Assembly: GCA_964535715.1 (NCBI GenBank)
Contig: CAZHUO010000002.1
Location: forward strand, 16,916-80,915
Source: an uncultured Gammaproteobacteria bacterium
GTDB taxonomy: Bacteria > Patescibacteriota > Patescibacteriia > Buchananbacterales > UBA6539
Direction of reading: 5' to 3'
DNA length: 64,000 nucleotides
Below the pieces are notes generated by a model. The model was not told where the DNA came from. It saw nothing but the letters and a program-made list of their open reading frames with translations, and did not search any database. Below are positions 1 through 64,000 of this stretch, piece after piece (positions within the stretch are counted from its first letter, which is position 1; every line of letters starts with the position of its first letter). A program made the position numbers and the translations under genes.

Positions 1-63
1 GATGAAATTAAAGAAAAAGTGGAGCAGTTAATTAAAAGTCTTGAATTATCTAAATTAAATTGA
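1..63 (+). CDS. 3' end of an upstream CDS (partial; product unknown), reads ...DEIKEKVEQLIKSLELSKLN*
   Basis: Open frame 1 from the window edge to TGA at 61-63. AT-rich like the host background. Confidence 0.3.
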   Translation, partial: DEIKEKVEQLIKSLELSKLN

Positions 64-218
64 TAACAGGTTTTATGCCGCTGTAAGTTAACAGTTTTAC
101 AGCATCAGCTGGACGTTTTTTGAAGAACTTGGTAAGATAAATATAACAATTTAACTAATCAACATAGCGCCGTTTTTGGCGTGTTTTTTAAAACTGCATA
201 ATCACCTTTACGTCATCT

Positions 219-249
219 TTGACGTCTTGACATAAAAAACCCTATAATA
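219..249 (+). promoter_or_regulatory. sigma70-like promoter candidate upstream of the peptide/rSAM cassette
   Basis: Overlapping TTGACG (219-224) and TTGACA (227-232), then TATAAT at 244-249. Spacers of 19 and 11 nt are non-ideal. An adjacent CGTCA..TGACG inverted repeat is present. Confidence 0.35.
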
Positions 250-436
250 TAAGATAAAGCGTTAAATTGGTGGCAAAGACGATTATTTTAGTGGTTAATT
301 TTTGTTGATTTTACCCCTTAAACCTATTATTTTGAGGGAAGTCTAAAAGTATAAACCAACAGAAACTAGCCACTTGCTAGATTGTCCTTTGTCATAAGCG
401 AACAGAATGTGAATGGTCGAAAGGAGGTGACAGGTC

Positions 437-520
437 ATGTTGAAAGAGTTCACGCTCGAGAAGCGGTCAAAGGTATCCAGCCGCACGTTGAAGGACGCGG
501 TGGACATGGACCAGGACTAG
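437..520 (+). CDS. 27-aa Cys-free small peptide MLKEFTLEKRSKVSSRTLKDAVDMDQD; candidate RiPP precursor for the downstream rSAM-SPASM enzyme
   Basis: ATG at 437 lies 7 nt after GAAAGGAGGTGA, the strongest SD in the window. TAG is at 518-520. Its position and GC content match the cassette. It is below the ORF-track length cutoff. Confidence 0.5.
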   Translation: MLKEFTLEKRSKVSSRTLKDAVDMDQD

Positions 521-532
521 GCCGAGAAGCGT

Positions 533-576
533 GGGGAGGATGGTGGCTTTGCTAAAGGCAAGGTGCCATCCTCCCC
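533..576 (+). promoter_or_regulatory. perfect 11-bp stem-loop between the peptide ORF and the rSAM gene, with no T-run; attenuator or mRNA-stabiliser candidate
   Basis: GGGGAGGATGG (533-543) and CCATCCTCCCC (566-576) are exact reverse complements around a 22-nt loop. Confidence 0.55.
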
Positions 577-605
577 CAACATTCATTCAGGAAAGGAAAA
601 AAGTG

Positions 606-2018
606 ATGTATCCAATACTGGTTGATTGCCGAGTAAGGGGGGCTGAAGGTGACTATTACCTTCATCGTTACCGTACGGGTGATGAGTTTGTTCTTGACTC
701 GTTACAAGCACAAATTCTGCAAGCCTGCACAGGAGAGCATGATGTTGAATGGTTGTCCGGAGAGTTCAATCAGCCAGCCGCAGATATCATGATTTTCCTT
801 GACACGCTCCAAGAGGCTGGTCTGGTGATGAAAAGCGAGGGGGCAACAAAGATTGAGTTCGCAGCGCTCACCAAGCCGCCTTACCTCCGCGAAGTTCATA
901 TTGACGCCACAGGCTGGTGCAATCTCTTTGGAAAGTGTAAGCATTGTTACGGCCGACGAACATTCGAAGAAGCTACTAATGACCAGCTAACAACGGAAGA
1001 GATGATACAGCTCATCGAACAGCTTGGCCAGATGAATGTGGCAAACTGCGTAATGTCCGGTGGGGAAGTGTTCATGAGAAAAGATTTACCCCAACTGATC
1101 TCTTGTCTGGCCCAGCAGCACATCCATCTCACCGGTATCTTCACGAATGGAACGATTTATCGCGATGACGTTGTCGATGCGCTTCAAAAGGAAAAGATGA
1201 GGACTCGTTTTCTTGTCAGCCTTGATGGCCACACTCCCGAGATTCATGACTTTATGCGGGGTCACGGTAACTTTCAAAAGACGGTCGATTTCATCGGTCG
1301 GATTCACGCCGCAGGATTTCCGGTAACAATCAATACCGTGGTCATCAAGCAGAACGTTGCGCACCTAATGGCGATGGCTCGTTTCCTGGAAATCCTTGGA
1401 ACGGTTTACCTCTGGCGCATATCGGTACCTCGCGAACAGGGAGAGACGATTGTCAACAAGGAGCTTATTCTGCCAGACTGGAATGACGTTTTTGCAGCCT
1501 ATGAGCAATTGATCAGGTATGCAATCGCTTCCACTGGCGGGATGCAGTACCAGATCAGCTCAATCTTCAAGTCAGCGTTGCTTGAAGAGCCAATCTACTA
1601 CCTGTTCCGCCCGGAAAGTAGTTGCTGCGAATACAAGCGCAACTCCATTACGGTTAAGCCGAATGGCAAGGTTACTCCTTGTACCGCCTTTGACAATTTC
1701 GTCTTGGGTGATGTCAGGCAAAGCTCGTTGGCCGACATCTGGTACAGTGATCTGACGCAGTCATTCAAGGTTCTTCCAGTTCAAGCAACGGCCTGCAGAG
1801 GCTGCGAACTGTTGCCGTATTGTGGAGGTGGTTGTCGCAAAGTGGCATGGGAGATGCACGGCAGCGCTTTGGCTCTGGACGACAGCGCTTGCCCACTTTA
1901 CCGGTTTGCCCGGGATGTTGTCGGGCCCCTTCTGGAGGAACAGGGCGTAACGGCAGAACTGCTTGAGCGCCCCAGTACCTATCGGTTCGATCCACGCATC
2001 ATCGATCACGCGATATGA
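606..2018 (+). CDS. radical SAM/SPASM-domain peptide-modifying enzyme with an N-terminal PqqD-like RiPP recognition element
   Basis: The rSAM cluster is CNLFGKCKHC (Cx5Cx2C), with a GGE-like motif in VMSGGEVF. The C-terminal SPASM Cys pattern is CCEYK...C(T)AFDN...CRGCELLPYCGGGCR...CP. The N-terminal ~85 aa has a PqqD-like pattern. Start is moved from the ORF-track 531 to ATG 606, which has an AGGAAAGGAAAA RBS-like stretch and avoids the hairpin. Confidence 0.85.
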   Translation: MYPILVDCRVRGAEGDYYLHRYRTGDEFVLDSLQAQILQACTGEHDVEWLSGEFNQPAADIMIFLDTLQEAGLVMKSEGATKIEFAALTKPPYLREVHIDATGWCNLFGKCKHCYGRRTFEEATNDQLTTEEMIQLIEQLGQMNVANCVMSGGEVFMRKDLPQLISCLAQQHIHLTGIFTNGTIYRDDVVDALQKEKMRTRFLVSLDGHTPEIHDFMRGHGNFQKTVDFIGRIHAAGFPVTINTVVIKQNVAHLMAMARFLEILGTVYLWRISVPREQGETIVNKELILPDWNDVFAAYEQLIRYAIASTGGMQYQISSIFKSALLEEPIYYLFRPESSCCEYKRNSITVKPNGKVTPCTAFDNFVLGDVRQSSLADIWYSDLTQSFKVLPVQATACRGCELLPYCGGGCRKVAWEMHGSALALDDSACPLYRFARDVVGPLLEEQGVTAELLERPSTYRFDPRIIDHAI

Positions 2019-2033
2019 GCTAATTAAGTTATG

Positions 2034-2075
2034 GAGGGGAGGAGTGAAAACCACGTCTTCCCTCCAATATTTTTA
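2034..2075 (+). terminator. intrinsic terminator after the rSAM gene
   Basis: GGAGGGG..CCCTCC imperfect extended stem (2034-2066) is followed by AATATTTTTAT. Confidence 0.55.
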
Positions 2076-2884
2076 TGAAAATGAAAAAAAATAAAACTAG
2101 GAAAGAGTGGTGGCAAAAAATTTTTGATCAGGATTATATTAAAACTTACATTGATATCACACCACAAGAGCTTACGGACAAGCAAGTCTCTTTTTTAATA
2201 AATAAATTAAAGCCGATTTCCAAAAAGAAAATTTTAGATTTGGGATGTGGTTATGGCCGTCATACTCTAAAGCTTGCTAAGCTCGGTTGTTCGATTATTG
2301 GTCTTGATTATTCCAAATTATTTTTGAATATTGCCAAAAGACAAGCCGCAAAAGAAGGCATTAAAGCAAATTTTGTTACAGGCGATATGAGGAAGCTTGG
2401 ATTTAAAAATAAGTTTGACGCGGTTATTTGTATGTTTACATCCTTTGGCTATTTTAATGAATACACAGATCATGAGGATACAATTAGGGGTGTTGCCAAA
2501 GCCCTTAAGTCAAAGGGAATATTTTTATTAGATTTGAATAACCCAGCTCGTCGGTTAGCAGGGATAATCAAGAATGGTAAGCTGGACAAAAAAAGGAAAA
2601 TTTTAATCACTAAAAAGATTTTTAAATTATCGAACGGTTTGAAAGTTACGATAACGCAAGAATTTGATTTGATTAAAATGCGTTGGAAATTAATTAGGCA
2701 GTGGAAGGAAGGTAAGAGGAATAAAAAGTATTCTTCAGATATTTATTTATTTACCTTGCCGGAAATTAAACACTTACTGGAACACAATGGATTTAAAGTT
2801 GAGAAAACATGGGGCGATTTTGACGGTTCACTGTTTAATCTTGAGAGTCGAAGGTTGATTATTTTAGCAAGAAAAAAATTGTAA
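2075..2884 (+). CDS. class I SAM-dependent methyltransferase
   Basis: ILDLGCGYGRHT motif I, plus motif II/III spacing. Confidence 0.8.
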   Translation: MKMKKNKTRKEWWQKIFDQDYIKTYIDITPQELTDKQVSFLINKLKPISKKKILDLGCGYGRHTLKLAKLGCSIIGLDYSKLFLNIAKRQAAKEGIKANFVTGDMRKLGFKNKFDAVICMFTSFGYFNEYTDHEDTIRGVAKALKSKGIFLLDLNNPARRLAGIIKNGKLDKKRKILITKKIFKLSNGLKVTITQEFDLIKMRWKLIRQWKEGKRNKKYSSDIYLFTLPEIKHLLEHNGFKVEKTWGDFDGSLFNLESRRLIILARKKL

Positions 2885-2895
2885 TATTTTGCATT

Positions 2896-3312
2896 ATGAA
2901 AATTCGTTGGGCTAAAACCAATAAAGATTTTACCTATATTGCTTCTTTATTTAACCCAAAAAATAACCGATATGTTTGGCCGAAAACTCAAACCGCTAAG
3001 CAAGTTAAACAAAACTGCAGTGAAACCAGACGTTATTATATTTTATTAGTTAAGAATAAACCAGTTGGCTGGTTTAACACTCGTTTGTCCGACAGTAAAG
3101 AAGCAACCATTGGAATAATTATTGACTATCCCTACCAAGGTCAAGGTTTTGGCAAACAAGCTATGGCTTTAATTAAAAAGGAAGCAAAAAAATTAGGAAT
3201 GAGAAGATTGCGGCTGGAAGTTTTTTTGGATAATAAATCAGCTATCAATCTTTATAAGAAAACCGGCTTTCGAACAGCAGCTAAAGTGGTGGTAATGGAA
3301 AAGAAAATTTAG
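2896..3312 (+). CDS. GNAT family N-acetyltransferase
   Basis: QGQGFGKQAM....LYKKTGF acetyl-CoA binding motifs. Confidence 0.8.
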   Translation: MKIRWAKTNKDFTYIASLFNPKNNRYVWPKTQTAKQVKQNCSETRRYYILLVKNKPVGWFNTRLSDSKEATIGIIIDYPYQGQGFGKQAMALIKKEAKKLGMRRLRLEVFLDNKSAINLYKKTGFRTAAKVVVMEKKI

Positions 3313-3346
3313 ATATCTAAACTTATTTTGTTAAAAATTATTAACC

Positions 3347-3760
3347 ATGCGAGTACGAGCGATTATAATTAAGGACAATAAAATAATCCTGATTAAAAGA
3401 GTAAGACCTAATGAAACATATTGGGTTTTTCCCGGTGGCGGTGTTGATTCTGGCGAAACAAAAGAAAATGCCCTAGCTAGAGAAATTAAGGAAGAATTGG
3501 GTTTGGATATTGAAGTAAAAGAATTATTTCTAAAAAGGCAATCAGATAAACCGGGAATGGAAGGTATAATGGAATACTTTTTTTCGGCAGATATTATCGG
3601 TGGTGAGCTCGGCAGTGGCGATGGTCCGGAATACCAGAGTGGTACTAATTATGAAGGTAATTACAAAATTGATTTAATTGACATTGGTGATTTAGACCAA
3701 ATCAATTTAAAACCAAAAGAAGCTAAGGATTTGGTTCTAAAATTATCTAGTCAAAAATGA
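3347..3760 (+). CDS. NUDIX hydrolase
   Basis: Nudix box GGGVDSGETKENALAREIKEELGL. Confidence 0.8.
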   Translation: MRVRAIIIKDNKIILIKRVRPNETYWVFPGGGVDSGETKENALAREIKEELGLDIEVKELFLKRQSDKPGMEGIMEYFFSADIIGGELGSGDGPEYQSGTNYEGNYKIDLIDIGDLDQINLKPKEAKDLVLKLSSQK

Positions 3761-4386
3761 AAAGAATTATTTTAACATCCCACGGATTCGAAAAAAATAA
3801 GAAATTAAAGCAGCAACTTCTTGGATTACTGCCATCTTTGACTAAAAATTTATCCGTTGTTATTATAACAACCGCTTCAGCCGAATGGAAGGAAAAAAAT
3901 AAACATGCCGTTTCCGCTAAACAAGCGTTGGAAAATATGGGATTTAAAAAGGTAGCTTTTCTGGACGTAGAATTTGAAAGTCCAAATAAGCTAAAGGATT
4001 TTAATTTAATTTATATTTGTGGTGGAAATCCATTTTATCTTTTATATCACCTTAAGAAAAGCGGAGCTGACAAAGTAATTCAGAAGCTAGCAGACAAGGG
4101 AGTTATCTTAGTTGGTGTTAGCGCTGGTGCTGTAGTATTAGGCCCAAGTATCAAAGTCGCTCAATATTTTGATGATGAGAAAAATATTGTTAAGTTAAAA
4201 AATTTTTCTGCCTTGAAACTAACTGACATTATAATTTTACCTCATTATAAAATAGAATACGAAAATAAAGTAAAAGATTTTGAAAAAGAAAATCATTGTC
4301 AGGTTACTCGTCTAAAAGATAGCCAAGGCGTTACGGTAATTGAAGATAAAATTAAGCCCATTGATTTCGGCGGCCGCAAACCGTAA
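3757..4386 (+). CDS. peptidase E-like (S51 family) / class I glutamine amidotransferase-like
   Basis: GVSAGAVV nucleophile elbow, the ICGGNPFYLL region and a ~210-aa size. Confidence 0.7.
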   Translation: MKRIILTSHGFEKNKKLKQQLLGLLPSLTKNLSVVIITTASAEWKEKNKHAVSAKQALENMGFKKVAFLDVEFESPNKLKDFNLIYICGGNPFYLLYHLKKSGADKVIQKLADKGVILVGVSAGAVVLGPSIKVAQYFDDEKNIVKLKNFSALKLTDIIILPHYKIEYENKVKDFEKENHCQVTRLKDSQGVTVIEDKIKPIDFGGRKP

Positions 4387-4419
4387 TTTGCGGTACAAGT
4401 AGCCTACTTTCAGTATCAG

Positions 4420-4738
4420 AATAATGGAATTGGATCAAATACTAATTACTCAGACTTAAAAACAGGACACACCAGTGTCCGATTTTTGGGACAGCACAAT
4501 ATCCCTGTCCCGTGTCCGATTTGTCCAATTTTGTAGAATTAGGCCTGACCGAGATGCCTCAAACTCGCCTCTAGTAAATACTCTAAATAACCCTTATAAT
4601 GCTTGTAAAGTTTCGGTTCTAGACCGAGGTACACTGCCAGAAAATCGCCGAAGAGGCGTTTTTTTGCCTGTCCGCCTCTCTGGCTCGCCATTCGGTGGCT
4701 TGCGGGGTATAATGTAACTAATAATTAATTCCATTATT
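4420..4738 (+). other. GC-richer structured noncoding element flanked by 12-bp inverted repeats; candidate ncRNA or miniature inverted-repeat element
   Basis: AATAATGGAATT (4420-4431) pairs with AATTCCATTATT (4727-4738). Internal perfect hairpins are GGACAC-acca-GTGTCC (4465-4480) and GGGACAG..CTGTCCC (4488-4511). GTGTCCGATTT is a direct repeat. Confidence 0.3.
4646..4665 (+). terminator. intrinsic terminator inside the structured element
   Basis: CGCC-gaaga-GGCG followed by TTTTTTT. Confidence 0.5.
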
Positions 4739-4754
4739 TTTAACCAATATCATT

Positions 4755-5090
4755 ATGCAATTTCTAATCAATTGGCTAATCTATACTTTAGCCATTATCA
4801 TTACCGCCTATTTGCTGCCGGGCGCAACGATTGAAAGCCTTTTTGCCGCATTTGTTTTGGCTTTGGTTTTGGGGTTGATTAACGCGGTTTTAAAGCCGAT
4901 AATAATTATTTTGACTTTGCCGATTAATATTTTAACCCTGGGACTTTTGACATTGGTGATTAACGCCTTACTGGTGATGCTGGCCGATTTTATTGTGCCG
5001 GGTTTTTCCGTTGGCAGTTTTTGGTGGGCGCTTTTATTCAGCATCATTTTGTCAATTATCAATCTGGTGTTAAGCCGGATTAAAGAGTAA
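4755..5090 (+). CDS. phage holin family IV / DUF360 (YvlD-like) small membrane protein
   Basis: 111 aa with four hydrophobic segments and a typical DUF360 sequence style. Confidence 0.65.
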   Translation: MQFLINWLIYTLAIIITAYLLPGATIESLFAAFVLALVLGLINAVLKPIIIILTLPINILTLGLLTLVINALLVMLADFIVPGFSVGSFWWALLFSIILSIINLVLSRIKE

Positions 5091-5185
5091 ATAATCGAAT
5101 ATAAGTTTTCGTCGTAAAATGTTGTGTGAATTTTTGTCGTAGTCTATCCGCCAAAAGATACCATTTAGTTGTTGATATTTTTTGT

Positions 5186-5214
5186 TTGACTGAGTTTTGA
5201 GGCGGGTATATAAT
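5186..5214 (+). promoter_or_regulatory. sigma70-like promoter
   Basis: TTGACT (5186-5191), a 17-nt spacer, then TATAAT (5209-5214). Confidence 0.5.
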
Positions 5215-5267
5215 ACCAAAGCTAATTATTTAATCGAGATTGTTATGGTAAAAACCGTAAATAATCA

Positions 5268-5366
5268 ACCCCGCACTAATTTTATAATCAATTTTATAAA
5301 TATATCTTTTAATTATAATTATTTAATAATAAATGTATGACTCAAAACACTAAATTAGTGCGGGGT
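5268..5366 (+). promoter_or_regulatory. 15-bp perfect inverted repeat enclosing the start region of the 5337 gene; translational or attenuation control candidate
   Basis: ACCCCGCACTAATTT (5268-5282) and AAATTAGTGCGGGGT (5352-5366) are exact reverse complements. The AT-rich loop between them contains the ATG at 5337. Confidence 0.45.
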
Positions 5367-5663
5367 CAACATAGCGCAACAATTGATGACGTTTTAGAGG
5401 CAGTCAATATTTTTGCCGACGAAACTCATCAGGAGTTTAGTCATGTCAAAGGCGAGATATCGGAGATTAATAGTAACATAACAAGAATGGTTACCAAAGA
5501 TTACCTGGATGACAAGATGTCGGATTTAAGAGGCGATTTAGTAGTGATGATGAGAAAAGAAGATAATAAGCTAAAAACTCTGGTCGGTGTATTAAAAGAA
5601 AAGTCAGTTTTAGATAGCAGTGATGTCAGCCGGATATATTCAATGGAGCCTTTTGCTCAATAA
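5337..5663 (+). CDS. hypothetical protein (108 aa, charged, likely coiled-coil)
   Basis: ORF with the promoter above and the terminator below. No recognisable domain. Confidence 0.55.
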   Translation: MTQNTKLVRGQHSATIDDVLEAVNIFADETHQEFSHVKGEISEINSNITRMVTKDYLDDKMSDLRGDLVVMMRKEDNKLKTLVGVLKEKSVLDSSDVSRIYSMEPFAQ

Positions 5664-5682
5664 TCTGAATTAATTAAATTAA

Positions 5683-5706
5683 AGCCCGCCATTGGCGGCT
5701 TTTTTG
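5683..5706 (+). terminator. intrinsic terminator
   Basis: GCCCGCC-attg-GCGGC followed by TTTTTTGATTTTTTT. Confidence 0.65.
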
Positions 5707-5822
5707 ATTTTTTTAAGTCTCTTTTTTTATAGCTAAGAATTCTATTTCTGCTGTTTTCTCCCAAGCTTGTAAGTAATTATAACCTTATCTATAATGTAAG
5801 ACAGGGAAGTAATTTTATAATT

Positions 5823-6845
5823 ATGGATTTAGATAGAATAAATGAAATACTAAAATCATATCAGTTTTTTCGGCGCAAGCAGGTTGATGAAGCGATTTTT
5901 AATCGCTTGGCTTCTAATTGGTCTGAAGTTTCCAACTTGCCCAAAGATCTGATTGAAATTCTTCAAAATGAATGCCCTTTGGAAATCAAAGCGAAAACCT
6001 TTGAAACCAAAGACAAAAAAACCGTAAAAGCTGCAATTATATTGTCAGACAATAAGGAAATCGAAACTGTTTTAATGCGTCATAAAGACAATCGCAATAC
6101 GGTCTGCGTATCTTGCCAGGTCGGCTGCGCTTTAAACTGCGCTTTTTGCGCAACCGGCCAGCAGGGCTTTTGCCGAGATCTGACATCTTCGGAAATTATT
6201 TTGCAGGTTTTATATTTTGCCCGCTTTTTAAAAAAAGAAAACGCCAAAATTACCAATGTTGTTTTTATGGGCATGGGCGAGCCGTTTTTGAATTATGATA
6301 ATGTAATGAAGGCGATTTATTGGCTGAATGACAAAGATAAATTTAATTTAGGAAGCCGCCAAATTTCCATTTCAACTTCAGGAATTATTGAAGGCATAAA
6401 TAAGCTTGCCAAAGAGCCATTGCAGGTAAATTTGGCTTTTTCATTTCATGCTGTTGATAACGATTTACGAACCAAGCTTATGCCGATTAACCAAACTAAT
6501 TCCTTGAGTAAAGTATTGGAGGCAATCGGCAATTATATTGAGAAAACAAATCGGCGGGTAATGATTGAATATCTAATGCTTGAAAATATTAATGATTCAG
6601 AAAATTCGGCTCTTGACTTGGCCAAGCTTTTAAAGAAAAAACTGCATCGACTTTTTTTTGTCAATTTGATCAGTTACAATGCGACTGAAAAATTTCAGCC
6701 TTCAAACCCGGAAACAATAAAAAAATTCAAAAGCATTTTGGAAAAAGAGGGAATTGTTGTGGTTCAAAGATATCGCTTCGGAACAGATATTAAAGCCGCC
6801 TGCGGCCAGCTGGCTTTAAATAGAGTAAAATTAAAAGACAAATAA
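5823..6845 (+). CDS. rlmN: 23S rRNA/tRNA adenine-C2 methyltransferase RlmN (radical SAM; RlmN/Cfr family)
   Basis: CALNCAFCATG radical SAM motif, upstream Cys in CVSCQVGC, and MGMGEPFLNYDNV. Confidence 0.9.
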   Translation: MDLDRINEILKSYQFFRRKQVDEAIFNRLASNWSEVSNLPKDLIEILQNECPLEIKAKTFETKDKKTVKAAIILSDNKEIETVLMRHKDNRNTVCVSCQVGCALNCAFCATGQQGFCRDLTSSEIILQVLYFARFLKKENAKITNVVFMGMGEPFLNYDNVMKAIYWLNDKDKFNLGSRQISISTSGIIEGINKLAKEPLQVNLAFSFHAVDNDLRTKLMPINQTNSLSKVLEAIGNYIEKTNRRVMIEYLMLENINDSENSALDLAKLLKKKLHRLFFVNLISYNATEKFQPSNPETIKKFKSILEKEGIVVVQRYRFGTDIKAACGQLALNRVKLKDK

Positions 6846-6846
6846 T

Positions 6847-7674
6847 GTGAAAAAACTTTTTTATTTATTTTTATTAATATTTTTTTTCTTTTCATTTTAT
6901 TTAGGCTTAAAATTTTTTTACATTCAGAAAGAAAATAAAAGCCAAATCAATAGAGAAAAATTAGAAGAAACCGAAATCAAAGAGCAAAAAATAATTCCAG
7001 AACACGCCAAGGTGCCGATTCTAGTTTATCATCATATCAGGGATTTTTTGCCAAAAGACAGCGCAAATAGCCGGACTTTTATTGTTCCCGCTTCTGATTT
7101 TGCCAATCAGCTTAAATATTTGAAAGATAATGGCTTTGAAGCAATTTCCTTTAAAAATTTACTTGATTATTTTACCGGTGATTTTTCTATGCCAAACAAG
7201 CCGATAATCATTTCATTTGACGACGGGTTGATTAATCAATACCAAAATGCATTTCCGCTGCTCAAAGAATACGGTTTTTCCGCAACATTTTTTATTTTTA
7301 CAAACCCCATAGGAAAAAGCGAAAATTATATGAGCTGGGAAAATGTCAAAGAATTGAATGATGCGGGAATGGAATTTGGCATTCACGGCCATTACCATCT
7401 TTATTTTGACAAAATCAGCCCTGATGAGCTTGATAAAGAAATTGTTTTCAGCAAACAAGTACTAGAGGAAAAGATTAATAGCATGATCGATGTTATTGCC
7501 TATCCTTTTGGCAGTTATAACGATGAAGCATTGAATAAAATAAAAAAAGCTGGCTTTTTTGCTGCGAGAGGGATTACTAATGGCGTAATACATTATAAAG
7601 ATGATTTTTATGATTTAAATAGTTATTTTATAACGGATGATTTTTCGCGTTTTAAAAATATTGTTGAACAATAA
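6847..7674 (+). CDS. polysaccharide deacetylase family (NodB/CE4) membrane-anchored protein
   Basis: N-terminal TM, IISFDDG, HGHYH. GTG start. Confidence 0.7.
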   Translation: MKKLFYLFLLIFFFFSFYLGLKFFYIQKENKSQINREKLEETEIKEQKIIPEHAKVPILVYHHIRDFLPKDSANSRTFIVPASDFANQLKYLKDNGFEAISFKNLLDYFTGDFSMPNKPIIISFDDGLINQYQNAFPLLKEYGFSATFFIFTNPIGKSENYMSWENVKELNDAGMEFGIHGHYHLYFDKISPDELDKEIVFSKQVLEEKINSMIDVIAYPFGSYNDEALNKIKKAGFFAARGITNGVIHYKDDFYDLNSYFITDDFSRFKNIVEQ

Positions 7675-7832
7675 AATCCGCCTTAAATTGTAATAATATA
7701 TCGGCAAATTACGCCCTTGTCTAATATTTTATACTTAATGATTAAATCAGTCTTAAAAAACAAATGATTTTCTTGGCAAAAATATTGAAATACGCTATAA
7801 TAAATATATAATTAATAATTTTCTTAAAAAAA

Positions 7833-8114
7833 ATGGCTAAAATGACCAAATCTCAAACGCTTGCAGCATTGTCTGAAAGCACTGAGTTAAGCAAAAAAGA
7901 CGTAGCTAATCTACTTGATAAGCTAGTCGAGTTAGCTTATTCAGAAGTCAAGAAAAGCGGCGAATTTGCCATCCCTGGTGTTGGTAAATTAGTAAAAATG
8001 AACAGAAAAGCCAGAATGGGAAGAAATCCTGCCACCGGCGAAGAAATCAAAATCCCGGCAAAAACTGTTGTTAAATTCAGAGTTGCCAAAGCCGCAAAAG
8101 AAGCTGTTTTATAA
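7833..8114 (+). CDS. hup: HU family DNA-binding protein
   Basis: KSGEFAIPGVGKL....FRVAKAAKEA signature, 93 aa. Confidence 0.9.
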   Translation: MAKMTKSQTLAALSESTELSKKDVANLLDKLVELAYSEVKKSGEFAIPGVGKLVKMNRKARMGRNPATGEEIKIPAKTVVKFRVAKAAKEAVL

Positions 8115-8133
8115 AAGCTTTATAAAAATAAAG

Positions 8134-8160
8134 GAGCCTGAAATTTTAGGCTCTTTTATT
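8134..8160 (+). terminator. intrinsic terminator
   Basis: GAGCCT-gaaatttt-AGGCTC followed by TTTTATT. Confidence 0.6.
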
Positions 8161-8230
8161 ATTCTAAGCAAGTTAGCATTTTTTCATTAACCTTTTTTCA
8201 AAAATAATGTATAATTAAAATAATGATTTT

Positions 8231-9583
8231 ATGACAAAAAAATGCGATAAAAAAACAAAAGCCTGGATAGTTTCTGTTGATATGGGTTATGGCCATCAGC
8301 GGCCCGCTCATGCTTTAAGGCACTTGGCAAATAAAGGCAGAGTCATCACCGCAAATAATTATCCCGGCATTCCTTCTTTTGATCGAAAAATTTGGTATGA
8401 AAGCCGGAGATTTTATGAATTTATGTCGCGTTTTAAGAATGTGCCTATTATCGGGGATAAGGCTTGGAAGATATATGATAACATGCAGGAAATTCCGGAA
8501 TTTTATCCAAAACGCGATTTGTCGAAGCTTAGCCTTCAGATCAGGCAGATTTATTCAATTATTGAGTCTAAAAAATGGGGCAGCCATTTAATAAATAAAT
8601 TGTCAAAAAATCCTTTGCCTTTAGTCTCAACTTTTTTTATCTCGGCATTTATGGCCGAAACTTTTAAATATCCGGGAGAAATATATTGTTTGGCTACCGA
8701 TACCGATATTAATCGGGCCTGGGCGCCAAAACAGCCGGCTTCTTCCAAGATAAAATATTTTGCTCCAAGTTATCGAGTGGTGGAAAGGCTTAAGCTATAC
8801 GGCGTTCCGGCCGAAAAGATTTTTTTAACCGGTTTTCCTTTGCCTTTGGAAAACACCGGCAACCTGAATCTTAATATTTTAAAAAAAGATTTAAAAAACA
8901 GGTTGGCTAATTTGGATCCAAATGGCAATTATTGGAAAACGTACCATGATGTTGCCGAAAAACATGCAGGTATTAAAAAATTGCCGGCTAAATCTGATCA
9001 TATACTGACCTTAATGTTTGCCGTCGGCGGCGCCGGTGCTCAAAGAGAAATCGGAGTGCAAATAATTAAAAGTTTGAAAAATAAGATTATTAAAAAGAAA
9101 ATAAGGGTAATTCTGGTGGCTGGAATTCATAATAGCCTAAATCAATTTTTCCGCAAATCAGTTGTGGATAACGGCTTGAAAAAGGAATTGGAAAATGGAG
9201 TAAAGATTATTTTTTCTGCCGGAAAATATGATTATTTTAAAAAATTTAATAAAGCATTGCGTACAACTGATGTTTTATGGACTAAGCCGTCCGAGCTGAG
9301 TTTTTATTGCGCTTTGGGAATACCGATTATTATTGCACCGCCAATAGGTTCTCAGGAAGAATTCAACCGGCGCTGGCTTAGGACTATTGGATCAGCTTCA
9401 AGTCAATTTGATCCAAAATATTGTAACGAATGGTTTTTTGATTGGGTTAATTCCGGCTGGCTGGCTGAAGCGGCAATGCAGGGTTTTGTTGAAGCGCCGA
9501 AATTCGGGACTTATAATATTGAAAAGATAATTTGCCATGAGTTTGAAAAGGCTAAAAAGCCCAAGATGGTTTTGCAGTATTAA
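8231..9583 (+). CDS. GT-B glycosyltransferase, MGDG synthase/UgtP-like (GT28-like)
   Basis: N-terminal VDMGYGHQRPAHAL (GxGH) and C-terminal IIIAPPIGSQEEFNRRWLRTIGSA, which resembles the UgtP/MGD PGQE..N...L...G.A region. Confidence 0.5.
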   Translation: MTKKCDKKTKAWIVSVDMGYGHQRPAHALRHLANKGRVITANNYPGIPSFDRKIWYESRRFYEFMSRFKNVPIIGDKAWKIYDNMQEIPEFYPKRDLSKLSLQIRQIYSIIESKKWGSHLINKLSKNPLPLVSTFFISAFMAETFKYPGEIYCLATDTDINRAWAPKQPASSKIKYFAPSYRVVERLKLYGVPAEKIFLTGFPLPLENTGNLNLNILKKDLKNRLANLDPNGNYWKTYHDVAEKHAGIKKLPAKSDHILTLMFAVGGAGAQREIGVQIIKSLKNKIIKKKIRVILVAGIHNSLNQFFRKSVVDNGLKKELENGVKIIFSAGKYDYFKKFNKALRTTDVLWTKPSELSFYCALGIPIIIAPPIGSQEEFNRRWLRTIGSASSQFDPKYCNEWFFDWVNSGWLAEAAMQGFVEAPKFGTYNIEKIICHEFEKAKKPKMVLQY

Positions 9584-9585
9584 GT

Positions 9586-9670
9586 CATGGAACAGAGAAC
9601 ATAAAACATGGAACAAAAGCTTAATATTGCATGTTCTGTGGTATGTGTTTTATGTTCCATAAATCATGAA
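9586..9670. promoter_or_regulatory. long imperfect hairpin between the GT and OFOR genes
   Basis: GAACATAAAACA pairs with TGTTTTATGTTC, plus flanking partial complementarity. Confidence 0.3.
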
Positions 9671-9693
9671 TTTGTGTTATATTAAAATTACAT

Positions 9694-11442
9694 ATGAAAA
9701 ACAGCCAAAATACTAAAAATAACATTTTCACCTGGAAAATCGGCGGAATTGCCGGCGGGGGACAGCAAGCAGCTGGCCTGATTTTTACTAAAGCTTGTGT
9801 TCGCGGTGGCCTGTATACTTTTGACAGCTCCGAATATCCCTCGCGAATTCGCGGCGGGTTGGTAACTTACCGAGTCAGCATTTCCGAAAAACCGGTAATG
9901 GCAATTTACCAAAAAACTCAGCTATTAATTGCTTTGAATCGTGAAGCTTTTGACTACTGTCTACTGGATATGACCAAAGATGGTGTAATTTTATATGATA
10001 GCGATAATTTTGAAATAAAACCCAGTGAAGCCAAAGGAATTAAAGTTTATCCAATGCCTTTGGAAAAATTAGCTAAAGAAGCCGGCATTAAGCCGATTGC
10101 CGTAAATATTATCATTACCGGCGCTTGTGCGGCTTTGCTTGATTATGACTTAGGCATTCTGGATGAGGTTATTAAAGATTCATTTGCCGACAAGGGTCAA
10201 GAAGTTGTAGACATGAATATTACGGCTTCTAAGTTTGGTTATGACTATGCGGTCAAAAATTTTGATACCAAAAATTTTCCTTATAAATTAAAGCCTTTAA
10301 AGAAAAATAATGATTCGATGATTGTCACTTCCAACGATACGCTTTCTTTGGGAGCGGTTGCCTGCGGCTGTAAATTTTTAGCAGCTTACCCGATGACTCC
10401 AGCTTCTTCGATTATGCACAATTTGGCCGCCTGGGCGGAAAAACATGGCATGGTAGTCAAACATGCCGAAGACGAGATTTCCGCCATGCATATGGCAATT
10501 GGTGCGGGTTATGCCGGAGTTAGGTCAATGACTTGCACATCCGGGGGTGGTTTTGCTTTGATGTCTGAAGCCTTGGCTTTAGCCGGAATTACTGAAACGC
10601 CTGTTGTAATTGCTGAGGCGCAAAGGCCCGGCCCGGCCACCGGCTTGCCGACTTGGACTGAGCAAGGAGATTTGGATTTTCTGCGCCATGCCGGCCACGG
10701 CGAATTTATTCGGGTAATCTTGGCGCCGGGTGATCCTAAAGAAGCTTTTAATTTAACTGTTTTGGCTTTTAACTTGGCTGAAGTCTGGCAAATTCCGGTT
10801 TTTGTTTTGGTTGATAAATATATTGCCGAGGGTCATCAATCAATTGAAGATTTAAGCATTAATAAGATAAAAATTGATCGTGGAGAGCTTCTAAGTGAAG
10901 AACAGCTGGCAAAAATTAAAGACTTTAAGCGATATGAATATTCTAAATCAGGAGTTTCGCCTCGTTCTATTCCAGGCCAAAAAGGCGGAGTCTATTTGGC
11001 AAACAGCGATGAGCATGAAGAACACGGCTATACAATCGAAGGGTACGATGCAAAAACTCGGAAGCTGATGGTTGAAAAAAGAGCTTCTAAATTATCTGGT
11101 ATATTAAAAGATTTGCCCAAGCCGGAGTTATTTGGATCTAAATCAGCCAAGTTAACTTTAATCGGCTGGGGTTCAGTCAAAGGTCCGGTTTTGGAAGCAT
11201 TGAAAGTTTTAGATCAAGTAAATTATGTTCATATAGCCGCTCCTTGGCCTCTTAATGCTGATGAAGTCAGAAAAGTTCTAAAAGGAACCAAGAAATTGGT
11301 TGCTATTGAAAATAATCATACCGGCCAACTGGCTAATATTTTGGAACAAAACGGAATTAAAATTGATGAAAGATTAAACAAGTTCGATGGCGCCCAGTTT
11401 TTTCCGGAAGAAGTCATTGAGTCAGTTAGTAAGTTAAAATAA
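9694..11442 (+). CDS. 2-oxoacid:ferredoxin oxidoreductase, alpha subunit with fused N-terminal gamma domain
   Basis: The N-terminus has a gamma-domain motif. The remainder is a KorA/PorA-like core. Confidence 0.9.
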   Translation: MKNSQNTKNNIFTWKIGGIAGGGQQAAGLIFTKACVRGGLYTFDSSEYPSRIRGGLVTYRVSISEKPVMAIYQKTQLLIALNREAFDYCLLDMTKDGVILYDSDNFEIKPSEAKGIKVYPMPLEKLAKEAGIKPIAVNIIITGACAALLDYDLGILDEVIKDSFADKGQEVVDMNITASKFGYDYAVKNFDTKNFPYKLKPLKKNNDSMIVTSNDTLSLGAVACGCKFLAAYPMTPASSIMHNLAAWAEKHGMVVKHAEDEISAMHMAIGAGYAGVRSMTCTSGGGFALMSEALALAGITETPVVIAEAQRPGPATGLPTWTEQGDLDFLRHAGHGEFIRVILAPGDPKEAFNLTVLAFNLAEVWQIPVFVLVDKYIAEGHQSIEDLSINKIKIDRGELLSEEQLAKIKDFKRYEYSKSGVSPRSIPGQKGGVYLANSDEHEEHGYTIEGYDAKTRKLMVEKRASKLSGILKDLPKPELFGSKSAKLTLIGWGSVKGPVLEALKVLDQVNYVHIAAPWPLNADEVRKVLKGTKKLVAIENNHTGQLANILEQNGIKIDERLNKFDGAQFFPEEVIESVSKLK

Positions 11443-11506
11443 GTCTAGATAAGTCCAGACAAGAATCTTATCTTGACTTATCTCGACTTAATCCTTATTT
11501 CTATTT

Positions 11507-12361
11507 ATGTCTACCGAAAAAGATTTTATAACTCCCATAAAGCCCACTTGGTGTGTCGGATGCGGCAATTTTGGCATTTGGACGGCTTTAAGGCAGGCCT
11601 TGGCTGAATTAGGGTTGGAGCCCCATCAGGTTGCAATGGTTTTTGATATAGGTTGCTGCGGCAATGGCGCCAATTGGCATAACCTGTACGGCTTTCACAG
11701 TCTTCACGGCCGGCCTTTGCCGGTTGCATATGCCGTTAAGCTGGCAAATCATGATTTGAAAGTGATTGCCATTTCCGGCGATGGCGGCGGCTATGGCGAG
11801 GGTGGAAATCATTTTATTCATACTTGCCGAGGAAATATTGATATAACTTATATCATTCATAATAACCACCGCTATAGCTTAACCACCGGCCAATCTTCGC
11901 CGACTTCCGAGCAGGGAGCAAAAACCAAGTCAACTCCGGCCGGACTGATTGAAAAGCCTTTCAACGGCCTTCAGGTGGCAATAACTTGTGGCGCCACCTT
12001 TGTCGCCCAAGGCTATTCTGACGAGGTTGTCCATCTAAAAGAAATATTTAAAAAAGCCATCAGTCACAAGGGATTTTCTTTAGTTGATGTTTTACAGCCA
12101 TGCGTGATATTCAATGACAAAGATATCCGCCAGCAATACCGCGAAAAGACATACAAGCTTGAAGAATCCGGTTACAAGCCAAGCGATAAGCTTGAGGCTT
12201 ATAAAAAAGCAGGGGAGACTGAAAAATTGCCGATCGGCATATTATATCAGGAAGTCCGCCCTAGTTATGAAAGCCAGCTTTCCCAGCTTTTCAAGCAGCC
12301 TTTAGTAAAGCAGAAGGTGGAAAAAGTTGAAATTGCCGAGTTATTAAAAGAATTTAAATAA
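11507..12361 (+). CDS. 2-oxoacid:ferredoxin oxidoreductase, beta (TPP-binding) subunit
   Basis: WCVGCGNFGI and GDGGGYGEGGNHFIH TPP motif. Confidence 0.9.
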   Translation: MSTEKDFITPIKPTWCVGCGNFGIWTALRQALAELGLEPHQVAMVFDIGCCGNGANWHNLYGFHSLHGRPLPVAYAVKLANHDLKVIAISGDGGGYGEGGNHFIHTCRGNIDITYIIHNNHRYSLTTGQSSPTSEQGAKTKSTPAGLIEKPFNGLQVAITCGATFVAQGYSDEVVHLKEIFKKAISHKGFSLVDVLQPCVIFNDKDIRQQYREKTYKLEESGYKPSDKLEAYKKAGETEKLPIGILYQEVRPSYESQLSQLFKQPLVKQKVEKVEIAELLKEFK

Positions 12362-12378
12362 TTTTTGAATAAAAAAGT

Positions 12379-13962
12379 ATGAAAAAATTTTTTATTTTAG
12401 TTGTCCTTTCTTTTTTAGTTATTCCAATATTCTCAGCCAAAGCAGCAGAAACTCTTGCTCAGCGTCTGAAGGGCTATATCCTTCTTCAGGTTGAAGAGCG
12501 CGGGGAAGCCTGGTATGTAAACCCCGATGATTCAAAAAGATATTACATGAAAGACGGGGTAGTCGCCTATGAAATGCTAAGAGAGTTTGGATTGGGTATT
12601 GCTGATGCAGATTTGGCTAAAATTCCAGTAGGCATTGAAGAAAGGTTTGAAGATACTGATACCGACAAAGACGGCTTAGCCGACAGGCTTGAAGAAGGTT
12701 TGGAAACCAATTTAAATTTAGCAGATACTGACAAAGACGGAGTTTCAGACGGCCAAGAAGTAAAAAGCGGCAATAATCCCTTAGGCGCAGGCAAAATGGC
12801 AGTTGACACCAACTTGGTAGGCAGGCTGAAAGGAAAAATTCTCCTTCAGGTTCAAAAAGCCGGCCAGGCCTGGTATATCAACCCAAAAGACGGCAAGCGT
12901 TACTACATGAAAAACGGCGATGCCGCCTACCAAATCATGAGATTTTTAAGCCTGGGTATTACTAATTCCGATTTGGAGAAGATTACAAAGAGTGATTGGT
13001 CTGTTCCTAATATAAGCCAGTCGAAGTCAGATCATTTTTTTGTTAAAAAAATTACAGATAATTTTTTTTCGCCTAAAATTGATAGTAATAACGGCATATA
13101 CTATTTATCAAGAGGTTCGGAAAATAGTTCAGAACTTAGAAAATTTACATTATCAGCCGATTTAATTATTGCAGAAAAAGGATTATGGAACATATATGTT
13201 GATAATAAAAATAATATCTGGGGCTACAATTCTTATGATGATACTGATGACGGGCTTTATTTTTTGGATAATACAAAATTAACAAAGTTTACTGCTGGTG
13301 ATTATTATTTGAAGTGGGTAAAAGTTGCTTCTGAAAATGATTTTTTACCAAGCAGTTCAATATATGATATAGCTTCAAATTCGGAAGGCTTGTGGATTGC
13401 GACAGATAAAGGTTTGGTGTTTTATAATTATAATACCTGGAAAACATTTACTTATAACGATTGGAAACCGGATGATTATTTCAAAGATAATAGAATAGAC
13501 CAGGTTGAAGCAAATGATTCATATGTGGTATTCAGGTCAGTATTTGATACTTATGTTTATAAGGATGGAAAATTTATTGAAATCAGCGATATGGTTGATG
13601 GTATGTCTGATCTTTATTTGGATGGGAATTTTTTATGGCAATATACTAATAATAGTTATATAACTAAAGGCGTATATAGATATAACATCAATACAAAAGA
13701 ACAAAAATTATTTGGTAATGAAGAAGGATTGGATAATCTTAAAATCGACTCTGTTTCAAAAGATTCTCAAGGAAATCTTTGGTTTGCGGCTAATGCAGAT
13801 AAAGATGAATTTGGTGGATTATACAAATATGACGGCAGCAATTTTACTAAATATTTTAGAGACGAAGGCTCAACTAGTTTCAATTTTTATGATTTATTAA
13901 TTGATTCTAATGATAATATTTATGCATGTGGGTTAGGTGATTTATACAAATTGGAATTTTAA
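12379..13962 (+). CDS. secreted repeat protein with tandem ~60-aa domain, TSP3-like Asp-rich Ca-binding repeats and a C-terminal beta-propeller (Reg_prop-like)
   Basis: A signal peptide is present. LKG(Y/K)ILLQV...AWY(V/I)NP.D.KRYYMK appears twice. DTD(T)DKDG...D motifs occur twice. Confidence 0.7.
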   Translation: MKKFFILVVLSFLVIPIFSAKAAETLAQRLKGYILLQVEERGEAWYVNPDDSKRYYMKDGVVAYEMLREFGLGIADADLAKIPVGIEERFEDTDTDKDGLADRLEEGLETNLNLADTDKDGVSDGQEVKSGNNPLGAGKMAVDTNLVGRLKGKILLQVQKAGQAWYINPKDGKRYYMKNGDAAYQIMRFLSLGITNSDLEKITKSDWSVPNISQSKSDHFFVKKITDNFFSPKIDSNNGIYYLSRGSENSSELRKFTLSADLIIAEKGLWNIYVDNKNNIWGYNSYDDTDDGLYFLDNTKLTKFTAGDYYLKWVKVASENDFLPSSSIYDIASNSEGLWIATDKGLVFYNYNTWKTFTYNDWKPDDYFKDNRIDQVEANDSYVVFRSVFDTYVYKDGKFIEISDMVDGMSDLYLDGNFLWQYTNNSYITKGVYRYNINTKEQKLFGNEEGLDNLKIDSVSKDSQGNLWFAANADKDEFGGLYKYDGSNFTKYFRDEGSTSFNFYDLLIDSNDNIYACGLGDLYKLEF

Positions 13963-13981
13963 TTTAAATTAATTTAAAAAT

Positions 13982-14009
13982 AGCACCTTCATTACGGAGG
14001 TGCTTTTTA
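13982..14009 (+). terminator. intrinsic terminator
   Basis: AGCACCT-tcattacgg-AGGTGCT followed by TTTTT. Confidence 0.65.
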
Positions 14010-14334
14010 ATGGTTTTTTTTGCCACCTATGGGCAAAATTTCGCCACAGCGAGAGCATGGCTCGCAGCCTTTTATTTTGTGTCCGACCCATGAACACCAA
14101 AGAGCATACCAAATCCATTTTTTTAGAATAATTTTCCTTTCCTCTGAAATTGAACTCTTGCCGTTTTTTTTTGCGATTTCTTTTGCGCCGTTTCTGTGAT
14201 TTTTTTTCATTTTCTCACCCTTTTAAGTTAGTATGGATTAGTCCTAAACAGCAAAGGATGATACTTTTATATTACTTCAATTTAATAAAAAAAGCCATCT
14301 ATGATGGCGTAGTATTAATATGTAAATTATTATT

Positions 14335-14369
14335 AAATCCTAAACTCTAAATCCTAAATCCTAAATTCC
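14335..14369. repeat. tandem heptamer-like repeat (TAAATCC)n
   Basis: aaatcctaaactctaaatcctaaatcctaaattcc. An inverted partial copy AGGATTTAA lies at about 14470. Confidence 0.5.
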
Positions 14370-14484
14370 AATTCTCCAAACGTTTGGAATTTATAATTTG
14401 TTATTTAGAATTTATTCGCCGAAGGCGAATCGCCGCCATTGGCGGGCAAGCGCCTACGGCGGAGATATTAGGATTTAAAATTTC

Positions 14485-15216
14485 TTATCGGCCTTCTTTT
14501 TTATCAAACTCTTTATTTTGGATTTCAACCAGTGTCGCTTTCGGCACAGTATCAAATAATTCAATGACGTCTTTATTTATCATCCGAATACAGCCATGGG
14601 AAGCCGGCTCGCCGATAAGGCCTTCCTCGTTAGTTCCATGAATAAATATGCCCCTTTGAGCGGAATTATCATTTATTCCTTTTTCCAAACCCTCAAGCGC
14701 TAAAAGCCTGGTAGTCATTAAATCACTAGGTGCTTGGACGTGCTCGGTATATATTGTAGTTTTGCCTTTTTTGCTTTGTTTTTCAAAAACAGTCCCTAAC
14801 TCTGCATTGTCGCCGATTTTAGCAGATATGCGGTGAGTTCCAAAAGGCGTTTTATTGCTATTATTTTTATTGCTAATACCTTTGGCAGCGGTTGAAATAT
14901 TATATGATTTGACAATTTGGTTATCTTTTACAAGAAGCATTTCCTGACGTTCAGGGTTAATGACTATGGCGAATTCTTCGGGTTTTAAATTGAAGTTGCT
15001 GGTTAATTTTTCTACGCTTTCCTTGATTTCTTCCCAGATTTGCTCCGGCGTTCTTTCTTGCTCTTTTTGTTCTGCGTCAGCTGATTTTAAAGAAAGCAGT
15101 TCTTTGGCAGCTAAAGCGCCAAAAAAGGCCTGTTTTAAAAATTCACGACGAGTTGGCTTGTTATTTTTTTCAGTTTTAGATTCTTCCGTTTCCGGATTAA
15201 ATGTTTCTTTTTCCAT
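14485..15216 (-). CDS. L,D-transpeptidase (YkuD domain) with a Tat-like signal
   Basis: SHGCIRM catalytic motif. The N-terminal [16 protein letters not shown] matches the twin-arginine consensus. Confidence 0.8.
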
Positions 15217-15254
15217 AAGAAATAATGTAATTTATTGGCGACGTAGGGCGAGAG

Positions 15255-15357
15255 TCCCGCACCTATTTTACTCATCAATCATTTTCAAGATTAATTTTTT
15301 CTACAGTATAAAATAAATTATTTAACCTAAACAGTGATCAGTAAAATAGGTGCGGGA
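15255..15357. repeat. 18-bp perfect (about 24-bp imperfect) inverted repeat with a 67-nt AT-rich loop; CCCGCAC-core hairpin family
   Basis: TCCCGCACCTATTTTACT (15255-15272) and AGTAAAATAGGTGCGGGA (15340-15357) are exact reverse complements. Confidence 0.6.
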
Positions 15358-15585
15358 TCTAGTTAAGCCGCTACGACGCAGGTTTAATTAATGAATCTTA
15401 TCGTGAAAAGGGAGCCATCAAAGGGTGAAATACCCGAAAGCGCTCCGTCGCCAAAGCGGTACTTATCCAGTTTTGACGCGTCAACGACTTGTCCCGATTA
15501 ATCCTTCGCCTTTGGCGGAGTGAAAAATCTTAGATCCCGTCTTATTCATATCTAATTATAAAGCGGGACTCCGTGGTTAATACCC
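15358..15585. ncRNA. GC-richer structured noncoding region (candidate ncRNA or leader of the LDT gene on the - strand); identity unresolved
   Basis: Multiple local hairpins are present, including GGGTGAAATACCC. TTGACGCGTCAA (15473-15484) is a perfect 12-bp palindrome. No ORF is compatible with the AT-rich host style. Confidence 0.25.
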
Positions 15586-15634
15586 TTTATTAAATATATT
15601 TGGTCGGGCTGGGGAGATTCGAACTCCCGACCTC
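15586..15634 (-). repeat. truncated direct copy of the tRNA-Pro 3' end (positions ~43-76 incl. CCA) plus 15 nt of 3' flank
   Basis: 49/49 identity to 16131-16179. Confidence 0.75.
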
Positions 15635-15790
15635 CCCGCACTAATGTCCGCGAATTGGCATTTTTGAAATTTAAAGTTAGATTAGCGCGAACACCGCCTG
15701 CGGCTGGTATTTCAAGAGATGAGACAAGATAATAGACATGGTGCGGGGCAGGCATCATCCCGAACTTAAGTAAAGCAATTTTTAATTCTC

Positions 15791-15847
15791 TCGGGCTGGG
15801 GAGATTCGAACTCCCGACCTCATCGTCCCGAACGATGCGCGCTAGCC
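15791..15847 (-). repeat. truncated direct copy of tRNA-Pro (positions ~17-73, no CCA)
   Basis: 57/57 identity to 16149-16205. The stop codon of the GIY-YIG ORF lies inside it. Confidence 0.75.
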
Positions 15848-16123
15848 CCCGCCAGAGGCGGGTCGGCCTTTGGCGGAAGCTGCTCTAATAATTATATTAC
15901 GAACTTGTCTTCCAAATCCACTTTTGTAAAATTTTTCTCTCATAATAGCATCCTGTTCGCATAAGTATTTTTCAAAATATAATAATATTAGATGACCATT
16001 CTCACGTGTCCATTTGTTCGATTTCTGATTATGTTGTTTTAATCTGTCTTCTGGATTAATTTTTGAGTAACCGACGTATATCTTTCCATTTTTTATACTT
16101 TTTAAAAAATATACATAAAACAT
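15842..16123 (-). CDS. small GIY-YIG nuclease family protein (UPF0213/YhbQ-like), 93 aa
   Basis: YVYFLKS...KIYVGYS...R..QH GIY-YIG motif. Paralogous to the 31225 gene. The C-terminus reads into the tRNA remnant. Confidence 0.7.
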   Translation of the reverse strand: MFYVYFLKSIKNGKIYVGYSKINPEDRLKQHNQKSNKWTRENGHLILLYFEKYLCEQDAIMREKFYKSGFGRQVRNIIIRAASAKGRPASGGG

Positions 16124-16145
16124 AATGTAATTTATTAAATATATT

Positions 16146-16222
16146 TGGTCGGGCTGGGGAGATTCGAACTCCCGACCTCATCGTCCCGAACGATGCGCGC
16201 TAGCCAGCTGCGCTACAGCCCG
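16146..16222 (-). tRNA. tRNA-Pro (anticodon CGG), 77 nt with encoded CCA
   Basis: Manual cloverleaf fold gives a 7-bp acceptor stem, 4-bp D stem, 5-bp anticodon stem, loop UUCGGGA with G37, 5-bp T stem with T-loop TTCGAAT, discriminator A and 3' CCA. Confidence 0.85.
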
Positions 16223-16313
16223 ATAAATAGCGATTAACCAATAACGGTTAACAGTCAATTATTATAGTTTATATTCTTTTTAGTATAAAATCAAGTTTAA
16301 GCCAAAAAGATAA

Positions 16314-16347
16314 GGCCGCGTCATTTTGCAATAACGCGGCCTTTTTT
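16314..16347. terminator. bidirectional-looking intrinsic terminator
   Basis: GGCCGCGT-cattttgcaata-ACGCGGCC followed by TTTTTT. Confidence 0.6.
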
Positions 16348-16363
16348 GCGGGTTTTGGGGGAA

Positions 16364-16786
16364 TTATTTTTTCATAGAATCCCTTACTCTTTTTCTAGCC
16401 ATTACAAGCCAGAACATCTCGCAGGCGCTTATGTTAAGCGCAATGCCGAGAATCATGAGTAATAATCCAAATATTCCCTTTTGGGATGTCAGTAATGGAA
16501 TCGCAACAAGTGCAATTCCTAAACTTATCTGACATGCCCACCAGTACGGGTATTTGCGTGCGATTCTGCGGTGCGTCTTATTGGTAGCATCGCAAAAAAC
16601 CAAGCTTGCATAGGATATGAAGACGCCTAACCAAATGATTAACGTCCATATCATGCAAAGCATAGCCATCTCGGAAATTTTGCTGTAACGATCCGGATAA
16701 AACCTGTAGACCCAGCCAAACAGCACCATTATGCCGAGCAGCGCACAACACAGCTTTCCCATTCCATTCTTGTAATACCTGGTCAC
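16364..16786 (-). CDS. hypothetical polytopic membrane protein (140 aa), GC-richer than its surroundings
   Basis: Four hydrophobic segments. Composition differs from neighbouring genes. Confidence 0.5.
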   Translation of the reverse strand: MTRYYKNGMGKLCCALLGIMVLFGWVYRFYPDRYSKISEMAMLCMIWTLIIWLGVFISYASLVFCDATNKTHRRIARKYPYWWACQISLGIALVAIPLLTSQKGIFGLLLMILGIALNISACEMFWLVMARKRVRDSMKK

Positions 16787-16973
16787 CTTTTTTCTCCTTT
16801 TTTTTCTGTACAGCCCTGTACAATTTCCTTATCCTGATGCCCAAGAATGGAACTTATAACTATATCATATTTTTAATATTTTGTCAATATTTGAGGTAAA
16901 AATTGGTATTTTGACCGATTTTTGATTTAGAGGTAGAATGAAATAGCTTTAATTTGTTAAAATTTAGCGTTTT

Positions 16974-17666
16974 ATGACCAAAAAACACAATTTAAGCCAT
17001 ATTGGTATTATTATGGACGGCAACAGGCGCTGGGCCAAAAATAAGGGCTTACCGACTTTGGAAGGCCACCAAAAAGGCTACCAAAAGATGAAAAAAGTCG
17101 CCAAATGGTGTATTGACCGAGGCGTTAAGATATTAACAGTTTATGCTTTTTCAACGGAAAACTGGCATCGCCAAAAAAACGAAGTTAATTATCTAATGAA
17201 TCTGTTACGTGATGTTTTTAAAAAAGATTTTGACGAGCTTTCCAAACAAGGAATTAAAATCAAAGTCATTGGCCAAAAAGAGCGCCTGGCTTCTGATATT
17301 CAGCAAATAGTTGAAGAAGTTGAATTGAAAACTAAAAATAATAAAAAATTGCTGTTTCAAATCGCTATTTCTTATGGCGGCAGACCCGATATTGTCCAGT
17401 CGGTTAAAAAAATTGTTTCTCAAAATATCCCCGTTGAAAGAATTACCGAAGATCTGATTTCCAAAAACCTTTGGACTGCGGGAGTTTATGATCCCGATTT
17501 GATTGTTCGGACTTCCGGCGAACATCGTCTGTCTAATTTTTTAACTTGGCAGTCTGCCTATTCGGAGCTGATTTTTATTAAAAAACACTGGCCGGAGTTT
17601 TCTGAAAAAGATTTAGACAAGATTATCGCAGAATATAACAAAAGAAGTCGAAGATTCGGCAAATAA
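16974..17666 (+). CDS. uppS: isoprenyl transferase / undecaprenyl-diphosphate synthase
   Basis: HIGIIMDGNRRWA, YAFSTENW, RTSGE.RLSNFL motifs. Confidence 0.9.
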   Translation: MTKKHNLSHIGIIMDGNRRWAKNKGLPTLEGHQKGYQKMKKVAKWCIDRGVKILTVYAFSTENWHRQKNEVNYLMNLLRDVFKKDFDELSKQGIKIKVIGQKERLASDIQQIVEEVELKTKNNKKLLFQIAISYGGRPDIVQSVKKIVSQNIPVERITEDLISKNLWTAGVYDPDLIVRTSGEHRLSNFLTWQSAYSELIFIKKHWPEFSEKDLDKIIAEYNKRSRRFGK

Positions 17667-17669
17667 TAA

Positions 17670-17760
17670 ATATCTAATATCTTAAATCTAACATCTAATA
17701 TCTACAAATTAAAAGATAAAATTCTTCATATTTTTTAGATTTAAGATCTAAGATTTAAGA
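17670..17760. repeat. AT-rich simple-motif inverted repeat (ATCTAA-type)
   Basis: atcttaaatct pairs with agatttaagat across an A/T-rich loop. Confidence 0.4.
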
Positions 17761-17773
17761 TTGAGCGAAGCGA

Positions 17774-19021
17774 ATGGATTTATTCGACGAAAAACTTAAA
17801 AATGACCTAAAAGCCAATGCACCCCTGGCTGACCGAATGCGGCCGGAAACACTGGCTGATTTTGCCGGCCAAAAAGAAGTTGTCGGGGAAGGCAAGCTTT
17901 TGCGCCAGGCGATTGAAAGCGACCAGATACCTTCAATGATTTTTTGGGGCCCGCCGGGAACAGGCAAAAGCACTTTGGCAAGAATTATTGCAAAAATGAC
18001 CAAATCGGTTTTTGTCCAGCTTTCGGCAGTGAGTTCAGGAGTTAAAGAATTTCGGGAAATTATTAAAGTGGCTCAAGATCAGAGGAAATTCAATGGCCAA
18101 AGGACAATCCTTTTTATTGACGAAATCCATCGCTGGAATAAAGCCCAGCAGGATGGCCTTTTGCCGTATGTTGAACAGGGAATAATTACGTTAATTGGCG
18201 CGACAACGGAAAATCCGAGCTTTGAAGTGGTTTCAGCTTTGCTTTCGCGTTGCCGGGTTTTTGTTTTAAACCAGCTAAGCGACCATGATATAGAAAAAAT
18301 AATTGCCCGAGGTTTAAAAATCGGTTTTCCCGGCTTAAAAATCGGTCTGGATGACGAAACCAGCCGTTACTTAGCGGGCTTGTCAAACGGCGATGCTAGA
18401 GTCGCTTTAAATGCTTTGGAATTTGCCGTTAATTCAACCAGGCCTAATTCAGTCGGCAAAATTATTTTAAATAAAGATACAATTAAAGAATCGCTGCAAA
18501 AGTCAAGCTTTTTGTATGATAAAGGCGGGGATCAACATTATAATATCATTTCCGCCCTGCATAAATCAGTTCGCGGAGGCAATGCCGATGCCGCTTTATA
18601 TTGGCTTGGCCGTATGCTTGAAGCGGGCGAGGATCCGCTTTATATTGCCAGGCGCTTGGTTCGAATGTCTGTTGAAGATATTGGTTTGGCTAATTCCCAG
18701 GCTCTTGAACAAGCTGTCGCCTGTTACCAAGGCTGCCATTTTTTGGGAATGCCTGAATGTAATATAATTTTAGCGCAATGCGTGGTTTACTTGGCAAAAT
18801 CAAAAAAATCGGTTGAAATTTACCAAGCTTATGGTAAGGTTAAGGAAGATGTTAAAGCCACAATGGATGAACCGGTACCGCTTCATTTGCGCAATGCACC
18901 AACCAAGCTGATGAAAGACTTAAATTATGGCAAAGATTACAAGTATTCTCCGGATTATGATTGGCAGGAAGACCAGGAGTATTTACCCGCCAAAATTAAA
19001 GGTAATAGATATCTAAAATAG
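17774..19021 (+). CDS. rarA: replication-associated recombination protein A (AAA+ ATPase RarA/MgsA)
   Basis: [13 protein letters not shown] Walker [10 protein letters not shown] Walker B, and a C-terminal MgsA region. Confidence 0.9.
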
Positions 19022-19109
19022 CTTATATCTGGCATGAAATATTGTAAATTAATCCCTTATGACTTTATAATGACGGCGGGTTTGCCGGAAAAGTTGAAGG
19101 GGAGAAAGT

Positions 19110-19262
19110 ATCTTAAGTAAGCACCAAATTCCAAATTACAAATAATAAACAAATCTCAAATTATAAATTCAAAATTCCAACGGGTAAGCTTAAGGGTTTG
19201 TGATTTGTGATTTTAAACATTGTAATTTGTTTGAAATTTGAGATTTGGAATTTGTAATTTAT
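19110..19262. repeat. AT-rich simple-motif inverted repeat (AAATTCCAAAT / CAAATCTCAAATT type)
   Basis: caaatctcaaatt at about 19150 pairs with aatttgagatttg at about 19237. It overlaps the ORF-track N-terminal extension of the NUDIX gene. Confidence 0.4.
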
Positions 19263-19268
19263 TATTCT

Positions 19269-19715
19269 ATGCTTCGCCAAAAAACAATCGGCATAATCAC
19301 TTTTAAGTTCGAAGGGCGGGGAATCCGCTATCTGCTTTTGCATCACGGCGGAGAATATTGGAATTTTTCCAAAGGCAGGCAGGAAGGGCTTGAAACCGAG
19401 ATAGATTCGGCTTTGCGCGAGCTCAAAGAAGAAACCGGAATTGAAAAAATTAATATTATTGAAGGCTTTAAGGATGAATATGACTATGATTTTGATACTC
19501 AAATTAAGGATGGATTAAGAAAAAAGGTCTGCAAAAAAGCGATATTTTTTTTAGGAGAAGTAATGCAGGATAAAGTAAAAATTTCCGATGAACATATTGA
19601 TTTTGGCTGGTTTGATTTTGAAACTGCTTTAGAAAGGCTATTTTATCAGGAAGGCCGTGATTCTTTGAAAAAAGCTCATCAGTTTATTTTAAAACGGCAG
19701 GATTTTGTGCTATAA
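19269..19715 (+). CDS. NUDIX hydrolase
   Basis: Nudix box GRQEGLETEIDSALRELKEETGI. Start moved to ATG 19269 so it does not cover the repeat. Confidence 0.75.
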   Translation: MLRQKTIGIITFKFEGRGIRYLLLHHGGEYWNFSKGRQEGLETEIDSALRELKEETGIEKINIIEGFKDEYDYDFDTQIKDGLRKKVCKKAIFFLGEVMQDKVKISDEHIDFGWFDFETALERLFYQEGRDSLKKAHQFILKRQDFVL

Positions 19716-19794
19716 TTACGAGCGAGGGACAAATGAAAATTTATTTTCATTTGGAACGAGTGAAGTAATTTCATGGCTGCCGAAGGCAGACATG

Positions 19795-19880
19795 TAATAA
19801 CTACGAATACGAATTCTTACGAATATACGAATCACCATTCTAAGCTATTTGTATATTCGTATTTATTCGTATTTCGTAGA
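19795..19880. repeat. AT-rich simple-motif inverted repeat (TACGAATA-type)
   Basis: tacgaatacgaat pairs with attcgtatttattcgtatttcgta. It overlaps the ORF-track N-terminal extension of pilT. Confidence 0.4.
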
Positions 19881-20927
19881 ATGATGGATATAAATAAATA
19901 TTTTGATTTAGCAATAAAGAAAGGCGCTTCCGATCTTCATTTGGTTGCCGGCTGTAAATCGACTTTGAGAGTTGAGGGGAATTTACAGGTTATTGATGAT
20001 GGAATTTTAGACCAAAAAGAATTAGAAACAGCGGTTTTTTCTTTAATGAAAGAAGAAGATATTGATTTTTTTAAAAAAAACAAAGAGCTTGATTTTGCCC
20101 TGGATATTTCCGGCGGTAATTTTAGAGTTAATCTGCATCAACAGGAAGGTAAAATCGGAATTGCAGCCAGAGTCATTCCTGACAGAATTCCCGAACCTCA
20201 GGATATTATGTTTAGCGAAACAATGTATAATTTAAGCCATTTAAATCACGGCTTAATCCTGATTACCGGACCGTCAGGTTGCGGCAAATCAACGACGCTT
20301 GCAGTTCTGATAAATTTAATAAATAAAGAGCGTCGGGCGCACATCATTACGATTGAAGATCCAGTAGAGTTTATTTTTAATGAAAATCAAAGCATTATTG
20401 AGCAAAGAGAAATCGGCCGTGATACCAAATCCTTTAGCGAAGCTTTAAAAAGAGCATTGCGCCAAGACCCCAATGTCATAATGGTTGGCGAAATGCGCGA
20501 TTTGGAAACAATCTCAGCGACTTTGACTGCCGCTGAAACCGGCCATTTGGTTCTTTCCACTTTGCATACAAGCACAGCTAATGAGACCATTGAAAGGATT
20601 GTCGATATTTTTCCGGCTCACCGGCAAAAGCAGATTTTGCTTCAGCTGGGATCAACTTTGCGGGCAGTAGTCTGCCAGCAGATTTTACCCAAGAAAGGCG
20701 GCGGTTTGATTGTTGCCAGAGAAATAATGATAAATACTCCGGCTATTTCCAGCTTGATTCGGGAAGGAAAAATTGCCCATATCAACTCGGCAATTCAGAC
20801 CGGAAAAAGCGAAGGCATGATTACAATGGATACATCATTGAAAAGTTTGTATAAAGAAGGGTTGATTGAAAAGCAGGTTTATTTAAACAGGACCAGTAAA
20901 AGTGATACTTTAAATACTTATTATTAA
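19881..20927 (+). CDS. pilT: type IV pilus retraction ATPase PilT (PilT/PilU family)
   Basis: LITGPSGCGKSTT Walker A, IMVGEMRDLETI, about 349 aa from the internal ATG. Confidence 0.85.
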   Translation: MMDINKYFDLAIKKGASDLHLVAGCKSTLRVEGNLQVIDDGILDQKELETAVFSLMKEEDIDFFKKNKELDFALDISGGNFRVNLHQQEGKIGIAARVIPDRIPEPQDIMFSETMYNLSHLNHGLILITGPSGCGKSTTLAVLINLINKERRAHIITIEDPVEFIFNENQSIIEQREIGRDTKSFSEALKRALRQDPNVIMVGEMRDLETISATLTAAETGHLVLSTLHTSTANETIERIVDIFPAHRQKQILLQLGSTLRAVVCQQILPKKGGGLIVAREIMINTPAISSLIREGKIAHINSAIQTGKSEGMITMDTSLKSLYKEGLIEKQVYLNRTSKSDTLNTYY

Positions 20928-20937
20928 TTTAAAGGCT

Positions 20938-21276
20938 ATGACCGATGAAAAATGGAATGATATAATTTCTAAAATAAAAGACAATTTTGAGTTGATAAGC
21001 CATAAAAATGAAGATCTTGATGAGGAAATTGGTCCGGGAACGATAGAAATTGTTGAATTTATCGGCCCTTTGGGCAAAATGAAGCTTGAACGCACAACCA
21101 AACCTCTGATGATTGATAAAAAAACAATCGGTTCAAAGCGGATTGGAAGCAATACTACGGTTGAATATCTTTATTCAGACACTGAAAAGGTTCATAAATT
21201 TAAAGCATATCGGTACAATGATAAAGATGAAATCTGGAATGAAATGGAAATGCAGAAAAGCGGAATGTTTTTTTAA
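20938..21276 (+). CDS. hypothetical protein (112 aa)
   Basis: ORF in an operon position after pilT. No domain recognised. Confidence 0.5.
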   Translation: MTDEKWNDIISKIKDNFELISHKNEDLDEEIGPGTIEIVEFIGPLGKMKLERTTKPLMIDKKTIGSKRIGSNTTVEYLYSDTEKVHKFKAYRYNDKDEIWNEMEMQKSGMFF

Positions 21277-21318
21277 TCGTTAAGAGTTAATTTTATTTTA
21301 TTTATTCTAATTTAATTT

Positions 21319-21699
21319 ATGAAAAAAAATATAAAAATCTTAGTTTTTCTTTCTTTAATAGTAATCTTATCTGCCTGTACATTGAAAAAAAATGAAGTTA
21401 ATGATCCGGCCGTGAAAAGCGATGCTGAAAAAAAAGAAAATATAATAAAAGTTGAAAAAGAATATAAGTCGGCGCTTGTTGAGATTCTAAAGCCTTACTG
21501 GGAAAGCCAGCAAATTGCCGGGATTAAAGATAAAATTTTGGAATTGCGGGCTCCGGCGGAGGATTTTAATTTGCATTTTAACCTGGTGGTCGCTTTTGAG
21601 CTTTTGGAACAGGGCCAGGCTGAATCCGATCAGTCTAAGATTGAAGAGGGAATGGAAAAAATCAAAAAACTTCAAGAAGAATATTCATGGATTAAATAA
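21319..21699 (+). CDS. hypothetical lipoprotein
   Basis: Signal peptide with lipobox LSAC. Confidence 0.55.
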   Translation: MKKNIKILVFLSLIVILSACTLKKNEVNDPAVKSDAEKKENIIKVEKEYKSALVEILKPYWESQQIAGIKDKILELRAPAEDFNLHFNLVVAFELLEQGQAESDQSKIEEGMEKIKKLQEEYSWIK

Positions 21700-21704
21700 A
21701 GCAT

Positions 21705-22202
21705 ATGCATACAAAATTAAACAAATGCCAAAAAGGCGTCACTTTAATAGAGTTAATGGTAAGTGTCTTGATTATCATATTGCTTGCAACCATTGGTATG
21801 ATTGCCATAAAGAATTCCCGGGCAAAGGCCAGAGACGCCAAAAGAGTTTATGATTTGCAGCAATACGCAAAAGCAATAAGGCTTTATGCCCAGTCAAGCC
21901 CCTCCGGCACCTATCCGCCAACCGCCGGTTTTCTGGGTAAAAATCATTTATCAGAAGATATTAATGACCAGCTGAAGCTATATATTCCGGATTTGCCAAG
22001 CGATCCGCTGGATTTAGGAGGAGATGTTGGAAATTATTTTTATTATTACATACCTGATAACAGCTGCTATGGCGGTGTTTATCCAACAGTGCATGTTTTA
22101 AACATAGAAACTTCAAATCCTGAATATAAAAAAAATGATTGTACTGACGGAAGTTCTGACAGGGGAGCGAATGCTGCAGACTATCTAATTATTATTCGCT
22201 AA
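21705..22202 (+). CDS. prepilin-type N-terminal cleavage/methylation domain protein (type IV pilin / pseudopilin)
   Basis: KGVTLIELMVSVLIIILLATIG class III signal. Confidence 0.8.
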   Translation: MHTKLNKCQKGVTLIELMVSVLIIILLATIGMIAIKNSRAKARDAKRVYDLQQYAKAIRLYAQSSPSGTYPPTAGFLGKNHLSEDINDQLKLYIPDLPSDPLDLGGDVGNYFYYYIPDNSCYGGVYPTVHVLNIETSNPEYKKNDCTDGSSDRGANAADYLIIIR

Positions 22203-22204
22203 AT

Positions 22205-23008
22205 ATGGAAAAAATCAAAAGGCTTAAAGAAAAATTAAGTAATAAAATTGCAAGAAAAAAGAGCATTAAAACTGGCAAAAATGTGAAATCAAGCTGTTTG
22301 ATGTTTGCGATTATTTTTTTAATGGTTTTTATTTTTATTTTTGTCTTATTGGTTGTTAAAACCGGCGCCGCAAGAGTGCCTATTTTATCGAAGGCTTTTT
22401 ACCAAAAACCTCAGCCAACAAGAGTCATCAGCATAGAGCCGGGCTATAAGGAGGAAGGTGGCGTTTTTTCGGACAAGACCACATTTATTTTAAAAATACC
22501 CGAGAAGAGCTTAACATTTACTTTGAGAGAAGAATTTATTAATAAAAGTCCGAACGCTTTTTTCAGGCCCGATATACAGATAGTTATTACTCCGAATGAA
22601 TTGGAATTTTATTCTTCACTTGTTAAGCCTTCCGATATGGCAATTATTTTTGGCATTAAGCCGGAAATTTCCAATGAAAAAATAGATTTCAAAATTACAA
22701 AGTTAAGAATCGGAAGTTTAAATATCCATCCCAATATTGCGGATTTTGTTATCCGCAAAATTATTGGGCGCAAAGTTACGCCAAATCTTCAAAAAAATAT
22801 AATGGAAAAATTAAACATGCTGGCCGATATAAATAGTTTTGAAATGTCTGAAGGAATGATAAATTTTTCTTTGGTGATGAAAATCAAACCCAACACAGAT
22901 GGTTCTGACTTAACGGAAGAACAGCTAAAATCGCTGGAAAATATCGATCTGACCGAAGAAAAAATAAACATTTTGAAAGAACAGCTCAAATCTAAAAATT
23001 TGCAATGA
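22205..23008 (+). CDS. hypothetical single-pass membrane protein (pilus-associated by context)
   Basis: Basic N-terminus and one TM. Adjacent and nearly overlapping the pilin gene. Confidence 0.5.
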   Translation: MEKIKRLKEKLSNKIARKKSIKTGKNVKSSCLMFAIIFLMVFIFIFVLLVVKTGAARVPILSKAFYQKPQPTRVISIEPGYKEEGGVFSDKTTFILKIPEKSLTFTLREEFINKSPNAFFRPDIQIVITPNELEFYSSLVKPSDMAIIFGIKPEISNEKIDFKITKLRIGSLNIHPNIADFVIRKIIGRKVTPNLQKNIMEKLNMLADINSFEMSEGMINFSLVMKIKPNTDGSDLTEEQLKSLENIDLTEEKINILKEQLKSKNLQ

Positions 23009-23772
23009 AATTACTTAATAAAATAATCCCGTTTTTGACCTCTTTTTCAATTATCGTTTTGCTTGAAATTCTGATAAAATATCCAAAAAGCATTTATTTG
23101 GTTGTAATTATTTCCTCATTATTAATTGTTTTCAGCGTTTATCAGATTACCGGCAGGATTTTATTTAAAAACGGCAATTTTTTAAATTTAGTCACAACCC
23201 CGTTATTTTTATTTGCCGGCAGTTTTATATTCATGATTTTTTTGGAAAATGTAATAGCCAGGCAATTTGTCATTATTTTGCTTTCGGTATTGATATTTGC
23301 GGTTTTACAGTCAACTACATTGAAGTTTAATTTTAGGCCGAAATATCAGCCCCACTCACTGGAAAACATCATTGACCATGCCAATTTGCTTAGCCTGTTT
23401 TTGATTTCTTGCAGCCTTTTCAGCCTGTCGATTTTCTTGGCGGTTCCCTTGTATATTTTGATAATTTCTTTTGTCGTTTTTATTATTTTAATCGCTTCTC
23501 AGCTTTTGTGGTTTAGTGAAACTTCGATCAGATCCAGCTGGCCGTATTTATTTGTAATAATAATTTTGATGCTTGAAACTTTTATTGTTGTCAGTTTTCT
23601 GCCGACCAGTATTTATGTCAACGGTATGATTTTGACTTTGTCTTATTATCTGCTCGGCGGGATATTAAAAAATTGGCTTTTAGGGATACGAGAAAACAAG
23701 GTAATTAAGCGCTATTTATTTGCAAGCGCAATAAGCTTAATAATAATTTTAGCCACCGCCAAGTGGTTTTAA
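23005..23772 (+). CDS. hypothetical polytopic membrane protein
   Basis: At least 7 hydrophobic segments. Overlaps the upstream gene by 4 nt. Confidence 0.5.
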   Translation: MKLLNKIIPFLTSFSIIVLLEILIKYPKSIYLVVIISSLLIVFSVYQITGRILFKNGNFLNLVTTPLFLFAGSFIFMIFLENVIARQFVIILLSVLIFAVLQSTTLKFNFRPKYQPHSLENIIDHANLLSLFLISCSLFSLSIFLAVPLYILIISFVVFIILIASQLLWFSETSIRSSWPYLFVIIILMLETFIVVSFLPTSIYVNGMILTLSYYLLGGILKNWLLGIRENKVIKRYLFASAISLIIILATAKWF

Positions 23773-23776
23773 AAAT

Positions 23777-24955
23777 ATGAATTTGTTTAAAATAAAAAAT
23801 GACCAGAAATTTATTTCTCAAGTTGTTGTCTTATCGATAATTTTCGGCTTTGCCGCCGGAGTGGTGGGGCAAATAGTATCAAACGTCTATTTTGATCCGT
23901 GGCAAAATAATTATATTTATCAAGACACATTGGCGTCTAATGCCAACCCGCTGAACAATGTCGAGCAGATCCCGGAGCTTAGGAGGATAGAGAGGTTTTT
24001 GGGCATTCAGCAGGATTTTGAAGTTAATAATTCAATCCAAAAAGCAAAACCGACAATGGTTGGAATTTATTTTAAAAAATCGCAGGCAACAAAGCCGATT
24101 GACCAGCTTTATTTGTCATCAGGCCTTAAAGCCAATGGCTTTATCTTAACAAATGACGGCTGGGTTATAACCTATGGCGATGTTTTCAAAAATGCAAAAA
24201 ATGAAGATTTTGTCGTAGCTTACGGTGAAAAAATATTTTCGGTTGAAAATATTGTCATTGATTCTGTTACCGGCGTTGTTTTCGTAAAAATTTCGGCCAC
24301 CAATCTGCCGGTGGTAATTTTAGGGGATTCAAAAGACATGACAAACGGCCAGCTTGGCATTGCTTTGAATTTTTTAGATGAAGTTTCTGTCACTAGTATT
24401 AAAAGCGTCAATTATTGGCCGGTATATTCCAAAGATGATTATATTTTATCATCGGAAGCATATAATAAATTATTTTTACTGGCAGATAATCTAGACGGCA
24501 ATTATGTCGGCGGTCCGTTAATTAATTTAGGCGGGGAATTAATAGGCATTATTAAGGAATTTGATTCTAAAAAAGGAGTTTCTACCGTTTTGCCGATAAA
24601 TCAATTTCGTTCGATAATTTTAGATGTGTTGAAAGATAATAAAATTACGAGACCTTATCTTGGGATTAAATATATTGATTTGTCACAATCTGTCGGCTTA
24701 AGCAACGAGTTAAGCCAAAATTTAAATAAGGGAGCGTTGGTTTATCAAAAGCCCGATTTAAATTCACCGGCAGCGGAAATTGGCATTGAACAGTATGACA
24801 TAATAGTTAGCGTTTATGGACAGCAGGTAAGCGAGGAAAATAATTTGGCTGAATTGCTTCAGCAGTATAAAGCTGGCGATAAAATCGAGCTGGAAATACT
24901 TCGCGGCAAAGAAACTATGGTTAAAAGTTTAGCTTTAAGCGCTTTGTCTGATTAG
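23777..24955 (+). CDS. HtrA/DegP-like trypsin-fold protein with C-terminal PDZ domain; catalytic triad apparently substituted
   Basis: N-terminal TM, trypsin-like core (GNYVGGPL in place of GNSGGPL) and a PDZ domain (RPYLGIKY...GDKIELEILRG). Confidence 0.7.
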   Translation: MNLFKIKNDQKFISQVVVLSIIFGFAAGVVGQIVSNVYFDPWQNNYIYQDTLASNANPLNNVEQIPELRRIERFLGIQQDFEVNNSIQKAKPTMVGIYFKKSQATKPIDQLYLSSGLKANGFILTNDGWVITYGDVFKNAKNEDFVVAYGEKIFSVENIVIDSVTGVVFVKISATNLPVVILGDSKDMTNGQLGIALNFLDEVSVTSIKSVNYWPVYSKDDYILSSEAYNKLFLLADNLDGNYVGGPLINLGGELIGIIKEFDSKKGVSTVLPINQFRSIILDVLKDNKITRPYLGIKYIDLSQSVGLSNELSQNLNKGALVYQKPDLNSPAAEIGIEQYDIIVSVYGQQVSEENNLAELLQQYKAGDKIELEILRGKETMVKSLALSALSD

Positions 24956-24975
24956 TTAAATAATTAATTAAAAGA

Positions 24976-25002
24976 CGCGGAAATTATTCCGCGCTTTTGT
25001 TT
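24976..25002 (+). terminator. intrinsic terminator
   Basis: CGCGGAA-atta-TTCCGCG followed by CTTTTGTTT. Confidence 0.6.
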
Positions 25003-25025
25003 ATATAAGTTTTTTTTGTTGATAA

Positions 25026-25307
25026 TTAATTTTTGTTTTTTTCCGCAAGCAGCGGGTTAGGGGAATAAAGCTTATTTTTTATTTTCCACTTATCCACATA
25101 CTGGCCAATTCCGCTATTTGCCAATTTATTTTTTGCGGCGGTCTTTTTTTGTGACCACTCCAGAAGGCTAGAAAAATTGATTTTGTATCTCCCTTGAACT
25201 ACGATGTATTTTACTTCTTCGGATTTGATTATTCGTCTTATTGTTTTTTGATCAACTCCAAAAAGCCTTGAAGCTTCTGAAACCGATACTCTTATAACGT
25301 TTGGCAT
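25026..25307 (-). CDS. small helix-turn-helix DNA-binding protein (excisionase/MerR-like HTH_17)
   Basis: VSVSEASRLFGVDQKTIRRIIK HTH. Confidence 0.6.
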   Translation of the reverse strand: MPNVIRVSVSEASRLFGVDQKTIRRIIKSEEVKYIVVQGRYKINFSSLLEWSQKKTAAKNKLANSGIGQYVDKWKIKNKLYSPNPLLAEKNKN

Positions 25308-25360
25308 AATTATATGTTAATTTTTTTAAATATGAAGGTGGTAGATATATAAATTTGGTA

Positions 25361-25384
25361 TTTTGTCTAGAATAGTCTGGACAA
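25361..25384. promoter_or_regulatory. imperfect 22-bp palindrome upstream of the HTH gene; operator candidate
   Basis: TTGTCTAGAATAGTCTGGACAA has 9 of 11 symmetric pairs. Confidence 0.3.
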
Positions 25385-25530
25385 AATTTATCATTTTAAT
25401 AATATAACATTATAAATAGATTGTCAACATTTAATTTGTTTAATATTTAACTTTATTACTTTATTTACAATATTACTATAATATTTATCGCTATAATGCC
25501 CATTATTCACATATTATTAACTTATTTCTC

Positions 25531-25559
25531 TTGACTTAAAAATGGAAAATCGTTATATT
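25531..25559 (+). promoter_or_regulatory. sigma70-like promoter for the ECF sigma operon
   Basis: TTGACT, a 17-nt spacer, then TATATT. Confidence 0.5.
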
Positions 25560-25614
25560 AGAATCTATTGTTGTAACAATTATTAACTTTTTGCGTCATA
25601 ATTATTGTAACCTA

Positions 25615-26178
25615 ATGAAACCTTTGAAATTCAATGAAAAACTGATTTTACTGAAGCTGAAAAAAAAGGATCCGGAAGCATTTTCTCAAATATATGATCT
25701 GTATGTGACTCCGATATATAGGTTCATTTATTTTAAGGTTGCTACTCGTCAGGATGCGGAGGATTTGACATCGGAAGCTTTTTTAAAAGTTTGGCAATAT
25801 ATTGCTGAAACAGAAAATGAAGTTGAAAATTTAAGAGCTTTTCTTTACAAGACCGCACGCAATTTGGTGATAGATTTTTATCGCCGCAATGCCAAAAGAG
25901 ATATTACCCAGGACATTGAAGTATTGAGCTCCGTACAAGATGAAAGGCAGCAAGATCTTTTATCCAGGATTGAAACCAAGATTGATATGGAAAATATGGA
26001 AACGATTTTGCGCAAGATGAAAGATGAATATCGGGAAATTATAATTTTACGCTACATTGAAGAACTTTCAATCAATGAAATTGCAAAAGTTCTGGAACGT
26101 TCAAAAGGTTCAGCCAGAGTTTTGCTTCATCGGGCATTGAAAGTCGCCAGAGAATTGCTTAAAAAAAATGGAAAATAA
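25615..26178 (+). CDS. RNA polymerase sigma factor, ECF subfamily (sigma-70 regions 2 and 4)
   Basis: Sigma-70 regions 2 and 4 are recognisable. First ATG used; the ORF track starts at TTG 25591. Confidence 0.85.
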   Translation: MKPLKFNEKLILLKLKKKDPEAFSQIYDLYVTPIYRFIYFKVATRQDAEDLTSEAFLKVWQYIAETENEVENLRAFLYKTARNLVIDFYRRNAKRDITQDIEVLSSVQDERQQDLLSRIETKIDMENMETILRKMKDEYREIIILRYIEELSINEIAKVLERSKGSARVLLHRALKVARELLKKNGK

Positions 26179-27052
26179 AATACTCATCAAAGAGATTAAA
26201 AAATTAAGAAAAGAAATTACCCCATCTGAAACATGGGTTAATTTTAGTAAGAGCAGTTTATTAAAGCAAATCAATCCGCAAAATCAATATCATGAAGAAA
26301 AAATCGGTTTGGGGGGATATCTTTATTTATTTACCAATACGTTCCGCCAAACGCTTTTGCAGCCGGCAATAATGATGCTTATGGTTTTAGTTACATTTTT
26401 AGGAAGCAGTCTGTCAATCAATGCCGCTTTTTACAGTCTGCCTGGCGAGTACTTATATAATGTTAAGCTGGCGCTTGAGAAAACTCATATGGCTTTGACT
26501 CCGCAAGAGCAAAAAGCTCAGCTTCAGGTTGAATTTGTCCAAAAGCGGGTTTTGGAGTTTGAAAAGATTGTTTCTCAGCCAGACATTGAGCCTCAGGAGA
26601 TGAAAAGAAGAATTCAAACCGTTGCCAAAGAATTTAAAAATAATATTTCCAATGTAAATAATCAGCTGGCGATAATCAGCCAGAATATGAATAGTACCGA
26701 AATCGGAGATGATGTTTTGGCTCAGGATAAGGAAAAAACTTTGCAAATGGCGGTATCGGTAAGCGAAAAAACGAAAGAATTAGTTAAAACATTCGGTGAT
26801 AAAGTAAATTCGCTTCCGCAAGAGGATTTGACTGAGCTTGAAAATATAGTTATTGATGTCGCTCAGACTGTCGAGGATGTAAATAATTCAGCCGAACAAT
26901 TATCCGGTGATAAAGATAATCCGGCAGATGAAAGCGCTGCCCAGCAGGGAGAAGTTAAAGGAGCTGAAAACACTGATGAAAATAAAATAGAAAATACCGC
27001 AAATACTGAAGCGGAAAAAACCAATGATCAGGATTTAGAAGCTAGTAATTAA
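26168..27052 (+). CDS. putative anti-sigma factor / single-pass membrane protein with an acidic C-terminal tail
   Basis: Overlaps the sigma gene by 11 nt. One TM at about residues 65-90. Assignment is from context. Confidence 0.45.
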   Translation: MENKILIKEIKKLRKEITPSETWVNFSKSSLLKQINPQNQYHEEKIGLGGYLYLFTNTFRQTLLQPAIMMLMVLVTFLGSSLSINAAFYSLPGEYLYNVKLALEKTHMALTPQEQKAQLQVEFVQKRVLEFEKIVSQPDIEPQEMKRRIQTVAKEFKNNISNVNNQLAIISQNMNSTEIGDDVLAQDKEKTLQMAVSVSEKTKELVKTFGDKVNSLPQEDLTELENIVIDVAQTVEDVNNSAEQLSGDKDNPADESAAQQGEVKGAENTDENKIENTANTEAEKTNDQDLEASN

Positions 27053-27311
27053 TTTATTTTAAACCCAACCAAGTTTTAATATAAAGTTGGGAGTTAATTA
27101 GTTCATTAATACTTTTTTGGAGAATTAGGGTCTGAGTTCCCTTGAATTTTTTAGGCAAAGGCCGACTCAATGAGTTGAGGTCTAAAAAACTAAAGGCGAT
27201 CAGGACTTAGGCAGCTTTAAAAAGCTCAGTGATATTGTTAGGTTCGCCTAGGCGTAGCAAGATCACTTGCCTAACCAGAAAAACTAATGAATTAAGAAAG
27301 GAAAATTAAAC

Positions 27312-30300
27312 ATGAAAAAATTATTAACCTACAGCCTGGTAATCACTACCATTGTATGGTCTGTCGGTTTAATCGCAATGCCTTTGGGAGTTGCGGCTGT
27401 TTCTTCTGGAAGCCTTATTAAAAAGGCTGACAGTCCAGCTGTCTACTACTTGGGTGCAGATGGAAAGAGATATGCTTTCCCGCGATCTGAAATCTACATG
27501 ACCTGGTATAGCAACTATTCCGGCGTAGAAGTTGTAAGCGATGAAGTTTTCAACTCTTATGCTTATGGTGGCAGTGTATTCCCGAAACCGGGCGTTAAAT
27601 TGGTTCAATTCGTCGATGGTGAAACACCATGGCACGTTTTGGATCCAAAAGTATATGCAGTTGCCGGTGATGGCGTCTTAAGACACATTACCACTGCTGA
27701 AGCTGCTGTAAGTATATTTGGTGCAAACTGGGAAACAATGATCATCCCGATTATTGAATTGCTTGCTTCTGAATACACTTTCGGCGCAGACATTGTTTCT
27801 GCTTCTGATTTCGACAAAGCTGCAGAAACTGCCGAATCTTCCACAATTAATGAAAATCAGAATTTAGGTGGAGTAGTTTCCGGCGGAACAAGCTTGACCG
27901 TTTCTTTAGCTGCTGACACCCCGGCTTCCGGGATTGTCGTTGCCAATGCCGGCCGAGTTCCATACACCAAAGTTAATCTAACCGCTTCAGCCGATGGTGA
28001 CATCACTATTGACAGTTGGGTAGTTTTAAGAGCCGGTTTAGCCCAGGATGCCGCTTTTTCAAGCGTTGACATCTTAGACGGCGCAACCATGCTTCCGATT
28101 AACGAAACCGGAAAAACCTTCAATTCAACCCACAAAGCTAACTTTACTGAAGATTTTGTTATTCCAGCCGGAACAACCAGATCGATTTATTTAGCCGGTA
28201 ATATGGGTGCCACAGGATCATATGCTGGTGAGACTCCGGCTTTAGCTTTGGAATCAGTTGTCTTAAAGAGCGGTGGTGCAGTTATTGGTTCATTGCCGAT
28301 TACCGGTAATTACCAGACTGTAAACGGTACCATTACTATTGGTACTGCCACTGTCAGCAGAGGTGCATACACCAATGCCACTGACACAACCTTGGAAGTT
28401 GGAAAAACCGCTTACACCTTTTTCTCTTTCAAGATTGAAAATGGTTCTGCTGAAAAAGTATCTTTCAGCAATATAAAAGTTTATCAAAAAGGCAGCGCTT
28501 CTTTGAGCACTGACTTGGATAACTTGGCTTTGTACCAGGATGGCACAAAGGTTGCTGACGGAACAGTTTCCGGCAATTATATCACATTTGTTTTCACCCC
28601 GATTGCTTTTGAAAAGGGTGCAACCAAACAGTATCAGGTAAAAGGCGATATAATTTCCGGCTCTGCCAGGGTTATTGAGCTTGGTATTTACCGCTCAACC
28701 GACCTTTTGGTAAAAGGTGAAACTTACGGTTATAACATTACTCCTACATATAGCGGAACCGGATCTTCTTCAAGCAACCCGGTTTTACAGGACAATGAAT
28801 TTACTGTTTCTCAAGGAACATTTAGAGTCGGTCGATCAAGCACTGTTGGTTCTGAAAACATCGCTGTTGGCGACAATCAGACTTTAGGAGCCTTTGAATT
28901 AGAAGCCAAAGGCGAACCGATTATCGTTTCTGCTTTAACTTTGACTATTGTGTCTTCAACTGTTGGTGCAACCATTCTTGAAGATGCTTTGCAGTCAGTT
29001 AAATTAGTTGATGCTTCCGGAGCTACTGTTGCCGGTCCAACTGATGTTACAAACAACGCTTTAACAGTTGCTTTCACTGATTCATTTACTGTTCCTGTTG
29101 GAGTAAATCATTATAAAGTAGTTGGTAATATTGCTACTAATGGCGGCTGGATCTCAAATAATACTATTTATGCAAAGATTTCCACCCCGGCCACAGCCAT
29201 TACTGCTAAAGGAGAAAATACCGGTTTAAGCATTACCCCAACACCGGCTGCAGACATTACTACTGCCACTCAAACAGTTAAAGCCGCAAATGTAACAGTC
29301 AGCAAGAATTCAACTCCAACCAATAAATCTGTTATTACTAACAGTACCGGAGTTTTAATCGGCAGCTGGTCATTTGATGCAAGTAATTCAGGTGAAGACA
29401 TCAGAATTACCTCAATTGCAATCAAGGCTTCAAGTACCGGCAAGTTGAATAATCTAACCTTAAAAGATGGCTCAACTGCTTTAGATCCGACAAACGATGC
29501 TGTCACTGCAACAACTATTGCTGCTCCGACAACTTCTACCTTTGCTTTATCAGAACCGATTATAATCACTAAAGGCACTTCAAAGACAATTAACCTTTAC
29601 GCTGATATTGGTTCAGATGCATTACAAGGTGAAGTGGATGCTTGGGGCATTACCTCAGGCGCCGCAGTAACTGCTTATGGCGTCACTACTGGTAATTCCG
29701 CCAATGTTTCTGTCACTGCAAGCGATGGTGCATTAGTTACAATTGCAACAGCCGGTACTATTGAATTTCTTGAACATGCAGACTCATTAACACAACGCTT
29801 AGTTGTTGATGGCTCTACTGCCCAGGCCTTGACTGATATGAAAGTTAAAGCTACCAATGAAGATGTAGATATTACTAGTTTAACTATCTATGTCCAAGAT
29901 GGTGGTTTAACCGGTACCGGAGCTGGCAGCTATACCCAGTTATCAAAGGTATATCTTAAATTGGATGGTACAATTGTCGGCAACGTTGATGGTTATAACA
30001 TGGCCGACGCTTCAAAATTAATCAATCTTGAAAGAGGCCAATTAACCATTCCAAAAGGCGATGCTGGTAAAAAATTAAGCATTTTAGGCGATATAGTTGA
30101 AATCGGAACCGGTGAGCCGGGAACTGAAGCTGTTGATATCAAAGTCGGCATTTCTGATCCTGCCACCACTGTTGGTGCAGGTTCTAATGCCAGTGCAGCA
30201 AGGACTTATACAGACGCTTCCGGTTCAGCCGTCATCATTCATGAAGCTGTACCGCAAGTTGCAATCGTTCCGGTAGCAACATTTGGTGGTAGTTTGGCTT

Positions 30301-30881
30301 CCGGGCATCTTCACAGAACCAATATCACAGCAGTCGGCGGTCCTATTGGCATCTGGAGAATGTCTTATGAAGTAACTACCAATACCGCAACTCTTGATGC
30401 TAATACTGCCTATTTGTATTGTGCTTCAGGTTGCAGCGGTATACCAAATGGTACTCAATTATCCGCTACTTCTGATGGTGCCGACGTTGAAGCCCAATCC
30501 CGTGAAAACTTTTTCCTAGAAGTCGATTCCTCTTTTGCTAACAGCAAATCATACGTTCAGATTGCTGAGAACGCAACTGCGGTAATTGACCTTTATGCAA
30601 CTATTTCCGGCCAAAGTACTACTCAAGTTGATAGTGCTGTTGTCAGATTGTTGGGCGACCAAGCTACAACTACAGCTGACAATTTAACCGGTAATGCCGC
30701 TACTACATCAGTCTGGGGTGAAACCGATCAAGTTCATAATAACTTCATCTGGTCATCTCTGTACTCAGACAGCAGTAATTCCGCAGCTGCTTTAGCTGCT
30801 GAACAATGGTTTAATGGTTATTTGGTGAGCGGTATGGGAACAGCAGTCAGTACTACACCTATTAGTATCCCGGAATCATAA
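27312..30881 (+). CDS. large secreted T/S/G/A/V-rich surface protein (1189 aa); S-layer or adhesin-like with repeated Ig-like/beta-sandwich segments
   Basis: Signal peptide with a low-complexity beta-rich composition. A structured 250-nt leader contains the CGCCTAGGCG palindrome. Confidence 0.7.
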   Translation: MKKLLTYSLVITTIVWSVGLIAMPLGVAAVSSGSLIKKADSPAVYYLGADGKRYAFPRSEIYMTWYSNYSGVEVVSDEVFNSYAYGGSVFPKPGVKLVQFVDGETPWHVLDPKVYAVAGDGVLRHITTAEAAVSIFGANWETMIIPIIELLASEYTFGADIVSASDFDKAAETAESSTINENQNLGGVVSGGTSLTVSLAADTPASGIVVANAGRVPYTKVNLTASADGDITIDSWVVLRAGLAQDAAFSSVDILDGATMLPINETGKTFNSTHKANFTEDFVIPAGTTRSIYLAGNMGATGSYAGETPALALESVVLKSGGAVIGSLPITGNYQTVNGTITIGTATVSRGAYTNATDTTLEVGKTAYTFFSFKIENGSAEKVSFSNIKVYQKGSASLSTDLDNLALYQDGTKVADGTVSGNYITFVFTPIAFEKGATKQYQVKGDIISGSARVIELGIYRSTDLLVKGETYGYNITPTYSGTGSSSSNPVLQDNEFTVSQGTFRVGRSSTVGSENIAVGDNQTLGAFELEAKGEPIIVSALTLTIVSSTVGATILEDALQSVKLVDASGATVAGPTDVTNNALTVAFTDSFTVPVGVNHYKVVGNIATNGGWISNNTIYAKISTPATAITAKGENTGLSITPTPAADITTATQTVKAANVTVSKNSTPTNKSVITNSTGVLIGSWSFDASNSGEDIRITSIAIKASSTGKLNNLTLKDGSTALDPTNDAVTATTIAAPTTSTFALSEPIIITKGTSKTINLYADIGSDALQGEVDAWGITSGAAVTAYGVTTGNSANVSVTASDGALVTIATAGTIEFLEHADSLTQRLVVDGSTAQALTDMKVKATNEDVDITSLTIYVQDGGLTGTGAGSYTQLSKVYLKLDGTIVGNVDGYNMADASKLINLERGQLTIPKGDAGKKLSILGDIVEIGTGEPGTEAVDIKVGISDPATTVGAGSNASAARTYTDASGSAVIIHEAVPQVAIVPVATFGGSLASGHLHRTNITAVGGPIGIWRMSYEVTTNTATLDANTAYLYCASGCSGIPNGTQLSATSDGADVEAQSRENFFLEVDSSFANSKSYVQIAENATAVIDLYATISGQSTTQVDSAVVRLLGDQATTTADNLTGNAATTSVWGETDQVHNNFIWSSLYSDSSNSAAALAAEQWFNGYLVSGMGTAVSTTPISIPES

Positions 30882-30940
30882 TAAGATTTTCGCGATCCGA
30901 TATAGATTCTTATAGATAAAATTTCTATAGGATGAATAAA

Positions 30941-30981
30941 ATCAAGAAGCCCTGCCAAAAGCGGGGCTCTTGATTTTATTG
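30941..30981 (+). terminator. intrinsic terminator
   Basis: ATCAAGAAGCCCTGC-caaaa-GCGGGGCTCTTGAT followed by TTTATT. Confidence 0.55.
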
Positions 30982-30999
30982 GGTTTTTGGGTTAAAATG

Positions 31000-31224
31000 A
31001 GGACATATTGTCATTCTGAATTTATTACTGCTTTGTCATCCTGAATTCATTTCAGGATCCAGTAAAGCCTAGAGTGACAAGTCTAGAAAAAAAGCACCCC
31101 CTTTGTCATCCTGAAATTGGTTCAGGATCTGGAAAAGTCTAGAAAGCACCTCCTTGTCATTTCGAGCGACTCACCGAAGCCTAAAAGGCGGAGGTGAGGA
31201 GTCGAGAAATCCCACACGTAAATT
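31000..31224 (+). repeat. four tandem degenerate units (~50-70 nt), each a nested hairpin beginning TTGTCAT(C/T)CTGAA
   Basis: TCCTGAA-ttcat-TTCAGGA and TCCTGAA-attgg-TTCAGGA perfect inverted repeats. AGTCTAGAAA..GCACC recurs. Confidence 0.5.
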
Positions 31225-31521
31225 ATGCAAGAAAAAGAATACTATACATATATCATGATGAACAGGTGGAACACGGTTTCTTATGTCGGAATAAGCGGCG
31301 ATCTTTCCTTTAGGGTTTGGCAGCACAAAGAAAAGGTAAATGAAGGTTTTACTAAAAAATACAACATCAATAAGTTAGTTTATTATGAAACCTATGATAA
31401 TCCCGATGACGCCATTGTCAGAGAAAAACAGTTGAAACGGTGGAACAGAAAGAAAAAGGTTGATTTAATAAAAAAAGAAAATCCTGAATTTAAGGACTTA
31501 TCGGATGGTTGGGAGGTGTGA
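31225..31521 (+). CDS. small GIY-YIG nuclease family protein (UPF0213/YhbQ-like), 98 aa
   Basis: YYTYIMMN...VSYVGIS...R..QH motif. Paralogous to the 15842 gene. Confidence 0.75.
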   Translation: MQEKEYYTYIMMNRWNTVSYVGISGDLSFRVWQHKEKVNEGFTKKYNINKLVYYETYDNPDDAIVREKQLKRWNRKKKVDLIKKENPEFKDLSDGWEV

Positions 31522-31677
31522 GATCTCTCCACTCCTCTTTTAAATAAAACAAAGTCGTCGGTCGAGATGACTAAGCGAGAGATTTTTTTCAGCCCTAGCT
31601 AATGGGATTCTTAAACTAGTTCAGAGTGGCAATAAAGAAAATAAAGCCTCTAAATTTAATCCTTAATCCTTACAAAA

Positions 31678-32421
31678 ATGTCTGAGAAAAAAAGAAAAAT
31701 AATTATATCTTTAGCTGTTGCTTTTGGCATTATTTTAATTATCGCCGGTCTGCTTTTTTATTATCAGAAGCAGGGAATGATAAAAATATTTCCAACCAAA
31801 GAAGAAAAAGAAATTGCCAAAATTTTGGAAATTGACAGAGAAAAGCTTCGTCCGGCTCAGGATTTATCGCAAGAAGATTTTGAAAAGATAATTAAAGAGC
31901 TTGAAAAAGAGAAAGAAAATGTTTTGTCAGATCCAAAAAGCGCAACCGCCTGGCATGAATTTGCAATCCTTAAAAATTTTTTAAACGATCACCAAGGCGC
32001 TGTTGAAGCCTGGGAAATGTCTTTTGAGATTCAGCCAAATAATTTTAGAACGGCGTTGAATTTGGCAAATACTTGTCAGTATTTTGTAAAAGATTATCCA
32101 AAAGCCGAGTACTATTACAGAAAAGTTTTAGAATTACAGCCCCAATTAACCTCGGCATTTGACGGACTAATGGATCTTTATCGCTATAATTATAAAGAAA
32201 AGCAAAGTGAATACGAGCCATTGGTTTTGCAGGGAATTGAAAATGATCAGGCTAATGCCGCGGCTTATTATTCGAGCCTGATTGGGTTTTTTATGTCAGA
32301 AGAGACATCAAATGAAGAAAAGGCCGTCAAGTATTGGGAAAAGCTTAATAGTATTGATTCAGTCAAAGCTGAAGCGGCTTTTGATTCTTATCCAAAACTT
32401 AAAGAACTAGTAGAAAAATAG
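31678..32421 (+). CDS. TPR-repeat protein with N-terminal TM
   Basis: One TM followed by TPR-like helical repeats. Confidence 0.6.
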   Translation: MSEKKRKIIISLAVAFGIILIIAGLLFYYQKQGMIKIFPTKEEKEIAKILEIDREKLRPAQDLSQEDFEKIIKELEKEKENVLSDPKSATAWHEFAILKNFLNDHQGAVEAWEMSFEIQPNNFRTALNLANTCQYFVKDYPKAEYYYRKVLELQPQLTSAFDGLMDLYRYNYKEKQSEYEPLVLQGIENDQANAAAYYSSLIGFFMSEETSNEEKAVKYWEKLNSIDSVKAEAAFDSYPKLKELVEK

Positions 32422-32422
32422 T

Positions 32423-34759
32423 ATGGGTTATAAAAATATTTTAGAAAAAATCAGCATTGGCGCGATTTTTTTTGGAATCGGCGTCACTTTATTTGTTCCG
32501 TTAATTACCAATAGTAATTTTGTTTTTCCTTTTATATTTCCAAAAGTAATTATTTTTCGCGTTGCAGTTTCCTTGATCTTTTTATTTTATTTACTTTTGG
32601 TTTATCTTGATAAAAAATATCTGCCCAGATTGAATTTAATTTTTTGGTTGATCTTTGGTTTTATCTTTATTGCTTTTGTTTCATCATTTTTCGGCCTTGA
32701 TTTTTATTTAAGTTTTTGGGGTGATATTGAAAGAAGTGAAGGTCTAATTTTATGGCTTCATTTGATGGCTTATTTCATAGTCTTATCCGGGGTTTTAAAT
32801 AATGAGAAGATTTGGCTGATTTTTTTTGATGTGTCATTATTTTCCAGTCTCCTTCTTTGTCTTTTTGCTTTAGCCCAGATTTTTAAGGTTGAATCGGTAT
32901 TAAATACAACCGGTGAAAGAGTCTCATCAACTATCGGTAATCCGGCATTTTTAGCGGTATATTTGATGTTTCAGCTGGCATTTTGCGCTTATTTGTTTAT
33001 AAAAAGGCCGATTTATTTAAAGTTTTATTATGTCGCATTGTTTTTATTTTTTTCCTATATCATTATTGAAACCGAGACTAGGGGAGCAGCAGTTGGATTA
33101 GCTGTTGCCTTTTTAGTTTCCGGCGGCTTATTTTTGCTGACAACAAAAAATAAAATAGTCAGGGTAGTATCCTTAATTTTAATTTCTTTTGTTATTTTAA
33201 GCAGCACCTTGATATATATTGGCCGAGATACCGATTTTATTAAAAATGATCCGACTTTGCGCCGCCTAGCTTCCATATCATTAAACAGCCCGACGGTTAA
33301 AACCCGTTTAGTCGCCTGGCAAGCTGCATGGAATGGCTGGCAGGATAGTTTTATTTTGGGTTATGGATTGGAAAATTTTAATAAAATTTTTGACAAAAAT
33401 TTTCCGCCTTCAATTTATGAAGAAGAAGGCTCGCAAGTTTGGTTTGACCGGGCGCATAATTTTATTTTTGACCGAGGTTTAACAAGCGGTATTTTGGGGC
33501 TTTCTCTGTATTTGGCTTTTATTTTATTGCCATCAGTAATATTTTTAAAAAAGATCTTTTTGAAGCCTGATGAGGAGGATGAAAAAGATGAGGCAGATTA
33601 TTATTTGTACATAATCTTTATCAGCTTTACCGTCGGTTTTTTAATTCAAAATTTATTTGTCTTTGAAACAGTCACAACTTATATTATTTTATTTTTCTGC
33701 TGGGCTTTTATTTCTTCTAAAATTGATTTGTTCAGATTAAAATTGGAAATAAACAATAAGATATGGTTTTCAGCATTTGTTTTATTTTTGATTTTATTAA
33801 CCCCTTTAATTTGGTTTTCTGATATTAAGCCGGCTTTGGCAAATGCCGAAGTGGCCAAGGCTTTGCATTTAGAAAAAAATTTAAGCGACCCAAAAGCCAA
33901 GTATGATTTTTTTGATGTGGTTGATGAATTTAAAAAAGGGCTAAAGATTCAAACATATGGCCTGCCGGAATACAGAATTCAATTTATTGAGTTTTTATAT
34001 AATCAGCTGGCGAATGTTGGATCGGTATCAGAAAAAGTCAAGCCCGAACTTTTATATGGCCAGGAAATTATTAATGATCATCTATTGCAAAGGCCCAACG
34101 ATGCCAAAAGCTATCTTTTGGCCATGAGATTTTATAATTACACTTTTAATTCTTTACCAGGCCAAGAAATTGAACGTTTGGACACTTCACTTGTTTTTTT
34201 CCCAAAGCTTAAAGAATTAAGCCCGACTCGGCCGCATGTTTATCAGGAAGCCGGATTTTCTGAGCTTTATAAATTTAGAATATATCAACAAAATAATGAT
34301 TTAGATTTAGCTGAAAAGTCCAAAGAAAAGGCTGAAGAATATTTTAAGCAAGCAGTAAAATTAAATCCGAAGGTTGTTGAGTCGCATATTAATTTAATAA
34401 TGCTTTATTTAAATTCCGGACAAGATGAAAAAATTCAGGAGGTCATAAATAATATGGAAGAAAACGAGGCTGATTTTAGAGATGCTGATTATCTCAGTCG
34501 TTTAATCAGTCTTTCCGTTGGCAATAAAAATTATAAATGGTCAGTTTGGTTTGCCGAAGAATTCATTAAAATAGATCAGAAAAATCTCGGCGCATGGAAT
34601 AATTTGGCCATATCTTATGCATATCTTGGCCAAGATGAAAAAGCAATAGAAATTGCAGAAAAAATGAAAGAAATTTTTTCCGGAACTTATGGTTTGAATA
34701 ACGACATTAATTTGTTTATTCAATCGATTAAAGCCGGAAAATACAAGGAAAAAGATTGA
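32423..34759 (+). CDS. O-antigen ligase (Wzy_C) domain polytopic membrane protein with a C-terminal TPR domain
   Basis: About 12 TM segments and the ETETRGAAVGLAVAF region. The ~330 C-terminal residues are TPR-like. Confidence 0.6.
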   Translation: MGYKNILEKISIGAIFFGIGVTLFVPLITNSNFVFPFIFPKVIIFRVAVSLIFLFYLLLVYLDKKYLPRLNLIFWLIFGFIFIAFVSSFFGLDFYLSFWGDIERSEGLILWLHLMAYFIVLSGVLNNEKIWLIFFDVSLFSSLLLCLFALAQIFKVESVLNTTGERVSSTIGNPAFLAVYLMFQLAFCAYLFIKRPIYLKFYYVALFLFFSYIIIETETRGAAVGLAVAFLVSGGLFLLTTKNKIVRVVSLILISFVILSSTLIYIGRDTDFIKNDPTLRRLASISLNSPTVKTRLVAWQAAWNGWQDSFILGYGLENFNKIFDKNFPPSIYEEEGSQVWFDRAHNFIFDRGLTSGILGLSLYLAFILLPSVIFLKKIFLKPDEEDEKDEADYYLYIIFISFTVGFLIQNLFVFETVTTYIILFFCWAFISSKIDLFRLKLEINNKIWFSAFVLFLILLTPLIWFSDIKPALANAEVAKALHLEKNLSDPKAKYDFFDVVDEFKKGLKIQTYGLPEYRIQFIEFLYNQLANVGSVSEKVKPELLYGQEIINDHLLQRPNDAKSYLLAMRFYNYTFNSLPGQEIERLDTSLVFFPKLKELSPTRPHVYQEAGFSELYKFRIYQQNNDLDLAEKSKEKAEEYFKQAVKLNPKVVESHINLIMLYLNSGQDEKIQEVINNMEENEADFRDADYLSRLISLSVGNKNYKWSVWFAEEFIKIDQKNLGAWNNLAISYAYLGQDEKAIEIAEKMKEIFSGTYGLNNDINLFIQSIKAGKYKEKD

Positions 34760-34761
34760 TT

Positions 34762-37617
34762 ATGTTTTTTAAATTATATTATCGCATAATAAAATCAAAA
34801 AGGATAAAAATTTTTTCAATTTTTTTGGCCATTTTGATTTTAGCTGGTTTGTTTTTTTTGTCTTTTGCAAAAACCAGCTTTGTATCAGTTGAAAGCCGAG
34901 CTGAATTTTTGCGCAGCCATCCGACTATACAGAAGCTTCTGCCGCTTTATTGGAAAATCAGGAAAATTGGTGATATTACATATTTTCCGTATGTTTTTAA
35001 AAAAAATGAATTGCCGACTTATCGACTTGTAATAAAGCCGGAAAACTTAAAGATTTTAAATGATAATCTGCCTGATGAATTCATGTCGGTAATCTATGGC
35101 GATAAAACCTATGTGCCGGCTAAATTTTATTATCAGGAAAAAGAATATGATGTAAAAGTCCGCTATCGCGGTGATACTGCTATTCATTGGAATGCCCCGA
35201 AAAAATCTTATCATGTTAAATTTGACAAAGACCAGCCGTTTAACGGTTTTAGGGAGCTTGCTTTTGTTATTGCGGATGATCGAAAATTTGTTTTAGAATA
35301 TTTTAACAATTATCGCGCAGATAAGTTTGGCTTATTTCACCCGCCAAGCTTTTTTGCTAATTTAAATTTAAATGGCAATAAACAAGGCTTGTATTTTGTG
35401 ATCGAGGGCTGGTCGCAGGAAATGCTGACTAAATGGGAAGTACCCGATGAAGCCAATCTTTATGGCGATGATAATTTTGGCGTCGTGTGGGACAGCCCTT
35501 TTGGCTGGCGCTTGGTGACAAAAGACAGCCAGGATCGGTTTGCCTTTGATAATTTTTCGGCCATGAACTATTTATTGGATCTATTCAGTAATTCAACCGA
35601 TGAGGAATTTTTTTCTCAAATATTCAATTTGCTGGATGAAGAAAATTTTTATAATTGGCAGATTCAAAATCAACTTATTAATTCGTCGCATCAAAACTTG
35701 GGGAATATCCAATTTTATTTTGATGATTCAAGAGGAAAATTTTATATTATTCCCTGGGATGTTATGGGTGATTCGGTCGATACCGATAATTTCACTAACT
35801 ACGGCCCGATTGCCAGGCGGATTTTTACCAATCCGGAATTTTTTCACAAAAAAAATCTAATGCTTTATCAGTATGTATCTGATGAAAAAAATCTTGAAGA
35901 TGATTTAAAGTTTTATGACCAATCCTATAATAGTATTAAGCCGGCTTTATATAAAGATCGGGAAAAAATTTATACAAACGCTTGGGCTGACAGTATTTAC
36001 AAAGAAAACCGGGAAAAAATTATTACGGTTTTTAATCGGCTAAAAGAACATTTAAAATCAGGTTCTATTTTTGCCGAAATTGCCGTTAATGACGATGATA
36101 ATATAAAAATTAATTCAGTAAATTTATTAGCTGAAATCAATCTGACCGCTAAAAGCGTGCCGGAATTTTATTTAATCTCGGTTAAGCCGGAGTTAATTGA
36201 TAATTTGGCAGAAGCTGACTATCAATTATATTATGATTCTAATTCTAATAATGAATTTGATTTAAAAGACCAGAAGCTAGAAGATCCAAAAAAGGTTATG
36301 ATTTATAGCAGGCAAGCAATCAATCCAGTAAACAGCAGGCTTGAGCCGCAATCGACAAAATATAAGTTTTTTCTAGTCAGCAATAATGTTTCGCCGCAGG
36401 AATTTGCAGGCAAGGTAAAGTCTTTTGAGCTTGAATTGGAAAATGCAATCACCGCCGAAATTCTTGAAAAAGAAAATATTGACCTGAAAATAGTCGGTCG
36501 AAATGTTTTTAAATATTTTTCAGCAATAAATGATATAAGCGGTTTTATAAAAAAATACCCGATTTTTAAAGTCGATGAATCAAGCAAGGAAATATTGCTT
36601 GATTCAGGCTTTTATCAAATCAATCAGACAGTTATTGTTCCAAAAGGCTTTACCTTAAAAATTATGGCGGGCGCTAATTTAATTTTCGGCCCAAAAACTT
36701 CATTAGTCAGCTATAGTCCGGTTTTGGCTTTGGGCACAAAAGAAAAGCCAATTATAATTTCCGGGCAATCTGGCAGCCAACCTTGGGGTGTTTTTGCAGT
36801 TTTAGACCAGGGTAAACAAGAAAGCAAATTTAGCTACGTCCAATTTTTAGGCGGAAAAGATGATTATATCAACGGCGCATATTTTTCCGGCCAGCTTTCG
36901 GTTTATTTTTCCGATGTGCTAATTGATAATTGCCAATTTTCCGATGCCAATGCGGATGATTCTTTAAACGTTAAAAAATCAAAAGTTATAATTTCCAACA
37001 GCCTGTTTTTCAACAACAGCGCTGATGCGATAGATTTTGATTTTATTAAAGACGGTGAAATAAACAATAGCCGATTTTTCAATAATGGCAACGATGGAAT
37101 TGATATAAGCGGTTCGGAGGTTTTGCTTAAAGGTAATTATATTGAGAAATCCGGAGATAAGTGCATCAGTATCGGTGAATATTCGCGAGGTTCAAAAATT
37201 TATAATAATGTTTTAAACGGCTGTAATATCGGCATTGAAGTAAAAGACGGTTCTAATCCTTTTATTATTAATAATGTGATAGTAAATAATAATATTGGTA
37301 TAAATGCCTACGTTAAAAAACCGGTCTTTTCCGGAGATCTGATTACGGTTTATAACAGCATCATATGGAATAATAAGGAGCCGATAAAAACCGCAGACAA
37401 CATGTCAATTGAAATTTATTCAAGTGATCTTCCCGTCTACTCTGATAAAAATAATAATTTTGATATTGAGCCAATTTTTAGCAATCCGGATGAAAAAGAC
37501 TTTACAATAAATAAGGATAATGTTAAAATGTCATTTATTGATAAAGGCAATTCAGCTATTTTAGAAAGTGTTTTGAATATTAAAATAAAAAAAGCTCCCA
37601 TTGGTTTAATCAGATAA
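34762..37617 (+). CDS. CotH family (atypical kinase-like) protein with a C-terminal right-handed parallel beta-helix domain
   Basis: N-terminal TM and a CotH-like core. The C-terminus has repeated N(N)xxxGIxI beta-helix turns. First ATG 34762 used rather than TTG 34756. Confidence 0.55.
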   Translation: MFFKLYYRIIKSKRIKIFSIFLAILILAGLFFLSFAKTSFVSVESRAEFLRSHPTIQKLLPLYWKIRKIGDITYFPYVFKKNELPTYRLVIKPENLKILNDNLPDEFMSVIYGDKTYVPAKFYYQEKEYDVKVRYRGDTAIHWNAPKKSYHVKFDKDQPFNGFRELAFVIADDRKFVLEYFNNYRADKFGLFHPPSFFANLNLNGNKQGLYFVIEGWSQEMLTKWEVPDEANLYGDDNFGVVWDSPFGWRLVTKDSQDRFAFDNFSAMNYLLDLFSNSTDEEFFSQIFNLLDEENFYNWQIQNQLINSSHQNLGNIQFYFDDSRGKFYIIPWDVMGDSVDTDNFTNYGPIARRIFTNPEFFHKKNLMLYQYVSDEKNLEDDLKFYDQSYNSIKPALYKDREKIYTNAWADSIYKENREKIITVFNRLKEHLKSGSIFAEIAVNDDDNIKINSVNLLAEINLTAKSVPEFYLISVKPELIDNLAEADYQLYYDSNSNNEFDLKDQKLEDPKKVMIYSRQAINPVNSRLEPQSTKYKFFLVSNNVSPQEFAGKVKSFELELENAITAEILEKENIDLKIVGRNVFKYFSAINDISGFIKKYPIFKVDESSKEILLDSGFYQINQTVIVPKGFTLKIMAGANLIFGPKTSLVSYSPVLALGTKEKPIIISGQSGSQPWGVFAVLDQGKQESKFSYVQFLGGKDDYINGAYFSGQLSVYFSDVLIDNCQFSDANADDSLNVKKSKVIISNSLFFNNSADAIDFDFIKDGEINNSRFFNNGNDGIDISGSEVLLKGNYIEKSGDKCISIGEYSRGSKIYNNVLNGCNIGIEVKDGSNPFIINNVIVNNNIGINAYVKKPVFSGDLITVYNSIIWNNKEPIKTADNMSIEIYSSDLPVYSDKNNNFDIEPIFSNPDEKDFTINKDNVKMSFIDKGNSAILESVLNIKIKKAPIGLIR

Positions 37618-37620
37618 TTT

Positions 37621-38376
37621 ATGCCGAAATTGAATTTACATTTTCAGAGATTTGAATTTAAATATTATCTGCCGAAAAATAAAGCAGATAAAATAATTCC
37701 GGCTTTTTTGGCTCATATGGAATGGGATCCCTATATTCAGGGAACCGGCCGGGATTTTTATGAAGTAAACAGCCTTTATTTTGACAGTTCTAATTTTGGT
37801 TGTTTTTGGGACAAGGAAAGCGGAATTGCTGACCGAAAAAAATTGAGACTCAGGTTTTATGGTCAGGAAATTAATGATAAAACGCCTGTATTTGTCGAAA
37901 TAAAGAGAAAAAAAGATGCTTTGGTAATTAAGGATAGAATCAAACTGGAAGCGGCTGATTGTTTTAATAATGTTTTTGATGAAAAATTACTTGGATTGTT
38001 AAGTAAAGATCAGGAAAATAATTTTTTGCAGGAGTTAGTTTGGTTTAAAAAAAGAAATGTAATGAGGCCAAAGCTTTTTGTATCTTATAATCGCAAAGCA
38101 TTAATCAGCAAAATGGATAAAAGATTCAGGGTGACATTTGATTATAATATTAAAACCAAACTTCTTAATGATTTTAAGGATTACAGCTGCAACAATTTAA
38201 AAGAAGTATATCCTAACGGTTTGATTTTGGAGCTTAAATATAATAATATTTTGCCGGCTTGGTTTCAGCAAATCATCCAAAAATATCAGCTTCAGAGAAT
38301 AGCTTTTTCCAAATACTGCAATTCATTGAGAAAAGTTGTTCCGAACCTTGATGATAATAATTATTCAATAAATTAA
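37621..38376 (+). CDS. VTC domain (polyphosphate polymerase-like, CYTH/TTM fold) protein
   Basis: The EFKYYLP motif, an ExK tunnel signature, and the usual partnering with CotH and DUF4956. Confidence 0.55.
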   Translation: MPKLNLHFQRFEFKYYLPKNKADKIIPAFLAHMEWDPYIQGTGRDFYEVNSLYFDSSNFGCFWDKESGIADRKKLRLRFYGQEINDKTPVFVEIKRKKDALVIKDRIKLEAADCFNNVFDEKLLGLLSKDQENNFLQELVWFKKRNVMRPKLFVSYNRKALISKMDKRFRVTFDYNIKTKLLNDFKDYSCNNLKEVYPNGLILELKYNNILPAWFQQIIQKYQLQRIAFSKYCNSLRKVVPNLDDNNYSIN

Positions 38377-38389
38377 ATTAATAAAAATT

Positions 38390-39076
38390 ATGCCGCAAAA
38401 TTTGTTTAACATCACGCCGATTGGCGAGCCTTTAACTTTATTGACAATAATAATCACTATTTTGTTAGCATTTATATTGTCTTTGGCTGTTGCTTGGGTT
38501 TATAAAATTACCCACAAAGGCCTTTCGTATTCACAATCATTTACTTTTACTTTAATTTTAATCGGCTTATTGCTGTCGGTTATTATGATGGTAATCGGCA
38601 ACAGCTTAGCGATTGCATTCGGAGCATTCGGCGCATTTTCTTTGATTCGTTTTCGCACAGCAATAAAAGATACAAAAGACGTGGCCTTCATTTTACTTGC
38701 TGTGACAATTGGCTTGGCAATGGGGACAAGGAATTTCTTAATTGCCATTATAATTACTGTTTTTACCTTGTTGGTTATTTATATATTGACAAAGATCAAT
38801 TTTGGCTCGATAAAAAAGTATGATTATATTTTGAATTTTTCCGCCAATAGTAATATTTTTTCTAATGAAAAAATGCGCAAGCTTTTTAGCGAATTTTTTA
38901 AATATGATAATTTGTTAAATGTTGTTTCCAAAGAAAATGGCAGGATTCTAGATTATACTTTTAATATTAAATTCATTAAATCCGAAGAATTGGAAGCGTT
39001 TATCAAGAAATTCAGTCAGCTTGAGGGAGTTACCAATATTGACATTATCAGTGCAAAAAACGACATCGAATATTAA
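38390..39076 (+). CDS. DUF4956 domain membrane protein
   Basis: An N-terminal 4-TM block matching DUF4956 style, plus a soluble C-terminal domain. Confidence 0.55.
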   Translation: MPQNLFNITPIGEPLTLLTIIITILLAFILSLAVAWVYKITHKGLSYSQSFTFTLILIGLLLSVIMMVIGNSLAIAFGAFGAFSLIRFRTAIKDTKDVAFILLAVTIGLAMGTRNFLIAIIITVFTLLVIYILTKINFGSIKKYDYILNFSANSNIFSNEKMRKLFSEFFKYDNLLNVVSKENGRILDYTFNIKFIKSEELEAFIKKFSQLEGVTNIDIISAKNDIEY

Positions 39077-39142
39077 ATTCATTAAAAAAACACTTTGTGA
39101 AAGCAAAGTGTTTTTATATTGGTTGTAATTATTTGTAAACTC

Positions 39143-40264
39143 TTATTCGCTATAAATTTTTTTTGTTCTTTCAACCATTTTTTCTAAGCTAAAATAATTT
39201 TCTACATCAATTTTTGCTTGCCTGCCAATTTTTACTGCTAAAACATTATCTTTTAGCAGGCGAGTGATTTTTGTTGCCAAATCAGACGGGCTGAATGGTT
39301 CAACCAGCAAGCCGTTGGTTTCGTTTTTTAACATTTCCGGAATTCCGCCTACTTTTGTGGCAACAATTGGCAAGCCGGCGCGCATCGCTTCCAAAATGGC
39401 ATATGGAAAGCCTTCTTTTATTGAAGGCAAAACGAAAATGTCAAAGGCGTTAAGGTATTTTTTTGCATCCAGTACTTTTGACAAAAAAAAGTTATTTTGC
39501 AAATTAAGACCTCTAATTTTCAATTTTAATTCCTTTTCCAGCTGGCCAAAGCCGATTAATCTGAAAATTATATCAGGAAATTGTTTTGTAATTTCTTTGG
39601 CTGCAGAAATTAAATATGTTAAGCCTTTAGTTTCATAAAAGTTTGCAATAGTTCCAATAACAATTTTATCTGGTGGTAAATCAAGTTTTTGCCTGGCAAT
39701 TACTTTATTTAGAAAATCTATCGGTTCAATGCCGTTATTTATCGTAATAAGCTTATTTTCAGGGGCAATTTTATTTTTTATTCCGGCTTGCCGGTCAAAT
39801 TCCGAAACGCAAATCAGCTTGTCTTTGTATCTGGCGGAAAATTTTTCGGCAAAAGTGTAAATATTTTTTTGCAAGTTGCTCATTGGTTCGTTGAAAACAA
39901 AGCCGTGGACCGTATAGATAATTTTTTTTACTTTAGCATGCTTTCCGGCTATTGCTCCAATTACTCCGGCTTTGCTGCTGTTGAGGTGTAAAACATCGGG
40001 TTTTAATTCATTAATCAATTTTTTTATTTCAAAATATGCCTTTATGTCTTCAAGCGGACTGATTTCTCGAATTAAATGTTTTAATTTATAATTTTTTATG
40101 CCATGTTTGTTCAGTTTACTATAGAGTTCCTCATTTCCGCCGGCCGCTACCATTACTTCATATTTTTCTTGTGGCAAATTTGTCGCTAAATCAAAAATAT
40201 AGTGCTGAGCTCCGCCCCATTCCGATTGAGTAACAATATATAAAATTTTGCTGATTTTAGCCAT
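39143..40264 (-). CDS. glycosyltransferase family 4
   Basis: EGFPYAILEAMRAGLPIVATKVGGIPE GT4 signature. Confidence 0.85.
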   Translation of the reverse strand: MAKISKILYIVTQSEWGGAQHYIFDLATNLPQEKYEVMVAAGGNEELYSKLNKHGIKNYKLKHLIREISPLEDIKAYFEIKKLINELKPDVLHLNSSKAGVIGAIAGKHAKVKKIIYTVHGFVFNEPMSNLQKNIYTFAEKFSARYKDKLICVSEFDRQAGIKNKIAPENKLITINNGIEPIDFLNKVIARQKLDLPPDKIVIGTIANFYETKGLTYLISAAKEITKQFPDIIFRLIGFGQLEKELKLKIRGLNLQNNFFLSKVLDAKKYLNAFDIFVLPSIKEGFPYAILEAMRAGLPIVATKVGGIPEMLKNETNGLLVEPFSPSDLATKITRLLKDNVLAVKIGRQAKIDVENYFSLEKMVERTKKIYSE

Positions 40265-40278
40265 TTTTTTAGAGTAAA

Positions 40279-40310
40279 GTTAACTGTTAACTGTTAAATG
40301 TTAACTGTTG
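40279..40310. repeat. tandem heptamer (GTTAACT)4
   Basis: gttaactgttaactgttaaatgttaactgttg. Confidence 0.5.
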
Positions 40311-40449
40311 AATTAGTGTTGACCAAAAGTTTAATTTATATAATAATGATAAGGTATAATTGTTTAATAATCAAGCTTAATTTTTACTAAATTTACTTAA
40401 TTTAGCAAAACCCTTTTTGGGGGTTTTATTAAATTTTATAATTCAAACT

Positions 40450-41700
40450 ATGGAAACAAAAATTTGTGTTGTAGGGCTTGGATATGTTGGCTTGCCTTTG
40501 GCCTGCCTTTTTTCAAAAGAATATAAAGTCTATGGTTTTGATGTTAATCAAAAAAAGATTGATGAATTAAAAAATGGCTTTGACCGAACCAATGAAGTTG
40601 AAAATCTGAAAAATTACAAGCTGGAATATTCAAGCGATCCGTCAATAATCAAGAAGGCTAACTTTATTATTGTTGCTGTGCCAACACCGATTTTGTACGA
40701 TAAGCGGCCGGATTTAAGCTTAGTTATCAGCGCCTCAGAGATTGTCGGCAAAAATTTGCAGCCTGGCTCAATCGTGGTTTATGAAAGTACGGTCTATCCT
40801 GGTTGTACTGAAGAAAAATGTTTGCCAATTTTGGAAATGGAGTCAGGGCTAGTCTTGGGTAACGGTTTTAAAATAGGTTATTCGCCGGAACGGGTTAATC
40901 CCGGCGATAAAATTCATACGATTGATAAGATTTTCAAAATTGTTTCTGGAAGCGACAAAGAAGCTTTGGAAAAAATCGCTGAAGTCTATGGATCAATTAC
41001 AAAAATTCATAAAGCTCAAAGCATCAAAGTCGCAGAAGCAGCTAAAGTGATTGAAAATGTCCAGCGCGATTTGAATATAGCTTTGATGAATGAGCTGGCT
41101 TTAATTTTTGATCGTTTGGGAATCAACACCCGCGAAGTAATAGAAGCGGCCGGTACGAAATGGAATTTTCATAAATACTATCCGGGATTAGTTGGCGGAC
41201 ATTGCATCGGTGTTGATCCGTATTATCTGACTTACAAGGCGATGCAAGTCGGTTATAATCCGCAGGTAATTTTGGCCGGTCGGGGTATTAATGAATTTAT
41301 GACAGAATTTGTTGCTTCAAAATTAGTAGATTGCCGAAAAATTTTGGTAATGGGCTTAACCTTTAAAGAAAATGTGACGGATGTCAGAAACAGCAAAGCC
41401 AATGATCTGATAAGTAAACTGCGGGGCCAGGGCTCGGAAGTTTACGGATATGATCCGTTGCTGGAAAATTTTAAAGATGCCTTGTCCCGATTTGGCTATA
41501 CTTTGATTGAAGATTTTCCTCCTGATAAAAAATTTGATGCAATTATATTGTTTAGCCCTCATGATATTTTCAAATCGAAAAAATATTCACTTGATAATCT
41601 AAAAAATATTTGTAATGAAAATCCAATTTTATTTGATATGAAAGGTTTTTATAATAAAATTGATGCGGAAAATTCCGGTTTTAAATATTTAACGCTCTAA
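40450..41700 (+). CDS. nucleotide-sugar dehydrogenase (UDP-glucose/GDP-mannose dehydrogenase family)
   Basis: ICVVGLGYVGLP Rossmann motif and GGHCIGVDPYYL catalytic Cys. Internal ATG 40450 used. Confidence 0.85.
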   Translation: METKICVVGLGYVGLPLACLFSKEYKVYGFDVNQKKIDELKNGFDRTNEVENLKNYKLEYSSDPSIIKKANFIIVAVPTPILYDKRPDLSLVISASEIVGKNLQPGSIVVYESTVYPGCTEEKCLPILEMESGLVLGNGFKIGYSPERVNPGDKIHTIDKIFKIVSGSDKEALEKIAEVYGSITKIHKAQSIKVAEAAKVIENVQRDLNIALMNELALIFDRLGINTREVIEAAGTKWNFHKYYPGLVGGHCIGVDPYYLTYKAMQVGYNPQVILAGRGINEFMTEFVASKLVDCRKILVMGLTFKENVTDVRNSKANDLISKLRGQGSEVYGYDPLLENFKDALSRFGYTLIEDFPPDKKFDAIILFSPHDIFKSKKYSLDNLKNICNENPILFDMKGFYNKIDAENSGFKYLTL

Positions 41701-41704
41701 TTTG

Positions 41705-42823
41705 ATGAAAGTATTGATAATTTCATTAGCTTACCCGCCGTTTGTCGGCGGTGCTGAGCTGGCAGTAAAAGAAATCACCGATAGGATTTCCAGTTTAAGT
41801 TTTGACATGATTACAGCAAACCTAGATGGAAGACAAAAAGAGTCTGAAAAAATCGGCAACATAAATATATATCGAGTAGGCAAGGGTGTAGTTTCAAAAT
41901 ATTTGTTTCCATTTATCGGCTTTAAAAAAGCTGAAGAATTACATAAAAAAAATAAATACGATGTTGTTTGGGCAATTATGGCAAATCAGGCCGGTTTAGC
42001 GGCTTTAAAATTTAAAAAGAAATTTCCCAATGTCAAATACATTCTGACTTTGCAGGAAGGGGATTCACTTTTAAGAATTTGGTCTCGAACTTGGTTTATG
42101 CGCTCTCGTTATAAAAAAATTTATCTGAAAGCTGATTTAATCCAGGCAATAAGCAATTTTTTGGCCAATCGGGCGAAAAAATACGGCTATAAGGGAAAAA
42201 TGGAAATTGTGCCAAACGGCGTTGACCTTTCCAGTTTTAGCAGGGAATTTGATTTGCAGGAGTTGCTAGATTTTAAAAAAAGTTTGGGTTTGGCTAAAGA
42301 AGATAAAGTTGTAACCACTATATCTCGTTTAGTCCATAAAAACGGAATAGATACTTTGATAAAATCAGCCAGAAATTTATCGGTAAAAGTTTTGATTATC
42401 GGATCAGGCAAGCTTGAAAACAGGCTTAAGTCATTGGCCCAGGAAACAGGGGTTAGGGATAAAGTTTTGTTTTTGGGCTATATTTCTTCTGAAAAGCTCT
42501 CAAAATATTTAAAAATTTCAGATGTGTTTGTTCGGACTTCCCGTTCTGAAGGCCTGGGCTCGGCGTTTTTAGAGGCAATGGCCGCGGAAGTTCCGGTAAT
42601 TGGCACATGCGTCGGTGGTATTCCTGATTTTTTAAAGCCCGAAGAAACAGGCTTATTTTGCGAGGTCGGAAATCCGACTGACTTGGCAAGTAAAATTTCT
42701 GTTTTACTTTCAAACGAGGAATTAAAAAATAAGTTGGTAAAAAACAGCAAAAAGCTAGTTTTGGAAAATTATGACTGGCAGGCAATTTCCCAAAAAATGG
42801 AAAGCGTTTTTAAATCATTATGA
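41705..42823 (+). CDS. glycosyltransferase family 4
   Basis: EGLGSAFLEAMAAEVPVIGTCVGGIPDF. Confidence 0.85.
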   Translation: MKVLIISLAYPPFVGGAELAVKEITDRISSLSFDMITANLDGRQKESEKIGNINIYRVGKGVVSKYLFPFIGFKKAEELHKKNKYDVVWAIMANQAGLAALKFKKKFPNVKYILTLQEGDSLLRIWSRTWFMRSRYKKIYLKADLIQAISNFLANRAKKYGYKGKMEIVPNGVDLSSFSREFDLQELLDFKKSLGLAKEDKVVTTISRLVHKNGIDTLIKSARNLSVKVLIIGSGKLENRLKSLAQETGVRDKVLFLGYISSEKLSKYLKISDVFVRTSRSEGLGSAFLEAMAAEVPVIGTCVGGIPDFLKPEETGLFCEVGNPTDLASKISVLLSNEELKNKLVKNSKKLVLENYDWQAISQKMESVFKSL

Positions 42824-42962
42824 ATCCCGTCAGAAGTCGCGGTTATGTTAATTACAAAAACTATCAAAATGTTTAATAAACTTATAAATAATTTAATTTG
42901 GCCAAGCGGTATTGATTTATTTTCTTTAGAGATAAGACAGGCCGCCACCTACTTTTAACGGG

Positions 42963-44135
42963 ATGAAATTATTAATTGCCACAGGCATCTACCCGCCTGA
43001 TATTGGCGGTCCGGCGACAATTTTAAAAGCTTTGGCTGACTCTTTAATCGGTTTGGGTATTAGCGTGAAAATAATTACTTACTCAGAGAAAACAGAAGTT
43101 GTTAAAGATAATGAGATTAAAATTTATAAAATAAACAAGAAAAGATTTTTTCTAAGGCGTTATTTTAGATATTTATATAGATTCTCAAAACTAGCCAAGT
43201 GGGCAGATCTAGTTTATGTAACGGATACTTATAGTGTTGGTTATTTTGCTTATTTGTTAAAAAAATTTTTAAATATAAAATATATTGTTCGCTTTGCCGG
43301 CGATAGCGCCTGGGAAATGTCTGTAGCAAACGGCTGGACTAACGATTATATCGTTGATTTTCAAAAGAAAATTTATAGCAAAAAAATTGAAAAATTAAAA
43401 AATCGTCGAAAGAAAATTTTGTTAAATGCCAACAAAGTAATTGCGGTTAGCAATTTTTTAGCCGATATTGCTGAAGCAATCGGTGTTGCCAAAGATAAAA
43501 TAGAAGTTATATATAATTCAATTGACTTTTTGGAAGATCCAATAAATTTAGTCCGAAAAACAGAAAATATTAAATTTAAGTATGGCAGAAATGCAAAAAT
43601 AATCGTTACTGCTTGCCGACTCACCCCTTGGAAGGGAGTGGCCGGAATTATAAAAATTTTGCCGGAATTAAAAAATAGAATTGGCAACGTAAATTTGCTT
43701 GTTTTAGGAGACGGACAAGAATTGGAAAATTTGAAAAGTTCGGCATTTAATTCTGGAGTTAAAGACGAAGTTATTTTTCTCGGTAAAATTAAACATCAAG
43801 ATATTATTAGTTATTTTAAAGCCGCCGATTTATTTATTCTCAATACAAACTATGAAGGTTTATCCCATACTATATTGGAAGCAATGAAATCCGAAGTGCC
43901 AATCATTACAACCAATATTGGCGGTAATCCGGAGGTAATTACCGACGGCAAAGAAGGTATGTTGATTAATTATGATGATCAGAAAGGCATGTTTGATTCA
44001 GCAGTAAAAATTTTATCCGATAAACAGTTTAGTGAAAGTTTAACTAATCAAGCGAAAGAAAAGTTGAAAGTTTTTAATTGGAAAGATGGCATGGAAAAAA
44101 CACTAGAATTATTAAAAAAAGTCAGCAATGAATAA
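42963..44135 (+). CDS. glycosyltransferase family 4
   Basis: EGLSHTILEAMKSEVPIITTNIGGNPEVI. Confidence 0.8.
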   Translation: MKLLIATGIYPPDIGGPATILKALADSLIGLGISVKIITYSEKTEVVKDNEIKIYKINKKRFFLRRYFRYLYRFSKLAKWADLVYVTDTYSVGYFAYLLKKFLNIKYIVRFAGDSAWEMSVANGWTNDYIVDFQKKIYSKKIEKLKNRRKKILLNANKVIAVSNFLADIAEAIGVAKDKIEVIYNSIDFLEDPINLVRKTENIKFKYGRNAKIIVTACRLTPWKGVAGIIKILPELKNRIGNVNLLVLGDGQELENLKSSAFNSGVKDEVIFLGKIKHQDIISYFKAADLFILNTNYEGLSHTILEAMKSEVPIITTNIGGNPEVITDGKEGMLINYDDQKGMFDSAVKILSDKQFSESLTNQAKEKLKVFNWKDGMEKTLELLKKVSNE

Positions 44136-45573
44136 GATATTATTAATAAATCCGGCTTTTAATATTGCCAAAGACAACTACGACAGTTCGATTTCAGTCG
44201 GATTATTAAGTATTGCCACATACTTAGATAGTCAAGGAGTAGGGGTGGAAATAGTTGATGGAGCAAGACAAAATAATTATTTGGATTTAATCAAAGCTAA
44301 AGCCTCAGGTTATAATTTTTTCGGCTTGTCGGTAATGACCACTCAAATCCCTGGTGCTTTAAAAATAAGCCAATTAATAAAAGATTTAAATCCAAACTGT
44401 AAAATTATTTGGGGTGGAACCCATCCAACCTTTTTTCCAAAAGAAACAATCGCACATCCTTTAGTTGATATTGTTTGTATTGGCGAAGGGGAATCTACCG
44501 TTTTGGATATAGCTAGCGGTAAAAGTTTAGAAGGAATTGACGGCATTGTCTATAAAAGGAATGATGAAATTATTACTAATCATCCGCGCAAATTGCACAA
44601 TCCCGCCGATATGCCTATTTTTAAATGGAGCCTGATACCGGAAGTGATTTTAAAAAAGTTGGAATTAGTTCCGTCTTTGACTTCGCGTGGTTGTCCGCAC
44701 CGTTGCACTTTTTGTATAAATGCTATTTTGAAAAATAAGTGGCGTGGTCGTACTGTTGATCAAGTTTTGAGTGATTTGGAAACTATAAAAAATAATATAT
44801 ATTTTAAGGGGAAAAATGTAAGATTTTGGGATGAAAATTTTTTTGTTGATATTAATAGATCTAAAGAAATTATCAACGGTATGATTGAAAGAAGTTTAGA
44901 AATACCGTGGGAAACAACAATCAGGGTTGATTATATTAAGGATGGGCAAGTTGATGATAATTTTTTGGCGAAAATTAAAAAGTCCGGCTGTTATCTTCTT
45001 TCTTTCGGAGCGGAATCGGGGTCATCGGAAATTTTAGCCAAGATAAAAAAGGATATTACTGCTGAAGAAATTTTGAATTCGGCAAGAATGTGTTTAAAAC
45101 ATAATATTATTCCTCAATATTCTTTTATGATCGGGTTGCCGGGTGAAAGCAAAAAGGATATGAAGATGACCCTGAAGGTTATTGATCGACTAGTTAAACT
45201 AAGCGATAAAGTTCAAATTCTTGGTCCTCAGGCTTTTAGGCCATATCCGGGATCCACTTTGTATGAAGAATGTATTACTGCTGGCTGGCAGGCTCCTAAA
45301 ACTTTGGAGGATTGGTCTCATTTGATAGAAAATGAATTAAGTTATCTAACTGTTCAAAATTTTCCCTGGGTTAAATATAAAAATTTTGTTGAATCAATGG
45401 AAGCCTATGTCCGTTTTGGCGCCCATAACATTAAAAGTGCAATGGGTTCAACTGTTAAGGCTAAAAAGCTGGTAAAATTAATTTTTGTTTTAATTTGTAA
45501 ATTAAGATGGAAGTTGAAATTTTTTGCCTGGCCAATAGAATTTAAATTAGCTAAAAGGTTTGTTACCAAGTAA
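44128..45573 (+). CDS. B12-binding domain radical SAM protein (class B rSAM)
   Basis: An N-terminal B12-binding-like Rossmann region followed by SRGCPHRCTFC (Cx3Cx2C). Confidence 0.8.
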   Translation: MNKILLINPAFNIAKDNYDSSISVGLLSIATYLDSQGVGVEIVDGARQNNYLDLIKAKASGYNFFGLSVMTTQIPGALKISQLIKDLNPNCKIIWGGTHPTFFPKETIAHPLVDIVCIGEGESTVLDIASGKSLEGIDGIVYKRNDEIITNHPRKLHNPADMPIFKWSLIPEVILKKLELVPSLTSRGCPHRCTFCINAILKNKWRGRTVDQVLSDLETIKNNIYFKGKNVRFWDENFFVDINRSKEIINGMIERSLEIPWETTIRVDYIKDGQVDDNFLAKIKKSGCYLLSFGAESGSSEILAKIKKDITAEEILNSARMCLKHNIIPQYSFMIGLPGESKKDMKMTLKVIDRLVKLSDKVQILGPQAFRPYPGSTLYEECITAGWQAPKTLEDWSHLIENELSYLTVQNFPWVKYKNFVESMEAYVRFGAHNIKSAMGSTVKAKKLVKLIFVLICKLRWKLKFFAWPIEFKLAKRFVTK

Positions 45574-45576
45574 AAT

Positions 45577-46686
45577 ATGAGAGTTTTAATGATCTCAATT
45601 GATAAAGGACTGCTTGGTCAAGGTCAACTTGGAGATGTAGTTGAGCGTCATATTGAATATGGAAAACAAGTTGAGAGGTTAGATATTATTGTTTTTTCTC
45701 ATAAAGGTTATAGAAATTATAAAATTTCTGAAAAAGTTACTTCTTATCCGACCAATTCAGCAAGTAAGTTTAGATATTTTTCTGATGCTTTAAAAATTGG
45801 AAAATGCTTATTTAAGGATAAACGGTATGACTTAATTGTCACTCAAGAGCCATTTTTAGCAGGTTTAGTTGGTGTTATTTTAAAAAAGAAATTTGGCAGT
45901 AAGTTATTGGTTCATTTTCACGGAGATTTTTGGAAAAATAAAAATTGGTTGAAAGAACATTGGGTTAACTATATATTTTTATTAATTTCAAAATTTGTCG
46001 TGCCAAAAGTCGATGGCATTAGAGTTATGAGTCAAGGACAAAAAGATAAATTAGTTAAAGTGGGAATTGATAAAAATAAAATCAGAGTAATTTCTACGCC
46101 GGTTGATTTGCAAAAATATTTAAATCAAGAATTAAGAATTAAGAGTCAAGAATCAAGAATAGTTTTACATGTTGGTAGGAACGATAAGGTTAAGGACTAT
46201 TCAACTTTAATTAAAGCATTTAAAATAGTCAGCCAAAAATTGCCAAATGCAAAATTTATTCAGGTCGGTGCGGACTCAGAAATTAAGAAAGCAATTGAAG
46301 ATTTTGGACCCATTGAAGTAGATATTTTAGGAAAAGTCAGTTCTGAAAATTTGATTAATATCTATAATCAATCTGACGTCGTTGTTTTAAGTTCAACTTC
46401 TGAAAGTTTTGGCAAGGTCCTAGTTGAAGCCAATGCCTGCGGCAAGCCGGTAGTTTCTACGGCTACGACAGGTGCTAAAGAAATAATCCAAGACGGTTAT
46501 AATGGCTATTTAGTATCGATCGGTGATGCTGAGGACTTGGCTGAGAAAATTTTATATCTTTTAAATAATCCAGAAGATGCCAAAGAGATGGGGAAAAAGG
46601 GCCGTAAACTGGTCAAAGAAAAATTTGGCAACAATATGGAAAGGATAATTAATTTTTGGCAAGAATTAACTTATGGCAAAAAGTAA
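45577..46686 (+). CDS. glycosyltransferase family 4
   Basis: ESFGKVLVEANACGKPVVSTATTGAKEII. Confidence 0.8.
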   Translation: MRVLMISIDKGLLGQGQLGDVVERHIEYGKQVERLDIIVFSHKGYRNYKISEKVTSYPTNSASKFRYFSDALKIGKCLFKDKRYDLIVTQEPFLAGLVGVILKKKFGSKLLVHFHGDFWKNKNWLKEHWVNYIFLLISKFVVPKVDGIRVMSQGQKDKLVKVGIDKNKIRVISTPVDLQKYLNQELRIKSQESRIVLHVGRNDKVKDYSTLIKAFKIVSQKLPNAKFIQVGADSEIKKAIEDFGPIEVDILGKVSSENLINIYNQSDVVVLSSTSESFGKVLVEANACGKPVVSTATTGAKEIIQDGYNGYLVSIGDAEDLAEKILYLLNNPEDAKEMGKKGRKLVKEKFGNNMERIINFWQELTYGKK

Positions 46687-47284
46687 ATTGTTTGAAGAAA
46701 AAATAATAAAAATTTTTACTGAAAAAAATAAAATTATTGATATTGGCGGGGGATTAAGAATTAATTCCGAAAAGAATAATCGTTTTGATGAAAATAACAA
46801 ATGGTTAAAGCCTTATTTGGAAAAGGTGAATTACTTGATTTTAGACAAAGTTTCAAGCTATAACCCCGATATTGTTGGCGATATTCACCAGCTCCCTTTG
46901 GCGGATAATTCCGTTGATGCGATTATTTGCATTGCGGTTTTGGAACATGTAGAAAATCCAATTAAGGCTTGTGAAGAAATTTATCGTGTTTTAAAACCCG
47001 GCGGCTATGTTTTTATTTATGTACCGTTTCTTTATTATTATCATCCAATGGAAGGGTATTATCAAGATTTTTATCGTTTTACAATCGATGGTGTAAAATA
47101 TCTGTTGCGCAATTTTAGAAATCTGGAAATAGAAAAAGTCAGAGGACCGCTAGAAACATTAAATAATTTATTGCCGGGAAAGATTTCTCGCCGAACTGCT
47201 TTTATCGCCAGATTTTTTGACCGGTTTATAAAGCGGCCAAGAAACAATGTTGTTAGCGGATTTTATATATTTTGTGTTAAATAG
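46673..47284 (+). CDS. class I SAM-dependent methyltransferase (Methyltransf_11-like)
   Basis: IIDIGGG motif and VLEHVENPIKACEEIYRVLKPGGYVFI. Confidence 0.7.
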   Translation: MAKSKLFEEKIIKIFTEKNKIIDIGGGLRINSEKNNRFDENNKWLKPYLEKVNYLILDKVSSYNPDIVGDIHQLPLADNSVDAIICIAVLEHVENPIKACEEIYRVLKPGGYVFIYVPFLYYYHPMEGYYQDFYRFTIDGVKYLLRNFRNLEIEKVRGPLETLNNLLPGKISRRTAFIARFFDRFIKRPRNNVVSGFYIFCVK

Positions 47285-48322
47285 ATGAAATTATTAATGA
47301 TAACCAGAAAAGTTGACAGAAACGAGCATTTAGCCGGGTTCATTTATAATTGGGTTAAAAAAATTGGAGAGCAAGTTGAAGAGCTTAGAGTCATTAGCTG
47401 GCAGGAAGGGGACAGCTCTGGCTTGCTGGAAAATATCAAAGTTTGGCATTTGCCGACTAATGGCAATAAGCTTATAAAGATCATAAAATTTAAATTATTA
47501 GTTTGGAAAAATCTAAATGGTGTTGACGGAATTTTTTGTCATCAAATGCCAATTTATACTATCATCGCCGGATCTTTGGCCCGTTTACGTGGCAAAAAGG
47601 TGGTGAGCTGGTACATGCATCGTCAGATTGACCTTAAGGTAAGGCTGATGGAAAAAATCGCTAATGTAATTTTGTCTGCTTCAAAGGAAAGTTTTAGGCT
47701 CCCCTCTAAAAAATTGGTCACTACTGGCCACGGGATTGATACAAAGCTTTTTAAGCCGGCTGAAAAAATGCCAGAAAATATTTTTAAAATAATCAGTATT
47801 GGACGGATTTCGCCAACCAAAGATTATGAATCAATGATTAAGGCAGTTGATATTTTAGCCGAGCAGGGGATTGATAATATAAAATTAACTATCATCGGCG
47901 ATGCCGGATTGTCTGATCAAAAATCTTATTTTGAAAATTTAAAACAGATGACAGAAAAAATGAATTTGTCCGAAAAAGTTGAGTTTTTAGGGCCAAAACC
48001 CAATCATGAAATTCCCCTTTATTTACAACAGTCGGATTTGTTTATTAATATGAGCAAAACAGGAAGTATTGACAAGGCGGTTTTGGAAGCAATGAGCTGC
48101 GGTTGTTTGGTTTTAACTGCTAATGAATCTTTTCTTGAAATTTTACCACCCGAGATGCAGACTGAAAGGGATAATCCGCAGAAGTTGGCAGAAAAGACCA
48201 AGCGGCTGATAAATTTATCGCCGGAAAAAACCAGACAGTTTTATCAGCAGCTAAGGCAAGAAGTTGTCAATAATCATAATCTGGATAATTTAGTAAAAAA
48301 AATTATTAATCAGTTTTCCTAA
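47285..48322 (+). CDS. glycosyltransferase family 4
   Basis: DKAVLEAMSCGCLVLTANESF in the C-terminal GT-B half. Confidence 0.7.
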   Translation: MKLLMITRKVDRNEHLAGFIYNWVKKIGEQVEELRVISWQEGDSSGLLENIKVWHLPTNGNKLIKIIKFKLLVWKNLNGVDGIFCHQMPIYTIIAGSLARLRGKKVVSWYMHRQIDLKVRLMEKIANVILSASKESFRLPSKKLVTTGHGIDTKLFKPAEKMPENIFKIISIGRISPTKDYESMIKAVDILAEQGIDNIKLTIIGDAGLSDQKSYFENLKQMTEKMNLSEKVEFLGPKPNHEIPLYLQQSDLFINMSKTGSIDKAVLEAMSCGCLVLTANESFLEILPPEMQTERDNPQKLAEKTKRLINLSPEKTRQFYQQLRQEVVNNHNLDNLVKKIINQFS

Positions 48323-48326
48323 AATA

Positions 48327-49238
48327 ATGAATTTAAAAAATATTAAATTGCAATTTTTTTATCTTCGCAAGTCTTTTTTTCAATATAAAAAAGGTTTTGA
48401 ATATGTTTATTATAAACATATTTTAGCTCCAAAAATTTTAAAAATTAATAAAGTTTTAGAAAAGCCAATTAACAATAATGATTTGTCAATTCATATTTTG
48501 ACTTGCCATAAGGATTTAGTAATAACGGTCTGGTCACTGGCAAGTTTTTACAACAATATTGAGTTATCTGGTCAACTATTCATTCATAATGATGGAAGCT
48601 TAAACTCAGCAGATCAAGATATATTGAAAAAATTTTTTCCAAACTCAAAAATAATCAACCCGAATTACTTATTTGAAAAGTATAGTGATAAATTGGATGC
48701 CTATCCGATGATAAAAAAATTTAGGTTGGAATTTAATGGCTATTTTTTGCTAAAAAAATTGATTGATCCCTATTTTATTTCTGACAAAAAAATTCGATTG
48801 GTTATTGATTCAGATTTGTTATGGTTTTTTCCGCCGACGGAAATTATCGACGCCATTAATGGAAATGGAATAGGAAGTCGGTCATTAATGATGAAAAACA
48901 ATAGAAGTTGTTATATCTATTTTAATGACGGCAAGTTAAACGATGATTTAGCTTCTTTTAATTCCGGAATTGTTCTATATAGCAAGGCTGATTTTAATTT
49001 AGATAAATTATCAGATTATTTAAGTAAGATTGATATTGAAAATAAGGAAAATGCCCATTTTATTGAACAGGCTGGTTATGCCTATTGTCTAAATAATCTA
49101 ATTTCGTTGCCTGAAAATTTATATACTATAAAAGATAAAGTTGAAGGTAATACAGTGGTTAAGCATTATACCAGTCCGCGTCGTCCGTTATTTTTTATTG
49201 AGGGTTTGAAAAATTTAAAAAATAAATTATTAAAGTAA
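48327..49238 (+). CDS. hypothetical protein in the glycan locus (possible GT-A-like transferase)
   Basis: DSD and HNDGS motifs only. No firm family. Confidence 0.45.
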   Translation: MNLKNIKLQFFYLRKSFFQYKKGFEYVYYKHILAPKILKINKVLEKPINNNDLSIHILTCHKDLVITVWSLASFYNNIELSGQLFIHNDGSLNSADQDILKKFFPNSKIINPNYLFEKYSDKLDAYPMIKKFRLEFNGYFLLKKLIDPYFISDKKIRLVIDSDLLWFFPPTEIIDAINGNGIGSRSLMMKNNRSCYIYFNDGKLNDDLASFNSGIVLYSKADFNLDKLSDYLSKIDIENKENAHFIEQAGYAYCLNNLISLPENLYTIKDKVEGNTVVKHYTSPRRPLFFIEGLKNLKNKLLK

Positions 49239-51083
49239 ATGTGTGGTATAAATGGTTTTAATTGGCAAGACGAAGGATTGATAAAAAAAATGAATCAGCG
49301 AATTAGTCATCGTGGTTTTGATGATAGTGGATTTTTTCTTACTCAAAATGTTTCTCTTGGCCACCAGCGACTATCAATTCTTGATTTGTCAGAAAAAGGC
49401 CACCAGCCGATGAGTTTCAAAAATTTGACCATTATTTATAATGGTGAACTTTATAATTATCAGGAGATTAGAGATGAATTAAAAAAAAGCGGTCATCAAT
49501 TTGAATCTGATACGGACACGGAGGTAATTTTAAAAAGTTACTATGCCTGGGGAACTAAATGTTTAGATAAATTTAATGGGATTTTTGTTTTAGCAATTTT
49601 GGATCAGAAAAAACAGGAGTTATTCTTAGCGCGCGATCAAATTGGAGTTAAGCCTTTATTTTATTATTTAAAGGATAAAACATTTATCTTTTCTTCAGAA
49701 ATTAAGGCAATCTTAGAACATAAGATTGATAAGACTATCTTACCGGAACGAATAAGTTTTGTTTACAAAATGTCTTGCCTGCCCGGGGAATTGACCATGT
49801 TTAAATACATTCATCAATTACCGGCTGCCCATTATGTTGTTTTTAAAAATAATTTTTTGGTTAAAAAATGTTATTGGCAATTGACCGATTTTACGGATAT
49901 AAATAATAAAGATGAAATAGCAACAAAAATAAGGGAAATTTTGAACGATTCAGTAAAAAAGCAAATGATTAGCGATGTGCCATTGGGAGTTTTTTTGTCT
50001 GGTGGTATTGATTCTAGCGTGATAACGATGTTGGCAAGTCGGCATTCCCATCAGCCGGTTAAAACTTTTTCCGTTGGTTTTGATGTCGAGCAAGAATCAG
50101 AGAAGTTCAATGCCGATTTTTATTTAGCGCGCCAGACTGCTCAATATTTTAAAACTGATCATCAAGAATTATTTTTAAAAAAAGGACAAGCTCTCCAATA
50201 TATGGATTTTTTGGCTGATAATTTGGAAATGCCTAACAACATGACGACTTCTATTCCGAGTTTTTGGTTATCAAAATGGGCTAAAAAACAGGTTAGTGTA
50301 GTTTTAGGCGGAGATGGCGGAGATGAACTTTTTGGCGGTTATCAGCGCTATCAGCTTAGCCTAATTATTTCCAATTGGTTAAGAATTCCTTCGTTATTAC
50401 GCAAGGTGGCACCTTACAAATTAATTGAGGTGATTGCAAAAAAGAGAGATTTGATCTCTCGGCTTAGAACTGAGGATGAACTTAAACGCTATCTTAGCTT
50501 TAAGTGCCACCGAGATGAAGATGCACCAGCTATTTTTAAAGAAATTTATAAGCCCGAATTGGTTGATGAATATTTAGCTGAAAATTTTTTTAGGAAGCCT
50601 TTGCCGACTAAAGATTTTGAAAAATATTTTATGCTTGTAGATTTACAAACTTGGCTTGTTGATCATTCATTAATTAGATCAGACAAGGTGACAATGAACT
50701 TTGCCTTAGAAGAACGTGTTCCAATGCTTGATCGTAGATTAGTTGAGCTTTCTGTAAAAATTCCAACAAAATATAAACTAGATTCAAGAAATACAAAAAA
50801 GATTTTCAAAGAAACTTTTAAAAATGATTTGCCAGAATTTTTGTTTAATCAGCCAAAGCGTGGCTGGCTTGCGCCGGCGGCAAAATGGTTAAGATTTGAA
50901 ATGAAAGAATTTGCTTATGATGTTTTATCTGATAATTTTGTTCCGGAATCAAAAAATTATTTTGATTTAAAATTAGCTAGAGATTTGCTAGATAAACACA
51001 TAAAAGGCGAACGGTATAATCTTCATTTGCTTTGGATATTAATAACTTGGCAGCTTTGGTATAAAAAAAATATTTTGAGATAA
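49239..51083 (+). CDS. asnB: asparagine synthase (glutamine-hydrolysing) family amidotransferase
   Basis: N-terminal MCGI Cys2 nucleophile and SGGIDSS PP-loop. Confidence 0.85.
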   Translation: MCGINGFNWQDEGLIKKMNQRISHRGFDDSGFFLTQNVSLGHQRLSILDLSEKGHQPMSFKNLTIIYNGELYNYQEIRDELKKSGHQFESDTDTEVILKSYYAWGTKCLDKFNGIFVLAILDQKKQELFLARDQIGVKPLFYYLKDKTFIFSSEIKAILEHKIDKTILPERISFVYKMSCLPGELTMFKYIHQLPAAHYVVFKNNFLVKKCYWQLTDFTDINNKDEIATKIREILNDSVKKQMISDVPLGVFLSGGIDSSVITMLASRHSHQPVKTFSVGFDVEQESEKFNADFYLARQTAQYFKTDHQELFLKKGQALQYMDFLADNLEMPNNMTTSIPSFWLSKWAKKQVSVVLGGDGGDELFGGYQRYQLSLIISNWLRIPSLLRKVAPYKLIEVIAKKRDLISRLRTEDELKRYLSFKCHRDEDAPAIFKEIYKPELVDEYLAENFFRKPLPTKDFEKYFMLVDLQTWLVDHSLIRSDKVTMNFALEERVPMLDRRLVELSVKIPTKYKLDSRNTKKIFKETFKNDLPEFLFNQPKRGWLAPAAKWLRFEMKEFAYDVLSDNFVPESKNYFDLKLARDLLDKHIKGERYNLHLLWILITWQLWYKKNILR

Positions 51084-51086
51084 TTT

Positions 51087-51710
51087 ATGTCCGATTCTAA
51101 CATTTTAAACCCGGATGAATATTTAGGAAGATCCTATCTTAATAAAGAAAGATGGGTTAGTTATTCATTGCAGATAAAACTTATCAGCGAGTTTGTTGCT
51201 AAAGGGGAGATTTTAGAAATAGGAGTCGGAAATAAAATTGTAGCTGATTTTTTAAGTAAAAAATATAAGCTAACTACAGTTGATATTAATCCCGACTTAA
51301 AGCCTGATATTATAGCCTCAGTAAATAATTTAATCAGCTTGGTTGATCGTAAATTTGATGCCTCGCTTTGTTTTGAAGTTTTGGAACACTTGCCTTATAG
51401 TGAATTTAAAAATTGCTTGTCAGAGTTAAGACGTGTCAGCCGAAGCTATGTTTTATTGTCTTTGCCGTACTGGGGATATACTTTCGGCTTTAAGATAAAA
51501 ATTCCTGTTTTGGGCGAATGGGTTTTTAAATTTAAAGTTACTTCTTTAAAAAAACATCAGTTCAACGGCCAGCATTACTGGGAGCTAGGAAAGAAAGGTT
51601 ACCAGCTTAGGAGAATAAAAAAAGATATCATTGATTCTGATTTTAAAATAGTTAAATCATTTTGGGATTTGGATGATCCTTATCATTATTATTTTGTATT
51701 AATGAAATAA
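51087..51710 (+). CDS. class I SAM-dependent methyltransferase
   Basis: ILEIGVGN motif I and FEVLEHLP region. Confidence 0.65.
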   Translation: MSDSNILNPDEYLGRSYLNKERWVSYSLQIKLISEFVAKGEILEIGVGNKIVADFLSKKYKLTTVDINPDLKPDIIASVNNLISLVDRKFDASLCFEVLEHLPYSEFKNCLSELRRVSRSYVLLSLPYWGYTFGFKIKIPVLGEWVFKFKVTSLKKHQFNGQHYWELGKKGYQLRRIKKDIIDSDFKIVKSFWDLDDPYHYYFVLMK

Positions 51711-51713
51711 AAT

Positions 51714-52889
51714 ATGAAAATTTTATATATTGCTAACGCCCGAATACCGACAGAAAAAGCGCATGGTTATCAGATTATGAAAATGTGTGAATCATTTTCT
51801 AAAATTGGTTTTAAGCTTGAACTGATATTGCCAACCAGAAGGAATAAAGAATTAAGCGGCATAATACTGTTTGATTATTATAGAGTGAAGAATATTTTTA
51901 AAATAACTAAAATTTTTTGTCCTGATCCGTATTTTTTACTTAAATTTCCAAAAGGTGTATTCATTAAATTTCAAACTTTATTTTTTGGCATTAGCTTATT
52001 TTTTTATTTACTTTTGAAAAAAAATAAAAAAGGATATATTTTTTACACCCGTGATGAGCATTTATTACCAATTTTATTTTTATTTTCAAAAAAGGTTGTG
52101 TGGGAGAGTCATAATTTGCCCAGTCATAAATTAAAATATTCAGCCATTTGGAAAAAATGTTTTAGAATTATTGCCATAACACAAGGTTTAAAGGATGATT
52201 TAATTAAATTAGGTATTGGTTCAAAAAAGATTTTAGTTGCGCCTGATGGCGTAGACTTGGCAGATTTTGATAATTTACCTGATAATCAAAATGAACTAAG
52301 ATTGGAATTAAAGCTTCCGTTGGATAAAAAAATAATTCTTTACTCAGGGCATTTGTATGATTGGAAAGGTGCCCTTATTTTTGCTGAATCTGCCAAATTT
52401 TTTTCGGAAAATAGTTTAGCTGTTTTTCTTGGAGGTACAGATGATGATATAAAAAGCTTCAAGACAAAGTATGGAAATTATGGCAATATTTTAATTTTAG
52501 GAAGAGTGGAAAAAAGTCAGGTTGCAAAATATTTAAAAGCAGCGGATATATTGGTTTTGCCTAACTCCGCAAAACTGGAAATCTCAGCCAGATATACCTC
52601 TCCGCTAAAACTTTTTGAATATATGGCATCAGGCAAGCCTATTGTGTCCAGTAATCTCCCGGCCATTAGAGAGATATTGAGTGAAAACAGCGCTTTATTG
52701 GTTGAGCCGGATAGCGCCAAAGACTTGGCTGATGGTATTTTTAAATTGCTTAGTGATGATATTATTTCTCATCATTTGTCAAAACAAGCTTTACTTGGCG
52801 TTCAAAAGTATTCTTGGGAAAAAAGAGCTGACAATATTTTAGACTTCATTAAAGATGGTAATTTGGCAAAAAATCAAGAAAAATTGTAA
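51714..52889 (+). CDS. glycosyltransferase family 4
   Basis: GT-B layout with a C-terminal E-x7-E region (FEYMASGKPIVSSNLPAIRE). Confidence 0.7.
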   Translation: MKILYIANARIPTEKAHGYQIMKMCESFSKIGFKLELILPTRRNKELSGIILFDYYRVKNIFKITKIFCPDPYFLLKFPKGVFIKFQTLFFGISLFFYLLLKKNKKGYIFYTRDEHLLPILFLFSKKVVWESHNLPSHKLKYSAIWKKCFRIIAITQGLKDDLIKLGIGSKKILVAPDGVDLADFDNLPDNQNELRLELKLPLDKKIILYSGHLYDWKGALIFAESAKFFSENSLAVFLGGTDDDIKSFKTKYGNYGNILILGRVEKSQVAKYLKAADILVLPNSAKLEISARYTSPLKLFEYMASGKPIVSSNLPAIREILSENSALLVEPDSAKDLADGIFKLLSDDIISHHLSKQALLGVQKYSWEKRADNILDFIKDGNLAKNQEKL

Positions 52890-52982
52890 TTTAGCAAATT
52901 AGCCCAATGGCTAAATATTAATTTGTCAGCAGTGGTTTTTTTTGATATAATTAGTATAATTTATTTTTTATTTATTTGAAAA

Positions 52983-53720
52983 ATGCCAGAAAATATTACA
53001 GTCAATAAGTTTTCGATTTCAGTTTTTTTTCCCTGTTATAATGATAAGGGGACTATTGCCACTTTGGTAATAGAAGCAAAAGCGGTATTAGAAAAAATTA
53101 CTGATGATTATGAAATAATCGTTATTGATGACGGCTCAACCGATGGCAGCCGTGATTTGCTTTTGGAATTAAAGGCAAGTGTTCCTCAGCTGCGCATAGT
53201 TTTTCATCAACAAAACGAAGGATATGGTTGCGTATTACAGACCGGTTTTAAGACGGCAACCAAAGAATTAGTTTTTTATACCGATGGCGATGGCCAATAT
53301 GATGTTAAAGAATTGCCAAAATTATTGGAAAAAATGGCTGAAGGCATTGATATAGTTAACGGTTATAAAATTAAGCGTTCCGACCCATTACATAGGATTA
53401 TTATCGGATATACTTATCAGGAAGTGATGCGCTTGGCTTTTTGGCTGCCGATTAAAGATCCTGACTGCGATTTTCGGCTAATGCGGCGAAAAATTTTTGA
53501 TAAAGTAAGTTTGAAAAGCAAAACAGGAACTGTCTGCATCGAGCTTGTTAAAAGGATAGATCGGGCCGGGTTTAAATTTGCTGAAGTCGGAGTGAGCCAT
53601 TATTTCAGAACATATGGTAAATCTCAGTTCTTTAACTTCCCTAGGGTTTTCCGAAGCTTGGTTCAGCTTGGACTTTTATGGCTCGAATTAATGATTTTTA
53701 ATAGGAAAAATATAAAATAA
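52983..53720 (+). CDS. glycosyltransferase family 2, polyprenyl-phosphate sugar synthase-like (GtrB/ArnC/DPM1-like)
   Basis: ISVFFPCYNDKG, IIVIDDGSTDGS, YTDGDGQY (DxD). Confidence 0.85.
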   Translation: MPENITVNKFSISVFFPCYNDKGTIATLVIEAKAVLEKITDDYEIIVIDDGSTDGSRDLLLELKASVPQLRIVFHQQNEGYGCVLQTGFKTATKELVFYTDGDGQYDVKELPKLLEKMAEGIDIVNGYKIKRSDPLHRIIIGYTYQEVMRLAFWLPIKDPDCDFRLMRRKIFDKVSLKSKTGTVCIELVKRIDRAGFKFAEVGVSHYFRTYGKSQFFNFPRVFRSLVQLGLLWLELMIFNRKNIK

Positions 53721-54307
53721 TGAAAAATATGCTTAAAAAATTTTTGACAGTTCCTTGGGTTTCAATTTTTTTAAGAAGAATTGTTGAAAATAATTTTAAA
53801 AAGGAAAAAGAGTTAATAAAAAAATATTTTTCAATTATTAATGATCAGATATTGGATTTAGGTTGCGGAACCGGAGAATTCTCAGTTTTTTTTCCCCCAG
53901 AAAAATATATCGGAATTGATATTGATTTGGAAAATATCAAATATGCTTCTTCCCATTATAAAGGAAATTTTTTAGTTGCTGATGCTAAAAATATGCTTTT
54001 TCCAGACAACAGTTTTTCTAATGTTCTGGTTATCGGAGTTTTTCATCATCTATCTGACCAGGATTGCCAACTAGTCTTGGCAGAAATTAAAAGAGTTTTG
54101 AAGCCGCAAGGCAGATTATTGATTATGGAAGATACTATCGATAAAAATATGCTTTCAAAAATTATTAATTATTTTGATCAAGGGAAATACATCAGAAAAA
54201 AGGAAGAATGGAAAAGAATTTTCAGCGAATTGTGGCATATTGAAAAAGAATCTGATTTCAGAGCCGGAATTTGCTTTTACTCCGCCTATTTATTAAAAAA
54301 TAAATAA
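53720..54307 (+). CDS. class I SAM-dependent methyltransferase
   Basis: ILDLGCGTGEFS. Confidence 0.8.
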   Translation: MKNMLKKFLTVPWVSIFLRRIVENNFKKEKELIKKYFSIINDQILDLGCGTGEFSVFFPPEKYIGIDIDLENIKYASSHYKGNFLVADAKNMLFPDNSFSNVLVIGVFHHLSDQDCQLVLAEIKRVLKPQGRLLIMEDTIDKNMLSKIINYFDQGKYIRKKEEWKRIFSELWHIEKESDFRAGICFYSAYLLKNK

Positions 54308-54323
54308 ATTTTAACTTAAAATT

Positions 54324-55586
54324 ATGAACGAATTTAATCATGATGTCTCATTGGGAAAATTAGACAGGTGTCAAATAACTGGTTCCAAAAATCTATTCGA
54401 AGCCATTGATTTGGGACATCAGCCGCCTTGTGATGCCTTGTTAAACGAAGAAGATTTAGATAAGCCGGAAACGACTTACCCGTTAAAGCTGATGATTTGT
54501 CCTGATTCCGGTCTTGGTCAGCTGGATTTTGTTGTTGACGGCTCCATTATTTATCCGCCTAATTATCCCTACCGTGCCGGCATATCAAAACCTTTGCGCG
54601 AATACCAGCAATCATTTGCCGATGGTGTAGTTGATAAATATAAAATTGAAAAAGATTCGTTGTGTGTTGATATTGGCAGTAATGACGGAACTTTGCTTAC
54701 CGGCTTTAAAAAACATGGAATGAAAACACTTGGAGTTGAACCGACAAACATGTCAAAATTTGCTGTTTTAGAAAATAATATCGAAACTATACAGGAATTT
54801 TTTACTGAAAAAGTTGCCGCCGAAATAGTTGAAACAAGGGGATACGCCAAGGTTATAACAATGACGAATGTTTTTGCCCATATGGCGCCTCTTGGCGAAG
54901 TTATGCGCGGTATAAACAAGCTAATGGATAAAGATGGTATTTTTATCACTGAAAGCCAATATTTATTGGATGTTTTAGAAAGCAACCAATTTGACGGGAT
55001 TTACCATGAGCATATAAGAACCTATAGTTTTAAATCGCTGGTAACGCTTTTCTCTTATTATGATATGGAAGTTTTTGATGTCCAGCGCGCAAGTCGGTAT
55101 GGTGGTAATATTCGGGCTTATATTGCTCGCAAAGGTGTAAAAAAAATCAGTCCGGAAGTTAAAAAATTACTTGATTTGGAAGAGAAAGTCGGACTGCATA
55201 GGCCTGAAGCTTGGGCCAAGTGGCACAAAAGAGTAATGGATAATCGGATTAAATTTATGGAACATGCCTATAGCGTTAAAAGTAAAGGTCAAAAATTAGT
55301 TGCTGATTCATGCCCTGGCCGTGGAGCGGTTTTAGTTAATTATTATGGTATTGACCACAACTTAATGCCATATATAGCCCAATTGCCCGGATCTGAAAAA
55401 ATTGGAAAATATTTGCCGGGAACCCATATTCCGATTGTTGATAATAAAATTATATTGGAAGAGCAGCCGGATTATATTGTGATTCTTGCCTGGCATTATA
55501 GCGATTATATTATAGATAATTGGCGCAAAAAAGGAGTAAAATCTAAATTTATCTTGCCTTTGCCGGAATTTAAAATTGTTGATTAA
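54324..55586 (+). CDS. SAM-dependent C-methyltransferase family protein (N-terminal Zn-ribbon Methyltransf_13-like plus C-terminal C-methyltransferase domain)
   Basis: CQITGS...C.DSG Cys pattern, then [11 protein letters not shown]. Confidence 0.6.
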
Positions 55587-55588
55587 AT

Positions 55589-56686
55589 ATGATTCAATTT
55601 TTGAACTTAAAAAAAATAAATGCCATTCATCGGGAAGAATTAATTGATGTGGTCAAAGGTGTTATCGACTCTGGATCTTATATATTGGGAGAAAAAGTTA
55701 AAGATTTTGAAAAAAAGTTTTCTGAATATTGTGGTGTCAGCCATACCGTTGGTACGGGTAATGGTTTAGACGCATTAACTTTAATTTTTCGATCATATAA
55801 GGAAATGGGAGCATTAAAAGATAATGATGAAGTTTTGGTGCCGGCTAATACCTACATTGCGACTATTTTGGCTATCACAGAAAATAATTTAAAGCCGATT
55901 TTGATTGAACCAGATATTGCTTCCAGTCAGATTAATATTGATTTTTTAAAAAAAAGCATTAATAAAAAAACCAAAGCATTAATTGTTGTACATCTTTATG
56001 GTCAAATTGATTTTTCCGACGATATAATAAGGATTGCAAAAAAGCATAAGCTGATTATTATTGAGGACTGTGCTCAAGCTGCCGGCGCGATTTATCAAGG
56101 AAAAAAAGCTGGATCGCTGGGTGATGCAGCCGGATTTAGCTTTTATCCGTCAAAAAATTTGGGGGCGTTAGGTGACGCCGGTGCGATTACGACAAGCAAT
56201 AAAGAATTAGCTGAAATTGCCAGGGCATTAAGAAATTATGGAAGTCACAAAAAGTATCATAATATATTCAAAGGCGTTAATAGTCGCTTGGATGAAATTC
56301 AGGCGGCTGTTTTGTTGGTTAAGCTTAAATATCTTGATCAAGAAAATAGCAAGCGAAAAGAAATTGCCAAGCTTTATTTAAAAAAAATTAAAAACGATAA
56401 ATTAAAAATGCCGACTTTGAACTCAGAAGAATCGCATGTCTGGCATTTATTCGCTTTAAGGACTGCTAATCGGGATGAGTTTGGCAAATTTTTATTGAAA
56501 AATGGGATTGAATATTATATTCATTATCCCATTCCTCCTCATTTTCAGCCGGCTTTCTCCGAGTGGAAAAATGAAAAATTTCCAGCCAGTGAAGAAATTC
56601 ATAAAACAACTATTAGTTTGCCATTAGACATATCAATGACAGCTGATGAAATAGAAAAAGTTATAGAAGTATGTAATGCTTATTAG
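55589..56686 (+). CDS. DegT/DnrJ/EryC1/StrS family PLP-dependent sugar aminotransferase
   Basis: [18 protein letters not shown] with the active-site Lys. Confidence 0.9.
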
Positions 56687-56713
56687 AGGTTTACTTTTAA
56701 CATAAATAAATTT

Positions 56714-57085
56714 ATGAATCCAATAATTTTTTTGCTTATAGCTGACGTTTTAATGGCGGTTTGCGGACAGTTGCTTTTAAAAAAAGGAATGACAATATTA
56801 GGGCCGATTGATTTTAACTTAAATAATATTTGGGTTTTAATAATCAGCGCCTTAAAAAATATTTATATTTGGATTGCAGTGATTTGCTATGTGCTGGGCT
56901 TGGTTTTTTGGCTTTTTATTCTGTCAAAAGTCAAACTTTCAGTGGCCTATCCGATAACAGCATTAGTATACGTTTTAGTCGTATTCAGCTCATGGCTTTT
57001 ATTAAAAGAAGAAATAGGTGTATATCAAATTGTTGGAACAGGCTTAATAGTTTTTGGCTTGTTGTTCATGTTTAAATTTTTATAG
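56714..57085 (+). CDS. small 4-TM DMT/SMR-like protein (GtrA/ArnE/ArnF-like lipid-linked sugar flippase subunit)
   Basis: 123 aa with 4 TM. It sits between the GT2/aminosugar genes and a GT-C-like transferase. Confidence 0.55.
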   Translation: MNPIIFLLIADVLMAVCGQLLLKKGMTILGPIDFNLNNIWVLIISALKNIYIWIAVICYVLGLVFWLFILSKVKLSVAYPITALVYVLVVFSSWLLLKEEIGVYQIVGTGLIVFGLLFMFKFL

Positions 57086-57086
57086 A

Positions 57087-58874
57087 ATGAACCAAAAAAT
57101 AAAAATTTTTTTTACACGCCATTATCTAGCAATTTTATTTTCTATTTTAGTCGGCTTGATTTATATTTGGCCGCATGTCTGGTTTATCGCATCAAATAGC
57201 GATATTTATCAAGGAATACCCTTAATGCAGATTGATAATGAGGATTTTTACTTAGCCCGAATGCAAGAAATTTTAGACGGTCATCCATCATTAGGGTCGC
57301 CGGCTTTTTTTGAATATAAAGATCAGCCGCCAATGTCTCCGCCAACAGTTGAGATTTTATATGCATTGCCGACTATCTTTTTAGGTATTCCGTTGATAAT
57401 TACGCTTACCGCAAGTAAATTTATTTTACCGTTAGTTCTTTTTTTACTTATTTATTCGTTTATTTTTTCATTGCTTGGCCGTGAAAATAATTTAGCAAAT
57501 AAAATCAGCTCTATTGCTGGCGCAGCCCTTATTTTATTGGGTTATGATTTAATTGATTATCGTTATATTTTTAATTTATTATCAGGGTCTATAGAGCCGA
57601 GCAGATGGCTGATTTGGACAAGACCAGTAAATCCTATAACCGGCGCTATTTTCCTATTTTCTTTTTTATTATTTCTTAAAGCTGCGGTTTGTAATACTAA
57701 AAAATCACTAATACCAGCTATTGGGGCGGGATTTTTTTTGGCCTTGATGTTTTCCAGTTATTTTTTTAGCTGGGGAATTGCACTTTCGATATTAGCTATG
57801 ATGGGATTCTTTTATATTTTACGGCGTAATTATTATGTTGTTAAACGCATTATATTAATATCAATCCTTGGAATATTTTTATCCCTTCCTTACTGGTATT
57901 CATCATGGCAGGCAAAACAAAATATTTGGTACGATGAGGCTTTATTAAAAAGCGGTTTGTTTTATACCCACTACCCATTATTTAATAAAGTATTGATTGT
58001 ATCCTTTCTAATCTACCTCTTATTTTTACTTTTTAAGTTTTTTAATAATTCTCGTCGTTTCAATTTTGAAGACAATGATTATTTTATTTTGGCTCTTTTG
58101 ACCGGTGGCTTATTTGCCTTTAACCAGCAGGTTATTACCGGAATGACTGTTTGGCCATTTCATTTTGTCCAATATACTATTCCTTTTTCGATTATTGCCG
58201 GAATTATAGTATTACATAATATCACATATAAACACTGCAGGGTTGTTTGGCTAATGGCTATAGGTATTATCATTTTGGCTTCATCGTCTTACGGAATATA
58301 TATTCAATTTGCTACATATTCTAATTATTTGGAATATAATAAGTCGGTTCAAGACTATGCGGCATTATTTAAATGGATTAATAGCCAGGAAAAAGACTGC
58401 GTTGTTTTAGTTGCCGGTGATCGCAGGCAATTTAAAGAGCTGAGTGGCTTGGTTCTTGCTTTTACTCATTGCAATCAATATAGTAATGAATGGGCATATA
58501 CCTTAATGCCTTCGGAAAGAGTTTATCATAACTATTTAGTTAATTTGAGAATGAAAGGAATATCAGCTGATGGGTTTGAAGAATATTTACAAAAAAATTT
58601 CTCAGAAGCAAGATCTTTTTTGTTTTCTAATTGGGCGGGATTATACGGAGTTTCTACATTTCCTGACTTTACAGATGAAAAATTACAAGAAAGAATCAAA
58701 GGGTTGCCTGGTGATTATCATGAGTTTCTAAAAAAAGATTTTAAAACAGAACTAAATAAATATCGTTTGGATTTTATTATATCTTTTGGGCCCTTGTCGG
58801 AGCAGGCTATGAGTCAATTAAGTGATATAAAATTTCTTGAAAAAATAAATAATTTGTTCATTTATGAATATTAA
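57087..58874 (+). CDS. GT-C fold-like polytopic membrane glycosyltransferase (ArnT/PMT-like) - tentative
   Basis: At least 10 TM segments. An acidic DNEDFY motif lies in the first external loop. Assignment leans on context. ATG 57087 used. Confidence 0.45.
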   Translation: MNQKIKIFFTRHYLAILFSILVGLIYIWPHVWFIASNSDIYQGIPLMQIDNEDFYLARMQEILDGHPSLGSPAFFEYKDQPPMSPPTVEILYALPTIFLGIPLIITLTASKFILPLVLFLLIYSFIFSLLGRENNLANKISSIAGAALILLGYDLIDYRYIFNLLSGSIEPSRWLIWTRPVNPITGAIFLFSFLLFLKAAVCNTKKSLIPAIGAGFFLALMFSSYFFSWGIALSILAMMGFFYILRRNYYVVKRIILISILGIFLSLPYWYSSWQAKQNIWYDEALLKSGLFYTHYPLFNKVLIVSFLIYLLFLLFKFFNNSRRFNFEDNDYFILALLTGGLFAFNQQVITGMTVWPFHFVQYTIPFSIIAGIIVLHNITYKHCRVVWLMAIGIIILASSSYGIYIQFATYSNYLEYNKSVQDYAALFKWINSQEKDCVVLVAGDRRQFKELSGLVLAFTHCNQYSNEWAYTLMPSERVYHNYLVNLRMKGISADGFEEYLQKNFSEARSFLFSNWAGLYGVSTFPDFTDEKLQERIKGLPGDYHEFLKKDFKTELNKYRLDFIISFGPLSEQAMSQLSDIKFLEKINNLFIYEY

Positions 58875-58943
58875 TTAATTATTTCTCAGTTTCTTAATTT
58901 TTTGGCTTATCTTAGATAAAAAAAGTAATTTATATGATACTTG

Positions 58944-58982
58944 TTGACACCTATTGACACCATCATAAATTGCAGTTATAAT
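58944..58982 (+). promoter_or_regulatory. sigma70-like promoter with duplicated -35
   Basis: TTGACA at 58944 and at 58954. From the second, a 17-nt spacer leads to TATAAT (58977-58982). Confidence 0.45.
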
Positions 58983-59007
58983 TTAGAGTATTAATCCTAA
59001 TCATTAT

Positions 59008-59256
59008 ATGAATCAAGAAATTAAGCCAAACGCAGTTTATACTACCGAGGAAACTCAAGAATTACTTAAAATCAGCAGGAGTACTATTAAACGAATGCTT
59101 AAGAAAGGCTTGATCCGAGCAAATAAAGTTGGCGCCCAATATCGAATTTTAGGTAAAGAGATTTTAAGATTAGTTTCGCCTGAAATTGAGAAAGAGGCGG
59201 CTAAGCGCTACATGAAGGTTAAGGGTAAGGTAGTTGAAACCATTAATAAATGGTAG
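59008..59256 (+). CDS. small helix-turn-helix DNA-binding protein (excisionase/MerR-like HTH_17)
   Basis: YTTEETQELLKISRSTIKRMLKKGLI HTH. Confidence 0.55.
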   Translation: MNQEIKPNAVYTTEETQELLKISRSTIKRMLKKGLIRANKVGAQYRILGKEILRLVSPEIEKEAAKRYMKVKGKVVETINKW

Positions 59257-59272
59257 TTTTTTTTATTTTATT

Positions 59273-61069
59273 ATGACAGCCAAAAATAATCGCGTCGTTA
59301 CAATAATTAAATTATCCAATAAAGCTTTTGGTAAGTATAAAAAGCAGATTTTAATTTTGATTCTTTTAGGATTTGCTGGGGCATTTTTGGAAGGCATTGG
59401 AGTAAATGCCATTATTCCGCTTTTTTCTTTTGTTATTGGCGATACTCAAAATAATAGCGATATGATTTCGCAAGTAATTGAACAGTTTTTTGGATTTATA
59501 AAAATTGATTTCAATGTAAACTATTTGCTGATTTTTATCATAATTATGTTTGTCTTAAGATCATTTATTAAAGTTTATCTTGATTATGTAAGAATAAAGA
59601 TTACTGCAGAGTATGAGAATGAAACCCGTAACTTCATTTTTCAGAAAATATTAAAATCTGATTGGCCACATTTAATAAAACAAAAATTAGGATACCTCGA
59701 AAATATTATGCTAATAGACGTTCCTTATAGTGCCCTTATCCTTCGGGAAATTAGTACTATTATAATGTTAGCTACGAGTTTGATTGTTTATCTTTTGGTG
59801 GCTTTTAATATTAATTTAATAATTACACTTTTAACCTTAGCTTTGGGGTTGATAATTTTTTTGGTTTTAAAGCCCCTAAATTATAAGACAAAAGTCTTAT
59901 CTACTGATTCTGCCAAGCAGAATAAAAACATTACTCACCATATTACGGAAAATATTTTAGGAATTAAAACCGTAAAAAGTATGTGGGTTTCTTCCGGTGT
60001 TGAAGAAAAAGGAAAATATTTTTTTGATAAACTCTATAATATTAAAATAAAAATTTTTGTTATCAAAAGTATTATTAGTTCGTTTATTCAGCCAATAGGT
60101 TTAATTTTTGTTTGTTTGGTTTTTGCTTTTACTTATAAATCCTCGAGTTTTAATCTAGCTTCTTTGGCGGCAATTATTTATTTAATTCAGAAAATTTTTA
60201 CTTATATTCAACAACTTCAGCAAAGTCTAAATATTATGAATGAAAAATTGCCTTATTTAAAAAGTTCTCTTGATTATCAAGAGCAAGCCATTAAAAATGA
60301 AGAAGAAAATTATGGAAATAAGAAGTTTGTCTTTAATGACGAATTAAGATTCAACAATGTTAATTTTAAATATAGTGAAAACGATAATGAAAGAAAAGTG
60401 CTGAATGATATTAGTTTTACTGTTAAAAAAGGAGAGATGGTCGGTATGATTGGTCCTTCTGGCGTGGGTAAAACTACTTTAGTCGATTTAATATTAAGAC
60501 TTTTGAAACCGGATAGCGGCAGTATTACCTTGGATGGTGAAGATATATCAAAAATTGATCTAAAATCTTGGCGTAAGAATATTGGATATATATCTCAAGA
60601 TATGTTTTTAATGAATGACACAATTGCCAATAATATTAAATTTTATGATAATTCTATTACTGATGATAATTTAATTAAAGCGGCTAAGATGGCAAATATT
60701 TACGAATTTATTGAAAATTTACCGGATAAATTTGAAACCAACATCGGCGAACGGGGAGTCAGGCTTTCCGCCGGTCAGCGCCAGAGAGTAGTGATTGCTC
60801 GTATTTTAGCTCATGGTCCGGAGATTTTAATTCTTGATGAAGCTACTAGTGCTCTTGATAATCAATCAGAAATTAAAATACAAAAAGTTTTAGATAATTT
60901 AAAGGGTAATATTACAGTTTTGGCAATTGCCCATCGGTTAACAACGGTCGAAGGATCGGATAAGCTTTTAATTGTAGAAAATGGATGTATCAGCGAACAA
61001 GGGCTTCCTCAGGAGTTATTAAAGAACAGGGAGTCTTATTTTTCTAAAACGTATAATCTAAAAAAATAA
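59273..61069 (+). CDS. ABC transporter, fused permease/ATP-binding exporter (MsbA/PglK/Wzk-like)
   Basis: Six TM segments, then GPSGVGKTT, LSAGQRQRVVIAR and ILILDEATSALD. First ATG used. Confidence 0.85.
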   Translation: MTAKNNRVVTIIKLSNKAFGKYKKQILILILLGFAGAFLEGIGVNAIIPLFSFVIGDTQNNSDMISQVIEQFFGFIKIDFNVNYLLIFIIIMFVLRSFIKVYLDYVRIKITAEYENETRNFIFQKILKSDWPHLIKQKLGYLENIMLIDVPYSALILREISTIIMLATSLIVYLLVAFNINLIITLLTLALGLIIFLVLKPLNYKTKVLSTDSAKQNKNITHHITENILGIKTVKSMWVSSGVEEKGKYFFDKLYNIKIKIFVIKSIISSFIQPIGLIFVCLVFAFTYKSSSFNLASLAAIIYLIQKIFTYIQQLQQSLNIMNEKLPYLKSSLDYQEQAIKNEEENYGNKKFVFNDELRFNNVNFKYSENDNERKVLNDISFTVKKGEMVGMIGPSGVGKTTLVDLILRLLKPDSGSITLDGEDISKIDLKSWRKNIGYISQDMFLMNDTIANNIKFYDNSITDDNLIKAAKMANIYEFIENLPDKFETNIGERGVRLSAGQRQRVVIARILAHGPEILILDEATSALDNQSEIKIQKVLDNLKGNITVLAIAHRLTTVEGSDKLLIVENGCISEQGLPQELLKNRESYFSKTYNLKK

Positions 61070-61070
61070 T

Positions 61071-62567
61071 ATGAAGGTTTGTTTTTTACTACAAAGAGAA
61101 TTTGCTTATATAGGCCATGATTTAGCTGTTCATTTGAAAAACCGTCATGGAATTGAAGAATTTTGTGCTTATGTATTAAATCGTCCGAGTTACAGGTTTC
61201 TTAAATTTCAAAAAGAAATTAATTATTCCAGTTTACTTTTAGATGAAGATCTTCACCGCAAGGCCGAAAAAGAAAAATTGGATTTGAAGTATGTAAAATT
61301 TTTAGAAGAAGAATATGGTATTCCTAATCTTTGGCCGTATGTTGAAGTCGACAGAATTATCCGTCTTAACCAATTGGTCAGAGAATATCCCATGGAAGCC
61401 AGAAAGTATACTCACGAGCAAATGATGATTCAAATTCAAGTTCGAGCCAAAGCCATTATTGAGATGCTGGAAAAAGAAAAGCCTGATTATTTGTTTTGTA
61501 CTGTTGTCGGCGGCATAGGGGGGCTATTACTTTTTAATATTGCCAAAAAAATGGGAATAAATGTCCGCATGATAATGCCGGGAAAAGTTGGGACAAGATA
61601 TCTAATTTCCGAGGCTTATGACAGTTTTGTAGAAATTGACAAGGAACTTGATTCTCTCATTGCAGACGGCAAAAATGTAGATAACTATGAAGAGGCTAAA
61701 AAAATTCTGATTGATTTTAGAAATCATCCGACTTCATATGCAAAAATGACAAATTTTTATTTAGAACGTGCCAGACAAATCAAACAGTTTGATTTTATTC
61801 TACCATCAAAAGTGGTCAGATATTTAAATTGGCTTTTTGGCAGGGTGTATTATTATTTTTCCCAAGAAGATAAATATGATTATACTTATATAAAAATTTT
61901 ACCAAAAATAAAGGATCAAATAGTTCGTAAATTGCGGGCAGTAAGGGGAATGAATGATCTCTTCGATGATATTGATTTGGATAATGAAGACTTTGTTTTT
62001 TTTCCTCTCCATATGGAACCAGAGACTACCTTGCTTCTTTATGCTTATAGATATACAAATCAGATTGAAGTAATAAAGCAGGTTGCAAAATCTTTGCCAA
62101 TTCATTTTAAACTTTATGTTAAAGAACACCCCCGCATGGTTGGTTTTAGGACTCGTAAATATTATAAGGAATTAAAGAAGATTCCCAACGTTAAATTAGT
62201 AAGACATCAGGCTAGCAGTCTGGAATTAATAAAGAAAGCCAGGCTGGTTACTGTCATTAGCGGTTCGGCTGGCTGGGAAGCTATTCAGCTGAAAATTCCA
62301 GTCATTACTTTTGGCGGAGTATTTTTTAACAAGCTTTCAATGGTCAAAAGTTGTGATAGTTATAATAAATTATCTAACATTGTAAAGCAGCAATTGGAAA
62401 ATTTTGATTATAACGAAGAAGAGATTATTAATTATGTTGGATTAATACTAAAACATAGCGTACTTGTTGATTTAAGACATCTTTGGCATCATGAATCAGA
62501 TAAAAAGAAAAAAAGAGAAGATCTAACAATATTAGCTGATTTAATTGCTGAGTATATAAAAAAATGA
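61071..62567 (+). CDS. hypothetical; possibly capsule polysaccharide biosynthesis (KpsS/KpsC-like Capsule_synth) family
   Basis: YVKEHPRM....VISGSAGWEAIQLKIPVITFGG resembles the KpsS/C C-terminal region. Weak, from memory. Confidence 0.35.
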   Translation: MKVCFLLQREFAYIGHDLAVHLKNRHGIEEFCAYVLNRPSYRFLKFQKEINYSSLLLDEDLHRKAEKEKLDLKYVKFLEEEYGIPNLWPYVEVDRIIRLNQLVREYPMEARKYTHEQMMIQIQVRAKAIIEMLEKEKPDYLFCTVVGGIGGLLLFNIAKKMGINVRMIMPGKVGTRYLISEAYDSFVEIDKELDSLIADGKNVDNYEEAKKILIDFRNHPTSYAKMTNFYLERARQIKQFDFILPSKVVRYLNWLFGRVYYYFSQEDKYDYTYIKILPKIKDQIVRKLRAVRGMNDLFDDIDLDNEDFVFFPLHMEPETTLLLYAYRYTNQIEVIKQVAKSLPIHFKLYVKEHPRMVGFRTRKYYKELKKIPNVKLVRHQASSLELIKKARLVTVISGSAGWEAIQLKIPVITFGGVFFNKLSMVKSCDSYNKLSNIVKQQLENFDYNEEEIINYVGLILKHSVLVDLRHLWHHESDKKKKREDLTILADLIAEYIKK

Positions 62568-63496
62568 TTACCATAAGTTCAATTTGTTATCATTATATTG
62601 CTAGAGGGGATGAATTTAAAAGGATTTGGGGGCACAGCTTTGAGCTTTTCAAAGAGCATATAGATTTTTTTAAAAAGAATAAAAGAATTATTGACCCGCA
62701 AGATGTTTTGCATGAAAGATTTGAAGAAGGGAATAATTATATTCTTTTGACATTCGATGATGGTCTGAAAGAGCATATTAGGATAGCTGATTATTTAGAT
62801 AGTCTAAAGCTGAAAGGGATTTTTGCTATCCCAACTTGCATATTAAGAGAAGAACCTTCAAATCCCCAGATAATCCATTTTGGCTCGGCCTATTATGGAA
62901 TAAGAAAATTCTATAGCTTCGTTGCCAAAGAAATAGAAAGTAATTTTTCTCAAGATTATTTTTTGCTGGCAGAGAAGCCAAATAGATTAGACATCAATGA
63001 GTTGCACAGAACTACTAAAGATATTTTTAAACGCAGAGTGGCACCGGTAATAGGCAGGAGGATATTATTAAATATTTTTAATAACAAAATTAAAAAGGAT
63101 TTTCCAAATTTTATGGAATTGGTGCATTTAAATAAGAAAGACATTGTTAATTTGGTAAAAAAAGGGCATACTGTTGCGGTTCACTCCGATACCCACCCTG
63201 TTGTTAGGAATATTGAAACAGATAAAGGCTTAATTTCAAAAGAAATTATGAAATCAAAGGCAAGTCTTTCCGGTTTAATTGGCCGGGAAGTGGAAATTTT
63301 TGCTTATCCTTTTGGAGAAAAAAATGATATTATAAATGATACAACAATTTTGACTGAAGCTGGCTATAAACAAATTTTAACCACTTATCAAGCCGGATTA
63401 GATTTTAATCAGTTGAATCTGGGTAGATATTGTTCACAAAGCCAGGATCAAGCTGAAAATTTGGCTAACCAGCTTTGGAAATATAAAGTTAAATAA
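62564..63496 (+). CDS. polysaccharide deacetylase-like (NodB homology) protein
   Basis: ILLTFDDGL and HSDTHP motifs. Confidence 0.55.
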   Translation: MITISSICYHYIARGDEFKRIWGHSFELFKEHIDFFKKNKRIIDPQDVLHERFEEGNNYILLTFDDGLKEHIRIADYLDSLKLKGIFAIPTCILREEPSNPQIIHFGSAYYGIRKFYSFVAKEIESNFSQDYFLLAEKPNRLDINELHRTTKDIFKRRVAPVIGRRILLNIFNNKIKKDFPNFMELVHLNKKDIVNLVKKGHTVAVHSDTHPVVRNIETDKGLISKEIMKSKASLSGLIGREVEIFAYPFGEKNDIINDTTILTEAGYKQILTTYQAGLDFNQLNLGRYCSQSQDQAENLANQLWKYKVK

Positions 63497-63500
63497 TATT

Positions 63501-64000
63501 ATGAATATAAAAAAAGTAGTATTGCTTAATAAAGTCGGGGATATTATTGATGGAATCGAAAAACCTGTTGATTCCTATAATTCAGGCAATATTTATCCTC
63601 TAGTGATTGAAAATTATGTTTGGAACAAAGAGATGCAAAGAAACAGTGCTGAAATTTATAAGGATAAAATTAAAAGGGTTTATGATATAGATAATATTCC
63701 CGGAGAAACTAAAAAAATGGTTGAAGATGATATATGCAGAATAGATTTAATAAAGACTTTTGACTATGGACCCAAGGTGTTGGAAGTTGGTTGCAGTGAT
63801 GGAACTGTCAGTATCAAACTTGCTGAATTACCGACCACTGAATTAATTTTAGGAATTGATATACGCCAATCTGCTATTGATGATGGACATAATTTGATTG
63901 ACAAGCTAGTTAAGGAAAAAAAATTAACCAATGAAGCGGCAAAAAAAGTCAGGCTGGAAGAATTTAGAATAGAAGATTTACCGGTTAATTATGGTAAATA
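63501..64000 (+). CDS. class I SAM-dependent methyltransferase (5' partial; runs off the window)
   Basis: VLEVGCSDGTVS motif I. Open to the window end. Confidence 0.6.
   Translation, partial: MNIKKVVLLNKVGDIIDGIEKPVDSYNSGNIYPLVIENYVWNKEMQRNSAEIYKDKIKRVYDIDNIPGETKKMVEDDICRIDLIKTFDYGPKVLEVGCSDGTVSIKLAELPTTELILGIDIRQSAIDDGHNLIDKLVKEKKLTNEAAKKVRLEEFRIEDLPVNYGK

Follow-up and report, generated by a model that had tools for sequence, protein, structure and literature searches.

The locus described here is probably one copy of a recurrent, nuclease-driven, homing-type selfish cassette directed at tRNA genes. Such cassettes are widespread and apparently undescribed; each would consist of a gene for a Slx1/UPF0213-type GIY-YIG protein of about 90 amino acids, placed against a tRNA gene, and a truncated duplicate of that tRNA gene whose D-loop carries a double hairpin. 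The copy examined lies beside the gene for tRNA-Pro(CGG), the sole tRNA called by ARAGORN in the window, that is, the whole 64-kb stretch of DNA that was analyzed.

The intact tRNA-Pro(CGG) gene, with CCA encoded, occupies 16146-16222 of the minus strand (65.2 bits against Rfam model RF00005), and a sigma-70-like promoter match (TTTATA-17-TATAAT, 16261-16289, minus strand; 10/12 in a consensus scan) is found just 5' of it. Read along the minus strand, the tRNA gene is followed after 22 nt by the ORF of a 93-amino acid, Slx1/UPF0213-like GIY-YIG nuclease (15842-16123; PF01541, E=4.8e-15), a D-arm remnant (AGAGCAGCT, 15878-15886), a 30-nt double-hairpin module (TCCGCCAAAGGCCGA and CCCGCCTCTGGCGGG, 15848-15877), nt 18-74 of the tRNA (15791-15847) and a spacer of 156 nt (15635-15790). 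The remnant matches tRNA nt 9-17 at 8 of 9 positions in a gap-tolerant alignment and includes the locus-specific CAGCT, and the module separates nt 17 of the truncated copy from nt 18. The last 13 or so codons of the ORF (15842-15886) run through the nine nucleotides of the remnant and the 30 of the module, and end in GGC and a stop codon supplied by the D-stem TAG of the tRNA; as a preceding sequence-only reading had recognized, this TAG (15842-15844) lies inside the tRNA copy. The gene appears to have neither a promoter nor a stop codon of its own, and would be read from the tRNA transcript and end in the conserved tRNA TAG. No terminator-like site was detected between the tRNA gene and the host gene farther downstream, encoding an L,D-transpeptidase (LDT; YkuD, PF03734, E=1.3e-22; 14485-15216, minus strand), so that co-transcription from the tRNA to the LDT gene may be possible.

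Two exact repeats of tRNA sequence, 57 and 49 nt long and far beyond chance for a 64-kb window of 35% GC, accompany the nuclease gene, and a blastn self-search of the window returned no further long repeats of the region. The first (16149-16205 = 15791-15847, 100% identity, without CCA) belongs to the inserted block itself, its D-loop holding the double hairpin that the sequence-only reading had missed. This inner copy scores 30.6 bits against the Rfam tRNA model over 15791-15861 (gathering score, 29), with non-canonical pairs flagged at several places in the acceptor stem and one in the D-stem, and no ARAGORN call; since its acceptor stem is unpaired, it is a pseudo-tRNA. The second (16131-16179 = 15586-15634, 100% identity, covering tRNA nt 44-77 with the CCA and 15 nt of downstream flank) forms part of an outer duplication of 58 nt, some of which is locus-specific flank. 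The left copy of this duplication (16122-16179, minus strand) comprises tRNA nt 44-77 and 24 nt of downstream flank (AATATATTTAATAAATTACATTAT), as defined by the 49-nt match together with another exact match, AATAAATTACATTAT, which is identical at 16122-16136 and 15222-15236 and precedes both the GIY-YIG and the LDT start codons, the latter directly. The right copy is in two minus-strand parts (15586-15634 and 15222-15236) that overlap by AATAAA and, by comparison with the uninterrupted flank of the intact tRNA gene, are split by a 349-nt non-coding insertion (15237-15585). The earlier suggestion of recombination at this junction agrees with these limits, the AATAAATTACATT junction being the boundary of the duplication. 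An interpretation of the outer tRNA copy as a tmRNA or tRNA-like molecule was dropped, given the lack of a matching 5' acceptor strand and a partial match of only 14 bits.

Between the 58-nt direct repeats lies a block of 487 nt composed of the GIY-YIG ORF, the double hairpin, the 57-nt tRNA copy and the 156-nt spacer. Because the repeat brackets this block, the empty site can be reconstructed as tRNA-Pro with the LDT start 32 nt farther on; in the putative empty allele, tRNA-Pro...AATAAATTACATTAT would be joined directly to TTCTTATGGAAAAAG. The 349-nt segment, as previously described, is structured, folding well whichever strand is taken (z=-5.7 and -5.3), and it contains a long hairpin of about 140 nt (15237-15377) as well as a single decayed hairpin unit (about 15505-15519). 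It had also been taken for a further cassette bounded by tRNA repeats, a view that must be abandoned: it has no bounding tRNA repeats and is an independent insertion with its own clear 6-bp target duplication, AATAAA, and imperfect terminal inverted repeats (GG...GAGTCCCGC). Judged from these features, it is probably a MITE-like element that entered the right repeat later; no second copy was found in the window or in the fetched loci. The 156-nt spacer, likewise unique in the window and loci, does exist as a segment, its proposed hairpin-forming character being only modest (z=-2.2 with flanks). It contains a weak match, HHVYYLVSS, to GIY N-termini and one imperfect GCCnnnGGC hairpin, and of the decayed remnants suggested for this region it is at most one, possibly of a second cassette. 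A tblastn search of 15217-15845 for a second GIY gene, with all family proteins, gave only a match in the spacer at E=0.07 against a tiny database, which was too weak to accept. Rfam searches at E<=1 returned nothing real in either segment; miRNA matches in the longer one merely reflect its long hairpin.

The nuclease gene itself had been correctly identified from the sequence: the PF01541 match reaches 56.1 bits (cut-off, 22.6) over residues 1-72. Y5, Y16, G18, R27, H31, N32, and E63 are invariant among 13 homologues, presumably with the catalytic roles assigned by analogy with I-TevI and UvrC. A profile search of PDB recovered the UPF0213 structures 1ywl (1.5e-7) and 1zg2 (2.4e-7) and Slx1 (6e-4), and no match to I-TevI or UvrC below 0.01; TIGR01453 scored 21.8 bits against a cut-off of 56, and matches to homing-endonuclease models were all sub-threshold. 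The AlphaFold model (pLDDT 88, with a low-confidence C-terminal tail) displays the three-stranded sheet and helices of the GIY-YIG fold, and Foldseek placed UPF0213 and Slx1 (prob 1.0, rmsd 2.1-4.0 Å) before I-TevI. By sequence and predicted fold, then, the protein appears nearer to UPF0213/Slx1 than to Seg/I-TevI or UvrC. It is a single domain, in which neither the RING/PHD domain of eukaryotic Slx1 nor a link to its Slx4 partner was seen, and nothing resembling a DNA-binding domain extends beyond the catalytic core of 70-80 residues, the tail being encoded by the hairpins. Judging from dN/dS values of 0.05-0.29, it is under purifying selection. Defence-system and phage libraries gave marginal matches only, viral contigs contained no relatives of the nuclease, and exact-protein look-ups of the ORF returned no other contig.

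Further evidence comes from relatives of the nuclease, sampled as 80 of 378 matching genomic stretches chosen by similarity. A tRNA gene abuts the nuclease gene on the same strand at 53 of 82 loci, against 0.6 expected, and lies within 150 nt at 62; across the 82 loci, 23 isoacceptors are used. On the opposite side of the GIY gene is a truncated copy of the abutting tRNA. The closest homologues (62-69% identity) occur with tRNA-Pro(GGG) and a partial copy (L001), with tRNA-Val(CAC) and a diverged copy (L002), and with tRNA-Val(TAC), two nested truncated copies and a flank repeat (L089); the truncated copies in L002 and L089 are diverged yet stem-forming. Two arrangements can be distinguished, tRNA-GIY-5'-truncated copy (type A) and 3'-truncated copy-GIY-tRNA (type B), and in both it is the truncated copy that bears the hairpin module. 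Type B, which duplicates the tRNA 5' part, is the more frequent (39 loci), and the first base of its GIY stop codon is tRNA nt 8 at 17 of the 39 and nt 21 at 10. Duplication boundaries vary (nt 8-12, 44, 47-53), and both types are found at loci sharing a recA-side left flank, for which the RecA gene is annotated in L001 and the others were assigned by flank similarity. In annotation, such loci may be mistaken for additional or unusual tRNAs (L002, L007).

The window contains exactly one double module. No more than 600 nt separates any of the 47 double modules from a GIY gene, and neither the more distant flanks (about 290 kb) nor the control loci (350 kb) contained one. With the 31-nt tRNA 3' half as query, a metagenome scan returned only unrelated high-GC genomes with single copies; these provided a negative control for the module. 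The module usually sits exactly in the D-loop of the truncated copy (nt 17/18), and modules are also seen in the T-arm or anticodon arm, sometimes several per pseudo-tRNA (L089, L090). The sequence on both sides is that of the local tRNA, the commonest context being ...AGTT^GG(T/C)TAG (22 of 50 modules, in a set to which L089 and L090 were added). In 28 homologous modules, 99.1% of cells pair in a two-hairpin structure and both partners vary in 6 of the 12 pairs, a degree of pairing reached by none of 500 shuffles; a fold into one long 30-nt hairpin was rejected, its pair counts being no better than those of shuffles. The 15-nt hairpin is conserved, with covariation, across phyla. Single hairpins of similar form occur elsewhere at 0.13 per kb, including three in tandem after the LDT stop codon (14416-14463). 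Within a dead tRNA copy the module could be a recognition or immunity site of the nuclease, or alternatively a stabilizer of RNA ends.

Several observations point to movement. The protein nearest to a given family member shares its tRNA in 12 cases; in 10 it is associated with a tRNA for the same amino acid but another anticodon, and in 31 with a different tRNA. Decayed and tandem copies are present in L005, L007, L020, L039, L053, L064, and L065. In two pairs of loci dS of the GIY gene is lower than that of the flanks (0.34 vs. 0.86; 0.42 vs. 1.2-1.65); in two other pairs it is not. The comparison of empty sites recommended by the sequence-only reading succeeded once, in relatives: L006, with flanks 83% identical to those of L005, is without the pseudo-tRNA-Phe and GIY remnant of the latter. 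That reading had named as evidence against itself an identical architecture in related genomes, with no empty site and the repeats constrained within a larger ncRNA, and the empty site in relatives speaks against such a state. For the window locus neither an empty site nor polymorphism was found, and independent assemblies have the same layout. Logan contigs carrying identical LDT, UppS, and membrane protein genes all end at the repeats, those with LDT in the long hairpin (about 15260-15271). One independently assembled, 100% identical Logan contig (L092) ends at window position 16176, tRNA nt 47. On the assumption that Logan assemblies use k=31, the graph branches there if the 57-nt copy exists, and this end then implies that the inner copy is present and that the same architecture exists in another sample.

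The mechanism that we infer would begin with a break made by the nuclease in the DNA of a tRNA gene, at or close to the conserved loops. A cassette-bearing copy would then serve, through its tRNA-derived arms, in repair or recombination, with the outcome that the gene is copied in, leaving duplications of variable length and sometimes tandem arrays. Partial duplication of the tRNA means that an intact copy is always kept, and the insertion would therefore be harmless. Placement of the gene beside a conserved, likely target, as found here, is a trait of homing endonucleases; a DNA-binding module conferring specificity for a long site, another such trait, was not found. Several points weigh against the homing interpretation: it appears to leave the avoidance of self-cleavage unaccounted for, the intact tRNA keeping the presumed target; the protein consists of a catalytic core only, unlike characterized homing endonucleases; and loci with shared flanks across genera (recA/tRNA-Pro(GGG)), together with purifying selection, also fit a long-resident useful gene. 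A more specific proposal, which we advance only tentatively as a possible new class of minimal mobile element, is that a single-domain, structure-specific Slx1-like GIY-YIG nuclease and the 15-nt hairpin recognize not a long sequence but the cloverleaf DNA of tRNA, and perhaps rRNA, genes, and could thereby hop between any tRNA genes, with hairpin insertion at nt 17/18 or in other loops and break-induced partial duplication of the gene.

Of the competing explanations, the one centered on the hairpin overlaps with the cassette reading and differs mainly in what moves. By analogy with REP/RAYT systems, the mobile unit would be the 15-nt hairpin (TCnGCCnnnGGCnGA), which a structure-specific nuclease inserts or maintains at loop-forming tRNA-gene DNA, the hairpin surviving only in dead copies and the gene traveling along. 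The exact placement of modules at the D-loop, T-arm or anticodon arm, the locus-specific tRNA sequence on both sides, suggestive of clean insertion, the conservation and covariation across phyla and the single hairpins elsewhere all agree with this proposal. The Slx1 family, moreover, cleaves branched and stem-loop DNA. The title of PDB entry 6seh likewise describes Slx1 as acting on such DNA. Even so, the explanation seems unlikely: double modules occur solely near GIY genes, unlike dispersed REPs, the insertion activity is not directly visible, as no functional tRNA carries a module, and gene conversion between repeats could equally produce local-looking flanks.

A second alternative, which we also hold to be improbable, is a resident host gene: a useful, vertically inherited Slx1/UPF0213-type nuclease, perhaps with a role in tRNA or repair, whose adjacency to tRNA reflects co-transcription and whose tRNA fragments arose by slippage or unequal crossing-over. 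Purifying selection, locations conserved across genera at a recA-flanked tRNA-Pro(GGG) and at tRNA-Val(CAC), and the lack of relatives in viral contigs favor it. COG4123 is now classed as TrmN6, a tRNA methylase. Prokaryotic Slx1-like proteins are fused to, or in operons with, TrmH-like tRNA methylase and COG4123 methylases (PMC1564403), and this too would suit a resident gene. On the other side stand the nearest relatives, usually at different tRNAs, the truncated, decayed and tandem copies, the empty site in L006, the foreign-looking divergence of the pseudo-tRNA copies in L002 and L089, the restriction of the cassette-specific hairpin module to the neighborhood of GIY genes, and the two pairs in which GIY dS is below flank dS.

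Serial integration by an integrase, lost or acting in trans, into the 3' end of tRNA-Pro, leaving three mini-cassettes with att-like repeats, would account for the intact tRNA and for nested, same-orientation direct repeats of the tRNA 3' end with CCA and flank, but is very improbable in view of the lack of any recombinase within about 9 kb, the inner copy that has no CCA and starts at the D-loop beside a conserved hairpin module, the same layout with the nuclease as sole gene at 23 isoacceptors, the varying repeat boundaries with no common core position, the 39 loci in which the tRNA 5' part is duplicated, as is not expected of a tRNA-3'-end integrase, and the 349-nt segment, which has its own 6-bp duplication and no tRNA repeats around it. 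The sequence-only reading, which had noted that no integrase is encoded, was right on that point, the block's one gene being a nuclease; its direct repeats are insertion scars beside a tRNA gene, not integrase-type att scars, and of its tandem elements the GIY-YIG segment stands as a small mobile-type cassette, the three not being equivalent integrative elements. Its suggestion of satellite-like elements must likewise be given up, as neither recombinase nor phage gene lies within that distance.

The cassette reading has partial precedents. The phage protein SegB is about 220 amino acids long and includes a DNA-binding part. In phages T4/T6 it is a free-standing GIY-YIG homing endonuclease in a tRNA gene cluster (PMC13096335; Brok-Volchanskaya 2008, PMC2330249, cited therein). 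Its gene lies among tRNA genes of many isotypes, and SegB cuts tRNA-containing DNA, after which short-homology recombination duplicates or amplifies tRNA and nuclease into tandem arrays (PMC13096335), much as proposed here. The cassette protein differs in being a chromosomal, Slx1/UPF0213-like catalytic core of 93 residues, and neither a hairpin module nor a D-loop-interrupted pseudo-tRNA is described for SegB. With free-standing GIY-YIG ORFs of fungal mitochondria, an incoming nuclease gene supplies or generates a substitute for the interrupted end of a gene, so that the host gene stays intact with a truncated duplicate beside it, a replacement logic that the diverged duplicates in L002 and L089 fit. 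Paquin and colleagues reportedly described in 1994 a free-standing GIY-YIG ORF in the 3' part of Allomyces atp6 that left a duplicated, displaced end. Those targets are organellar protein-coding genes, and neither a hairpin module nor systematic use of many targets is known for them. In CPR bacteria, rRNA genes contain insertions that belong to neither group I nor group II introns and that encode GIY-YIG ORFs (Tsurumaki et al., 2024, PMC11270868); these insertions share with the cassette a host group, Patescibacteria, and sites at the tops or bases of stem-loops in structured RNA, and differ in interrupting rRNA genes with no compensating duplication reported (PMC11270868). The term tRNA does not occur in that paper (PMC11270868).

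Islands and prophages integrated at tRNA genes by tyrosine integrases at att sites similarly have the tRNA 3' end directly repeated and an intact tRNA restored at one junction; the cassette, in contrast, has neither an integrase nor a fixed core, includes type B duplications of the 5' part and a D-loop hairpin, and measures 0.3-0.5 kb. REP/RAYT systems resemble it in linking a short, conserved, covarying hairpin to one nuclease-type gene, and differ in that the enzyme of the cassette is GIY-YIG, not HUH Y1, and its double module is confined to the cassette and not dispersed. E. coli YhbQ and B. subtilis YazA are stand-alone GIY-YIG proteins of the UPF0213/Slx1-like type. Bacterial proteins of this type (PDB 1ywl, 1zg2) provide the best sequence and fold matches and are of the same size and single-domain, whereas no description was found of a tRNA-embedded, duplication-flanked context for them. 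In the literature covered, which was incomplete, no account was found of small GIY-YIG genes that adjoin tRNA genes in bacteria and are accompanied by hairpin-interrupted copies.

If correct, the interpretation favored here would add a common, overlooked selfish gene to the tRNA genes of Patescibacteria and several other phyla, one that gets round the difficulty of insertion into an essential gene through partial duplication of its target, and that borrows tRNA transcription and, as stop codons, tRNA TAG triplets. It would explain many of the orphan annotations as "GIY-YIG nuclease family protein" and many pseudo-tRNA fragments in genome-resolved metagenomes, and would provide the bacterial Slx1/UPF0213 proteins with a concrete biological setting, in which a defined 30-nt hairpin and a 93-amino acid enzyme could be tested directly for structure- or tRNA-gene-specific cutting.

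The window contains one tRNA gene detected by ARAGORN, a complete tRNA-Pro(CGG) on the minus strand (16146-16222; Rfam 65.2 bits), which is followed downstream, in direct orientation, by two exact partial copies of itself: a 57-nt copy at 15791-15847, equal to 16149-16205 (copy B; tRNA nt 18-74, without CCA), and a 49-nt copy at 15586-15634, equal to 16131-16179 (copy C; tRNA nt 44-77 with CCA plus 15 nt of flank). The same-strand GIY-YIG ORF (GIY; 15842-16123; PF01541, E=4.8e-15) has its TAG stop within copy B, and AATAAATTACATTAT occurs identically at 16122-16136 and 15222-15236, ahead of the starts of GIY and of the next gene, a minus-strand YkuD L,D-transpeptidase (LDT; 14485-15216). On all of these points the sequence-only reading was accurate, to the base where the nested 3'-end copies are concerned. 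A contig of another sequencing run, 100% identical to the window, terminates at tRNA nt 47, which in a Logan assembly, taken to be built at k=31, is the graph branch point expected if copy B is present; the layout therefore does not depend on a single assembly.

On the minus strand, the tRNA flank reads CCA-AATATATTTAATAAATTACATTAT and then the G of the GIY start codon, while copy C is followed by AATATATTTAATAAA, 349 nt, and AATAAATTACATTAT-TTCTTATG, the LDT start. Deletion of the 349 nt and one AATAAA regenerates the same 24-nt flank. GIY, a hairpin module, copy B, and a 156-nt spacer thus form a 487-nt block (16121 to 15635, minus strand) between the two copies of a 58-nt direct repeat (tRNA nt 44-77 plus the 24 nt of locus-specific flank), whereas the 349-nt segment entered the right repeat separately and later, duplicating 6 bp of target. 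An empty site can therefore be reconstructed in which the LDT start lies 32 nt beyond tRNA-Pro, and the three cassettes initially proposed to lie between the tRNA copies give way to one block and one later insertion. Copy B lies in the interior of the block rather than at its edge. Just upstream of it, on the minus strand, is a D-arm remnant, AGAGCAGCT, which matches tRNA nt 9-17 at 8/9 positions and includes the locus-specific CAGCT. The 30-nt module, TCCGCCAAAGGCCGA-CCCGCCTCTGGCGGG (15848-15877, minus strand), is therefore inserted at tRNA nt 17/18; because the ORF reads through this insert, the encoded protein ends in ...RAASAKGRPASGGG.

The non-coding 349-nt insertion (15237-15585; duplication AATAAA, imperfect inverted ends GG...GAGTCCCGC) is MITE-like. 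It folds strongly on both strands and includes a near-perfect long hairpin of ~140 nt at 15237-15377, directly upstream of the LDT start; neither a second copy, in the window or fetched loci, nor a matching Rfam family was found. Just past the LDT stop (14485), three tandem GC-rich mini-hairpins, CTCCGCCGTAGGCG, CCCGCCAATGGCGG, and TCGCCTTCGGCGA (14416-14463, minus strand; period 17-18 nt), share the module's GCCnnnGGC type, with neither a tRNA remnant nor a GIY gene adjoining. Separately, a strain in run SRR29243437 (locus L084) encodes an identical LDT protein and lacks the gene for a 527-aa secreted beta-propeller-repeat protein (12379-13962), a strain-level indel in the region 12377-13975; the adjoining 13976-15271 is only 94.9% identical, compared with 99.2% for the remainder, and is a local divergence hot spot.

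Residues invariant among GIY homologues (Y5, Y16, G18, R27, H31, N32, E63) are, by analogy, compatible with an active GIY-YIG site. Profile searches against solved structures recovered UPF0213 proteins (E~1e-7) and Slx1, and the AlphaFold model (pLDDT 88; tail, 41-69) matches UPF0213 and Slx1-Slx4 structures, with the I-TevI catalytic domain as a weaker match. Against homing-endonuclease, phage, and defence profiles, the protein scored only below threshold. Passages of a 2006 superfamily survey describe prokaryotic Slx1-like domains fused to, or in operons with, COG4123 methylases and a TrmH-like enzyme modifying tRNA nt 18 (PMC1564403), an association which, as a lead rather than a test, ties this subfamily to tRNA. 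Between close pairs, dN/dS is 0.05-0.29.

Close relatives of the window protein are few (13 matches), and three of their loci illustrate its setting. In L001, the ATG of GIY comes 1 nt after tRNA-Pro(GGG), and the ORF is followed by a module and by 23 nt copied from the T-arm and acceptor end. In L002, tRNA-Val(CAC), GIY, and the module precede a 5'-truncated tRNA-Val(CAC), whose changes, by inspection, keep the anticodon and T stems base-pairable and so mark another allele. L089, the closest relative (69%), carries tRNA-Val(TAC), GIY, a module-interrupted diverged copy, and a second truncated copy in which the end of the resident tRNA is repeated with its flank; the nested layout of the window thus recurs at a different tRNA. 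Upstream of the tRNA-Ala/tRNA-Val/GIY cluster of L002, a GC-rich hairpin array of another type (3270-3560; e.g., CCCCGTAGCAAGCCGAAGGCTTTGCTATGGGG) stands out in an otherwise AT-rich genome.

Scanning one genome per species yielded 378 matching stretches, 80 loci of which were fetched, and 82 non-redundant loci were compared. A same-strand tRNA abuts the ORF in 53 of these, whereas the tRNA density of the far flanks predicts 0.6; such a same-strand tRNA lies within 150 nt in 62, and an opposite-strand tRNA does so in a single locus. In all, 23 isoacceptors are used. In 14 loci (type A, including the window and two with tRNAs on both sides), a complete tRNA ends 0-23 nt ahead of the ATG, with a 5'-truncated copy beyond the ORF. 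In 39 loci (type B), the ATG comes after a 3'-truncated copy (nt 1 to about 22-38), and the ORF enters the complete tRNA, its stop, TAG in 33/39, starting at tRNA nt 8 (U8-A9-G10) in 17 and nt 21 in 10. Both types occur at loci with a common recA-side left flank (RecA is annotated for L001). At one recA-flanked locus (L013), otherwise syntenic with L001, L008, and L012, the tRNA-Pro(GGG)-GIY unit is inverted against both flanks.

The double module consists of two consecutive 15-nt units of the form TCnGCC-nnn-GGCnGA. All 47 occurrences in the loci are no farther than 600 nt from a GIY gene, and the 64-kb window has exactly one; the more distant flanks (about 290 kb) and unrelated control loci (350 kb) contain none. 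When the modules of L089 and L090 are added (50 in all), the commonest insertion context (22/50) is ...AGTT^GG(T/C)TAG..., in the D-loop between nt 17 and 18; elsewhere the site is TAGCT^CAGTTGG or, in the T arm, GCT^GGTTCG, or the anticodon arm is replaced. Some dead copies (L089, L090) hold two or three modules, and other lineages have a single unit or CCTGCC-nnnn-GGCAGG instead. Across 28 modules, 99.1% of cells pair in a two-hairpin structure, with both-side changes in 6/12 pairs (AU/GC/CG at the third stem position), a pairing matched by 0/500 shuffles. A single long hairpin performed no better than shuffles. Simpler GCC/GGC hairpins within 150 nt of ORF ends are 32-fold enriched (4.15 vs 0.13 per kb). 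In type B the module is located 5' of the ORF, in type A within the ORF's 3' end, and in every case in a dead tRNA copy, indicating that its constant partner is the pseudo-tRNA rather than a fixed mRNA position. It could serve as a recognition or immunity site, a recombination block, or an RNA-end stabiliser.

Several further loci carry related structures. In L017 (2790-2840), a module-bearing D-arm is enclosed in an 8-bp stem of the acceptor 5' strand and its complement (GGAGTTGG...CCAACTCC), suggesting that some pseudo-tRNA fragments retain a compact fold. After tRNA-Leu(GAG) in L089 (240-390), two tandem units of tRNA-Leu T-arm/3' end have their T-loop split by two hairpins, TCCGCCAGAGGCGGA and CCCCGACTTTACGTCGGGG, with no GIY gene between them, and the end of the second resembles the anticodon arm of the following tRNA-Val. 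In L007 (2414-2499), the "complete" tRNA-Pro(TGG) beside GIY, miscalled by ARAGORN as an 86-nt tRNA-Cys, has an 11-nt tandem duplication (GGCTAGAGCAT twice) starting exactly at the module insertion point, nt 18, which could be a footprint or an assembly error. L012 (about 2837-2900) and L021 (about 2852-2920), from two genomes and at two different tRNAs, have in common a ~35-nt long-hairpin element (ACAGCGTAATAAAT...GCGATTTAAACGCTGT) downstream of the truncated tRNA copy, possibly a further non-coding element that accompanies the cassette.

When each protein is paired with its nearest neighbour, the two occupy different tRNAs in 31 cases, tRNAs for one amino acid but with distinct anticodons in 10, and the same tRNA in 12 (manual tally). 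Truncated genes and tandem arrays occur in L005, L007, L020, L039, L053, L064, and L065. L005 holds a hairpin-interrupted pseudo-tRNA-Phe, tRNA-Phe, and a GIY remnant of about 50 codons, while the related L006 (flanks 83% identical) has a plain tRNA-Phe alone, providing the empty-site comparison that the window locus, for which independent assemblies yielded no empty or polymorphic allele, does not. Between these two loci the GIY region is 94.8% identical, with dS of 0.34 vs 0.86 in the flanking gene; L010 and L011 give 0.42 for GIY vs 1.2-1.65 flanking, and two other pairs show no such difference.

We infer a mechanism compatible with all layouts, in which the mobile unit would be the nuclease gene plus a module-interrupted pseudo-tRNA. 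Type A would arise when break repair or recombination engages a chromosomal tRNA gene 3' of the module, and type B when it does so 5' of the module. The outer repeats with local flank (58 nt in the window, 32 nt in L089, at least 135 nt in L020) would be repair-made duplications rather than a fixed att site, and gene conversion among neighbouring copies could account for the 57/57 identity in the window and, where copies differ, the divergence in L002 and L089. Transcription of the nuclease gene would start at the tRNA promoter, a candidate for which is the promoter-like site at 16289-16261; no terminator-like site was found between the tRNA and LDT. The model would require the intact tRNA to escape renewed cutting, and the substrate could be double-stranded DNA, extruded hairpins, or RNA.

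A hairpin-centred, REP/RAYT-like element is a possible alternative that overlaps this model. That GIY is a useful resident gene, its tRNA fragments arising by slippage, fits the purifying selection and conserved positions but not the switching among target tRNAs, the decayed copies, the empty site of L006 relative to L005, or the cassette-specific module. The sequence-only interpretation is partly supported overall, but an integrase-type origin is disfavoured by the lack of a recombinase within about 9 kb, the variable repeat boundaries, and the duplications of the tRNA 5' part.

The tRNA-adjacent nuclease cassette has parallels in known systems, among them mitochondrial GIY-YIG ORFs, which leave behind a duplicate of the gene end. 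In functional terms, phage SegB comes closest: this free-standing GIY-YIG enzyme is encoded among tRNA genes, and the breaks it makes drive homology-mediated amplification of tRNA+segB segments (PMC13096335). CPR rRNA genes, likewise, carry GIY-YIG ORFs in non-intron insertions at stem-loops (PMC11270868). No account of the tRNA/hairpin arrangement was found in a full-text literature search of partial coverage. While confidence in the mechanism is moderate to low, we conclude with high confidence that the locus is one instance of a variant of free-standing homing-type nuclease cassettes that recurs and seems not to have been described; its hallmarks are adjacency to a tRNA, a compensating duplication of part of that tRNA, and a double hairpin in the D-loop that covaries.
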